This document shows positions 1 to 64,000 of a DNA stretch of 64,000 nt, piece by piece. The notes beneath the pieces are model-generated. The model was not told where the DNA came from. It ran no database searches and was given only the letters and a program-made list of their open reading frames with translations. How positions within the stretch are numbered: the first letter of the stretch is position 1; each line of letters begins with the position of its first letter. The position numbers and the translations under genes are program-made. The DNA lies in assembly GCA_020137815.1 (NCBI GenBank), contig CM035361.1, positions 5,146,001 through 5,210,000 of the forward strand, written 5' to 3'. The DNA comes from Hormiphora californensis. Lineage: Eukaryota; Animalia; Ctenophora.

Positions 1-1227
1 CTTTCTAACTCTACTAATTCACTTTGTTCACTTCACAATCCCTTCTGAATGTTCCCCCAGCAGTCCCTAGCAATTATCAGAGTGATTACGTCTCGTTGTT
101 TTGTCCCGTCCCCTCTCTTCTTGTTGAGTTCCCCCTTACTCAACAACTCTCTTCAGATCAAATCTCACACTTAGCACTCTTCTCTATTCTCTGATCTCTC
201 CCTACCTCCCACCCCCTCCGCCCCGCCCCCTCCACCCCCGCCCCACCTCCCCCACCCCTGCCCTTCCCAATTTAGGGCACTTTGTTACACAGGCCACTAC
301 AGCGACAATCCTTGTGTTTTGGTGCACTAAGTCGCTTATCGCGTGTAACAGTTATCAATGGTCTTATCTATATTATCCGACTTGTCTTCTAGAACATTTT
401 ACACTCTACGTTGGTACTGCCCCACGCCTTATTTGTGTTTGATCGTCTTTTATCTTTACCTGTAATTGAAAGGAATACACCTCTCACCTCATCACCAACA
501 ACATCACGGTATCAATCATACATCAAATACTGTAAGTTCATCTGTCTGTATTGACTGTTCATTCTCCAAACGGCCCCACCCGGCCAGTCTGAAGAGAGTC
601 CTCATCCCGAAGACAGTTCTCACAATGCTGATACCCAAGTAGACACCGAGCCGATTGCAAATATCAGACCAGTTGGTCGGTTTGTGCCGGAAGAGATCGC
701 CAAACTGATCCTGGAAAAGATCAAACCCCCTGATCTCCAAGTTCTGAGTTCTGCATGTGGAATCTCGAACAAGTCAGCCGCTTCAAGCATTAAAGTTCTG
801 ATATCCACCAAATTCCAGTCGATATACGATGGAAAATATCTATTTATCCTTTGAGGTGATCATATTGATTCTCATTGTAACGTTGAGCATTCTCAACCAA
901 CTGGTAGGTTATGGATACTAATCAAGTAATACCTTCCACCTTCGTTGAGCTGCGTGAGCTTACTCAACCCCACCGAATCTGCTTTACCCAGTCAGTGGGT
1001 AATACCCACCGAATCGTTGAGTACTCTCAACATCCCGTTAGGATATGGATTCCATTACGGCAATCCAATCCAATATTGATATCTTTAAAACAACCCTAGT
1101 TGAGCATACTCAACCCCAGCACTGTTTTCTTGAAAGTCCAGGGTTGCTAGAACCAAGAATTACCTCACGAACTCTCTCATTTTTTATGTGTGTCATACTT
1201 ACTTACTTGATACTTGGAACGGTCTCC

Positions 1228-4200
1228 TCAATCATTCGAGTGGCCGGCTTCCGGTATCCTCACTCTTAGCGTCGTAAGCTGTCGCCATTCGTTACGGTTC
1301 ATTGCAGTCGTAGTAATTGTACGGATAGACTGGGATTTTCCTGTAGCGTCTCGATAATCATTTAACACACAGGAGGACCAAGTTTTTCGTGGTCTTCCTC
1401 TGGATCGTTTTCCATGACTAGGCACCCAATGATAAAGTCTGTTGGGAACCCTATCCTCAGGCATTCTAATCATGTGCCCAAACCATCGGAGTCTCCCATT
1501 GCCAATGAACGCAGATAATGGTTCTATCCCAGCTCTCTCCAATACCTCCCTGTTAGACACCCGCTTATACCATTGTATTCTCAGGATTCTCCGCAGGCAC
1601 CGTTGGTGGAATGCCTCCACGCGGCGATCTTGCACCTGGGTTGTTGTCCAGGCCTCACAACCATAGAGAAGCACCGTCAGAACAGCAGCTCTGTATATCC
1701 TGATCTTGGTACAGGTCCTGATGTTACGGTTGTACCAGATCCGACAAAGCATACTGAATGCACTGTAAGCTTTCCCTATCCTGATACCCAGCTCCTTGTC
1801 GATGGTACCATCAGAGGACAAAGCCGATCCGAGATAGGTAAAACTGGAAACCTGCTCAACCGGATTACCCTCCACAGAAATGCTGACCGTATCCGCCTCG
1901 GAAAATGGGCGCTGGCTAAGACCCTTTGAAAAAGCTACAACTTTGGTCTTCTTCGCGTTAATCTTCAAGCCAGCATACCCTGCGTATTTTACCAGCAAAT
2001 CCGTAGACTCCTGGAGACCTTCCTCAGTATCATCCATAACAGCCATGTCATCAGCATAGTCGAGGTCCATGATCCATTCCCCACCCTCATCACTCTCAGC
2101 GCCGTGAAGAGTGAGACCCCTGGAGACAGTCTTGTTGGACTCAGCAAGCTGAGCCGCCCAGTTAATCACGATGTTAAAGACTGGAGGACCCTGGATGTCG
2201 CCTTGACCAGTACCACTGAGAACACTGAACCAGCTGGAGAGCTCCCCACCATGTCTCACTGCACTCATAGTACCGTCAAAGAATGCTCGAATTATCCGGA
2301 CATACTTCTCTGGAAGACCGTAATGGCGAAATGCGGCCCAGACGAAATCCCTGTTTATACAATCGAAAGCGGATTTGAAATCAATAAAGTTTATATACAA
2401 CGGTAAATTATAATCGATACACTGGTGGATGATGGTACGAAGGGAATAAATCTGATCCACACAAGACCGGTTACGTCTGAATCCACACTGATTCTCTCGA
2501 AGTGCCAATTCAAGACCAGAAGACAACCTGTTCAGCATAATTATCTGGAACAGCTTGGAAGTGGTAGATCGCAGAATGATGCCCCTATTATTTGAGCACA
2601 CACTGGCGTCACCCTTCTTGGGAATCACCGAGATGACACCCTTTAACCACTCCTCCGGGACCTTCTCCTCCCTCCAGACTCCCCCAAACAGATCCACAAG
2701 GGGGCCAACGAGACCGGACGAGCCATACCGTAGTTGTTCGTTCGTGATCCCATCGACGCCGGGACTCTTATGGTTTTTGAGCCTTTTCAGTGCTGTCAAT
2801 ACTTCTACACGAGAAGGTGGAGGATCATCCTCACCAAGGTCCTCAAAACACGGGTCCACATCCAGACCATCCAGATCCGAGAGCTGTGATGTAGTTACAG
2901 GGGGGTTTAACAGCTCAGAAAAGTGCTCCGCCCAGCGGTCCCGCTGTTGAACAGGATCAGCGATGAGTTCACCATTCCTATCGCGAACAGCAGCACCACC
3001 ACGTTTCCTCACACCCGAAAGATCTTTCATGTGCTGCCAAAGCTCCCTCTGCCGCCCATGCACCGCAGCATCCTCCAAATCCGATGCCAAACCATCCGCC
3101 CACCTTTCATCGTCCAACCGTGCTGCTTTCTTGACCAGCTTGTTCAGCTTAGAATACTCAGATCCACCCTCGGGATCATTCTTCTTCAGCTCAGCACGCT
3201 GTGCGATGAGGTCTCGAGTCTCGAGAGACAAGTGCTGCTGACGGATCCGCTTCGGCCGAGCTCCCAGAACCTCAAGTGAAACCTCGCCGATTACCTCCTT
3301 AAGTTGCCCCCACTGACCCTCCAGACTTTCCTCAGGTTCTAAGGCGTCAAACCTGTTCTGGAGAGAGACATTATATTTCGTGCGTGTCTCAGCGCACCCC
3401 TTTCTCAGATTCTCGACAGCAGGAACCTCCCTAACTGATTTCTTACAGTTCTTAGCTGAACTGAGCTTAATACGGACCTTCCCACGAACCAGGTAGTGAT
3501 CAGACCCAATGTCCGCACTCCGCATCACCCTCACATCAAGCAGTGAACTGCGCCACTTGTTACCAATACAGATGTGGTCGATCTGTGTAACAGTTTTACC
3601 ATCAGGGGACTTCCAGGTTCCTTTATGATGATCCTTATGAGGGAACATCCTTCCACCAACAGAGAGCTGATAGGTACCACACAAATCCTCCAGCCGCTGA
3701 CCGTTATCATTGGACACCGTATGAAGAGAATGTCCACCACCAACCCTGGCGTTAAAATCACCACCAAGGAAAACCACGTCCTGTCGGGGAAGCCTATCCA
3801 GAACCGATGAAAGCTGGTTATAGAACTCCTCCTTAACCGCGTCATCCTTGTCATTGGTGGGAGCATACGCAACAACAATAGAGATGTTCACGTGCTTGGT
3901 GTGTAGTCGGGCTCCTAGAATCCGTTCAGAGAAAGGGCTGTAGGAAATTAAGGACTTCTTAGCAGATTTAGATAAAACAATCCCGACGCCCTGCCGTCTC
4001 AGACCATCTGCCCTGCCAGAGTTAATAAATAGAGACCCGTTGTCTAGGGTACTCGTCTCCACGCCAGGCCAGTGCGTCTCTGTGAGGAGCAAAACGTCGA
4101 GACGGAAAGATGAAACTGCGTTAGATAATTCAAAAAGTTTGGAAGATGATGACTGTAACGATAAGACATTCCAAGTTGCCAGATGAAAATAATTACGGAC

Positions 4201-4428
4201 TGCATTAATCGGCTTAAAAGAACTAAAGGAACTAAAAGAACCAGGGGCGGCCACACCAGGGACGTCTTGGCCAGAAATAACTCTGCGATTAAATGACACC
4301 AGATCCGAGACTCCCATCAGGTCGGAGGGCCCCGAAACACCTGAATCAGCTTTACCCTCCTCCCGTCCTCTGGTCACCCTAACCTCGCTGTCCGGAGTAA
4401 GGTGCTTGCCAGCATTCGCCGACGCCAA
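1228..4428 (-). mobile_element. RTE-clade non-LTR retrotransposon, intact single ORF (AP endonuclease + reverse transcriptase)
   Basis: 1066-aa ORF with APE motifs (ATWNV, LTETHW, GDFNAR, IDHI, SDH), RT motifs (QCGFR, FIDFKSAFD, QGD, YADD, FTYLGS) and an RTE-type C-terminus (RLRWFGH..R..GRPRKTW). A TAAG-like tail lies at ~1195-1216. The ORF track starts at TTG, so the real start may be the ATG further in. Confidence 0.95.
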
Positions 4429-5912
4429 ATTTGAGGATGCCGAGAGATTCGTAGCAAGTTATTAAAGTCAGACGGGTTGCCAACCCGAAAAACCGCAACG
4501 TCCTCAGTCTTTAGTCGAAATCAGGGTGGACCGGCGAGAAGGTAGACTTTTTGGACTTGATGTATGAGAGGGATGTGTTGCGTAATCGCTACAGCAAACA
4601 TCATACACCCATTTCCACCCCTTGTGTGTCATTGTGTGTCATATGTGTGTCTTTTGCCTGCCTACTGCATTTTTTACCCGTCCCCCTTAGATTTATTTTT
4701 CTTCGAGACTTGTTCTTTTTTTACTACTTTACGTTTTCTATTTTATATCGCTCCCACTTTTTACCCTCCTGTAATCCTTATCCCTGCCCTTGTTGACCAC
4801 TTTACGCTTTTTAGCCTTTTTATTATGTATATTTTTATTATTTATTTATTCCCTTCGCCTATGTTTTCCTTTTTTACCCGAGCGTGTCAATTTTGCCTAA
4901 CAATATTAACTTTAAATTAAACTTTTAAACACCTTAGCATTTTTATTTTATTTATTTTTTTAATCTCATCTGACAATGAAGTGCCATTATAGATGTATAT
5001 TGTTTAATTCCTGTTTAATTCCTGTTTAATTCCTGTCTGATGTCGAGATCCCAATTCCAGTCACGTGACCTTATAACGAGAGAGTGATTGAAGTAGAGAG
5101 CAGCATCTGTCTGGTATCCTACAGCTTGTTACCACTTCCAGACACCATGATCATGTCTGCTTGGTCAAGGTGAAAAAGGAGAGCGGTATCCTTGCAGTAA
5201 CACGTGACGAATTCGTGTAAGAGGCCTCATTAGCCCACTAGAAGCAGCTGGACATGTGATCTTTGAGGGGTAAAATGACCTAAATTTGGCCTAATTAGGG
5301 CGTGTTACATCACTTTAAACAGTTCCTGTGAAAAGACGGTAAAAGTTATCAACTCGTAAAGCAGACAAAACATTCAAAATCGTCTTATCTGTCTCTCCTA
5401 ACAAGAATCATTGCATTATGTATTCATAATGCTGTGTTTCCCTGCCCTCCCGTTTCACGTGTCACTGTCAACAGGATCAAGGCTTGGTCATAATGTAATG
5501 TGAGATGTATACGATCTAGCTGCCCCTCTTATCTTCCCCTTATGCCCCTCTTATCTTCCCCTTATTGCCCCTCTTATCTTCCCCTTATTGATTGTTGCAT
5601 GTCATAGGGGAAGAGGCACATAGGTCCGATGCTGAGTAATGACAGAACACCTAGGGGTGGTTAACCACGAGTCCTAAAAAGACTGGCTGTATTTTATGTA
5701 CGGTGGCAAACGTGGGCTAAAGTGTGTAGTGAACCACTGAGCATGCACCACTCTGCCTTCTATAGGCTTAGTGGAACAAACCAGTGGTAAATTATGCACT
5801 CAGAGTCCTTCAGTTCAACTCCTATTATATGTTGTCCTGGCTAACTCTAGAGAGATCCAGCCGTCCCGGAGTGGTGATCCGGACGGGGTAACCGCAACCA
5901 AAGAAAAACAAT

Positions 5913-8834
5913 ATGAACAAAGTTATACACAGAACACGCATAGGCACTTTCAACTGCAGAACACTCCGAACAGCTGACAAAGTCAGCGAGCTGGCTTATC
6001 AATTCTCTAAACATGGTATTGGTCTTTTGGGTATTCAGGAGCACCGAATTGTCCATCCAGAGACTGTTAAGAGAACCCAGGCTGGGCCAGACTCAATCCT
6101 ATTAACATCGACAGCCTGGCGGAATAGTATGGGAGCGTCTGTTGGAGGGGTCGGAATCTTAATGGGGACCAATGCATCGAAGCTCATTGTTGAGACAAGA
6201 GTGGTTTCTAATCGGATCCTGGCCGTCACCTTCGCCGGCAATCCCAAGCTAACGCTTGTTACCGTATACTCACCGACAGAGGGTGCCGAATTTGATGAAG
6301 TAGAACAGTTCCATAACGAGCTAAGAGAATATCTACACGAAGTACCTGCTCACAATCTCCTGATTGTTTGTGGCGACTTCAACGCTCGCCTTGGTTGGGA
6401 AGGAACTAGTTCTGGATGGTACTATCATCGTACCACCAGCCGTAACGGTGTCCTTCTGAAGGAAACTATGGAGGAAACCAACTTGGAGGCCACCAACATT
6501 AGATTCCGGAAGAAGAAGAGTCGTTTGTGGACATTCCTGTCGGACGGGACACAGCGGAAGGCCACCCTGGATTATATACTAATAAGGAAGAAATGGAGGA
6601 ATAGTATTAAGGACACCACGACGTCCGAGGCGTTAAGCTCCCTTGGATCTGATCATCGGTTGCTTATCGCCAAGGTCAAACTCACCCTACGGAAGAGGAA
6701 GACTCTGCCAGGAAGACCGAATCTCGACTATGGTCCTCTCAGAACCGACCCGGACCTGAGGGATCGTTTCTCTGTTGAGGTTCACAACCGATTTTCCTGT
6801 CTAACATCTACTGCTGAAGACGACCCAACTACGAACTATGGTCACTTCATTAGCGCAGTACAGGAAACGAGTAAAGCTCTCCTTGGGAAGAAGCGAAAAC
6901 GTCTGAAAGACGTTGTGGCAGAGGACTATAGAGTTAAGCGAGTGAGGACAGAGTTGGAGTGTGCCAGTAAGGAGTATCACGAAGCACCAGACGAGAGGAC
7001 GAGGACCAGAGTAAATAGGGCGAAGGAGGGGTTATCGGGGGCCTATGGAGAGGTTGAGTCGGAGATTATTGAGGGTAAGATTAGGAGGGTAGAGAATGCT
7101 GCTAGGAATGCTAAGTCACGAGAAGTTTGGAGGATAGTTAACGAGGTCTCTGGTAGAAACCTGAGGACAGCTAGTCAGTTGGAGGGGGGCTCACCGGAAG
7201 AGAGGAATGATATATGGTTGAATCACTTCCGAACCCTACTAGGGTCTACACCATCAGGGTCATCAGACACGGAAGTCGAACAGCTCTTCCCCCCGGCGGA
7301 CATCTTCACTGGCAGCTTCACTCTTGAGGAATATCAGAGGGCCAAGAAGAGGATTAAGGAGGGGAAGGCTTATGGGGATGACAGCATCCCTCCTGAGGTT
7401 CTGAAAAGGTGTGATCTGGATGAGATAATGCTGGGGTTTTGTAACGGTGCTTTAGAAGGTAAAGGTATTCCAGAACAATGGACAGTGAGTAACATCATTC
7501 CTGTTCCGAAGAAGGGCGACCTGTCCAAGCCTGGGAACTACCGTGGTATTGCACTGACTTCAATAGTTGCTAAAACGTTGAACAGGATGCTACTACATCG
7601 CATCCGGCCCTATATTGAGACTAAACTCCTTGACTCCCAGAACGGATTCCGAGAGGGACGCTCAACCACCAGTCACATCTTAACACTGAGGAGGATACTG
7701 GAGGGTGCGAGGAGGAAACAACTCCCGGTGGCCATGGCTTTCATCGACTTTGTTAAAGCCTTTGATAGTATCAACCGTTCCAGCCTGATCAAAATCTTAA
7801 GGGCATACGGCATACCAGATGCTATCGTCGATCTTATCCAATGGCTCTACACTAACACCAAAGCGCAAATCCTTACAGCTGACGGCGTTACTGCTATATT
7901 TGAGATCGTGGCTGGTGTCTTACAAGGCGACACATTAGCCCCGTATCTCTTTATCATAGTGCTGGACTATTGCTTACGGATAGCACTCAGTAGACACCCG
8001 GAGATCGGTTTCACTCTGAGACCTGCTAGGAGTAGGAGAGTTGGGGCATCCAGAGTTACTGACACTGGCTTCGCGGACGACGTGGCCCTGCTGGCAAACT
8101 CGGTTGAGGAGTTAGGGGTTTTACTTCGTGAGGTTGAAACGATATGTAAGGAGGTTGGTCTGGCTATTAACCAGAACAAAACGGAGCTCATAGTGGAGAA
8201 CATCCCAGATCCAGAGCCGCTTCTTACCTGTGACGGACACACCATCAAAACAACCGATGACTTCAAATACCTGGGTTCGTGGATCAGAGATTCGAACAAG
8301 GACATCAAGAACCGGAAGAGTAAGGCATGGGTTGCCTGCCACGGCTTGAAGAAAGTCTGGAACTCAGATCTTAAAGACGAACTCAAGTGTAGGTTATTTG
8401 TTGCTACTGTCGAAACCGTTCTCCTATACGGATGTGAGACCTGGACCCTCACCAAACAAATGGAGAAGAGTTTAAATGGAGCTTATACTCGTATGTTGAG
8501 AATGGCACTTAACAAGAACCAGTGGCAACTCCGCATGACTAATGGCACGTTGTATGGTATTGGAGGGTTACCCATTCTCAGCACTAAAATAGCGGAACGA
8601 AGACTACGACTTGCCGGACATGCACAACGACACTCAGAGCTGACACTCCACAAAGTCCTTCTTTGGGAGCCTACTCACGGTCAATGTAAACGTGGCAGGC
8701 CCTCGAAAACCTTTGTGGATGTTCTACGGCAAGATACGGGTCTGGGAGACATGAAGGAGATAGCTTCAGTTATGGAGGAACGTGATGCGTGGAGAAAACT
8801 TGTTCAAGGCGTTCGGGAATTCCACCCGCCTTAA
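5913..8834 (+). mobile_element. RTE-clade non-LTR retrotransposon, intact single ORF (APE + RT); 5' UTR from ~5600
   Basis: 973-aa ORF with GTFNCRTL, IQEHR, GDFNAR, SDH, QNGFR, QGDTLAP, FADD, FKYLGS, RLRLAGH and GRP; taagtcaagtaag follows the stop. Confidence 0.95.
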
Positions 8835-8938
8835 GTCAAGTAAGACTGTCAGTATACTTCTCACATAGCTTAGTTTACTCACATGACACTTGCTAACCAG
8901 CTTTTGACATTCCAACTTAACTAGGTACTTATCTAACC

Positions 8939-9211
8939 GGAAAACGTTAAAATCTGGGTGCCTTTCATTGCTAACAATTCGTAGTTTTGGCGCGCGCGAC
9001 GGGTTAGGGCTATCCGTTAGGGTCTGGTTAGGGTTTGGTTTGGGGTTACCGGTTAGAGCTATCGATTCTCTAACTGATACCGTTTATTTTACACAAATCG
9101 GCCATGTGGTTCCATGGCTATAGCCGTTTGAAAAAAGTCGGTCTAAGTATACTCTTTTGGCAGCGCGCACCTGTAAACAGGCTGCAAGGCACCCAGATTA
9201 TAATCGCGCCC
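8939..9211. mobile_element. Mutator-type MITE family M1, intact copy
   Basis: 26-bp imperfect terminal inverted repeats (TIRs) GGAAAACGTTAAAATCTGGGTGCCTT / AAGGCACCCAGATTATAATCGCGCCC, a 9-bp TSD TATCTAACC and internal GGTTAGG-like repeats. There are four copies in the window. Confidence 0.85.
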
Positions 9212-9344
9212 TATCTAACCTCTCACACTCGACTCGCAAGATGACAATGTGTATGTAACACGTGAAACACGCGGCAGCGCTATTCATGTTTTGTTGAGTG
9301 GCGCACGCATACACGTCCATCAAACTGTGTCACTGCAAGTGTCA

Positions 9345-10543
9345 AGCGTAAATCGAAGGTGGATATTGAGGAGTGTCTGGCGAAGGTGAAGAGGTGGATG
9401 GTGGGGCAGTGGTTGAAGTGTAATGAAGCCAAAACGGAATTCATCCTGCTTGGAAAGCGCAGTTCTTTGAGTAAAATCAACTTTGGAGGAACGGAAATCT
9501 TCCCCAGTGAATGCAGTGGAGCAGATGGGAAAACCTTGGGAATACTCTTGGACCACAATCTTAATCTTGAACGACAGGTTAACAATGTGAGGAAACAGTG
9601 TGGGCTGATACTACGGAATCTTTGGCAGTTACACAGATGTTTTGACATTCAAACGAAGATAATGTTGGTGAAACAATTGATTATATCGAGGATTGATTAC
9701 AGTAATATTCTGTACTGTGGACTTCCGGCCCGAGTTCTTGGTGGGCTCCAGAAAACACTAAACTCCTGTGTACGCTTTATATTCAACATCCATGGGCATC
9801 AAGAGGATTACTCGGAGTACTTCAGGCAGTGTCATATTTTGCCCATCTCCTACAGACTGGACTTTAAAGCCTGTCTAATCGCTTATAAGATAGCCCATGG
9901 AACAGCACCAGGTTACCTCCAGGAAATGGTTCCTCTTGATGAAAACTGGGGAGTCTCCAGGACAACAAGGATGACAAATGTTATTGATCCTTACAGATTA
10001 AAACACCCCAAGATGACCAGTATCAACGCCAATTCTAAATTGAGACGTAGGAGACTATCAGTATTTCTGCCTGCTATTTGGAATGAGCTACCCCTTGAGT
10101 TAAGGTCGATCCCCAACGTTGATACCTTTAAAGCTCGCCTGAAAACACATCTCTTCGTTGGTGCATTTGGAGTGGGTGATGGGGAACCCATGGCTGAGTT
10201 GTAATGTTTGTTGTAGTTGTGGGGTCTGCGGGCAATAAGTGTCATCCTCTCTCTAGTCATGTTATTAAATCACTATCTGGTATCCTTTTTTGAGCAGGTG
10301 TGAGTATAGCGTGTTTAAAATTATATCTACAGGTTTATGGGACCAGTTATTCCCCCAGTTTGATAAGTCCAGTTAATTTGGTTTTCCATATATTGTCTTT
10401 TTCAACCAGAATTGTTCGTGTGAGATATTTTTACTCTAGGATATACCGCTCTGATGACTCGTCGGAACATCGCCAATATTTTGACATGTTTCCGTCGGGT
10501 ATGGGCGGTATATAAGCGCGGAATATTATTATTATTATTATTA
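9345..10543 (+). mobile_element. 5'-truncated L2/Crack-like LINE (RT C-terminus + 3' UTR)
   Basis: ORF 9359-10204 has WM..QWLKCNEAKTE, LGILLD, SRIDYSN and WNELP..FKARLKTHLF. It ends in an L2-type gcggtatataag...(TTA)n tail. Confidence 0.85.
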
Positions 10544-10595
10544 GTGCTTGCAGTTTCTAACGTAAATTGATCATAGGGTGGATTAAGAAAACAAA

Positions 10596-10599
<4 letters not shown>

Positions 10600-10655
<56 letters not shown>

Positions 10656-10665
10656 GAGAGAGAGG
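10600..10665. repeat. (GA)n microsatellite (others at 40260-40318, 46457-46562, 58821-58907, 61975-62035)
   Basis: Seen directly in the sequence. Confidence 0.95.
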
Positions 10666-10823
10666 GGGAGGAGTTGAAGAAGTCACGTAACCTAATGAGA
10701 GTCATGAGACAAAGACCCCCGGCCCAGGTGTGAAACTGTATGTGCTAGGATTTATATAATTGCACTACTCCTCCCCGGTGTGACAAGAGGGCTAATTGCT
10801 AGACCGTTCATCAATTATCTCAA

Positions 10824-10928
10824 GAGAATAAGGATCGGTTGATTGTTTATTAGTTTATTTATTCTTCTACAATAAAAACCACGTCTACTAATTTGTCCAG
10901 CCGGAAGGAGAAAACAAAACTTCCTCAC
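10824..10928 (-). mobile_element. Short 105-bp copy of the Penelope-like pseudo-LTR family (inverted arm + tail only)
   Basis: 12-bp TSD CAATTATCTCAA at 10812-10823 and 10929-10940. Both ends match the ends of the 13886-16346 element, in the opposite orientation. Confidence 0.8.
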
Positions 10929-11618
10929 CAATTATCTCAAGGTTGCATGACAGTCATTTCACAGAGTAGGTGTGCGTTCCAAAACACTACTAGCCGATCT
11001 GGAATGACTCTTTTACCAACTTATGAACAAATATATAATCGGTCTAAGGAAACTAATAAATTTTATCAAATCTTTATAGAAATTCGGCCAAAATCCGCAT
11101 ATTTCGTCAAAAAATGGTGACAAATGGAGACGAATGGTGACAGATGGTGATGGTGACATACCCTAAAAGAGTCACCATTTGTCACCATTTGTCACCATGA
11201 TTACCCCCTTCTAACTGTACCAAATGACCCGATAACTAAACGGATTTTGGGTGACATAAATACAAGTATATTTCGTGAAATAATTAACGGCGAACTTGAA
11301 CAATTATCACTTACATTCTCTCTGCAGAGCGTTTCTGGCATTTTGGCACTGGAAATTGTGCCAAAACCGTGAAAATGTTACTATGTAGTCCAAATAACAG
11401 GCGATCAACGAAATAGCTTTAAGCTTGTATTGTTAATACCTAACTATTAATAATAGTATGGGTCATATTGTATGTCTGTTTAATATCGTTATATTATACA
11501 GTGGGAGGATCATCAGCTATGCTACGTATTAATAATATTTGTCCCTGGGGGATGATCTGAGCAGGAAACAAGTTCGAATATCATTATTATGGCTATCTTA
11601 CATTATTATGGATATATC

Positions 11619-14600
11619 TTACATCACTTCGTCCATAGGATCAGGTCCTCTCTCCACGGGCAGCTCCCTATCAGATTGCCTGTTTCCCTCCTCTATCCCA
11701 ATCTCCACGGCCTCCCCTGCACCACACCCACACGGGCAGGTCCAGTTGAGAGCGGAACTAAAGACACAACTGACAGGGAGGACCAAGAGCACGGCACACT
11801 CAATCCCAGGAAGGGGGGCCTCATCACGGAGCAGCGACCACACCATGACACACACCCGGAACACCCAGACACCGAGCTTGGTAGCGGCAATTAGACCAAG
11901 CCTGATGTTAGCCTCAGCGGGCCGTTCTTCTTCATCATCCCTGGTGATCTTACAGCACAGCATCCTCAATAGGAAGAGGGAGAGGAAGAGGGAGAGTGTG
12001 GAGAGGTAGATGGTACGGTAGAGGTGAGTGCCACCCTTGAGGGGATCCCCAGTGCAGATGGGCGAGGACCCGTAGTAGTGGAGATCGTGGTAGCTGAAGG
12101 TGTCAGGGCGGTTCGTGAGGGAGGTAAGGGACTCAACCATACCCACAACTGTCGGGTTTGTTTTGTTGTCCTGCACAAAACTGTCATAGATCTTCTGGAG
12201 GTTGGTGGGGTCCCAGTTGACACCGGGATCTTGATCAACTTGCCAAAACGGGTTATCGGGGTTCATTCTCACCCAAATACGGAATGTATCCGACATAATT
12301 CCGTGGTTTGCAATTGGAAGAAGCGCTTGACACACCACAGGGACGGTTAAAAGGATGCCTGCGATGTATGTACCCGGTCCAGGTTTATCGCCACTCCGTG
12401 CACGGGATATCGCAAGAAGGAGGGCTGTAACAAGGGAGCCATGCGAGGAAGCACTGAACAGCACCCCCATCGCCTTACACAAACCTCCAGAGCGCCATTT
12501 GTAGTCATTCAGACAGTAGGTATTGTCGTAGAATGTGTTTGCACCCAACACTATTCCCAGGTAAACACCCATCAAAGACTCGTAGAATGAGAGTTGTGCA
12601 CGAATGAGGCGATCCCAAACGGATGATTCGCTGCACACCATCAGGCTTATGACATTTGCCAGGGCACCACCGAGAATTACAATCACCATGGCAACACACC
12701 CGTGCTCAAGTCCATCTACTGCCAGGATGTACCGCATGTTGGATACGAACCCCCACCTGTCATCACATCCCAGACACTCATCAAATCCGTTCTCACAGTC
12801 AGGATATCCATCACACACATGGTACAGCTCAACCCACGTGATTGTTGGGGTTCTGCTACAGTAAAACCTGGGAAATATGGCATGTGATTTGAACGGAGTT
12901 CCATATTTGGGCATATTTATATTACAATGACGTCATCAAATGACCATATAAGGATATCACGTGATTATACCTGTCCAGGCAGTATGTCTCGTCAACGCCG
13001 CTGGGACAATCAAAGACGCGATCACACGTGTATTCTGTGCCGATTAGAGAATCAGAACACGCAAACGTATAGGGTGTGTCAGGGCTAATGGCAGTGTTCA
13101 CCACCCTCCCACAGTACTCTTTCATTACTTCATCTCTCTTGCACCTGGGGGACGGGGCAGTAAAATCAGGTAGCAGCTTGCGGTGAGACTGCTACTTTAA
13201 CTAGAGAGAGAGAAGGGAAGAGAGACGTGATAGAAAGCGATCCAACTCTGGCTGGTCTTACCAACCAGGAACCGACCGACACAAGTAAACAACCAATCAG
13301 AACTCGTTATTTAGGTCACGTGACTGGTTATCAGCCAATCAGGAAATACTGGCCCCGGACCAGTATTTCCTGATTCGGTCGGTTCCTGATATCCAGTGTC
13401 CAATCCTATATATAATGGCTGCAGACACTGTGTAAAGAACAATTCAACTGCAATACTCACTCGTTGAAGCAAACATCAGTAAAATTAATGCCGATCTCTC
13501 CACGGTATTTCATCTGCATATCAATTGACCGGTGTTTATCCATGCACCTATTTTGTTCTAGAATAAAGAAACCCGATCCGTGCTGCACTGCGTTGCAATC
13601 CATACTACAATGCGTGGGATCTGCAATGTTTGATATATGAGGCTCGACGTGGAGTCCAGAATTTAGTTTCTCTGGTGTAAATGACTGTAACATTGCCCTT
13701 CCTTCGGTTTGGTGAGACAAGCTGTGTATTATGTACCATACAAGAACCGACCGAAACAAGTAAACAACCATTCAGAACTCGTTATTTAGGTCACGTGACT
13801 GGTTATCAGCCAATCAGGGACCAGTATTTCCTGATTCGGTCGGTTCCTGGTACCATACTATTATGATATAATGGTATAATGTACAGTGAGGAAGTTTTGT
13901 TTTCTCCTTCCGGCTGGACAAATGAGTAGACGTAGATTTTATTGTAGAATAACGCTATCAATTTCGGCGCACAGCACCATCTTCAGGCTCAAATTAATTT
14001 GTTTAAAGTAGTGTTGAAAAGTTTCAAACTTTTCAACACTACTTTAAACAAATTAATTTGAGCCTGAAGATGGTGCTGTGCGCCGAAATTGATAGCGTTA
14101 TTCTACAATAAAATCTACGTCTACTCATTTGTCCAGCCGGAAGGAGAAAACAAAACGTCCTCACTGATATGGTCATTTTTTTTTAACTTGTGCAAAATTT
14201 TTTCCGAAAATGACATAAGTTCAGTTTTTTCGACTTTTATCATAGTTTTTGTCAAAAAATATTATTTTGATAATGAACTACATTAGCCGTAGTATTATGC
14301 ACTATGCTGCAGGGACATCACACACACACATCACCCACACACATGATATTGATCAAGCCTGAACAACAGGTTATTGAATCAATCGACCGTTCAACGGTAC
14401 GAGGTGCCATCACTGATTTCGTGCAGTTGATCCGAGGATCACGAATTCAATTAATATGTCGTGATTACTGTTTAATAGCCCAACTGGTCATTCCGAAAAA
14501 TCAGATACAAACACATTAATGTGCTGCACTGTATATGAGTTACTCCAACCCTCCAGTTTCAATGCTTGTTTAACGAAGGAAGTAACCAAGCGATCCACTG

Positions 14601-17600
14601 GATTCGATATATCTAGGCGCATATCATATTGCCACAGTACTGATGTATTAGCACTATCTTTATATCGGATATCTCGAACAGCAACAATCCTTGTATTTAA
14701 ACAGGGTTCTTGCTTTCTAACCAGTTAGGCGTATTAAACAGGGCACGTGTTAAACAGTAATCACGACATATTAATTGAATTCGTGATCCTCGGATCAACT
14801 GCACGAAATCAGTGATGGCACCTCGTACCGTTGAACGGTCGATTGATTCAATAACCTGTTGTTCAGGCTTGATCAATATCATGTGTGTGGGTGATGTGTG
14901 TGTGTGATGTCCCTGCAGCATAGTGCATAATACTACGGCTAATGTAGTTCATTATCATGATATGTGAGCGCTGCAGATAACATGTGCCCTGTTTAATACG
15001 CCTAACTGGTTAGAAAGCAAGAACCCTGTTTAAATACAAGGATTGTTGCTGTTCGAGATATCCGATATAAAGATAGTGCTAATACATCAGTACTGTGGCA
15101 ATATGATATGCGCCTAGATATATCGAATCCAGTGGATCGCTTGGTTACTTCCTTCGTTAAACAAGCATTGAAACTGGAACTCATATACAGTGCAGCACAT
15201 TAATGTGTTTGTATCTGATTTTTCGGAATGACCAGTTGGGCTATTAAACAGTAATCACGACATATTAATTGAAATATTATTTTCCAACGAATATTATGTG
15301 TAAAAGTGTATAGGGAATAGATTTACAGGCAAAATAAATTAAAAACTCACCTCGTGAGGTGCCGGTGACCATGTTTGCAAAAGCGTGTGCCATTCCGTCA
15401 AATTTTAATATTTTTTCCTAAAATTTTCGAAAATATGCTGAAAAATGTCCATAATAAACACCATTAAAATATGTAAGCAAACTTACTCAATCTATGAGGT
15501 GCAACCGGTGTTTAAAGTTACACTGTATACTTACAGCTACTTTTAAGCCCGTAGCACCTCACGTTTCACGACTTTTCCTAGCTAGATACTTGCAGTAGAC
15601 TCAAAACCATCATTTGTACCAAAAAAGTTCCAAAAATTTTGCTCAATGAGTGAGGTGCACCCAAAAAACTGTATTTTCTTCAAACGCTAATTGCACCTCA
15701 CTCAGTGAGTATATAGTTCTGAAAGTGGCCTTAATTTGCTCATATGACATCCCCAAACACTACCTAATCGATTCCAAGGTCATTGCTCAACCTGTGAGGT
15801 GCACTGGAGAAGTAGGTAAAATATGTCATTTTTTGAGGGTCTGCACCTCACTCGCTGAGTAATTTTTAGAGCAAATTTTCGGTAAATCAGGAGGGAAATT
15901 GTCTAATCTTGCTTTATGCCAAGTTTCAATTCTTTATTTACTCATTTGACCCCTAGTGAGTAAACTTTTAGCTCTAAAATCGGCTTGCACCTCACCAAAT
16001 GAGTAAATTTTTCCATGGTTTTCACCTCATCTGATGAGTGAGAAATATCCCCACCATTTCTGAAAGTTTGGAGATTTTTGATCAAACGGTATTTCTACAA
16101 ATCGGGGGCACCTCACGATAGCACCTCACGGCGTAGAAATGCTATAGCACCTCACTGGAGTAAGCTAGAGACTTCGTTCTTTCACTAAATTGAACTTTTA
16201 ATATTTCTCGATTTTTTGAGGTGCTGAGTAAATTTCCAGTGGCAACAGCTATTTTGCTATGATCATTTGAAAAAATTTGGTAGTTGCACAAGTTAAAAAA
16301 AAATGACCATATGCGGCTAATAAACAATCAACCGATCCTTATTCTCGGTATAATGTACACTTGTAATCAGTTACATATATCCGTACCAGGAACCGACCGA
16401 ATCAGGAAATACTTGTCCCTGATTGGCTGATAACCAGTCACGTGACCTAAATAACGAGTTCTGATTGGTTGTTTACTTGGTTCGGTCGGTTCCTGATCCG
16501 TACTTATCATGATTATGAAGTCCGAAAAACAGAAAACAGATGGTCGGACAATAATGGTGAAGTATTCCGAAGTAGCCGTTAAACAACCCGCATCTTTCGT
16601 ACCTGATGTGAAAATATTAGGAAACGATGGTACTATACTCGATATAATATAGCTTGTTCTGTTCTTAAAGAGGGTGGAGCGCACGGAAAGAGGGTCGAGC
16701 AAGGTAAGATTTGGCTTTAGTATTTACCATCGCACGAGGTTTCATCTTCACCCCCCTTACAATCTGGCATCCCATTGCACAAGTTTGCAAATGTTACACA
16801 CCCTTCACCGTCTCTACACTGCATCACCTGTCATATATATGTGAATTTTATATTGAAGTAGATATTGGAGTAGTATATATATGCATTACAGATTGGAGTT
16901 AGGAGTATCACAGTAAAGCAGCGGGGAAAAACGAGCAATTGGAGAGTATTGGAGTGTATTGGAGTGTATTGGAGAATGGAGTGCAGTATTGGAGTGTATA
17001 ATTGTGTGGAGAGAATTTTTGAGCTGACCTCAGACTCGGTGCAGGAACATTCATCAGTTAGACAGTGTGACACTCCATCACACATGAACCTTCTTGGTAG
17101 ACGACACTGCCAATCAATCTAAAGAAATGTAATGAAAACATGGCTAATCAATCAGTAGGAGGTTAACAATAAATTGATAGTTAAATACGGATTAAACAGA
17201 CTATAGCAGGGCTGATTATGTATGCATATTGCATACCCTATTATCAGATTGTCTTGTTCGACCCTCTCAGAACAAAACAGATATATTTACCTCCATGCAA
17301 TCTTGTCCTGAACCATCGTTACAGGTGGACAGTAGGGAGGGATTAAAGGGACAGGTAAAGAATTCATCATCATCTCCATCATTCAGTGGATCTATGACGT
17401 CATTCAGTGGGTCTATGACGTCATTAGTCTGTGTGACGTCACTACCACGGTAAAGAGATATTCCAGCAGTGGGGAAAGCGTTGCACGGCGCATTTTCACG
17501 AAATTCTCTCTCCAAGGGACCTGGGGGAGTTGATAAAATTAAAATTTACCGTTTGATAAAAGTAATTAACTATAATGTTTTCTAAGTAACGATGCTTCTT

Positions 17601-18025
17601 CATCAAAACTCCTGACTGAAAACTGTGATTAATTAAGTTTCAGATCACATTGAACAACAAATGCTCTATAATAATGAGTAAAGCTCATAGTGCAAACTAA
17701 TTTATTGACTTGAAAAACAAGCTAGCAAATGTTTCAGGAACCGACCGAATTAGGAAACACTGGTCCCTGATAACCAGTCACGTGACCTAAATAACGAGTT
17801 CTGATTGGTTGTTTACATGACGTGTAGGTCGGTTCTTGTAGCAAAAGTTATTACCGGGTGAAAGTGCTAGACTAGCCGCATGATCCAATACCCGCCTTTC
17901 AGCACTAATTTCCACCAACACGATCACGATCATCTCAACTAACATAACTCTCCCAGCTGTACCAACCAAATCAGCAAGAAGCGTAAGATGCACTATTTCA
18001 ACGTGTGGCAAGTCCCGGATTCGCT
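11619..18025 (-). CDS. Multi-exon LDLa-repeat GPCR (GRL101/LGR-like, no LRRs seen); 5' end unresolved
   Basis: Exons approx. 17855-18025, 17290-17520, 17029-17118, 16733-16827, 16504-16603, 13461-13620, 12971-13144 and 11619-12868; the junctions checked are phase-compatible. LDLa motifs are CDGVSHCLTDEC, CNGMPDCKGGEDE, CDRVFDCPSGVDE and CDGYPDCENGFDE. The last exon has LGR-type TM motifs (LMGVYL, YC..DYKWRSG..CK.MGV, YYG.SPIC). Confidence 0.75.
13266..13388 (+). mobile_element. hAT-type MITE family H1 (CAGGAACCGACCGA TIR)
   Basis: 14-bp TIRs with internal CCAAT and CACGTG motifs; one of six copies. Confidence 0.85.
13741..13849 (+). mobile_element. hAT-type MITE H1
   Basis: TIRs plus a perfect 8-bp TSD GTACCATA. 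Confidence 0.9.
14020..14062 (+). other. Copy of the ctenophore spliced-leader (SL) exon, not followed by a GT donor; mirrored on the - strand from ~14030 to 13988
   Basis: AGTTTCAAACTTTTCAACACTACTTTAAACAAATTAATTTGAG matches my recollection of the Pleurobrachia/Hormiphora trans-spliced leader, which needs verification. It is followed by CCTGAAGA rather than GT. Confidence 0.8.
14064..14097 (+). ncRNA. Minimal hammerhead-ribozyme core of Penelope type (helix I incomplete)
   Basis: CUGAAGA (14064-14070), stem II GGUGC/GCGCC and GAAA (14085-14088). Only ~2 bp of helix I can form. Confidence 0.55.
14171..16308. mobile_element. Non-autonomous TIR DNA transposon (GG..CC ends, AT TSD; ISL2EU/PHIS-like)
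   Basis: TIR GGTCATTTTTTTTTAACTTGTGCAA at both ends, flanked by AT/ATAT; about a dozen internal GCACCTCA-like motifs. Confidence 0.8.
14269..15271. mobile_element. Non-coding insertion made of two inverted, differently permuted copies of a ~495-bp unit
   Basis: 12-bp TSD AAATATTATTTT at 14257-14268 and 15272-15283; A-B / A'-B' arrangement; ~30-bp direct redundancy 14750-14779 = 15244-15273. Confidence 0.8.
16387..16495 (-). mobile_element. hAT-type MITE H1
   Basis: TIRs plus an 8-bp TSD ATCCGTAC. Confidence 0.9.
17735..17838 (-). mobile_element. hAT-type MITE H1 (diverged)
   Basis: Family sequence with small indels. Confidence 0.8.
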
Positions 18026-18052
18026 ATAAAACTGTCATGCATTCGTTAAATG

Positions 18053-18733
18053 AACTATGAAGGTTTGTAGCGCGGCGCGTTATCAAGTTGGCTGTCGCCA
18101 GCGCGAGCTGGCGATAGCCAACTGGAGTTTAATCGCCCGGCAGGGCGATTAAACTGGTTTAAATCACGACCCCGAACCCGAGGCGCAGCCGAGGGTGAGG
18201 GGGAGGCGATTTAAACCTATAACGTGACAAGCTAACAAACTTTCATAGTTTATGAAACCCGATAGCAATTACACACAAATAAGAGACACAACACAAGGTG
18301 AAACACACTAGGACTGCTGGCAAATAGTCAACAGACACCCTCAAAATGTGTGTAGACGTAGTGTCTACTGTTCCTAACATATTTGAGTAAGAGAGCAAGA
18401 TTGGGGCCAATGCACACAGTGAGAGATGTTTAACAATGAGAGACAATAAGAGAGAGAAACGAATGGAATGCTATTCTTCTGCCTCTTGATGAGAGAGATA
18501 ACATTAAAAAGTGTTGCAAATGTGTTCCCCTCTCTGTTGTTGTCGTTATTGAGTGTTTACACACATTTTCAATCCTCGGAATTTTACACGCACGTTATTC
18601 AAATGAAGAGAAAAGCGTGAAAAGAGGCACTGGTCTGTTAAATCGCGAGCAGGGTGTTAAATCTCCCAGCTGGCAGTTAACATGTGCGCGTAAAATGTTC
18701 AAACGACCGATAAATCAGCTATCGGGTTTCATT
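18053..18733. mobile_element. Two adjacent inverted-repeat-bounded elements (about 18053-18250 and 18251-18733)
   Basis: AACTATGAAGGTTTGTAGC / GCTAACAAACTTTCATAGTT, and ATGAAACCCGATAGC / GCTATCGGGTTTCAT. Confidence 0.55.
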
Positions 18734-18959
18734 ATGTCTTAAAAACTCTCTAGCTGGGTGATGAAGATAATTGCATAACAAAATATCACCAACTTTATGA
18801 GTTTCACCTAACCAATGTCCAATAAGGTGAACTCAAACTACATGATATTCAAGAGATCAGAGAAAAGCTGACATTATATACAATGCATTACGAGGTTGAT
18901 GCTTTTCGCTTTATATGTGCAACTGATACCAATCTGCTGCATAATATTATATATTATCT

Positions 18960-19330
18960 TAGCTGAGCAGCGCCACCAACAAATGGTGTGATTGTTACTA
19001 AAGAGTAAAGAGAGATCGATATATTAACTAAAGAGAGCAAAAGAGAGATTGATATATTATAACTAAAGAGTAAAGAGAGATTGATATATTATAAATAAAG
19101 AGTAAAGAGAGATTGATATATTATAACTAAAGAGAGCAAAAGAGAGATTGATATATTATAACTAAAGAGTAAAGAGAGATTGATATATTATAACTAAAGA
19201 GTAAAGAGAGATTGATATATTATAACTAAAGAGTAAAGAGAGATTGATATATTATAACTAAAGAGAGCAAAAGAGAGATTGATATATCATAACTAAGGTA
19301 AGAACACTTCTAGTTTGTGCTGCTCAGCTA
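18960..19330. repeat. 32-35-bp minisatellite (~9 units, 18998-19297) inside a 12-bp inverted repeat
   Basis: Unit GAGTAAAGAGAGATTGATATATTATAACTAAA, bounded by TAGCTGAGCAGC / GCTGCTCAGCTA. Confidence 0.85.
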
Positions 19331-19630
19331 TCAAGGACATCGAACTAGAAGAAAAGCATAAAAAGGCCATCGAACTATTATTTAGAACATCAAGTTGCAG
19401 TTGGGGGCGATGAGAAAAACAAAGAACCGTTGGATTTGAAGAAAAGTAAAAGATTTATTTTTGTAAGCATCGCGTTATATTAGCGGCTGAAAAGTTGCGA
19501 GAGAAACATCACATTTATAAGATCACAAACTTTTACTGACCTTTTTCTGGTCAACATATTATTGTGAGTCTTCAAGTTCTTTAATATGGGAGCTACTGCA
19601 CTTGTATCGGTGCAGCTTGTTGAGTAACGG

Positions 19631-20030
19631 CCCTAGTCAGAATATAATACGTATTATTTTCAACAATACGTATTAAATACACGCGCAAATATGTATTTAA
19701 TACGTATTAAATACGTATTATAAGCCAAAAATACAGAAAAGCCGCGCATTTAGCACTTGAGCCGCGCCATTAAACGTCCAAGCTGAGGCTGAAAGTCGCG
19801 TTGGATGAACCTAGAGCGCGGGAAAAACAGCAGCAATTCGTAGAAGGGACCAGCTGCAAGAAGAAGAAGAAGAAGAAGAAGAAGAAGAAGAAGAAGAAGA
19901 AGAAGAAGAAGAAGAAGAAGAAGAAGAAGAAGAAGAAGAAGAAGAAGAAGAAGAAGAAGAAGAAGAAGAAGAAGAAGAAGAAGAAGAAGAAGAAGAAGAA
20001 GAAGAAGAAGAAGAAGAAGAAGAAGAAGAA

Positions 20031-20077
<47 letters not shown>

Positions 20078-22297
20078 AGAAGAAGAAGAATCTAAAACAG
20101 GTCCCTGTCCCAATTCAGCTCTGCCACGAATTGCTACTGTGTTCCTCCGTCTTCTAAAACAGGTCCCTGTCCCAATACAGCTCTGCCACGAATTGCTACT
20201 GTCTTCCTCCGTCTTCTAAAACAGGTCCCTGTCCCAGTACAGCTCTGCCGCGAATTGCTACTGTGTTCCTCCGCCTTCTAAAACAGGTCCCTGTCCCAAT
20301 ACAGCTCTGCCACGAATTGCTACTGTCTTCCTCCGTCTTCTAAAACAGGTCCCTGTCCCAGTACAGCTCTGCCACGAATTGCTACTGTGTTCCCCCGCCT
20401 TCTAAAACAGGTCCCTGTCCCAATACAGCTCTGCCACGAATTGCTACTGTCTTCCCCCGCCTTCTAAAACAGGTCCCTGTCCCACTACAGCTCTGCCACG
20501 AATTGCTACTGTCTTCCCCCGCCATCTAAAACAGGTCCCTGTTCCAATACAGCTCTGCCACGAATTGCTACTGTGTTCCTCCGTCCCTGGGACAGGGACC
20601 TGTTTTAGAAGGCGGGGAAGACAGTAGCAATTCGTGGCAGAGCTGTAGTGGAACAGGGACCTGTTTTAGAAGACGGAGGAACACAGTAGCAATTCGTGGC
20701 AGAGCTGTAGTGGGACAGGGACCTGTTTTAGAAGACGGGGGAAGACAGTAGCAATTCGTGGCAGAGCTGTATTGGGACAGGGACCTGTTTTAGAAGGCGG
20801 AGGAACACAGTAGCAATTCGTGGCAGAGCTGTATTGGGACAGGGACCTGTTTTAGAAGGCGGGGAACACAGTAGCAATTCGTGGCAGAGCTGTAGTGGAA
20901 CAGGGACCTGTTTTAGAAGACGGAGGAACACAGTAGCAATTCGTGGCAGAGCTGTAGTGGGACAGGGACCTGTTTTAGAAGACGGGGGAAGACAGTAGCA
21001 ATTCGTGACAGAGCTGTATTGGGACAGGGACCTGTTTTAGAAGGCGGAGGAACATAGTAGCAATTCGTGGCAGAGCTGTATTGGGACAGGGACCTGTTTT
21101 AGAAGACGGAGGAACACAGTAGCAATTCGTGGCAGAGCTGTATTGGGACAGGGACCTGTTTTAGAAGGCGGGGAAGACAGTAGCAATTCGTGGCAGAGCT
21201 GTAGTGGAACAGGGACCTGTTTTAGAAGACGGAGGAACACAGTAGCAATTCGTGGCAGAGCTGTAGTGGGACAGGGACCTGTTTTAGAAGACGGGGGAAG
21301 ACAGTAGCAATTCGTGGCAGAGCTGTATTGGGACAGGGACCTGTTTTAGAAGGCGGAGGAACACAGTAGCAATTCGTGGCAGAGCTGTATTGGGACAGGG
21401 ACCTGTTTTAGAAGGCGGGGAACACAGTAGCAATTCGTGGCAGAGCTGTAGTGGAACAGGGACCTGTTTTAGAAGACGGAGGAACACAGTAGCAATTCGT
21501 GGCAGAGCTGTATTGGGACAGGGACCTGTTTTAGAAGACGGAGGAACACAGTAGCAATTCGTGGCAGAGCTGTATTGGGACAGGGACCTGTTTTAGAAGG
21601 CGGGGAAGACAGTAGCAATTCGTGGCAGAGCTGTATTGGGACAGGGACCTGTTTTAGAAGGCGGGGAAGACAGTAGCAATTCGTGGCAGAGCTGTACTGG
21701 GACAGGGACCTGTTTTAGAAGACGGAGGAACACAGTAGCAATTCGTGGCAGAGCTGTATTGGGACAGGGACTTGTTTTAGAAGGTGGGGGAAGACAGTAG
21801 CAATTCGTGGCAGAGCTGTATTGGGACAGGGACCTGTTTTAGAAGGTGGGGGAACACAGTAGCAATTCGTGGCAGAGCTGTACTGGGACAGGGGCCTGTT
21901 TTAGAAGGCGGGGGAACACAGTAGCAATTCGTGGCAGAGCTGTACTGGGACAGGGACCTGTTTTAGAAGGCGGGGGAACACAGTAGCAATTCGTGGCAGG
22001 CAGAGCTGTATTGGGACAGGGACCTGTTTTAGAAGACGAAGGAACACAGTACTAGCACTTCGCGGCAGAGCTGTATTGGGACATGTGGCAGGGTGAGGCT
22101 GTAGGTAGTATCTGTAACGCGCTTTTGACCTAAAATTGGGTCGGAAGTTGTGCGGCTCGCGATGGTAGCACTTGCTAAATGCGCGGCTTTTCTGTATTTT
22201 CGGCTTATAATACGTATTTAATACGTATTAAATACATATTTGCGCGCGTATTTAATACGTATTGTTGAAAATAATACGTATTATATTCTGACTAGGG
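19631..22297. mobile_element. Satellite-carrying TIR element (CCC..GGG ends, possible 2-bp GG TSD; CMC/EnSpm-like)
   Basis: ~125-bp TIRs begin CCCTAGTCAGAATATAATACG. They enclose (AAG)n at 19858-20090 and a 62-bp satellite in two opposed blocks (20091-20587, ~8 units; 20588-22082, ~24 units). Confidence 0.85.
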
Positions 22298-22621
22298 GGG
22301 TGCAGCAGGCGCCCCATTGTGTTATTCTATAAATAGAACCACCCCGATAATATATTGCTAATATGATATATAATCATCATGTAGGGTCCGCTACTCTTGT
22401 TGATACGCGAGCAACCTGCGAATTGCAATATATTAATGATAAAGTAAAGAAAAATATTAATAATGTCAATATCTTGTGTCGATGCAAGCGAGCGATCGTT
22501 TGTTTATTACTGCTGCGATTCGGACTATGCAAAGCATTCTGTCGCCTCAAACGGTCCAAGGAGTCTAACTCCCGTCCCACGGCCTAACTAAGTAAAAGTA
22601 GAGTTCTCATACAAATCTCGA

Positions 22622-22842
22622 ACAAGGTAACGATTTGCCACTGAGAGATTATTGAGATGAATTTGTTCTGGAAAAAGATAACGTTTTGCCACTGAGAGAT
22701 TATTGAATTTAGTTCGGTCTGGATCAAGGTATAAGGTAACGTTTTGCCACTGAGAGTATCTTGAGATGGGTTTGGTCTGGAAAAAGATAACGTTGCCACT
22801 GAGAGATCCTTGAGATGAGTTTGTTCCGGAAAAGGTAGCATT
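22622..22842. repeat. Degenerate ~55-60-bp tandem repeat (about 4 copies)
   Basis: Recurrent TAACGTTTTGCCACTGAGAGA..TTGAGATG..GGAAAA. Confidence 0.7.
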
Positions 22843-23899
22843 TCGCCTCTGTGTATGTCCTTTCTTGATCCTTTCTCTATAGTCACTATACTCCGATTTG
22901 AAACACAAATTGTCAGTGAAAAGTTTTAATGATATAATCATTTGCAACGATCGAGGGATAGAGTGTGGTGAGTTTAGCCTGCATTAAAATATTATCCATT
23001 GTAAAGAAGGCTAGTGAGATTATTAAGGGAGAGGCAAATATTTGCAGAGAGGGATCAGGGATGCATCGGCTGCAGTCTTAGACTGACTCAGAGAAGAGCA
23101 TTAGTTGAGGTCAACACACCGGAGTGAGAGAGATGTCGGTGACAAGATAATTTTTCAAGCACGGTATATTATATTATATATGCGAGTAAGAGACCTGAGA
23201 CATGGGGGAGGAAAAGGGAGAGAGAGCTAACTGAGCTCGCGTGACAATCTTAGGTAGATAGTCACGCAAGCTCGACTCTATTATGTGCACACTACACAAT
23301 GACCATGTTGTTTTTGAAGTTGAAGGAGGGAGAGATCGTCAGCTCACAGAGAACTTTGCCACAGAGAGCACAATTATACGTACTACGTAGTACAAACTAA
23401 CACATTTTTCAAATGAGCTGATATTAGTGGCAAACTGTCAATATCTATATTCCTATAACTGCTACAGTTATAATTTCGGAGTGTGAAGTTCAACTGAGAT
23501 GATTGTGGTATGAAATTTTGCAAATTGGAAATATAAGTATCGTTCATTTTTATTTCTCTACTACTGTGGACCTTGGTGGCATGACATGATGCATTCTCTT
23601 TTTCCATATAGTTATTCAGCTACCAACACTCGGTCTGTTTCTGTCTTTGAAAATTCAACTATTTGTACTGTACTGCTACCCATTTTCTAAACTCTCGTTT
23701 TTAGCATTGTTTAGTGCAAACCAGCGTACGCTGTTTTTAGTTCTCGCAACAATCTTTCTGTTGGACTGTTCGTTTTTTAACTTTTGAAAAAATGAAAAAT
23801 TGTCAATCAATAAGCATTTCAACCAGAATAATGTTGTAGGTACTGGTATTTGTACGATACATTATAATATTTTGCATTATGTAATAGTATTTTTCAGCC

Positions 23900-26800
23900 A
23901 TGGCTATTTTACTATGGTGTTTCATATTAGTTGGTTCAGTTAGTATTGGTGATTGCAGTGTCATTGCACCTACAACAACGAAACCACCAGGTACGGAGCC
24001 TCTATAACGGGATAGAAAATCAAATGATTGATAATAGCTCTAGTAATTTTATTTTTTTACTACTGTTTTTACCAAACCCTTTTAAATTATTATTTATTGA
24101 CTGATGGGATTTATCAACTTGTAGCAGGCAAAAAAATAAATCAATTCTAAATCAGTCACGTGATAAATCTCCCTCACTTTCAGAAACCACGATGCATCCT
24201 GTTGTACGCAGTACCCTGATTCCATGGGATTTTGAAAATGTTCCACTCCAAGTCCAAACTGATTCAATTTCAAGCGATAATGCAGAATACTGGCTTTGCT
24301 TTATTGTCTATGACAACACTAGAAACAGCTATGAACCTCACGACAGCTGGGTTGCGATTAACCTGCTTTCAAATGGAGACATAAAATACAAGCTTACTAA
24401 TTGTGCTCTGGCTCTCCTACCTATCAAAGCCTCGGCTGGAGAAACCAAGAACTGGATTTTCTCAAAGACAGAGAAATCTCTAATGATTATTTGTAACGGG
24501 GTACCCTTGGTTGACCACATGTTCACCGGTGAGTCGTGTGAAGGCAGTTTGTGGAGAGGAACCACTTTGAACAAAATATCTTTTTGGCATGGTGATAAAG
24601 CATCGAAACTGTATAGCAGAGGTGAGTAATGAGTGCACAAAATATTTTAAATAATTTCAATAGCATCCCCTTAATTAGGAAAACCAAAAGTAACTATGGT
24701 TCTTTTCCACTACAGTACTGTATTGTCCTGGATTCTCGATCCCTGGATCGACTGTGGAGAACTGGGATCCTCAACCACTCGGAACTACAGTGACCGTGGA
24801 GTGTAAAGAGAATCATGTGTTGCTAGGAAACGGAGTTGGGAGTTGTCTGGAGACTGGACAGTGGAATGTGGCAACTGTACCAGCGTGTAAAGAGTATCGT
24901 AAGTCAAGTTTTATTTGTTTTTTTTCTGGTATTGGGATGGAAAAAATTGGGGGGTATGTGTTAGCAAAAGTTTAACAGGGCACCATGTTATGTTTCCTCT
25001 TTTTAATAGTAAAAGAGGTTAGACAAACAAAATATAACTACAAGTTTCATTTCCTCTCTCCATTGGCTCTCCCTCTTACCTTTACACCTTATTTAGAGTC
25101 TTCTCCAGCTACCTCCACTGTTGAAATGTTCCTTGTCTGTCAGCTCTCACACCGGGCCGAAGGTCCGGTGTGAGCTTACGCGAAACCGAAGCGCTTAAAG
25201 GGCGGAACGGACAGACTGCGTAGCATGGCAACTCCACTGTTTTTTACAAAACAACAGTAAGTGTGGCTCCTTTATTTATTTTCCAGTACCTACTATCAAA
25301 CACGTTTCTTCTTCTTTCCTTCTCGGCGACTCTTCAAAAAGCACCGCAATGGTGTTCTCAATTATAAATAGTCGATAAAGGTTTGTGTGAACCTGCTTTG
25401 GATACCACGGAGTTTGTCTAATGAGTATCGGATCAAATTCATATTTCATAATCACATTGAGGATCAAATTGAGGATCACATGGATCAGAATCCAGCTGAT
25501 GGTAAACAGGGCCTGGTGCAATGTGAGTAAACTATCCGATAGATAATCGATATCACTAACCCCCCTAAACCCCCACCAGGGGATTAACCCGGTTGGGGAC
25601 CTGCAGAGTCTCGCCCCCAAAACCCCCTGCCGCTGGCCAACACGATGCTATCTCGAAAATTACGTTGCTCCGCACCCCCCCTGGAAAAAAATCCCGTGTC
25701 GTGGGTCCTGCCAACGGGCAGCCCTAACCCGTCTCGACCGCGAATATCGACGGATTATTAGTGAAGTAGTGGAAGGCACCCAGATTTTAGGGCACTGTTA
25801 CGTCTTACGATCTGGGTGTTTATAACAGGTGCACCGTGCACGCTGCGAAAAAATTACCCTGCACTAAAATGGCTCTAACCACCAAACCACTCAACCGTTT
25901 TGGCCAATTCAAAGTTTATCTGATAGGAAATGTCAATCCCTAACTCCAAACCAATTTCCAGCCATAACCCTAACCCTACTTTAGTCCTAACCCTAAAAAC
26001 CGTGCGTGCTGACACTCAAAACACACAGATTTTAAAGTGCGATTTTTAATAATGCGAACCGGGGGCGCGCATTAATAATAACATAATTCCATTTGCGCGT
26101 GCTAAATCCGGTTCCTGATAAGATAGGGACTTTTCATTGGTCGCATTAGAAAGATACAGTTTTTTTTCTTTTCAACGCAACCAGGATGGAAAACGTTAAA
26201 ATCTGGGTGCCTTTCATTGCTAACAATTCGTAGTTTTAGCGCGCGCGACGGGTTAGGGCTATCCGTTAGGGTCTGGTTTGGGGTTATCGGTTAGGGCTAT
26301 CGATTCTCTATCTTGTTATCTTGTTATCTTGTTATCGTCTTCGTGTACAAACTACACAGGTGTCAGTTCCTCACAGAGCCTCCCCCTCCCTGGAAACTAC
26401 TCGTATCCAGTCCAAGATTGAATTGTTGTTTTGTTTTGGGTATCCGAGTACCAGTGGCCGATCCGGAAATCTCGTCATCCATTTCCCCAGAAGTACCTTG
26501 AACGACGGTAGGTCTTCCGCTAAGTTCACTTCCCTGGGTAATGTATTCCATAGTCGCGTCGCTCTACAGATGAACGAGTTGTGGTACTTCGTTGCGACTG
26601 ACTTTTGAGTGATTGTGGGACAAGTTGGGATTTCCGCTTTTTTCCCCAGACGGTTGTTGTTGTAGAAACGGATGCCGATGTTGTTGGGCGCTGTGCCATT
26701 AGCCATTTTCCACATCATGATGATACTGTAGCGTTCTCGGCGGCGTTGAAGAGAAGTGATTTTAAGCATCTTCAAACGTTCCCAGTAGTTTACGTCGGCC

Positions 26801-29800
26801 ATTCCTTTGATTCGTTTTGTAAACTTCCTTTGGATCGCTTCAACACTCTGGATATCAGAGATCTTTGGTGAATCCCAGAGGGGGCAGCAATATTCCAACT
26901 TACTGCGGACTAGACTTTTGTACAAGATAGTCATCGTCTTTTCGTCCCTTGTTTTGAAGGCCCTTAATACCCATGCACTTATCCTTCGGGCATCTGCTGT
27001 CATTTTTCCTATTTGGTTTTCCCAGGATAGATCATCTGACAATTGAACCCCTAAGTCACGGACGCAGTGTTTAGGTTCAATCTCAAGTCCTTCTGGAGTG
27101 TAGTATGTTTGGAGGTCTTGGGTAAATGGTAGTTGCTTGAGAAGTTGAGTCTTGTTAAGGGAGTATTGTAATACCTCAAATTTATCTTCGTTCAGGCTCA
27201 TGTTGTTGGCCTTTGACCAAATTCCTACTTTAAGTAGGTCCTCTTGGAGTTGGTCGTGCGAAACTTCTCTTTCAATCCCTTTTATGAGTTTAGTATCGTC
27301 CGCAAGTGTTTTGGGTGTTGAGTTTACAACTGCTGAGGTCAGGTCCGCAACATATATGATGAAGAGTATCGGACCTAGTACAGTTCCTTGAGGAACTCCA
27401 CTCAGCACTTTCTCCAGAGACGAGAGTTTTCCATCAACCACGACAGTTTGGTATCTGTCTGTCAGGAAGCATCTGATCCAACTGAGAAGTTTTCCGCGGA
27501 TACCGTAACGTTCTAGCTTTGCAAGGAGAACGCTGATGTCGACCTTGTCGAATGCTTTGGCATAGTCGACATATATCACGTCGACTTCATTTCCATCCCG
27601 TAGTTCTTTCAAGATTGTGTCGACATGTTCAATCAACTGGGTGAGACAGCTGCGTTGCTTTCGGAACCCATGTTGAGATTCGGGAAATAGGTTATTATTC
27701 TCGAAATGTTGGGCAAGGTGTTTCTTCATGATTCGTTCGAACGTTTTTATAACGTTTGATGTGAGAGAAACAGGGCGGTAGTTCGCAGCCTTGGTTCTAT
27801 CTCCTTTCTTGAAGATGGGTACTATCTGTTGCTTTTTCATAGACGGTGGGATGACTTCCTCTTCCATTGATTTGTTCCAGAGGAGCCAGAAAGGGTAGCA
27901 AAGCTGTGCTCTGCACTCATAAAGAATCCTGGCCGGGATGTCACCGTCCGGAGCCGCTCCATAAGGGTTGATTTCCTTTAGGGCGGACTGGATATCCTCT
28001 GGCGTAAAGTCAAAGTTTTCGGTAACCAGATTTGTTTCCGACTTAATCCAGGTCAGGCTCTTCTCAGCGTCTACGTTAGCAGGGTTGCTAAAAACTCCTA
28101 CATATTGATTTTGTAGTAGCTGTGCTTTCTCGGCACTATCTGTGGTCAAGCTTCCATCTGGACGCCTTAGTGGGGCGATTGTTGAAGCAGTTTTTGACTT
28201 CTCCTTCGCGTAGGTGTAGAAGAAACGAGGGTTGATTTTTATCGTTTCAACTGCATTTATTTCCTCTTGGTCTAGATTTTCCAGGATGTTCTCCTTCATT
28301 CTATCATCTAAGAACTCAAGTTGGTCATAGAGATCTTCTTTGCTGGGAGGATCTAGATCTCCTTTTAGTTTCGTCTTTATCTTTCGGGCCTTCCGTTTAA
28401 TAGTTTCAGATATGGAGGCGAGACACTGTGTTGAGACGTGCACCATTGCGACGCGCATTGCGACGCGCATTTTGGCTTTGCGACGCGCATATGCGCGTCG
28501 CAATGCTTAAATGCGCGTCGCAAAGCCAAAATGCGCGTCGCAATGCGCGTCGCAATGGTGCGCGTCTCAACACAGTGTCTCGCCTCCATTCTCTGCTTGT
28601 GTGTTTTTCCTTTTCCACGTTCGGCCTTTCTGGGGAGGGTTTCCAATGCAATTTCACGTACGATCTGGGTTACGTAGGTCGAGTACTGCTCTAGGTCATA
28701 AATATCACCATTTTTGCAGAGCTGGAGCAGTCCATCCCAGTTTATTTCGCACAGTTTTGTCTTCTTCTATCAGTTACCGTTTAGTTTATTCAAATTGGCC
28801 ATGTGGTTGCGTGGCTATAGCCGTTTAAAAAAAGTCGGTCTAAGTGTACTCTTTTGGTAGCGCGCACCTGTAAACAGGCCGCAAGGCACCCAGATTATAA
28901 TCGCGCCCAACCAGGATCAAGTCTTGGCCTAAAGTTGGAAAAAAATGGAACACGACTGTGCGGGTGTACCAGTATAGTGTTGTGTTGGCACACGGAGAGT
29001 CTTGGCCTAAAGTCGGATTTTTTGAAACTGTCACCCCCCTTTTCGTGCGCGGAATGTTTTTGCGCGTCACATCACATGTTAACGTGTGGTGTGCGCGTCA
29101 AAATTGATAAATTTCACATGCGCGGTCATTTTGGGGTGACAGTTTCAAAAAATCCGACTTTATGCTATATTTTTACAGGCCCTAAATAGAAGCCGTGGAA
29201 AACGCGCGCACTTGGGGCCTGCAGCGCATGCCAAGATCAAGTCTTTATCTTATCAGGAGCCAGAGATATGATCAAAACAACCGACAAAAAACTTTCCCAC
29301 GGTGCGTGGGAATTTTTTGCGTTTCGCTTTAAAGTCGGATTTTTTGAAGTTGTCACCCCCTTGTCGTGCGCGGAATGTTTTTGCGCGTCACATCACATGT
29401 TAACGTGTGGTGTGCGCGTCAAAATTGATAAATTTCACATGCGCGGTCATTTTGGGGTGACAACTTCAAAAAATCCGACTTTATTAAAAATCGGACTTTA
29501 TTAAAGTACACCCCAAACTACTATGACCCTCACTCGGGTTTTGTGAAATTTCCCACGATCATAACTCCACTCCCTGATGAGATAGAGACTTGAAATTTGT
29601 TTTGTACGAAGAACTCGATATGATCTCCCTACAAAACAAATTTCAAGTCTCTATCTTATCAGGGGGTGGAGCTATGGCCGTCTAAAATCCGGTCGCGCGC
29701 AGCAAGGGACATAGTAGTTTGGGGGGACCTTTAACGTTTGCCGTGTGCTTTTTATGAGAAATTTTCGAAATTTCGATGCGCGCGGCGTAAAATCTGCGTG

Positions 29801-31214
29801 TTTTGTCACGCGCAAAACTAAAACTTACGCAGCGCATTTGCGCGCGCTATTTTGACACTTGAATCTCCCACGTCGCACGACTCTGTACAAAATGAATGAA
29901 AGTCGGAAAAAAAAATTCACTAACCCCAACACCGATTGGCATCACTTTCCGACAGCCGAAGAGAAGCTGCCGAAGAGAGAAAGGGGGTAACCGTATGAAG
30001 AGTTAATCGCGATGAGTCTCATTCACATTGGGTTCGATCATTTGCCCCCGGTGTTGGGGTTAGTAATAAATAAATAAATCTTAAAATCACTCACAATAAA
30101 TATTACAAATAAAAAGTCAGTCAGTAAAATCACACATTGCGATGGGAGGTGGAGTCGTGAACTTCTTCCTCGTGCCCCTCAGTGAGACCAAAGTGCTTCT
30201 GAGGAGACAGAACCGTATCCGCGTTCTCAAGAAATTAATCACCTCAGCGTATTTGTCCTTGTGTTTAGTTGAGATGCGTGAAGCTAACTTCGGAAGAAAC
30301 GTGATTACCAACAAAGAATCAGAGAATCGGAGAGAGGGGCTTTCACCCCGTTTGTTATGGCTACTTCCGGAGGTTCCGGACCAGAGGCAGAACGACTAAT
30401 CAAAAAGCTCGCTTCACGCATCTCTACCAAACACAAGGATAAATATGCTGAAGTGATTAATTTCCTGAGAACGCGGATACGATTCTGTCTCCTCAGAAGT
30501 ACTCTGGTCTCACTCAGGGGCACGAGGAAAAAGTTCACGACTCCACCACCCATTGCAATGTGTGATTTTACTGACTGACTTTTTATTTATAATATTTATT
30601 GTTTATTTGAGTGAGTGATTTTAAGATTTATTTATTACTAACCCCAACACCGGGGGCAAATGATCGAACCCAATGTGAATGAGACTCATCGCGATTAACT
30701 CTTCATACGGTTACCCCCTTTCTCTCTTCGGCAGCTTCTCATCGGCTGTTGGAAAGTGATGCCAATCGGTGTTGGGGTTAGTGAATTAGTAAAAAAAACT
30801 GAAAATTTTCAAAGTTTCCCAAAGCCAAACTGCCTTGAGAGGAAATCGGAGGAAGATCGCCATCGCCAACCTAAGTTTAGTTTTTTTAACGATGCAGCCA
30901 TTCTTTACTGTGTCTCTACCCCTTTTTTCCGTGTCCTAACACAATATACCTATGGTACACCCGCACACGTGTTCCTTTTATGTTTTTTTAACGATTTTAA
31001 TGATCAAATATCAACCCCCATTCCTATGTATTAGCTAATTCAAACAGCTGTAATGTCTGAGGAAGTATGTACTGCTCCCCTTGCCGCTCTTCAAGAATGC
31101 ATCAAGTCAAACGGGGAGGAAGGTTCATGTGCAGGATTTGCTGCCGCGCTGAGGGAGTGCTGTGAGGCTAATAACAGCTCAAGTGGTGTCTGTGAACTGC
31201 AAACAGGAAGCTAA
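23900..31214 (+). CDS. Secreted protein: signal peptide + ctenophore-type domain + sushi/CCP + probable twin-CX9C terminal exon
   Basis: Exons 23900-23990 (MAILLWCFILVGSVSIG), 24184-24621 (IPWDFENVPLQVQTDS), 24716-24898 (C..TVTVECKENHVLLG..C.ETGQWN..PAC) and 31048-31214. All are phase-1 GT-AG junctions in frame. Linkage of the last exon is inferred. Confidence 0.7.
26311..28765 (-). mobile_element. 5'-truncated CR1/L2-group LINE (RT intact, endonuclease absent)
   Basis: ORF 26371-28503 has NYRPVSLTS, QHGFR, VDYAKAFD, GVPQGTVLGP, LADD and RDLGV, with a (GATAACAA)n tail. The frame continues to ~28764 once the MITE at 28414-28587 is removed. Confidence 0.92.
28414..28587. mobile_element. 174-bp palindromic MITE, AT TSD (ISL2EU-like)
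   Basis: GGAGGCGAGACACTGTGTTGAGACG TIR, almost fully self-complementary; second copy at 52008-52181. Confidence 0.88.
29010..29481. mobile_element. Two copies (29010-29160, 29332-29481) of a TA-flanked MITE
   Basis: TIR AAGTCGGATTTTTTGAA.(C/T)TGTCACCCC, near-identical internal sequence, TA on both sides. Confidence 0.85.
29505..29730. mobile_element. TTAA-flanked MITE (Kolobok-like)
   Basis: TTAA-AGTACACCCCAAACTACTATG ... CATAGTAGTTTGGGGGGACCT-TTAA. Confidence 0.75.
29913..30787. mobile_element. Head-to-head pair of 5'-truncated CRE-clade (RLE) retrotransposon 3' ends, each followed by the same ~150-bp inverted-repeat-bounded module
   Basis: 30291-30578(+) reads RKKRDYQQRIRESERGAFTPFVMATSGG..LASRIS..Y..V...LRTRIRFCLLRS.L..LRGTR, a CRE-type C-terminus. 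The shorter copy is 30117-30290(-). Modules lie at ~29913-30065 and ~30636-30787. Confidence 0.8.
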
Positions 31215-31339
31215 GATCGAAATTTGTGGAACTCGACATTAAAACGACGTGTTACATTTTCGTAACAAAATACTGGAAGAATAGAGAGACGCTCATTTCG
31301 TAAACCTCGTCAACATTTTTTTACTAAAATTATTTTTTA

Positions 31340-32525
31340 TTAATCCTCTCTTGACAGAATGTCTTTGATTGTCTCTACCTCCGTATTGATGTAACTTAAA
31401 ATGTTGTCAAGTAATTCGGGTGTCGGCAGCTCTGCCCACCTATCTCCCTGTTCCCCACAACCCCAGGCTCCCTCCCTCTCTATCCCTTCTTCCTGGACAC
31501 TCATTTCACCATCACACTCTTGTTCGCACTTTAGAAACTCGTCTAGAGAGGTTCCCGACATTACAAACAATAAACCTTCTTCATCATCACTGTAAAGCGT
31601 TGGTTCCTCCGAGTATTCCGTCTGAGAATCTTCCTCTTCTTCTTCTTCTTCCTCGATTTCAAGGTTGTGATAGGGTGTGGTGTGACCCCACATGACCGCA
31701 ATTACTGTACCGGCATCAACTCCAGACCCACCAGTCACAACCCGTCCATCATTATCCTCACTGCTATATTCAACGCATATAACACCACCCTGCTCCTCCT
31801 CGATCGATGCTAGAGCCATCGGGGTTGTGATTGCGGGTTGATCCCTCGTCGGTTCCGTCAAAAACAACTGAAATGCACTTGAAATCCGGCCATTGTTGTC
31901 ATGGTACACCTCGATCATTGGAGTACTGGCTGGTGTCGAAAGGGGTGATGAGTAAATTGGTATTTCTGGCAGTAGTAGAGTATCCTGAGGAGTACTCTCA
32001 ATTTCCCAATCATAAAGTCCTTCTTTTCGGGTCAGCTCGGAGTTAATTCTCACCTTCCCAACTACTTCCCCGGCCGAAAGCTCCATGGGAGAGAGGTAAC
32101 TTTCAACTTCCACCTCACAATAATAACATGGAAACTTAACAGACACGTCCACTCCAGCTGCACTTGCTTCTGGTGATACGGGGTTTGTGCAGCCCAACAA
32201 ACTTGATAGAGTCAGCGCCAGTTCACCATTTTGAATCTTGTTTAGGGCATTTTGTGGGAGAATGGCATGGAGAGATGCTATCGAGGGTGGTTTTGGAGCC
32301 CACGATTCTTGACTGAAGCACCTCCTTAATGAGATGAGTTTACGTTCTCGAAAGGAAGCATACGTTTTATCTGATCTCTCCACCGATCTTGACAAAGTCT
32401 GAATGGGTCGATGAGAATCAATCACACTCCGGTTTGCTTGAAGGGGACTGTCAAGGACTAGTTTTCCTCTGGGTCGCGTAACTCCTTCAACGTCATCTAC
32501 AAGTTCCTCAATCTGGCTACTCCAC
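31340..32525 (-). CDS. Large exon of an acidic protein of unknown function
   Basis: 361-aa ORF (31340-32425) that stays open to ~32530, with an Asp/Glu-rich C-terminus. No family recognised; upstream exons unresolved. Confidence 0.55.
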
Positions 32526-33162
32526 TGATTTACCGTGGTGGGCCAGGCTAAACTCTGAAAAGGTGGGATTTTAGATTTCGGTATGTTCGAGACGATTTAG
32601 ATAGTATTTGGTAATAGTCGATAAATAACCCCATAATGCGTGTGTCACTGCTCCTACCTCATGGTTGGTGATGCTGGGGGGTTGATGCTTCACCCCACCT
32701 AGGAACTTACTAAAGATCCCTTTCACTGCTCGGGCCATGATACTATCAACCACGATTCAACAACAAATATAGGTTTAGAGAATCCACATTATCAAGGCTT
32801 ACTTCCCTCAGAAGAATAGCAAACAAGGATCAGGATCTTGGTTAAAAATGGCGATTCCGAGATTAGAAGCAACAGGCTTACACACACATAACAACACTTG
32901 GCCGCAATATAGCTATACCTGAGAGATACCTGAGATCGTGCCCAACTATTTACCCCTCATTAGACTGTCCAACACATGGTTTTGGTTGTCATGGTAACAA
33001 GAATGCACACTTGGGTAACATGAGTTTCAAACAATGGCCTTAACCCTCTGTTTTTAGCCCCTTTACACACTCCCTGGCCCTCCCCTCCCTATTATACCTT
33101 GCCTTTCCTCTGATCTCTCCCTCTCTCTCACATCTATATTTCACAGCTGCTATAGCTCCACT

Positions 33163-36100
33163 ATGGCAGGACGGTGGGTAAGCAACCGATTGAATGATGT
33201 GAAGGATAATACTGTCTCAGGAACTCAAAAAGTTATATCAGCCAATACCTATGCTCGCCGAGTATCTACCCACCACTCATACGATTATGAACGTGAGTTT
33301 TCACACTACCGCCCACTCGTATGTAGAACAAATCTTCATACCAGTGACATAAAATAAATAAGAATTGCTGGGCATTGGGAAAGATTGATAATTAAATGTT
33401 TTACAAATTTTCCATCGGAAAACCGTAAATGTTTTTGTTTCAGTGGCCCAGCAGCATCTGGATATTTCAAAGTGTCTGAAAGAGGGTGAACTGACTGATA
33501 ATGACCAGGATTTCAATGTGTTTCTTGAATCAACACTGGGAAACATTCACAAACTAAGTGAGTTTTAACCAAATTTCTGGTTGCCATGGTATTCACTGTT
33601 TAGACAGTTATTATTTTATAGTGGGCAATCCGTATAACACAATAACCTCGATAGTCCATACCTTACATCACGAGTTTTTTCATCGTTTGAATTTTAGTTC
33701 CATGACTCATCTCATCACCTCGTATTCACACTACCTCACATTTCCTCATAGTACCTCACACTACCTCACACTACCTCACCCTCATACTACCTCACCTTAC
33801 CTCACCCTCATACTACCTCACCTTACCTCACCCTCACCCTCACACTACCTCACCCTCATACTACCTCACCCTACCTCACCCTCACACTACCTCACCCTCA
33901 TACTACCTCACCCCCATACTACCTCACCCTCACATAACCTCACCCTCATACTACCTCACCCTACCTCACCCTCACCTTCACACTACCTCACTCTCATACT
34001 ACCTCACCCTACCTCACACTGCATGCACTACCTCACCCTCGCAGGCAAGATGTTCATGATCGTCAACACCTCACTACCACGAGCGCCAATCATCTTCGTC
34101 AGCAATGAGTTTACAGATTTCTACCGATATGACAGGAATGATATTTTCCTCACGGATGCACGGTTGGAGTTCATGGTCGGGAGTCAAACCAGGTTAATTG
34201 ATTTGATGAAGGAGCGTTGTTTGGTGTATCGCGCGTGACAGACGGGGACACTTTTTAAACCCCATTTTAGCGATTCAGTTTTCATGGTTGCGGACCGATA
34301 CAATTGCCATGATAACAGTAAAAATTGGCTGAATAAAGAGTGCCACCATGCGGAGCCCGTGCTTGAGGTGCACCCGATGGATGTGCTAGTATAATTAATA
34401 TTAAAAAAATTAACTAACTTGTATTACATGCACCATGTATCATTTGACCTATGTAACCATTGTTTCAGGCCATCTCTGTTTCGTGAGATAATGTACACCC
34501 TGGAAACAACAACAGAGAACACTTTGGAGCACACTTTGTACACAAAAGATGGGATTCCTATTCCTACTACTATTGGCCTCCTCAAGGTTTGTCTTCTTAG
34601 TGGCCCCCCCCCCCCCCCCCCCCATGGGCGATACTTACTCTACCAAACCCTCAAACGGCTCACAGAGCGGGCTTTTTTAAAAAATGTCAATATAATGCCC
34701 TTTACCGTACATGCTGTACCGAAAAACGTCAAACATTTTAAATTGTATCCAAGTTTTGTTGTTTGATAAAAACCTAATATAAGCCTCTCTCAGATAATGT
34801 CTTCAAGCGATGGAAAGAAGGACGAGTATTTTGCCATGACATTCAATCCCTTCAACCCGAAAACGGAGGCGGAAGACGATTCTGGTTTTGACAAAGAAAT
34901 AATGTGTGAACTAGGGGAGAAATCATTGGTGTCTCCCCTGGTTAGGTCCAAGAATAAAGTTCTCAGACCTTACCAAAAATCAATTATACAGTAAGTATCA
35001 TGCTAATTAAATAATTTTGTGCCTAATTATACTTTACTTGCCGACTGCTGTTACTGGGACATCAAATTTCCACACTGTTTTCTCCCAACAGCCGTTGTCA
35101 AAACTACCTACTGGAAAACTGTGCTTCCATGACCCGACTCCTGTCCGACTCAGCAGTCCGCTCCGCTTGGGACTGGTTTGTTCTTTTTCTCACGGTGTGG
35201 GCTGTCTTTGCCAATCCCATTCAGAGTATTTTTGATGGGAACATCTACTATAACCCTACGGTGAGTCTGCCGTGTGAATATCCAGCCTAAATAAAATTTG
35301 GGTAAGCTGGAACCCAAAGATCGAGACATCATGCCCAAAATGTTTTGATTATAATGCAAGAGAAGCTGCAAATCTTTGTAACTTAGCTTTATTGATACAG
35401 TCGGACCCCGATTTAACGGCACTCTAGGGGGAAAGGGTTTGTCTGTTAAATCGGAGTGTCCGCTAAATTGGGGTCAAATACTGTTAATTTCCTATATCGG
35501 GGGAAGGTTATGCTGCCGTTAAATCGGGGTGCCGCTAAATTGGGGGCCGTTAAATCGGGGTCCGAGTTCCGACTGTAGTTTGTACTTTGCAATCTTTATA
35601 ACATTTGTTTGAATTAATAATTCATTATTTTTGTGTTTCAGGTTGATTGGATAACAGATGTAGTGTTTAACTTTGATATTATCGTAAACTTCCGATCTAC
35701 CTACGTCAATCAGGTTAGTACTTAGCAGGAACCGACCGACAAAAGTAAACAACCAATCAGAACTCGTTATTTAGGTCACGTGACTGGTTATCAGCCAATC
35801 AGGGACCAGTATTTCCTGATTCGGTCGGTTCCTGGTACTTATTATTGTTTGATATACAGCTAGAGTAGTAATAAGTAGAGTAAGCACTAAGCTAAAAGCT
35901 GTAAGGGACATTAAAATGGGTTGATATAATACCGTTCTGAAAGTGAAGAAGAAGAGCAGTATTGAAATTAGTATTCATCCGGCATGGACGACTGGCAGTC
36001 TATCAAAACACAGTTTTAATTCCAAGATTGCCAATCTTCATATTATCATTGTCGAATGAAATATTTGTTTGTTTAGTATGTAAATTCGTTTAGATCATTA

Positions 36101-39100
36101 TTTACACTTCACATCCTTCGGCCCAGTCTTTCGAGATCTTACCCACAACTTTAAATATTTCCTCAGGACGGGTTGGTAATCTCAAGTGGTAAAAAGATGG
36201 CGCTGCACTATGTGAGCGGTTGGTTCATTTTGGATCTCATAACCAGTATCCGGTGGGAATGGGTCTTAAATATATTGGTTAGTACCCAGCCCCAACTCAG
36301 ACTTGTAAAGAAGAGGGAGAGAGGCACAATGTGCATTGCACAATCTACTTGGGCACGTCGCACCACTTGGTGTTCGTGTGGAAGGTTTCGCTCGGACTAC
36401 GGAGCGTGTCCAACTATTAGTCTACAAAATTTCTCATCTTTCAGAACTGGTTTGCTACGATATTTAATACAAATCTAATCATAAAAACCCACCGACTACT
36501 GGGCGGACTCAAGTCCATCCGTATCTTTCGGATGATAAAAGTAGGGATGAATCTGGACAACTACACCAGAAAAGGTCCCATCTCTCTCGCTCTCATTATT
36601 GTTTTCTTCCTCTCCCTCGGACACATTTTCGCCTGCTTCTGGTGAGAATTTTAAGATTGTTATCGGAATCAATCCCTTCGTTTTCTGCCTCGATTGATAA
36701 TAACAGTGCATGGTTGTTTAGTTATTTCCGAAATACTATTCTGCAGCAGAATAGACTTTCGGAAGAATATAATTTCTGATTTCTGCTTATGTAGGTACCT
36801 GCTGGGAAAATATCACTACGAAAATGAAATTGATGGCTGGATCACATACTACCTAAGGGACAATCAGTATGACCCGGAATTACGTGATAATGATGTCATG
36901 AATCTACCTGGTGAGTAGTACTTACTAAGTGAGATCGTTACTTTTACTAAAGTGAGCAAGAGTGAGATCGTGATAATGATGTCATGAATCTACCTGGTAG
37001 TACTTACCAAGTATTCATCTTGCCAATTCCTAAACTAACCCCTAAACCAACCACTTACTGCTACCCCTATCACTGAATGGATACTGAATAGTCCATGGTC
37101 GAAAAGTGAGATCTTTGCTTTTACAATACTTTTTCAGAGATGCAGCCTGGCTACTATTCTGCCTCTCTCTACTTTATCATGACGACATTTTGTACAGTCG
37201 GATTTGGTAACATTTCACCCTGGAACACCCCTGAACAAATATTTTGTATATTTGTCATGTTGATCGGAGGTATAGGTTATACTTGTTATGTTCTAACCCT
37301 CGCGGGGTCGATCTAGGCAAGGTTATACTGTTTTCTATCATAATTATTTACCCTTACTTCTAATTTGTATCCTTGTCTCCCTCCGACAATGAAGGTCATT
37401 ATATTATACAAATTATACCTGAATAGTGAATACCTCGATATTATATTTTGGAGATAACCCATTATTATATCCCTCACAGCTTTCTTGTACGCCATTGTGT
37501 TCGGTTCAGCGACCAACATCATCATGCAAATGGGAGCTCAACAAAGCAGGTCAGTGTTATATTGGGAGCTCAACAAAGCAGGTCATTGTTATATTGGGCC
37601 GTTACAACTTGTTAAATAGTCGGACCCTGTTCCAACTCTATTTGTTATATTCGAGTAGGACACCGAATTATATTGTTCGGGGTTCCAACTCTATTTGTTG
37701 TAGTTTTACACTTTACCGGGCTGTTTGGTGCTTCATATTGCTACTGTGTATTCGGTACCTCACTCCCCAGCCTGGTAGTTTCCAGACTCTGAAATTTTCA
37801 GGTTTTTGGATCAGCAGCAGAATTTGGAGCTTTACACGAAGGTCAACAAGTTCCCCCAGGATCTCAAAAATCGAGTCGAGGACTACTTTTATTATCAATG
37901 GTAAATTAATTGAAAAAAAAAAACACAATTGAAAGTATTTTCATTGTCAAAACTTTTAATATAATCATTATTGATGCTAGCTAAGAGTAAGTTACAATTT
38001 TTGAAATGGCCTATAGAAGTACTGACTCCCGGGAATGAACTCATTACACACTATACTATAATCTCTTGCCACTGTCTAAAACAATAATTGCACGTCTAGT
38101 CATCATACTAATTCACTGCATGTGATTTCTAGTCAGTGCAACAGTAGTTCGTGCCTTGCTCGATCCTGTTTCACGGCGCCCCTAAGTCCTAACCCTCTTT
38201 TACAAACGTAAAAGAGGGTTAGAAATCAAGAAGGTATAGTATCACTAATCATCACATTCACATTCCTTCTGTTCCTCTGTGTGCCCGTTGCACCCTGGAC
38301 CTCCACAAACAGGAGTGTAGCAGTACCTCGTCCTTTCCGTTACTCCCCCTCCAGTCTCCTCCTCGTCTTCTCCAGTCTCCTCCTCGTCCCTTCCCCCTCC
38401 AGTCTCCTTCTCGTCTCCTCCCCCAGTCTCCTTCTCGTCCCCTCCCCCAGTCTCCTTCTCGTCTCCTCCCCCAGTCTCCTTCTCGTCCCCTCCCCCAGTC
38501 TCCTTCTCGTCCCCTCCCCCAGTCTCCTTCTCGTCCCCTCCTCCAGTCTCCTTCTCGTCTTCTCCAATCTCCTCCTTGTCCCCTCCTCCTCCAGTCTCCT
38601 CCTCGTCCCCTCGATCGCCCTCCATTGTACCACTAGTAGTCACTACCCCATCACCACCTTCACTACTGCTGCAACCTAGACATCCACTCCACTCTGTCCA
38701 CTGGGATAGGGCACAACGTCGTCTCCTGATAACCCAACCACGCTTTGATTCTCCGGCAAGAAGGAGAGAGATAAAAACAACAGCGATTAACAGACGCATT
38801 TTGATAAGAGTAGTTACTTAGAACAAAAAAAACGGTTCTTTAAATGCTGGCTTAAAATTGTTGTTGAGTAGAATGCCCACGGTTGGCTATACCCCCCCCC
38901 CCCCCCCGATATCATATTCGAAGCTTGAGTAGATATTATGTAGAGAATGCTTGGCCGTGATCTTATTGAATACTAAAATAAGACATCATAACAAAAACTA
39001 AAATAAAAGTAGAGGCATCCTCTTCATATTCAACTCAAGCATCGGTTTGTAATTTACAACAAAAACTAAAATACTAACTCTGAGCTCTACAGGTATAACT

Positions 39101-40255
39101 CAAAAGGAATAGAACCATCGAAAATGATGTCAAACTGGCCTCGGAACCTCAAGGAAGATACCTCCCTGTTTATGCATCGTGTCCTGTTTGCAGAATGGCC
39201 GGTGTTTAGTCAGGCTAGCACAGGATGTAGGAGAGCTCTCAGCAGTCTTATCAAACGACATGGTAATAAGAGGAAGGGATGGGTGTTTCTAGTTTTCAGA
39301 TTTTAACTTCAGTACTAGATCCGGAATGATCAGATCTGAGCAAGAGTTAAATAGGGAAGAAAATATATAAATGCTGATATTACTTCCTCATCAATGACCC
39401 GTTTATATAATTCATATTCTAATAGTACCCCCCTGCTAGGTGTAACACCGGGAGACTACATTGTCCACACGGAAGACTGTGTAGAGAGTATATTCTTCGT
39501 TGTCAAGGGCCATCTAAAGATTCTGAAAGATGGAGCTGTTATTGGCATTTTGAGTGAGTCTCGAATAAATTTCGACTAGCTTATACTCTCTTATCACATC
39601 TTTATATTTTATCGCATCACAACGACTGTCACCAGTACTCAGTAGTTAGTATATCAACAATGCTTCACTATGGGATTATATACTCTAGCTTATCGCATCA
39701 CATTTGCTTTAAAACCCCAAAACAGTAATAGTGTATGACCGAAAACTGCTATACCCCAATCCCACCCTAACCCCCACACAGCAAAGGGTGACACATTTGG
39801 TGACACCCAATCACCCATCCCAATCCCTCACCCATCCCCCACACAGCAAAGGGTGACACATTTGGTGACAAGTGGTGGCCGACAGAACCTACGGGAAAAG
39901 CTGTTGCAGACGTGATGGCCATGACATATGCTGAACTTGAGGTAAATCACCCTTTAATTCTCATCGTTGTAGGTGTTACCTCATTCTCAACTCCCCCTTT
40001 GTAGGTGTTACCTCATTCTCAACTCCCCCTTTGTAGGTGTTACCTCATTCTCAACTCCTCCTTTGTAGGTGTTACCTCATTCTCAACTCCTCCTTTGTAG
40101 GTGTTACCTCATTCTCAACTCCCCCTTTGTAGGTGTTACCTCACGAGAGCCTGCGTGAAATTCTCATCAAGTTCCCCGATTTCTGGGACATCTGGGTCAA
40201 GAAGTTGGACATCACCTTCGAGTTGGGTGAACACGGGAAAATATTTGTAAGTGTG

Positions 40256-40322
<67 letters not shown>

Positions 40323-41409
40323 TATTTTCTCTATTGCCTACACGATGTCCATTGTTTGTTTTAGTCGGTGGGCGGACTCTAGTGCTAACGGACTCTTTAT
40401 CTAAATCCAAGGCGGACTCTATATCTAAAAACGGACTCTTTATCTACAGTTAGATTTTGAAAAAAGTTTAGATAAAGAGTCCTCCCTGTGTAGACTTTTT
40501 AGATAAAGAGTCCGCCCTGTGTAGAATTTTTAGATATAGAGTCCTCTAGTACATTTTGGCGCCAAATCCTCCAACCCGGACTCTATGTCTAAAATCCTAA
40601 CCCAACCCAAAACCTAACCCTAACACTAACCCTAACCCTCACCTCGAACCCAAATAACGGCCCTAACACTTCTAAATTAGTATAGGGGTAGAGCAAACTC
40701 TCGTTTCCGGCCTAACGGCCGAAATCTCGAGTTCGCGGCGAAAGGCGGACTCTATATCTAATTTAGATTTATGTAGATATAGAGTCCACTTTGTTTAGAC
40801 TTTTTAGATAAAGAGTCCGCCCTGTGTAGACTTTTTAGATAAAGAGTCCTCCTAGAGTTTAGACTTATTTGGACTCTTTATCTAAATCTAAGTTTAGATA
40901 TAGAGTCCTCTTTAGACTTAGAGTGTAGCACTAGAGTCCGCACACCGTTTTAGTTAAGTTCCTGCGGCTGACCAGCCCATACCTTGTTATGTTCTAACCC
41001 TATTTTACACATACCCACATACCGTCATACCATGACACACGCACAATTCCTCCCACATCTGACGCATCACGCAATGTCAACCAGACCTTTCCACGATTAG
41101 AGCACTAGGAGAGCTATAGGTTTCTTCATTTTGGTGGCGACAAAACCATCTTGGCGTCTTGATTCGACAGTGCGTTCAGAGACAGGGTTTGTTAGAAATG
41201 TGTATTTTCTAACAATTCTCTCTCCACAGGAAGGCCTACCAGAGGACTTGAAGATGTTTATCACGCATGAACGGATGCCTGCTCATAATGCAGAAATAAT
41301 TAACGAAACAGAAATCGATAAGAATGATACTGGAGATGATTTAATTCGGGAAACAAGGGAGTTATTGACTCAGCTGGAGGAAAAGATGGCTACAAAAAAG
41401 AAGAAGTAG
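33163..41409 (+). CDS. KCNH: EAG/ERG/ELK-family voltage-gated K+ channel (PAS, 6TM, CNB-homology domain), ~18 exons
   Basis: PAS (FMIVNT..PIIFVSNEF, 34045-34192), S1 WDWFVL (35092-35260), DIIVNFRSTYV (35642-35713), HYVSGWFILDL (36168-36277), S4 LKSIRIFRMIK..H.FACFW (36445-36640), pore YSASLYF.MTTFCTVGFGNISP (37138-37269), C-linker RVEDYF (37802-37900), CNBHD PGDYIVH..KGHL..KGDTFG..ADVMAMTY (39440-39941). Confidence 0.93.
33710..34040. repeat. Intronic CTACCTCACC/CTCATA minisatellite
   Basis: Seen directly; it gives a spurious His/Pro/Leu ORF. Confidence 0.9.
35398..35575. mobile_element. Tc1/mariner-type MITE
   Basis: TA-CAGTCGGACCCCGATTTAACGGC ... GCCGTTAAATCGGGGTCCGA..CCGACTG-TA. Confidence 0.8.
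35726..35834 (+). mobile_element. hAT-type MITE H1
   Basis: TIRs plus an imperfect 8-bp TSD GTACTTAG/GTACTTTA. Confidence 0.88.
38245..38799 (-). CDS. Nested intronless secreted protein; TSP1-like domain split by an acidic 8-aa repeat
   Basis: Signal peptide MRLLIAVVFISLLLAGES, C..SQWTEWSGC, (ETGGGDEK)n encoded by a 24-bp repeat, and ERTRYC..P.CGG..C.G..EE..EC. It lies in KCNH intron 37901-39092. Confidence 0.75.
   Translation of the reverse strand: MRLLIAVVFISLLLAGESKRGWVIRRRRCALSQWTEWSGCLGCSSSEGGDGVVTTSGTMEGDRGDEEETGGGGDKEEIGEDEKETGGGDEKETGGGDEKETGGGDEKETGGGDEKETGGGDEKETGGGDEKETGGGRDEEETGEDEEETGGGVTERTRYCYTPVCGGPGCNGHTEEQKECECDD
39968..40143 (+). repeat. 32-bp tandem repeat (5 full units + 1 partial) containing the KCNH splice acceptor
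   Basis: Unit TGTAGGTGTTACCTCATTCTCAACTCCCCCTT; the last copy runs into exon 40133-40246. Confidence 0.92.
40366..40947. mobile_element. MITE with internal TAGATA(A/T)AGAGTCC and CCTAAC repeats
   Basis: TIR CGGTG(G/T)GCGGACTCTAGTGCTA, flanking direct repeat TTTTAGT. Confidence 0.8.
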
Positions 41410-42411
41410 ATAAAATCGAAATTAGGGATCTATCCTACTTTCGAAGTGACTAAGTGAGACAGGGACAGAGAGATCAGAGAGACAGTCAGCTGAAATGTGT
41501 GAGAGAGAGAGAGAATGGCTGATGTCTTCACGAACCCAAATTCGACCTCCCATATATGGCAAAGTGGCCCGCCGGTGGGCACTGGGCGTCTGTCGGGAAA
41601 TCTCATCCACATTTCTCAAACTATTAAATTAAAACAACTAGGTTTTTTTGTAAGGTGAAATGAGTTTAGTCTTCGTGTTTTTTTTTTTTCGATTGGTGAC
41701 ACCCGTTTCTGAGGCGTGTAAAGTATGTTAATATTTCCTGGTATGTACGTGTCTTTGTCCAGTCTCACCAAGGTTCATTCTTGTAAATTGAGTTGTCGTC
41801 GAATGCCTCTAGAGAATATACTTTGACACATTCTCTGTTTATTGGAGCAGGTTGGACAAAGTTCTCGGTTGTAATGCGCACCTCTCCATGGACTAGCAGC
41901 TGAACCACGCGCATCCTTGAAAAGTACACCTTCCAGCAGCCACCATGACAGAAAGGTAGCGCGCGCAATCAGTGATTACCGGGAAGGTAAAAGAAGTGGT
42001 CCTAATTAATTAATTAGCGACTTGAATGTGACTTTGACTTAGCAAATTCAAACAAAACTGTTAATTCAACAAATGTAAAACGGAAGTAAACAAACACAAC
42101 ATGATTTACAAAACGTCACAACATTTTTCTTCGATTCGTGCTGACACTCCTTACTTTCATCACAGTTCAGTCATTTACAAGCGCGCGCGACGTTTGGTTG
42201 GACAACTTCATATCAGTTTGCATCGATTGGTGAAGCAGCACGCACATTTACACACATACACAGTCTCAATGTATATCCCAAAGTGTTCTGATATTCTCTC
42301 ACTCCCCATCCACTCTCTCTCTCTATCGTTCTTAGAGGACAATGGTCCTATCGGTTTTTCGTTATGGTTTCCCAAGAAGATATAGCTCCAATATCACTGT
42401 CCGATGGTTCT

Positions 42412-45400
42412 TCAGATTGCATCGTAGTCTAACTCCATATCTGAGAAATCGTCCGTCACCTCTTTTGTATCTGTATGGAAAGACAGGTTTTGTTCAAAAC
42501 CTTTTTAGGGTGGAAAGGGAGGGTCGAACAAGACAAGGAAAGGGTGGTTTTAGCTGAAACAAACACAACTAGAAGAGGAAAGACGAAATACGCAAACAAG
42601 TCAGAAATACTTACATATCAAGTCTTCTTCCTCCTCCGCTTCTATCGCTATATTATTTTCGCTTCGTACCAGCTCAAGAAATCGTTCGTAGTTTTCCTCT
42701 CCCTCTAGATGTTTCAACCTCTCACTGGGACAAGAAAAAGAAAAGAGGGGGAATGTTTTGGAAACGATTGTGTAGTATTCTCTTCGATTGTTGTCAAAAT
42801 CAAACACATGAATTTGTTACAAAATTTCACCCAGTAAAAAAAGACAGAAATAAAGGAATCAAGAGGGCTTGTTATACACACAGCTGACAGCGTATTAACA
42901 TATATTAAGAGAATGATATTAATGTTAATGATAGTAATATTAGCGTTTCGTTATTATAACAGTCGCAACAAAGAATAATAATCATATATGTACAATGTAC
43001 ATTAGGGTGTGCTAAGTGAAAATTTTGTCGACTTGGCCAAAAGGTTAAGGGTAGATATGAAACTATGGACAATTGTCTACTACATCCTGAAAACGGAATT
43101 GGGATAGTGTATGTCAATTACGTGGGCCAGGCGATTAAAAAAGTTTACTTTTTTACCGAAAAAAGGAAAATATGTGTGTTTTACACCAGTGTTTGGCATG
43201 TTCTTGATATCAACTTTTTATGGTCAGGGTCGTGTTCAGCGGTTTGATACCGATCAGAATGGATGTGTATCATGAAAGTTAGCCAAAGGTCATTTTTGAC
43301 CTGAAAATGTTCATTTTGGACCAAAAATGTTCATTTTTGACTAAAAATGTTCATTTTGGCCATTTTCTTCAATTTTGAGAGCTTTTTCATGAACGGGATC
43401 GTGTTCAGCAGGTCAAAAGTAGTCGGTTACAACCGGAATTTGGTTTCCGACAAATAAAATCTCAAAAAGTTAAAATTCGTCTAAACTAATACTGCAAAGT
43501 AGGAAAATGTGCAAGAAAAAAAGATGAAAAAAAAATAAAATTTTCATTATAAAATGGAGTTCTGAAGGTGCAGACTGGAAATAATGGTTGTACTGGTTCT
43601 CATGAGGCGATTCATATGTGTGGTTTTTTCGAAATAACGCCCCAAAAAACATTTTTTGATATGAATATGCCCATATATGGGCATACATCGGCCCACGTAA
43701 TTGGGCCAGGGTAGGACTAAAATTTTTTTACCAAATGTTTTAGAATGATCGTAGGAACTCATTCTAGGGGTAAACTTTGTGAAAATTGGATTTGATTTAT
43801 GAGTTGGGAAAAATAGTACATTGTACATACATTGTACATTTTGACACTGATCGTACTTTAATAGCTCTGATAAACTAGATATTATCCATATTATCTGATC
43901 TGAATGTCTCAACTAACACCATTATCTACTGAAGAGTTCACTTTAAACTCTGTGAACGGATCAAAAGTTGCACTTTCTGTGTTTAGCGATACACTCGATA
44001 ATTCATCTTCCACACCCACGTGATCACGTGACGTTATGATGACATCATCACGTGATGATGACGTCATGTGTGAGGTTGTCGTGACGTCATCGTTAGGGGA
44101 AGGTGTCAAATCAATGTTAGTTAAAAAGTACTCTGACACAAGTTCCCCGCCATCATCAGGAGATGTATTATTCAGTTCAGATAGGAACTCAGTTGGGGTA
44201 AAATCAATATCACCGGCCCCAGCTGAATCATCATCATCATCACTATCAACACTTTGCAACACTAAATCAATATCACGTAACAGTTTATTTGACGCCTCAT
44301 TGGATAACACGTTTTGGGTGACGTTGACAGCGGGTGTGGTTATCACAGAATAACGATCATCGTCTGATGTTGGAGAGTTGGGGTACCTTGATGCAAAGTC
44401 CGCAAAGCTATTGGCGGAGTTACCACTTGTTGTCGCGGCCTGCAAGGGTGAATATGATTGAGGAGATTGTGGTAGGTTTATACCCCGTTTATACTCCACT
44501 TGGATTATTGATAGGAGGCCACATACATAAGATAGTAGTAGTAGTAGTATAAACAAGTCAAGTATTGAATGTGAAATAGAATTGTATGAAAATAGAAGAG
44601 AGGGCTAAGTTTGCACATTAGAAATAATAATATATTTACCCACATAAAATATGACGTCATGTATTGTGCCCGAATATAACAATACCACACCATACCTTGT
44701 GGTATTATTAACTTGGGCAAAATGTATGTCATATAATACTTAGTGGGGCCCCACTAGGCACTAAGTAATAAAATCAGCAGGAACCGACCGAATCAGGAAA
44801 TACTGGTCCCTGATTGGCTGATAACCAGTCACGTGACCTAAATAACGAGTTCTGATTGGTTGTTTACTTGTGTCGGTCGGTTCCTGAAAATTAGCAGTAC
44901 CTCATTTCCAGGTGTAGGCGATGGCCGAATTGTATAAAACTCTCTTATACTCATGGCCTTCTGGGAATAGAACTCTTCCTCTTCTCTGGCGAGGGCTTCC
45001 TCGTCCCGCTGTAGCTGAGAGAGAAAGGGGCATGAAGATGTGATACACAGTGATCTCGAAAGCTTCTGTCAATTAATTTGATTTAGTACCATTATATATA
45101 TATATATTATATCGTTGTCTATCTTGTTAAAGCACAGGGGATAATAACATGCTATCTTCTCAGCCACTAAATCTGATCAAATCAAGAACAATCTTTGTTC
45201 AAATAACTCTACTAAAAGGGGAAGATGCTTACCTCCTCTTCGCGAATCCGATCGAGCCGTTTCTCATCTTCAGCGTATTCAGAGTATAACCTAGCAAAAG
45301 ATATTTTGGTACCGAGAAAAGATTTAATAAACTTATGAGGAAACCTCGCCATCTTTTGAGATAAGTGAGAGGTATCATCTTGGATGGTATCAGAAATCCT

Positions 45401-46455
45401 TTAAAAAATGTAACTCACTTGTTGGAAATGAGATGCCTTTCTCTTGCACTTACAACCGGTGTAGTACGTTGGTTGTTGTTACTGCTTTCTGACAGCTCAA
45501 TAAGCTTGTCATATTCGATTCCTTGTTCTTCTTTGTCTTCGTAAAACAACCTGTAATTGGAGTCTTTAAAGATTCGATTTTATTGTGTATTGCAATGAGT
45601 AAACACACACATATATATACCTTACTCTCGTTAATTAAGCTCGCATATTTCAAGAAACTTTTAAATAAGGAACTTTTTTACAAGAAACCCCAAAATTTAG
45701 ACACCCTAAAAATAAGAAACTCTCTCGTTTATTAAGAAACTGAAAAAATAAGAAACCAAAATTAAGAAACTAAAAAAATAAGAAACCAAAAATAAGAAAC
45801 CCCAAAAATAAGAAACCCCAAAAATAAGAAACCCCAAAATTAAGAAACCCCAAAAATAAGAAACCCCAAAATTAAGAAACCCCAAAATTAAGAAACCCCA
45901 AAATTAAGAAACCCCAAAATTAAGAAACCCCAAAATTAAGAAACCCCAAAATTAAGAAACCCCAAAAATAAGAAACCCCAAAAATAAGAAACCTCAAAAT
46001 TAAGAAACCCCAAAAATAAGAAACCCCAAAAATAAGAAACCCCAAAAATAAGAAACTCGAAAAATAAGAAACTCGAAAAATAAGAAACCTAATTAGGGGA
46101 GGGCCTCAAAAAGCTCTAAAATGGACATTTTTGACAACACAGACCAAATGCGGCAAAATAACGCAATTTAAACTAGGTAAAATGTTGTTTAGGCTATTTC
46201 GAAGGTGTGGTCTAACGGTTGACAGGTTACGAAATGGTGGCCGGAATAAGAAAGCTGAGACAAGGGGGGTTAAACACAAAACAACTGCAATGAACTGCTT
46301 GTGTGTTAACACTCAGAACTGTTGCAGAATGCAGAGGCCTGTTTCTTATCTCTGTTTTCAAGATGGGTGTGTCGCCCTGCTTTCTCTCCCAATCTCTCTT
46401 CCTATCTCGTCCTCTTTTTCTTTCTTTATCATTGATGATGTCTGCGTGTGTGTGT

Positions 46456-46538
<83 letters not shown>

Positions 46539-48021
46539 AGATAGAGATAGAGATAGAGAGAGATACTAAGAAGCAAAGCGAGTGTTAAAACACAATCTAA
46601 TAGTGGGTGTGTACGAAAAGATAAGGTATTAGACCAGAATGTAGCTCGACAGTGGGGGGTACGAAAAGATAAGAAGTGATACTGAGTGTGAGAAGGGAAA
46701 AAGGGGGGGGGGGAAGAGATGAAACAAAAATGACGACACGAAAGCAAGAAATCATGAACACAAAACACACGGATTTGAGAGAGTGCAAGAGATAGATGAA
46801 CGAGATAGGCATCGGGAGGTGCTCATGCGTGACAGACCTCCACGCACGTGACTTAGAATGCTCGCACCCAATTGGCTGATCATAGTGAAAGTGAAAGTGA
46901 CCATAAATGCAGCAATTTGATTGGCTGTGCTGACTGAGTTTGTGATTGGGGGCGGGAACTGGGAAGAGAGAGAGAGGGTAGAGAGAGAGAGAGAGAGATT
47001 GAGAGAGACTGTGTGGGTGTGTGTGTGAGAGAGAGAGTGTGTGAGAGAGAGAGAGAGATTGGGAGAGAAAGCAGGGCGACACACCCATCTTGAAAACAGA
47101 GATAAGAAACGGGCCTCTGCATTCTGCAACAGTTCTGAGTGTTAACACACAAGCAGTTCATTGCAGTTGTTTTGTGTTTAACCCCCCTTGTCTCAGCTTT
47201 CTTATTCCGGCCACCATTTCGTAACCTGTCAACCGTTAGACCACACCTTCGAAATAGCCTAAACAACATTTTACCTAGTTTAAATTGCGTTATTTTGCCG
47301 CATTTGGTCTGTGTTGTCAAAAATGTCCATTTTAGGGCTTTTTGAGGCCCTCCCCTAATTAGGTTTCTTATTTTTCGAGTTTCTTATTTTTGGGGTTTCT
47401 TATTTTTGGGGTTTCTTAATTTTGGGGTTTCTTATTTTTCGAGTTTCTTATTTTTGGGGTTTCTTATTTTTGGGGTTTCTTATTTTTGGGGTTTCTTAAT
47501 TTTGGGGTTTCTTATTTTTGGGGTTTCTTATTTTTGGGGTTTCTTAATTTTGGGGTTTCTTATTTTTGGGGTTTCTTAATTTTGGGGTTTCTTATTTTTG
47601 GGGTTTCTTAATTTTGGGGTTTCTTAATTTTGAGGTTTCTTATTTTTGGGGTTTCTTATTTTTGCGTTTCTTATTTTTGGGGTTTCTTATTTTTGCGTTT
47701 CTTATTTTTGGGGTTTCTTACTTTCTTGGGGGAGTTTCTTATTTTGGGGTGTCTTATTTAATGTGTTTCCACATTTCCCGTTTCTTATAAAAAAATTTCT
47801 TCCTAAAGCGTTTCTTAATTAGCGAGAGTAAGGTATGTTCTATATATAGAGCAAGCTCAATTTAGCTATTCTCCGGCTGGGTATAGGTATAGGGTATTGC
47901 AATAATTAAAACAGCATATTTTATAATAATCAAAACAGAAAAGGTATCGCCCATCAACTGACCTGTGACTAGTTGGACGCTTTATGCAGCATAGAATCGT
48001 ATCTAAACATGAACCCGCCAT
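42412..48021 (-). CDS. AP1AR: AP-1 complex-associated regulatory protein (gadkin)-like
   Basis: In-phase exons ~47963-48021, 45419-45551, 45346-45399, 45233-45290, 44901-45014, 43920-44440, 42614-42705 and 42412-42470. They give MAGSCLDTILCC..IEYDKLIE..VSARERHL..EEELQRDEEALAREEEEFY..YERFLELVR. The Cys-rich N-terminus, IEFENL-like motif and coiled coil resemble gadkin, from memory. Confidence 0.65.
44778..44886 (-). mobile_element. hAT-type MITE H1
   Basis: TIRs plus a near-perfect TSD AAAATCAG/AAAATTAG. Confidence 0.88.
45620..47833. mobile_element. 2.2-kb foldback-type element with 16-bp satellite arms
   Basis: TA-flanked CCTTACTCTCG.TAATTAAG termini; (AAGAAACCCCAAAAAT)n at ~45680-46090 and inverted at ~47360-47790; ~310-bp unique inverted arms at 46085-46398 and 47055-47370. 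Confidence 0.88.
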
Positions 48022-48856
48022 ACTTCAATAAGGATAAGTGTCAATAATCTTTCTGTTAGTAGGGACTAGTATTGTTATTATTGAATCTATATATTGTATA
48101 CTATGTATTTGTATTTATATACATTGGCAAAATCAACATATACACACTCCTTTTAGTCAGCAAGTTTAGAAGGGGCTAAGGCAACAAAAAACAGCGGTTG
48201 CCACTTGCCTGCACAATCTAAGCTGTAGTACCAAAAAAATATTGCATTTGTAAGTAAATATTATATAAATTCGCTCCCAGAAATTACTCGAACCGCTGAA
48301 ATGAACCCGACCATCTTATTCATGCAAAATATGATCGACCAGCCACCACGGCCGTTTTTCTAAATTAGAAATCCTGACGACTATCAAAAAACACATAATC
48401 TTGGCAGTGTTTGGCAGACCAGTAAAATAACTTTTAGCACAACTTTAAAGTCACAATCAATTATCAATTCCCTGGGGCCCCCAGGGACGGTGCTTCGGGC
48501 CCAGCGTGTCCCTGTGCTGGTACCCTGCGATACCAGTGGGCAGCCATGGTCAGGAGTGTGGGTGCGAAACCCCCTCAAGCAGGACTCAGGGTCAGTAGTT
48601 CACGGAGGTAACTTGGCAAACGCGGGATAAGGCAGCGCTTTTCAAGGAGGTGACTGGTGAGTGTTTTTTTCCGAATTTGGGTAAAAATTTTTTGATCTGG
48701 CTAAGAAAAGTTTTCAATTTTTTGTCGCGCGGCAGTGATAAATGCATCGGACTTTGTTTAAATTCGCGCGTTACGTTAAATTTGGATCTTCGCAGCGTTG
48801 TTTTTAAGTACAAAAAATAACTTTTCACTTTTTTTTCGCTGAGGCGTGTTTGCTTT

Positions 48857-51811
48857 GGAAAACGTTAAAATCGGGCGCGATTATAATCTGGGTGCCTTGC
48901 AGCCTGTTTACAGGTGCGCGCTACCAAAAGAGTATACTTAGACCGACTTTTTTCAAACGGCTATAGCCATGGAACCACATGGCCGATTTGAGTAAACTAA
49001 ACGGTATCAGTCAATCAATCAATTTAATAATTTTTTAATCAATTTTCTATGCTTTTTATTTTTTCCCTGCCCGGGTGAATGCCGAAGGCATTCACCCGGA
49101 TGCCTTTTTACTTTGTAAAAAGGCATAGCAGGGTTAGAATTCGAAAACGACATTTTGGTATACTAACTAATCGGTAGAGGGACCATTTTGGTCACACTTT
49201 CGTTGCGAAGGGCAACCTCGCGGCGCGCGTGATCTGACACTTGCGGAGTAACATGCGCACGCGCAAACAATTGAAATTTTATGAGGGGCGCGCGGCTATA
49301 AACTGTAACGCGCGGCAAAATTTGTTTTATATCGGCCGCGCGTTTTGAGAAATGGAGAAATTGAAAAATCTGTTCTGCGTTTTGTTCAAAAATTCGAAAA
49401 ACACAAATCCCCATTTTGCGGACAGCTTACTCGTTGGGTGAGTTGAATGGCAAATCGAAGAGGGCAGGGAAACGTAGCATTATGCAGATACATAATGCAA
49501 ATAATTCTTGTTATTTTTTAACTGTATCATCTCAACCTGACTCATGCACCCAGTCCTACGGGCGACTTATTTATTCTTTAACTCCTTCTTATCTTTACCG
49601 CATTTTCCCACCATCCCCTTTTCTATATTTTGTTTAGTTCAAACTGTTATCATGCACATTGTCCCTCACTTAGCCCTATTTATTTACATCTATTTTATAC
49701 CAATCAACTTATTTTATTATCTAATCATCTTTTTACTCTAATTATTTATCTTTAATCAATTTAATCATTGTAAGCATTATTTATGGCTTTACTCTGGCTT
49801 TGAGATGGCCGCTATAGACGCGGTGAGAGTCTTAACGATAATCTCGGTGTTCTTTTAGTTATATCTATTAGTTCGAGTAATACGAGTAGTGGACTATCAT
49901 ATTTAAGGGTACACCTGGCGTTTTTCATCATCGAGTGCCCAACCAAATGACTTCACCAGGGTTTAGGCCATACAAAATGGACCTCAAATATGCAATTTTA
50001 GCCCTAAAGTCGAATTCATATTTTTGCTACAGCCTATTTTCAAAGTGGCGTTTTTTCAATTTTTGTTGAAATTTTTAACCTCAGGACCACTTTTTTTGAG
50101 ATAGAAACATTAAATTCTTGGAATTTGAAGAGAATATAAAGGTGAATAAGCCCAAAGAAGGATTTTTGAAATGGAGCTTATTTCTGGCCATGAGAACGGT
50201 TTACTTTTTTGCTTCTTTGACACGCTGGCTGAGAATGTTCCCATGCTTCATTAGAGATGAAAATCTGGAAATAGTTGCTCAAAACGATTATCTATGTGGC
50301 CCAAAAATTTTGGAACTTTCCCGCCAAAGATGTGGTGTACAGAGCTTTTTTTGTGAAACCTGTCTTTTTGAATAAGAGGGAAATTCCCTGTATCTCAAAA
50401 ACGGATGATCGTAGAGACCTGGGACCCAGCTTAATCGATTCAGAAGGTCCGATTTTGGGGGGGTCTTCTGAGAGACATTTTGCTCCTACTCCAACCGTTT
50501 TTGCTGTAATTGCGAAAAAGGTATCAGCAAGTAAGGGGGAAATCAGCCCGAAGCAGGCTACTGGAATAGAGTTGTTTCCTCTTTTCATAGAATTGGTTTT
50601 TTGCAATTACAGCAAAATCGGTTGGAGTAAAGTCCATTTTTTTTCAACTGTTCACCCAAAAACTGAAATTTAATAAAATTTAGAATTTGGGTGGCGCGCG
50701 CTATACGTTAACATGTGATAAACGCGCAAAAAAATTCCGCGCACGACTTTGGGGGGTGAACAGTTGAAAAAAAATGGAGTATAGGAGCAAAATGTCTCTC
50801 AGAAGACCCCCCCAAAATCGGACCTTCTGAATCGATTAAGCTTAGTCCCAGGTCTCTACGATCATCCGTTTTTGAGATACAGGGAATTTCCCTCTTTTTC
50901 AAAAAAACGGGTTTCACAAAACAAGCTCTGTACACCACATCTTTGGCGGGAAAATTCCAAAATTTTTGGGCCACATAGATAATCGTTTTGAGCAACTATT
51001 TCCAGATTTTCATCTCTAATGAAGCATGGGAACATTCTCAGCCAGCGTGTCAAAGAAGCAAAAAAGTAAACCGTTCTCATGGCCAGAAATAAGCTCCATT
51101 TCAAAAATCCTTCTTTGGGCTTATTCACTTTTATATTCTCTTCAAATTCCAAGAATTTAATGTTTCTATCTCAAAAAAAGTGGTCCTGAGGTTAAAAATT
51201 TCAACAAAAATTGAAAAAACGCCACTTTGAAAATAGGCTGTAGCAAAAATATGAATTCGACTTTAGGGCTAAAATTGCATATTTGAAGTCCATTTTGTAT
51301 GGCCTAAACCCTGGTGAAGTCATTTGGTTGGGCACTCGATGATGAAAAACGCCAGGTGTACCCTTAACGCATGATAGCGGGATATAAATGTTCGATATTA
51401 TTATTATTATTATAGAATCGATAGCCCTAACCGATAACCCCAAACCAAACCCTAACCAGACCCTAACGGATAGCCCTAACCCGTCGCGCGCGCCCAAAAC
51501 TACGAATTGTTAGCAATGAAAGGCACCCAGATTTTAACGTTTTCCGTTAAAATCTGGGTGCCTTTCATTGCCAACAATTCGTAGTTTTAGCGCGCGCGAC
51601 GGGTTAGGGCTATCCGTTAGGGTCTGGTTAGGGTTTGGTTTGGGGTTATCGGTTAGGGCTATCGATTCTCTATCAGTTACCGTTTAGTTTACTCAAATTG
51701 GCCATGTGGTTGCGTGGCTATAGCCGTTTGAAAAAAGTCGGTCTAAGTGTACTCTTTTGATAGCGCGCACCTGTAAACAGGCCGCAAGGCACCCAGATTA
51801 TAATCACGCCC
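48857..51811. mobile_element. Mutator-type MITE M1 with an inverted second M1 copy (48873-51545) inserted in its TIR
   Basis: Outer TSD GTTTGCTTT; inner TSD GTTAAAATC at 48864-48872 and 51546-51554. Confidence 0.9.
49907..51363. mobile_element. Long-TIR non-autonomous DNA transposon, TTAA TSD (Kolobok-like)
   Basis: TTAA-GGGTACACCTGGCG...CGCCAGGTGTACCC-TTAA with ~585-bp near-identical inverted arms. Confidence 0.9.
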
Positions 51812-52007
51812 GTTTGCTTTTTATTTTTTCTTCGTTTTTTTTCTTCGTTGGTCCGCTCCATAACTTGTTCTATTCGGGGTTACAGAGGAAGGAACAAGAA
51901 TGATGGCTCTTCATCAGATCTGTACCATACATACTAGTCTTTAACTGTTGCATGTATTTTATGTGATTTTCTTCGTGTAGCCGGTCAGGCAAAAACAATT
52001 TATATAT

Positions 52008-52181
52008 GGAGGCGAGACACTGTGTTGAGACGCGCACCATTGCGACGCGCATTGCGACGTGCATTTTGGCTTTGCGACGCGCATTTAAGCATTGCGACGC
52101 GCACGTGCGCGTCGCAAAGCCAAAATGCGCGTCGCAATGCACGTCGCAATGGTGCGCGTCTCAACACAGTGTCTCGCATCC
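52008..52181. mobile_element. 174-bp palindromic MITE, AT TSD
   Basis: Same family as 28414-28587. Confidence 0.88.
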
Positions 52182-52940
52182 ATACTATTATTGACATTGT
52201 TAGGCCAGATGCATGCGGCTTCTTTTATTATAATTTTATTCTCTTTTTTTCTTCGTTTCTTTCACTTTCTTCTTGCTTTTTTTACGGTTGGTAAGCACTG
52301 CACTTATCCAAAGAGGACTGTCGGGTTTTTGAAGTTGTCACCCCACTTTTCACGCGTGTCAGTCGTGTGCCTGGTGCCGACCGGTTTTGGTGGTGGGCGG
52401 TGGTCAGGGTGTGGACGTCTTAGGGCGTGGTCGGGTCTTCCCTGTCACTCGGGAGGGCTATTGGGCTGTGTGTGTGGAAACCTTTAGACAGGATACGACC
52501 CATAACATGCCCCACGCGGTCCTTATTTGATTCAGCTACATTTTATCCAGCAATTTTGTTTGTAGTCAGGGGCGGTGCGCGGCGTTCATTCACGGAAAAA
52601 ATTTTGGGTCCAGCGCTGCAGAAAATGCATTTAAATGTAACGCGCGAAGGTGGTCTGGACCACATTGGTCAATAGCGCTGCCGCATTAGCTTTTTCTTGC
52701 GTGCATTCGGTTTTTTCAATTGAAAATCGGCTCATTTTTTCACTTTTTTGTTTGTTTTTGACACTTTTTGGCAAGATTTCCCATTTTCTTCTCTTCTCTC
52801 GTCCAAAAAGTGGGTCCTGGACCCACTGGACCCAGCCTAGCTTCGCCACTGTTTGTAGTTGCTTCTATCCCATTGGCCATTGGGGGGGGGACATGTTAAT
52901 TGTTGATAAATTACCTCGGTCATAAAAGCCTGTCAAGTAA

Positions 52941-53213
52941 AGTCGAATTTTTTAATCAAGGGACAGGGGGCCGCGCGTTCAGAGGGGTTTCAGCGCGGCT
53001 TTGTATTTGCGCGTGATAATCGAGATCAAGTTCCTGGCAATCTTAAGACTTGAACCCGGAAGCGTTGGAAAGATAATTTTAAGACCTTTTTAACGCAACC
53101 AAGATCGAGTCTTTATCTTATCAGGAACAGAAGATATGAGCGAAAACGTTTAGCACGTGCAAAAAGACTTTTGTAAATGCGCGGCCCCTGTCCCTTGATT
53201 AAAAAATTCGACT
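52941..53213. mobile_element. MITE
   Basis: TIR AGTCGAATTTTTTAATCAAGGGACAGGGG..CCGCGC. Confidence 0.8.
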
Positions 53214-53319
53214 ATATTTGCCGAGTTAATGGCCGCTGGCAACCTGTTCCACAGGTGTGCAGCTCTCGGTCCGAAGGAAGAATGGTACTGATTCGCTCTC
53301 CAGCCCCGATCGAATTTTG

Positions 53320-56300
53320 TGTTTCGGGGTGTTCGGGGGGTTACAGGGGGCCAGGGGCGTTGGGTGACCGTACCGATGTATTTCCGTAGACAAAGATAAA
53401 CACAGGATCTTACAAAGGTGAGAAGAAGGTTTCAAGGTAAACGAAGGTATAGTTGTTAGGAAGAAGAGTGACAAAACTTTCTTGCATTCATATTCTCTCA
53501 AAACATCAAAGGTAAAACATCTCTCGCGCGGCGGGAATAGTGTGATTCCGCGCTCGCGATATCTCACAACACATTTGGAACTCTCGCGCGTTCCATACAA
53601 ACACTCAGGAAAACTGTGTCACACTCATGGCACACATCGCACACACACGTTACACACACAAACAAACTATTAGTTCACACCTATCACACTCCCCTCTCTT
53701 TCCTTTTCCGAATCGAGAGATGAGCAAGCAGGAGATTCAGGTCCGGCAAGCTACAGGTCAGGGCTAAAAATGAACACTGTCATGAGTGGCTGGATGTGAA
53801 AAATAAAATGGCAGGGAAAAGGAAAATGCCAGTCGGCTAATAAACTCGTGACAAAGCATCAGGTGAGTTGAAATAAGTGAAGAACAAAAATCTATCACTG
53901 GGTAAAATAAGTAGTGAAAGTCAGGTGAGTTAAATATACACACTGGGTGAGTAGTAAGAAAACGGGTTAAGAAGTAAAAACTGGGTTAAAATAAGGTGAG
54001 ATAAAATACAAAAGTAGGGATAAAGTAAACGGTTACAGCATTCCGTTGATAACGTCCGGGTTCACTCCTCTCTTTGTCAGGATGTCAGCGGGGTTCAACT
54101 TTGATTGAATCCAAGAGACTGTGACTTCCCCTCTCTCGATTCTCTCTTGAACTTCTCGTAACGTGAGAATTGTTGACTTATCTTCAGGGGTTGAAGACAC
54201 CTTGTTTGCAGAGTCAACAACTTGTTTGGAGTCAGTGAAAATCTTGATTCCCGGGTCAAAAGTGAGTTCTCTCAAGAAGGATTGGATCAGGATTGCATAT
54301 CCCAAACCATCACTCACTGCATAGAGTTCTGCTGCGTAGACACTTTTCACAACACGTTTAACCTTGTTGGAACTGTAGGCTATCAGGTTAGCGTGAGAGT
54401 TGTCTCCTGTTTCAGTTTGAGGGTCTCCCCAGAAAAGAATGACACCTTCCCCGGTTTTCTTGTCATGGAGATTTCCAAGACTAGCGTCTGTAAAAACTGA
54501 AATATTAGCGTTAGTGTGAAAAATAGGGGAAAAAGTAATCTTTGTTGGGGATAAATTCTTGACAATCTTCTTCAGCTCTTTGAATTGTTTCCCAGTCCAC
54601 GGTGATGTCGTAGTAATGTCAAGAAGGCTAAAACAGATCTGTGGCATAGTCTGTGTTGCCAGCCAATTCAACTTTCCAATCACAGTCCTCATGAGAGATT
54701 GGAGGTTATCGTCAACTTCTTCACTATTCTGGGGCACAGGTTTGACAGAATTCAACTTTTCCATCATACTGTCTCTGACATAGTTACAGTACTGCTGCTG
54801 TGTGACGAATATGTTGTTTCCTTGCTGTTTGACTTGCCAGCCAAGGTAGTTGAAATCGGTTATCTCCACTCGTCCTATCTTGTATCTGTTCAGGGCGGGT
54901 TCCACTTTAGCGAAGAAATTGTGGTCACCTGTCATCAGAATGTCATCAACATGGACAACTAGTAATCCTTCTAGCTTTCCATCATCTCCGATGGTGAAGA
55001 ATACGTTTTTGTCAATTTTAGATTGACGGAGAGTCTTCTTCAGAGTTGCAGAGAGAGAAAAATACCATTTTCTACCAGCGTCTCCTAGTCCATACAGGGG
55101 TTTCAGAAGTTTCCACAACACTCCTTGTTTCCTCATGGAATTAGGTGGTTTAACATACACCTCTCTTGACATAGTGTCTGATTGCAAATAAGCGCTTGCT
55201 ACATCAACACTCTTCAGGTTCCAGTTGGTTGTAGTAGACAGACTGAGTAGAGTTCTCACTGCATACTTTGTTACAGTTGGGGATTGGGTTTGGTCCTCTA
55301 ACTTTTCCTCGAATCCACGGGCAACTAGACGGGCCTTGACTGTCCCATCATCCTTTCGGGTTATAACCCATCGGGTGCTTACCCGGTCCTGTCCTGTGTC
55401 AGGCACTTCTTCAAATGCTTTAAACTCCTCCAGTTTATCGATCTCTTTCCTTCGTGCTAATTGCACTTCCTCTTTACCCATCTTTGATGCTGCTAGGAGA
55501 ATTTCATCATGTTCGGGACTGAAGGGTTCTTGATCATCTGGGGGTTTTCTGGGACTGTCCTCTCTGGGATCTGTAGTCTCAGGTAAAAGTACCTGCTTCT
55601 GCTCAACATGATCATCAAGATTCTGGAGCTGTTCACTTTCTGGAACATTTATCTCAGGGGCAGATCCACTTTCTTGGGATACTTCCTCAACCGGATTATC
55701 AGGATTCGGAGGCTGTTCACTTTCTGGAACATTGTTCTCTTGGACAGATCCACTTTGGGATTCTTCCTCTACCGCGTTACCATTTTTAGTAACTTCAATC
55801 ACTGTGTGTTCACTTTCGGAATCTGATACAGGATGTGTTGCTGCGGGGGTGTCTCTATGAGTTTTACTCCTCAATCCGAAATCTCTTGCTGGAGGTGCCA
55901 CTTTGGTTTTCTTCTTCTTGGGCTTCTTCTTCTGTACCTTGGGCTCGGTTGGCCTGTCCTCGGGTTCATCTTCCTCACTTGAGTCTCCCAGTGCTAATCG
56001 CGAGTTGGGGACTGTCCTCTGGTTTTGGTCTTTTCGCTCATGGACTAGCCTCACTTTACAAGGATGTGCACGTAGTAGTGCTCCACCGTGCTTGATTAAA
56101 ACATTGTTATCGATCATTCCAACAACTGTAGCGGGTCCCAACCAGGTTTTGTGAGCTTCACGCTTGTAGAATACCTTATCTCCCTGGACATAGGTATGTT
56201 GATCCTGTGTTGGTCCGGCACTATTTAGTGCTCGTTTCAGTCTGGAAGAATTTTCCAATTCGATAAACTTTAATCGGGCTGTCTTCATGGCTTGTAGATT

Positions 56301-58657
56301 CTTCACTACTAATTCATCTCCGTGAGCATTTCCTCCGTGAGCAGGTAGGCATTCTTCTGAGTCCAATACGTGTGGAAAGGTAGGAGCTGTGCCAAAAACT
56401 AGTTGATGTGGTGAAAATCCCATCTGATTGCTTAGCTGGTTCTTAGCATTGCTAGACCAAGCACAAGCCACTGGTATAGTGCATCCAGTGTCATCACGAG
56501 TTTTGACAACCATGTCTCCGAGAATTCCGTTGTGTCTCTCAGTGAGACCATTGCACCATGGGCTCTCAGCTGGGGTAGCTTTCAAGTCAATATCTAGGCG
56601 GCTTGCCATCTCCAGGATAACTTCGTTGGTGAATTCTCCTCCGTTGTCCGATAGGATCCTCTTGGGGCGACCAAAGATAGAAATCCAACATGTGAAGAAC
56701 TTTTGAACGCACTCTTCAGCTGATTTGTTTTCAATGGGGACCATAACACTGTACCTGGTTAGTGTATCAATGATATGAATAGTCCACTTTGATTCACCCG
56801 AGCTGAATTTCAACATCTTTAAATCCATTGCAACACACTCATTGAAAGTGTTCCCGAGAGGTAATGCAACTTTCCTCCTAGGTTTGGATCGTTGATGCTC
56901 CATGCATTGTTGGCATTCAAGTGCAACTTGGTGAAGTTCTCGACAAATCTCTTCCTTGTTGGGGTGATTGGAAGATTTAGCTACCTCCTGGATTTTCGCA
57001 GTCGAGCCATGGGCAAAGTAACGATGGAGTTTCTGGGCAATCTTTCTGGGTGATGTGGTACCTGAATCCGAAGATGTTAAAAGAGTAGTTGGAGAAAGTT
57101 TGGAGTTTAAATCAATTGTGACGTGACCACTATCAGTGAGATGTAACTGTGTTTGTTTACCCGAGACCTGTAGCACGTCGTTCCCAAAATCAATCACCGC
57201 TCCTCTCTCGCTAAGTAAAGCTCTGGATAAAAGAGGTGGGATGTTAAGGTCTAGGACAAACACGGGTACTTCATCACATGACAAACCAAATATATCTGTG
57301 GGGATATACGCAATCGATTTAGACGTTACAGATTTGGAATCACCAAAAGTAAAATGTCTCTCACTGACAGTCTCTCTCTTACAACGTATACAAGATTCAC
57401 TCTCAAATTTACGTAACCAATTTGCACCACACACTGAGATAGCTGCACCAGTGTCCAAAATCGCTCTTAGGCCACATTGTTCAGTTAGTGAAAGAATATA
57501 CTCTGTACCGACAACCATCTTGAAAACTCCGTGCTGCCTGCCGCCACCACGGCCACCACGATTACCACGACTACCACCACTGCCACCATATTTCGACTCC
57601 TTCCTGGCGCTATTCTTCTTTAGACAGTTGGAGGCCACATGTCCGGGTTTTCTACAGTTAAAACATACAATCAGAGTTAATGATTCTGTTTCAGTTTTCT
57701 CAGAGTTAGAAACTGCACCATTTGACTCGGGAAGGTTGGCACCAAAAGTCCTTTTCATCGATTGAATCATGTCCTCTAAACGAATATTAGGACAAGTTGC
57801 TCGTAGAAGGCGTTTTTGCTCCGGGGTCAGATTTGCTTGTTCAAGGAGTCTATAGGCAAGGATCTGAGATCCGTAGATAGCATCTTGAGTCTCCACTTCA
57901 CACCTCTGCTTCAACTCATTGAGCCGTGTTGAGAACTCCGAAATGAACTCAGGAATGGCCATATCGGAAGGTCTCACAAATTGTTCGAACCGTTCTATGG
58001 CGGTGAACAAGCTTACAGTCTTATCCCTACCGAAAACACCTTCGAGATCTTTTAACAGATAGGCCACGCCATCATCTGTTTGCAGTTTCGAGATATCCAA
58101 GCCTAGGGCATGTTCCTTCGCGGCACCAGTTAGGACATAGGCGAGGCGGGCTGCCTGGCTCTTTGGTGGACATGTTGTTCCAGCGATCCAGAGAAGCACG
58201 TCCCTTCGGTAGACATCGAATGGTAACTCGGCGTTGAAAGTGGGAGGATATATGTCTGACGGCATCGAGTTGCACTTGCTGCTACCACTGTTTCGGGGTG
58301 TTCGGGGGGTTACAGGGGGCCAGGGGCGTTGGGTGACCGTACCGATGTATTTCCGTAGACAAAGATAAACACAGGATCTTACAAAGGTGAGAAGAAGGTT
58401 TCAAGGTAAACGAAGGTATAGTTGTTAGGAAGAAGAGTGACAAAACTTTCTTGCATTCATATTCTCTCAAAACATCAAAGGTAAAACATCTCTCGCGCGG
58501 CGGGAATAGTGTGATTCCGCGCTCGCGATATCTCACAACACATTTGGAACTCTCGCGCGTTCCATACAAACACTCAGGAAAACTGTGTCACACTCATGGC
58601 ACACATCGCACACACACGTTACACACACAAACAAACTATTAGTTCACACCTATCACA
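53320..58657 (-). mobile_element. Full-length Ty1/copia LTR retrotransposon, GalEa-like
   Basis: 369-bp TG..CA LTRs at 53320-53688 and 58289-58657, 5-bp TSD TTTTG, PBS TGGTAGCAG (tRNA-iMet type) and a polypurine tract next to 53688. Confidence 0.97.
54033..58265 (-). CDS. Gag-Pol polyprotein (CCHC knuckle, PR, IN, RT, RNase H in copia order)
   Basis: CFNCRKPGHVASNC, LDTGA, H..FAH..CQQC, SDNGGEF..ER, KARLVARG, HVDD, FTDAS and ADILTK; 1410 aa uninterrupted. Confidence 0.97.
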   Translation of the reverse strand: MPSDIYPPTFNAELPFDVYRRDVLLWIAGTTCPPKSQAARLAYVLTGAAKEHALGLDISKLQTDDGVAYLLKDLEGVFGRDKTVSLFTAIERFEQFVRPSDMAIPEFISEFSTRLNELKQRCEVETQDAIYGSQILAYRLLEQANLTPEQKRLLRATCPNIRLEDMIQSMKRTFGANLPESNGAVSNSEKTETESLTLIVCFNCRKPGHVASNCLKKNSARKESKYGGSGGSRGNRGGRGGGRQHGVFKMVVGTEYILSLTEQCGLRAILDTGAAISVCGANWLRKFESESCIRCKRETVSERHFTFGDSKSVTSKSIAYIPTDIFGLSCDEVPVFVLDLNIPPLLSRALLSERGAVIDFGNDVLQVSGKQTQLHLTDSGHVTIDLNSKLSPTTLLTSSDSGTTSPRKIAQKLHRYFAHGSTAKIQEVAKSSNHPNKEEICRELHQVALECQQCMEHQRSKPRRKVALPLGNTFNECVAMDLKMLKFSSGESKWTIHIIDTLTRYSVMVPIENKSAEECVQKFFTCWISIFGRPKRILSDNGGEFTNEVILEMASRLDIDLKATPAESPWCNGLTERHNGILGDMVVKTRDDTGCTIPVACAWSSNAKNQLSNQMGFSPHQLVFGTAPTFPHVLDSEECLPAHGGNAHGDELVVKNLQAMKTARLKFIELENSSRLKRALNSAGPTQDQHTYVQGDKVFYKREAHKTWLGPATVVGMIDNNVLIKHGGALLRAHPCKVRLVHERKDQNQRTVPNSRLALGDSSEEDEPEDRPTEPKVQKKKPKKKKTKVAPPARDFGLRSKTHRDTPAATHPVSDSESEHTVIEVTKNGNAVEEESQSGSVQENNVPESEQPPNPDNPVEEVSQESGSAPEINVPESEQLQNLDDHVEQKQVLLPETTDPREDSPRKPPDDQEPFSPEHDEILLAASKMGKEEVQLARRKEIDKLEEFKAFEEVPDTGQDRVSTRWVITRKDDGTVKARLVARGFEEKLEDQTQSPTVTKYAVRTLLSLSTTTNWNLKSVDVASAYLQSDTMSREVYVKPPNSMRKQGVLWKLLKPLYGLGDAGRKWYFSLSATLKKTLRQSKIDKNVFFTIGDDGKLEGLLVVHVDDILMTGDHNFFAKVEPALNRYKIGRVEITDFNYLGWQVKQQGNNIFVTQQQYCNYVRDSMMEKLNSVKPVPQNSEEVDDNLQSLMRTVIGKLNWLATQTMPQICFSLLDITTTSPWTGKQFKELKKIVKNLSPTKITFSPIFHTNANISVFTDASLGNLHDKKTGEGVILFWGDPQTETGDNSHANLIAYSSNKVKRVVKSVYAAELYAVSDGLGYAILIQSFLRELTFDPGIKIFTDSKQVVDSANKVSSTPEDKSTILTLREVQERIERGEVTVSWIQSKLNPADILTKRGVNPDVINGML

Positions 58658-58816
58658 TTTTGGTCCTATCTATAGTATTAAACTGGCAGCATCCTGATCT
58701 AAAATAAGCAGAATTTTCAGCATTTTAGTCCGCCAATGTGCTGAAAATTCCTCTCAATCATATCAGATACACGTGCAGAGAGATTCTTATTCTTGCAGTA
58801 CTGCAGCAGTGTGAAT

Positions 58817-58896
<80 letters not shown>

Positions 58897-59354
58897 GGGA
58901 GAGAGAGATGGAGAACATGTGTTGGCCAACGTTGGTTGGCGCCAGTTGTGCGTAGTGCACCGACAACAGTCTAGAGGGGGAAAGGGGGAGATTAGAGAGA
59001 TTCATACATTAACATTGCAATTGAATTGGCTCTCTCTCTCTCTCTTTTTCAGCGCGACCAGTTCAACCAATCTGCTGAAAATCGTGCTGAAAACTGACCA
59101 TTTCAACCAATCTGCTGAAAATCGTGATGAAAACTGTTGTCGGTGCATTACGCAAAACTGGAACATTCCCCAACATATTCTGTCACACACAACCAACACA
59201 TAATATCCCCAGATATCTCTCTTTCCCCCTCTTCAGTCTTTCACATTCACTGCACCACCTATATTTTCAGCAGAATTTTCAGCACATAATATGTAGATAA
59301 AATTTTTGAATTGTAAAAATCAGCATTCTCGTTAAAAAAAATCAGCATCCTGGG

Positions 59355-60610
59355 AGACATTTCTTTCCAATTGGTTGGCAAATTTTGAATTTTCGAACGG
59401 GGCTCTCCAGGTCTCAGCCCGATGTGGAAACATTGGTGGGGCTAACCTCATACCCAGCCTTGCACTGTGTTGGAACACAATATTTGCAGAATTCGGAACA
59501 AACCCATGGATCGTCTTCCACACATGTATCAACATGTAACGTTTTCTCCTACGTTGAAGAGATATCAGGTCGAGAACTTTTTTTCTCTCCCAATAGTCGA
59601 GATTCTGCATTCCATCAAGTCTTCTAGTAAAACACCTTTATTGGACGTTCTCAATTAACTTTGACGGATCCCAGACCAGACCAGGGCTGGCTCCAGGGGG
59701 TGATGCGGGGGGTGCACCCCCCCCCCCAAAGTCTTGGCAGCAGACCATTTGGATTGGGAAACCACCCCAAAAATACAAAATTTTCAGTAAAATTTTTGAC
59801 TGATCACAAGCGAATTTAAATCACCTAGTGAACATCACTGAGTGAGAGAGAGAGAGCATTGTAGCATGCCCCCCCCCCCCTGGGCTACTATTAAGGAAAA
59901 GTGGCCTTCGGCCACTACACCCCCAGAAATATCGGGCTGGAGCCAGCCCTGGACCAGACAACAATACTCCAAAGTTGGTCTGATCAGTGATTTGAAGAGT
60001 TGCAACATTACCTAAGATCTCGAAAAACACTGAAAATCCACCCAGATAGAAGAGAGGCTCTCCTCACAATGATGGCAATGTGCTTAGACCAAGAACCATC
60101 CGAGGACATCTGGACACCCAAGTCACGGACATCAGCTTCAGGAAACAGTTGTACTCCAGATTTTGTGGTGTACGAACATATGTCAACTGAAAAAGGGAAT
60201 TCCTTGTAGATTGCCGACTTGTTCAATGTTACCCGCTGCCACAGAGGGATCAATAGCCGCCGGATTGCTGAAAACACTAGCAAACTGGTATTGTAGTAAG
60301 TTAGCCTTCTCCAGGGGGTCAACAGTTAAGGAACCATCCGCACGCTCAACTCTCAAGGGGGGGGGGCAACTGATAATTTAACCTTAGAGTTCTTTTTAAC
60401 GTGAGTATAAAAGAACTTGGGGTTCTCCTTGATAGCACCCACAGCCTTCCTCTCCACTTTATTGTCCCTTGATATCAGATGGGATTTGATTTTCCCAATT
60501 AAACAATCCATCTCCGATTTCCACTTTACTGAATTGTTACGTTTATCAAGTTTACGCCTCCTGCTAGTCAAATGCCTGAGTTCTTTGTCTACAAATGATA
60601 TTAAATATTC
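59355..60610 (-). mobile_element. Decayed CR1/L2-group LINE fragments
   Basis: IKENPKFFY, VRDLGVQMSSD.SW, DYWER..LQRRR and W, broken by stops, frameshifts and deletions. Confidence 0.8.
59682..59951. mobile_element. hAT-type MITE
   Basis: CAGGGCTGGCTCCAG TIR and 8-bp TSD GACCAGAC. Confidence 0.88.
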
Positions 60611-61136
60611 TTTCAAGACTCACATTCAGACGGTTCATAATGGAGAAAAGAGATGTAAATGTAAGTGGGCAGTTGTTTTATTCTCGTAGTAACAAGGTTA
60701 CACATGAGGGCCGCCATTTGGAATTTAAATGCAAATACAAGGGATGTATCGTTATAAAACGCAGCCAGGAGGATTTGGACGATCACATTAGGAATGGTCA
60801 TCCGACCAAGGAATTTATGTCAATGCCCTATGTCCTTTCATGATGCTTCTCTGATGATTGCTCATAAGAGGTGCCAGACTTTTTCCCTGTGAAATTTGTG
60901 GAAAAACGTTCAAGGAATTGCATCATGTTGCGCATCACAAGTATAGAGTTCACTCTGGTATTAAACCGTGGGTTTGTCAAGTGTATGGAAAAGCTTTTGC
61001 CGAGAAACATAGCCTTACAAGGCACAAACGGGTACACACGGGTGAACAATTGTTCGGTTGTGAGTTCTGTGCGAAACGATTTGCGTCTGTTGGCAGACAC
61101 CGTCAAAATTGTTGGAAGAGACCTCCCGAGTCTTGA
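60610..61136 (+). pseudogene. Degenerate C2H2 zinc-finger array
   Basis: CEICGKTF..HKYRVHSGIKPWVCQVYGKAF..LTRHKRVHTGE; upstream fingers are broken by stops and frameshifts, and one Cys is replaced by Tyr. Confidence 0.7.
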
Positions 61137-61850
61137 TGATTTGTGAACTTTTTAACTAAATTATGCTCCTTTCCCGGAGGGTACACGGCTAGTAACCTAA
61201 CGGCCTTTGTCGATGTAAGATGCAGTAACTCAAGACTTCTAATTTCTAATCTAGTTCACAGCATTTCCACTAAGGGCTGGCTGATCACCCGGTATCTCTG
61301 ATCTCTCCCTGTATTTCTGAGGTAAGATGTGCTAGTCCTATGTGCGCTATGTTGCAGCCACAAACAGCGTGCGATGACTGACCTGAATGTGGTAAAACGA
61401 TTTATTTATATTTTATACCTCCATATATAAATAAATTTTTTAACGACTTTACTTTTATAAATGATTTATAGGCATCAATATTCTTAATTTGATTCTTTAT
61501 TATAAGATACCAGGGCCAATATTACTGATGAAACCTATCCCAACCCGATTCAAGCGGAAACTGGAGAATTTGGGTACCAGTTGCTGGTATCCGGCTGAAC
61601 TGTACCTAAACTATGAAACACGATGTCCCAAAAGTTTGCGAGGTCACACTTTACAGAACACATTTACGTAGGGCGCGGGATCACGCCCAGCGGGGTGGGA
61701 GCGCAGCGCCGCACTGAGATGCGCGCGCACAGAAATCTGGGAGATCGTGGCAAGTGTTGAACGGTGTTCCTGTTTCCGAGTCTAGAAAATCAAAAATGGA
61801 ACTCTTCCTCACTCCTCCCTGTCTTATAACCCCAATAATTATTGTTTAGG

Positions 61851-61972
61851 ATGACTAGCGGTGTTGTTGTTGAAGTATGTCAGAGGCCCGATAGCTTGGA
61901 AAAGGGAGAAAAGGTGAAGGAATTTGTCATTCAACTTCTTCAAGACAGAATACAAGAGGTAAGGATAACTTA

Positions 61973-62039
<67 letters not shown>

Positions 62040-63932
62040 TATCTATCTTCAGTTTGTTGGTAGAGGGTGTGTATCTGGAAAGGATCTCGGGGACCCTTAC
62101 CTACGGCAACATGTCCTCACCCTAGATGTACAGGGAGAGGGTACAGAGGGGAGTGTTTATGTTTATCAGCTGTATCATGAAGGTAAAAATAATCCAAGAA
62201 GAAATATAAAGTTGGACAAATACAATGGAAATGAACCACTCAATAAACACAAAACACACTTGTCCGGCCCCATGCGAAGAGATACAAGTACCTCCACAAG
62301 CTTGTAGGGCACACAGTGAGAATGTGACTATGAGTGGGTAGTGTGGGTGAATGAGGTGGAATGTGAGGGTGAGAATGATGGAATGTGGCGATATCACACA
62401 CATTCTATGACCCCTCTCCGTATCACATATTGTTTAGTTGGATTGTCTGCTATCAACTTCTTAAAAATCTCAACTGTTCTCTTTCTCTCCACTCTCTCCT
62501 CAAACGTTCTATCTGGGGAAAGATAAATATCAGAAAAGTTCTCGGTCTCTCTCAACTCTCTAGCCTTCCTCAATAGAGTCACAACATTCTCTCTCGATGA
62601 CAGTGTCGCCACAATTGGTCTCGCCTTGTCACTACTCTTCACGCCAATTCTCTTCACATCAGACAGCTTGAACTTCTCGTTTAGAGCCCCGACGATTTCC
62701 TCAACACACTCTTGATCCACCTTCGCAGTTTCGGGTGTATCCTGTTCGCCATCCTCTTCATCAACGTTGTAGAAAATGATGTTTCTGCTCCTGTCAGTTT
62801 CCTCTTCCTTCTTCGGTGGTGCTGATGCTCGCTTGATCACTGCCTGCAATCTTGATGGTGCCACTGCCGCTGCACAGTTACTTGACACTACAGAGGAAAA
62901 AGACTTCATTTCTCTCTCAACTGTTTGGGCCACTGCTTTGGCTGCACTCAGCTCCTCGTCTTGCAACTTGATCACTTTCTTTTGCAACTGGATCACATCT
63001 TTCTGGTACGTTTGCAGCTCCTTCTCTAGCTCAGTAATCTTCACTAGCTTCTCATCATTAGTCATCTTCACCCGTTGGTTGAACGTGTCCATAACAGGGA
63101 GACACTTGTAGAACAGAAGGTTAGACAACTCCTTAATAAACTCAAGCAACCTCTTTTTGTTCTGTTTCTCCATGCGAGCATCTCCACCAGTACCAAAAAT
63201 GTGCTCATTTCTCTCAGCCTTGTATATAACATCATTATAGGACAAAGAGTAGCCTCCAACAGTCACTGAGAATTGGCTGGCAAGTGTAGAAATCTCTTGG
63301 GCAATGAGTTGGGTTGGATCAGAACCTTCGCTTTCATTATCACTCTCCATAACGGTTCAATCACAAAGAATGGATAGCTACACAGACGTGCAACGAAACA
63401 ACGGTGATAGGAAGTAGAAGTGAAGAGAGATCTCTCGATAACATTGAACTGAGATTTCTGTGGCGCTGCCAGACAGTTCCATCGTGGAAAGATTTAAGAA
63501 ATCCCTTTTACATATCCTTAAATCAACTTTATGACATTTATGATGTTTATATTCCCCCCTGTTTTCAGAAGTCGGGAATGAGGAGATTGAACAGAATGGA
63601 GAAACGATCAGTACGGCACAACACTGGCTTCTTCCATCGCACGACTTTGTTGGGCTCTGGGATAGCTTGGTTTATGATCAGGTACAGGGTAATATAACTT
63701 TTTGCCTCTGCTTTTCTTGAGAAGAGGTGCCCGGAACAAAGATAGATAAAAATTCCAACCTTTTAATCACGGCACCCACTCTTCCTCGTTTCTAAATAGA
63801 GAGATTCCCTTATTTTCCTAATAATCACATTCTCCCTTGAAGGAGATCAAGGAGGATCTACTACGGTATGCTCAGACGACCCTCGCATTCTCAGACGCTG
63901 GGATTGATAGTAATATTATTAGTTGGAATAAG
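61851..63932 (+). CDS. TRIP13: Pachytene checkpoint protein 2 / TRIP13 AAA+ ATPase, first four coding exons (continues beyond the window)
   Basis: Exons 61851-61958 (VVVEVCQR), 62053-62182 (DPYL..VYQL), 63569-63681 (HWLLPSHDFVGLWDSLVYD) and 63843-63932 (LLRYAQTTLAFSD.GIDSNIISWN), all in phase. Confidence 0.92.
62394..63350 (-). CDS. CR1/L2-type LINE ORF1p-like protein (coiled coil + RRM-like), no ORF2; in TRIP13 intron 2
   Basis: Coiled coil followed by RSRNIIFYNV.E, RIG...RPIVA and L..A..L...IYLSPDRT.EER motifs. Confidence 0.8.
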   Translation of the reverse strand: MESDNESEGSDPTQLIAQEISTLASQFSVTVGGYSLSYNDVIYKAERNEHIFGTGGDARMEKQNKKRLLEFIKELSNLLFYKCLPVMDTFNQRVKMTNDEKLVKITELEKELQTYQKDVIQLQKKVIKLQDEELSAAKAVAQTVEREMKSFSSVVSSNCAAAVAPSRLQAVIKRASAPPKKEEETDRSRNIIFYNVDEEDGEQDTPETAKVDQECVEEIVGALNEKFKLSDVKRIGVKSSDKARPIVATLSSRENVVTLLRKARELRETENFSDIYLSPDRTFEERVERKRTVEIFKKLIADNPTKQYVIRRGVIECV

Positions 63933-64000
63933 GTAAGATGCAAACAAAGTTGAGCGATCAAAAAAATTTCGATTCGATCTCGATTCGATCTTTGAGGGTT

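Follow-up and report, generated by a model that had tools for sequence, protein, structure and literature searches.

A spliced leader abutting a hammerhead-like motif in a Penelope-like insertion of Hormiphora californensis

How does the spliced leader of a host come to lie in genomic DNA directly against a hammerhead-like motif? The question is raised by a locus in the ctenophore Hormiphora californensis, in a window of 64,000 nucleotides (contig CM035361.1, positions 5,146,001 to 5,210,000 of the forward strand) whose own numbering is used here. A 43-mer at 14020-14062 (+) matches, without a single difference, nt 2-44 of the spliced leader (SL) published for H. californensis; 56% of Iso-Seq reads bear this leader, which was interpreted by the authors as trans-spliced (Schultz 2021, PMC8527503). 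The first-pass annotation was thus correct in regarding it as a genuine mRNA 5' leader. The last 22 nt of the SL occur twice in the window, against zero occurrences expected from shuffles. The full leader is encoded in the DNA, as it would be if the 43-mer were an SL RNA gene, intact or decayed, that neighbours a Penelope-like element (PLE) or was captured by one, and so a source of leader and not a product of splicing. An SL RNA gene has a GT donor directly after the exon and an intron with an Sm site, whereas the base after the leader here is C14063, as the annotation had pointed out, and a pLTR lies downstream. No SL RNA family is returned by Rfam scans of the window at gathering score or of 13800-14300 at E<=10. 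The same fusion also recurs with different target site duplications (TSDs), and the upstream flanks of the SL in other copies are mutually unrelated; we give the SL RNA gene reading almost no credence. Elsewhere in the genome the SL is followed by GT at 96 sites, including a ~745 bp tandem array on C13 (3189668-3194147), typical of SL RNA genes and a source of candidates for them.

The leader is part of an insertion whose outer limits, 13886 and 16346, are as first proposed, and which is flanked by an exact 13 bp TSD (GGTATAATGTACA) at 13873-13885 and 16347-16359, also as claimed. The last 2 nt (CA) of the left TSD copy can equally be assigned to the end of the inverted arm. This arm is the reverse complement (-) of the sequence that follows it, with a pLTR part at 13886-13987, spanning the hammerhead core to ...CCTCAC and without the tail, and a leader part at 13988-14024 that corresponds to SL nt 7-43. 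Together the arms form a palindrome (13884-14024 and 14026-14166, 141 nt each and 99% complementary) about a 1 nt centre at C14025, an axis that the first 5 nt of the SL overlap. The proposed inverted arm is therefore present, with the qualification that its boundary is ambiguous by 5 nt: AGTTT is both the start of the 43-mer and the end of the inverted arm, because the SL 5' end, AGTTT-C-AAACT, is self-complementary. Downstream of the leader all of the elements that had been described in series, from C-CTGAAGA through a stem and GAAA to AATAAA, are found. The 104 nt pLTR segment of the forward arm (14063-14166, +) shares 97-100% identity with about 40 copies elsewhere in the genome, and begins with the junction C and the hammerhead-like core (14063-14089, +), made up of C14063, CTGAAGA at 14064-14070, an unpaired T, helix II (GGTGC/tgt/GCGCC, 14072-14085) and GAAA at 14086-14089. 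AATAAA (14107-14112) and a conserved CATTTGTCCAGCC box lie within the same arm.

Two further features of the first description require amendment. A tail of about 40 nt had been reported; it is present, on the right arm only, and is 38 nt long (ATATGCGG...TTATTCTC), but is split by a nested transposon into its first 3 nt (ATA, 14167-14169, +) and a remainder at 16312-16346 (+; TGCGGCTAATAAACAATCAACCGATCCTTATTCTC). The tail is intact in the copies L076, L066 and L090. The region 14170-16309, formerly included in a single insertion, is a separate TIR transposon unrelated to the Penelope insertion. It is 2,140 bp long with 29 nt perfect TIRs and a TA duplication, one copy of which is the TA at 14168-14169; it belongs to a family of at least 35 copies with 95-100% identity, and carries further inverted repeats at 14263-15273. 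The whole can be interpreted as two head-to-head cDNAs of a ~185 nt SL-pLTR RNA, the tail of which was later split by the TIR transposon.

The motif abutting the leader is recognized as a putative minimal-type hammerhead-like core by its invariant positions and by covariation. In the CTGANGA...GAAA core C1, G3, A4, G6, A7 and GAAA are invariant across 12 families, and helix II covaries across at least 12 families, with 95% of cells paired compared to 68% in shuffles (matched by 0 of 500) and 18 double changes compared to 4.2; slid controls are 18-49% paired. The Rfam scans that returned no SL RNA family, run at the same two settings, report no hammerhead family either, and the only matches are false ones to hairpin miRNAs arising from the palindrome. 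By inspection, GAAA is followed by a quasi-palindromic AUUGAU (requiring G.U pairs) and then A, which could form a dimer-type helix III, and a helix I of only 2 bp (G-C, C-G) can be drawn in both the unspliced and the SL-spliced forms; splicing leaves it in place, since the SL, too, has AG at its 3' end. The earlier proposal that splicing removes the 5' strand of helix I and may compete with ribozyme cleavage is not supported in the form given. Minimum free energy folds pair the SL with the core in the spliced RNA and form helix II in the unspliced RNA. A role for the SL in refolding the hammerhead was discarded, as neither fold improves on shuffles (z of +1.3 and -0.9, respectively).

The sequence downstream of the leader had been described as PLE-related, and master copies were predicted to be linked to an RT-GIY-YIG ORF; both proposals hold. 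The pLTR segment recurs in tandem and in direct orientation, at intervals of 3.2-3.3 kb, at C3:415312/418577/421923 and C7:1748390/1751605, defining a family unit of ~3.2 kb in which an ORF begins after one pLTR and stops about 310 nt before the next, with its start codon in the tail in full-length copies. A GIY-YIG domain (PF01541) is present at the ORF C-terminus (E=2e-6; 28.4 bits against a cut-off of 22.6; residues 294-382 of the last 397 aa), and the RT motifs KTHK..RPIVS and YIDD are seen in the translation together with the GIY-YIG block. Neither of the two ORF pieces has a direct Pfam match to an RT domain or any match in a PDB sequence search, but homologues of 740-890 aa (E down to 7e-107) contain PF00078 (RVT_1), GIY-YIG and PF26215, and atlas clusters carry RVT_1, in agreement with a PLE identity. 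The insertions likewise have an adjacent inverted copy, a 38 nt tail on one side and TSDs of 11-13 bp. We therefore assign the family, from these sequence features, to the canonical EN+ PLEs.

Copies without a leader are informative about the junction. In about 30 non-SL copies with 97-99% identity the sequence reads ...TTCTAAC-N22-TATTATAG|C-CTGAAGA (ending ...tttttctaacatgtatattccgtatattatAG|cCTGAAGA), while SL-bearing copies read ...AATTTGAG|cCTGAAGA. The non-SL copies thus contain a CTAAC branch-like site with its A ~24 nt upstream of the junction, and a TAG directly before C-CTGAAGA, which is the YAG acceptor that had been predicted; together these form a putative 3' splice site exactly at the SL junction. 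Junction placement is ambiguous by 2 nt, since the SL and the native upstream sequence both end in AG. The acceptor is demonstrated in one family, that of the window, for which non-SL copies were recovered. The possibility that the native acceptor region descends from a leader gained in a previous cycle and since decayed was rejected, as its alignment to the leader is no better than that of shuffles (of which 0.25-0.52 score as good or better). The long open frame of full-length copies has its first in-frame ATG ~107 nt downstream of the acceptor, such that we infer that the same splice would yield a capped mRNA for the RT-EN protein. None of 60 SL loci searched by tblastn with the PLE ORF includes an SL-bearing copy with that ORF, and only a pLTR-encoded stub is matched.

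The arrangement at the window locus is one of many. A pattern search reveals 151 SL-(0-10 nt)-CTGANGA junctions genome-wide, in at least 12 families, with spacers of 0-6 nt among the 100 junctions listed, and such junctions make up 8 of 30 SL sites taken without selection. Both SL-fused and unspliced classes occur in the window's family, with five SL-bearing junctions alongside the ~30 non-SL copies. Four of the SL-bearing insertions were examined in sequence and have different TSDs, indicating independent events: those other than the window are L074 (GAAAAGTATATT, with the tail on the opposite, left, arm), L063 (GGATTCAGTAT) and L090 (CAAATTATATAC), each with a TSD of 11-12 bp; the fifth junction, at C6:61377, is known by pattern match only. 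A second family has 36 exact cores, 27 of them fused to the SL, and no 3 kb direct pair is formed among its at least 62 matches. The short units occur scattered through the genome or as head-to-head pairs, and do not form head-to-tail arrays. A Pfam scan of second ORFs in other SL-headed sequences provided nothing useful, and a metagenome scan for the junction pattern gave 80 matches, all attributable to chance and none with leader sequence upstream. Four public sequencing runs, three of them marine metagenomes or metatranscriptomes and one labelled with the species, yielded a few environmental contigs of 115-174 nt and no SL junction.

These junctions bear on whether splicing is needed to account for the fusion at all. 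Template jumps by reverse transcriptases are common in retroelements, PLE insertions are complex, and the two arms in the window are themselves joined at their 5' ends, so that a PLE RT, having copied an unspliced PLE RNA to its 5' end, might have jumped onto SL RNA or an SL-capped mRNA. However, in every junction the SL exon runs precisely to its last base (...TTTGAG), the same element base is used within a family at independent loci, and in unspliced copies that base is preceded by AG and the CTAAC branch-like site. A jump to SL RNA would moreover have copied the intron, and a jump to mRNA would have copied the mRNA body. Template switching is therefore highly improbable as the source of the fusion. 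Alternatively, a dispersed genomic SL copy followed by GT could serve as an ordinary first exon that is cis-spliced to the pLTR acceptor. The 96 GT-bearing copies could supply such exons, and leader 'first exons' were mapped to nearby leader loci (Schultz 2021, PMC8527503), but the presence of the leader on over half of Iso-Seq reads was interpreted in that same study as trans-splicing, and the GT-bearing copies include the SL RNA gene-like array on C13. We consider cis-splicing highly improbable, and the main conclusion is the same either way, as the pLTR site would be a 3' splice site under both.

We therefore return to trans-splicing, and favor, with a probability of roughly 0.85, a reading in which 13886-16346, once the nested transposon is set aside, represents a 'mini' PLE insertion derived from an SL trans-spliced RNA. 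A plausible scenario is that a transcript through the pLTR received the SL by trans-splicing at a 3' splice site that belongs to the pLTR itself and abuts the hammerhead core, giving a capped RNA in which the SL (43-44 nt) is followed by 104 nt of pLTR and by the sequence beyond. The PLE RT/GIY-YIG protein would then have cut both target strands, and reverse transcription would have started internally, at two sites that closely flank the tail and are separated by 38 nt. During PLE insertion both strands are cut and extended, with reverse transcription starting at two adjacent internal sites (PMC11167929), which would explain the tail; an inverted copy with a 30-40 bp tail is typical of PLEs (PMC8557442). 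Both cDNAs may have reached the extreme RNA 5' end and been joined head-to-head through the self-complementary AGTTT-C-AAACT, producing the 141 nt palindrome, the tail on one side and the 13 bp TSD, and the TIR transposon would have landed in the tail afterwards. The DNA copies support the view that the PLE RNA owes its 5' end, beside the hammerhead motif, to host trans-splicing, and the earlier proposal that the element RNA was trans-spliced 1 nt upstream of the core and then reverse transcribed is supported to the same extent. None of the three outcomes named in advance as refuting that proposal was observed.

A more speculative extension, which we offer tentatively and think rather unlikely, is that SL-headed pLTR minis are promoter-less, self-renewing non-autonomous retroelements. 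Because the retro-inserted leader ends in AG, a mini within any host transcript could be re-trans-spliced at the same base, remaking a capped ~150-190 nt RNA that carries the PLE reverse transcription start sites. In full-length elements, under the same proposal, the acceptor/hammerhead module could determine whether a capped mRNA (the spliced RNA) or a processed RNA (the cleaved one) is made. The composition of the second family, with its high proportion of SL-fused cores and lack of 3 kb direct pairs, fits self-renewal. A search for relict tandem leaders (leader then leader minus 3 nt, with <=1 mismatch) gave 0 matches and is of no help to it.

These observations touch on two open PLE questions, the origin of RNA 5' ends and caps, and the role of the pLTR hammerhead. 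The insertions may be read as a natural 5'-RACE record, in which the template RNAs began with the host SL and the hammerhead motif was still uncleaved, in agreement with the use of unprocessed RNA as reverse transcription template in vitro (PMC11167929). They also affect first-exon annotation in the Hormiphora genome, as the 718 'leader loci' described from the assembly include many that are retro-copies rather than SL RNA genes, with at least 151 being PLE junctions.

Comparison with known systems places the Hormiphora elements close to canonical EN+ PLEs (PMC4209133, PMC8557442, PMC11167929), with which they share a single RT and C-terminal GIY-YIG ORF, tandem pLTRs, a CUGANGA core with one unpaired nt, helix II and GAAA, an adjoining inverted copy with a 30-40 bp tail on one side, variable TSDs and uncleaved RNA as template. 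They differ in that the inserted RNA begins with a host SL, with an AG acceptor abutting the hammerhead core; these three papers make no mention of trans-splicing or a spliced leader, and we found no literature link between SL trans-splicing and PLEs. The Drosophila virilis Penelope intron, as described in PMC4209133 (citing Arkhipova et al. 2003), similarly has its 3' splice site at the hammerhead edge, where helix I of the pLTR motif has its 5' end, such that spliced and unspliced RNAs differ in hammerhead context. That intron is cis-spliced, whereas the Hormiphora acceptor appears to take a trans-spliced leader, recorded in 151 genomic junctions. On that account the association of a 3' splice site with the hammerhead 5' edge is now seen in a ctenophore and in Drosophila, and its recurrence makes the relationship between splicing and ribozyme directly testable.

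SL-tagged retrogenes of dinoflagellates (PMC6050394, PMC5585692) are alike in that a DNA-encoded 5' leader marks a retro-copied trans-spliced RNA, and retrocopies flanked by TSDs and headed by a complete leader, as in dinoflagellates, are found in Hormiphora; here, however, the tagged RNAs would be retroelement RNAs inserted by their own PLE machinery, and tandem relict leaders were not found. Non-LTR retrozymes (bioRxiv 10.64898/2026.07.22.740005) are also short ORF-less hammerhead units derived from pLTRs and mobilized in trans, but form tandem arrays and are thought to form circular RNAs, whereas the Hormiphora units are SL-headed dispersed monomers or head-to-head dimers. A precedent for the leader itself is in Schistosoma mansoni, where SL-containing retrotransposon copies were suggested to be reverse-transcribed trans-spliced RNAs (Boroni et al. 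2018, PMC5832876). That report describes six cases in which assembly error was not excluded, without a link to an acceptor, TSD or ribozyme, whereas in Hormiphora the junctions, acceptor and TSDs are resolved.

The insertion at 13886-16346 is a real feature of the window, and the joining of a 43-mer to a hammerhead-like core, the target site duplication (TSD) and the inverted arm described in the first-pass annotation were all found at or near the coordinates claimed. The left TSD copy, GGTATAATGTACA (13873-13885), is followed by an inverted arm (13886-14024), a palindrome centre base (C14025) and a forward arm (14026-14166); the two arms, of 141 nt, are 99% complementary, and the right TSD copy lies at 16347-16359. 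Heading the forward arm is the 43-mer AGTTTCAAAC...AATTAATTTGAG (14020-14062), after which come a C, CTGAAGA, an unpaired T, the stem GGTGC/tgt/GCGCC, GAAA and, further on, AATAAA. The palindrome axis is inside the 43-mer, whose 5' end, AGTTT-C-AAACT, is self-complementary, and the arm boundary is therefore ambiguous by 5 nt.

The annotated extent stands as to TSD, arms and tail, but the 2,140-bp interior stretch (14170-16309) is a separate mobile element, with a further stretch (16312-16346) between it and the right TSD copy. The nested element ends in 29-nt perfect terminal inverted repeats plus a TA duplication and breaks sequence that runs unbroken, cactgaTAtgcggc, in other copies; at least 35 further genomic copies at 95-100% identity indicate recent activity. 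Without it the insertion is 321 bp, comprising the inverted arm, the leader, a 104-nt pseudo-LTR (pLTR) segment and a 38-nt tail. Within the nested element we note a GCACCTCAC / GTGAGGTGC motif repeated at approximately 144-nt spacing (15346-16156) and interlocking perfect inverted repeats of 213, 201 and 96 nt (14263-15273). The insertion as a whole sits mid-way in an older 124-nt inverted repeat (13730-13853 and 16383-16506, 93% complementary); the target was already palindromic, and probably itself mobile.

The H. californensis spliced leader (SL) is published as a 44-mer found on 56% of Iso-Seq reads, with 718 genomic copies counted and regarded as leader loci (Schultz et al. 2021, PMC8527503). 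Window 14020-14062 is identical to nucleotides 2-44 of that leader, which bears out the reading of the 43-mer as the SL. The last 22 nt of the leader occur twice in the window and in none of 100 shuffles, and 564 times in the 110.69-Mb, 45-contig assembly on which genome-wide counts were made; at 30 unselected sites the downstream partners are many and mutually unrelated. Leader followed by GT occurs at 96 sites genome-wide, and six such copies on one strand of contig C13 (3189668-3194147), spaced at about 731-756 bp with one double gap, look like a tandem array and are probably the true SL RNA genes. Elsewhere (L001, L004, L010, L012, L015, L020, L021, L024, L025, L027 and L029, in SL orientation with the SL ending at 1522) many leader copies lie within 10-45 nt of multi-copy ORFs of 320-500 aa, and a conserved GC hairpin, GCCCC-loop-GGGCAG, is common to the short 5' UTRs of most of these families. 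Their nearest atlas clusters are large, ctenophore-only and of hypothetical proteins, and these families probably represent additional SL-spliced mobile RNAs that were retro-copied. Other SL-headed ORFs encode a PHD finger (L007), a weak CCCH zinc-finger match (L009, L011) or 2OG-Fe(II) oxygenase and GDSL lipase domains (L028), with no reverse transcriptase (RT) or endonuclease domain in the 1.5 kb readable at these four loci.

By its sequence, the family carrying the pLTR segment is a Penelope-like element (PLE), in agreement with the relationship first proposed. Copies of the segment are repeated in direct orientation at intervals of 3.2-3.3 kb; past one pLTR an open frame begins that spans at least 518 codons (L076, L067), and a 397-codon frame closes some 310 nt 5' of the next pLTR's acceptor. 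The C-terminal ORF piece contains a GIY-YIG domain (PF01541, E=2e-6), and KTHK..RPIVS, GxxMGxxxSP, YIDD and a GIY-YIG block are seen by inspection of the translations. Homologues found in databases, with E values as low as 7e-107, are 740-890 aa long on contigs of 2.4-3.7 kb and combine RVT_1, GIY-YIG and PF26215, the same set as the atlas clusters. The 38-nt tail is the final part of the pLTR and holds the first in-frame ATG of the long frame (ctgatATGcgg, L076 1607), and an upstream ATG in the core (AAGATGG) opens a 13-codon frame that, as read from the sequence, stops at the TAA of AATAAA. Across divergent pLTR families AATAAA lies about 40-50 nt past the core, with a (C)ATTTGTCC box some 20 nt beyond it (window 14107-14136; L006, L017, L038, L040, L046, L051, L053), and the two may represent a polyadenylation signal and one component of a reverse-transcription start module.

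The 104-nt segment has 43 genomic matches at 92-100% identity. Approximately 25 distinct copies among 30 loci fetched lack the SL and read ...tttttctaacatgtatattccgtatattatAG|cCTGAAGATGG, and SL-bearing copies read ...AATTAATTTGAG|cCTGAAGATGG at the same position. The AG acceptor expected in unspliced copies is thus present as a native TAG at the junction, with CTAAC placing a branch A about 24 nt upstream; because SL and native upstream sequence both end in AG, its position carries a formal ambiguity of 2 nt. The segment (L076:1500-1603) is also present, lacking the tail, in one 155-nt contig of a seawater run (X3, record 4), where the sequence that meets it at that AG|C base is unrelated and has CCAG as its last bases; this single low-depth contig may stem from a cis-spliced RNA or from a further insertion in DNA.

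Leader followed within 0-10 nt by CTGANGA occurs 151 times, versus 0 in a reversed control, and accounts for 8 of 30 leader sites in an unselected sample. A hand count of the first 100 sites listed gives spacers of 0 nt (39), 1 nt (28), 2 nt (15), 4 nt (6) and 6 nt (12), and these 100 include 21 head-to-head pairs. In 12 distinct hammerhead-like sequences aligned, CUGANGA...GAAA is invariant and one unpaired base precedes helix II, a described trait of PLE minimal hammerheads (PMC4209133). Helix II covaries, with 95% of cells paired versus 68% in shuffles (0/500) and 18 double changes versus 4.2; slid controls gave 18-49%. A second family (helix II GACGT/ACGTC) is SL-fused in 27 of 36 exact cores, and has at least 62 matches as units of about 100 nt, frequently paired in inverted orientation, and none of them form direct pairs at 3 kb. 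Among 60 SL loci fetched, no SL-bearing copy has a PLE ORF; the recurrent product is therefore a short SL-pLTR unit, as expected either from reverse transcription initiating at the first of the internal sites in a spliced RNA or from splicing of the 3' pLTR. A metagenome scan gave chance matches only.

Neither the proposed loss of the 5' strand of helix I through splicing nor the possible competition of splicing with ribozyme cleavage is supported by these sequences. In unspliced copies helix I can be drawn to 2 bp only (G-C, C-G) beside the core, assuming cleavage after quasi-palindromic AUUGAU-A, and these pairs persist after splicing since the SL also ends in AG; by inspection, two families retain 6 native nt, one of them (L017) keeping about 4 bp of helix I. 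Rfam detected no hammerhead and MFE folds were not significant. Truncated second-family copies start at many positions, none of them the predicted cleavage site, which is weak evidence because alignment ends are imprecise. Taken at the sequence level, the insertions show template RNAs uncut at the hammerhead motif, and the main interpretation, that SL-trans-spliced PLE RNA would have been reverse-transcribed, is supported.

In published biochemistry on the PLE protein of Anolis, both DNA strands are cut and extended, the RNA template is uncleaved, and reverse transcription begins at a pair of neighbouring internal sites separated by the length of the tail (PMC11167929). The window insertion fits this model, and a route drawn from that work is that the two cDNAs would begin on either side of the tail, each extending to the RNA 5' end, where they would meet head-to-head. 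The palindrome axis is 1 nt because the 5'-terminal 11 nt of the leader are self-complementary, and the sequence is equally compatible with snap-back priming and with annealing of the two cDNA 3' ends. Three more insertions of this family that bear the SL were read in sequence, each independent of that in the window: L074 has a 12-bp TSD and its tail on the opposite arm, L063 an 11-bp TSD and an inverted arm merely of tail length, and L090 a 12-bp TSD, a 12-nt inverted arm and 3 additional nt past the tail. A fifth SL junction (C6:61377) comes from a pattern match only. A head-to-head insertion of the family without the SL (L081, C10:3435611-3435789), a single case, has a forward arm beginning 6 nt upstream of the core and an inverted arm beginning at segment C34; the cleavage site that a palindromic helix III model predicts lies 1-2 nt away from C34.

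Hammerheads in pLTRs, tails and inverted copies are established for PLEs (PMC8557442, PMC11167929, PMC4209133). Trans-splicing is unmentioned in the PLE literature compared (including PMC8557442 and PMC4209133), and a literature search found no relevant link between PLEs and spliced leaders. The nearest splice-site precedent is Drosophila virilis Penelope, in which an intron runs up to the 5' terminus of hammerhead helix I (PMC4209133). Six doubtful SL-bearing retrotransposon cases have been suggested in Schistosoma (PMC5832876), and in dinoflagellates DNA-encoded leaders tag retro-copies (PMC6050394, PMC5585692).
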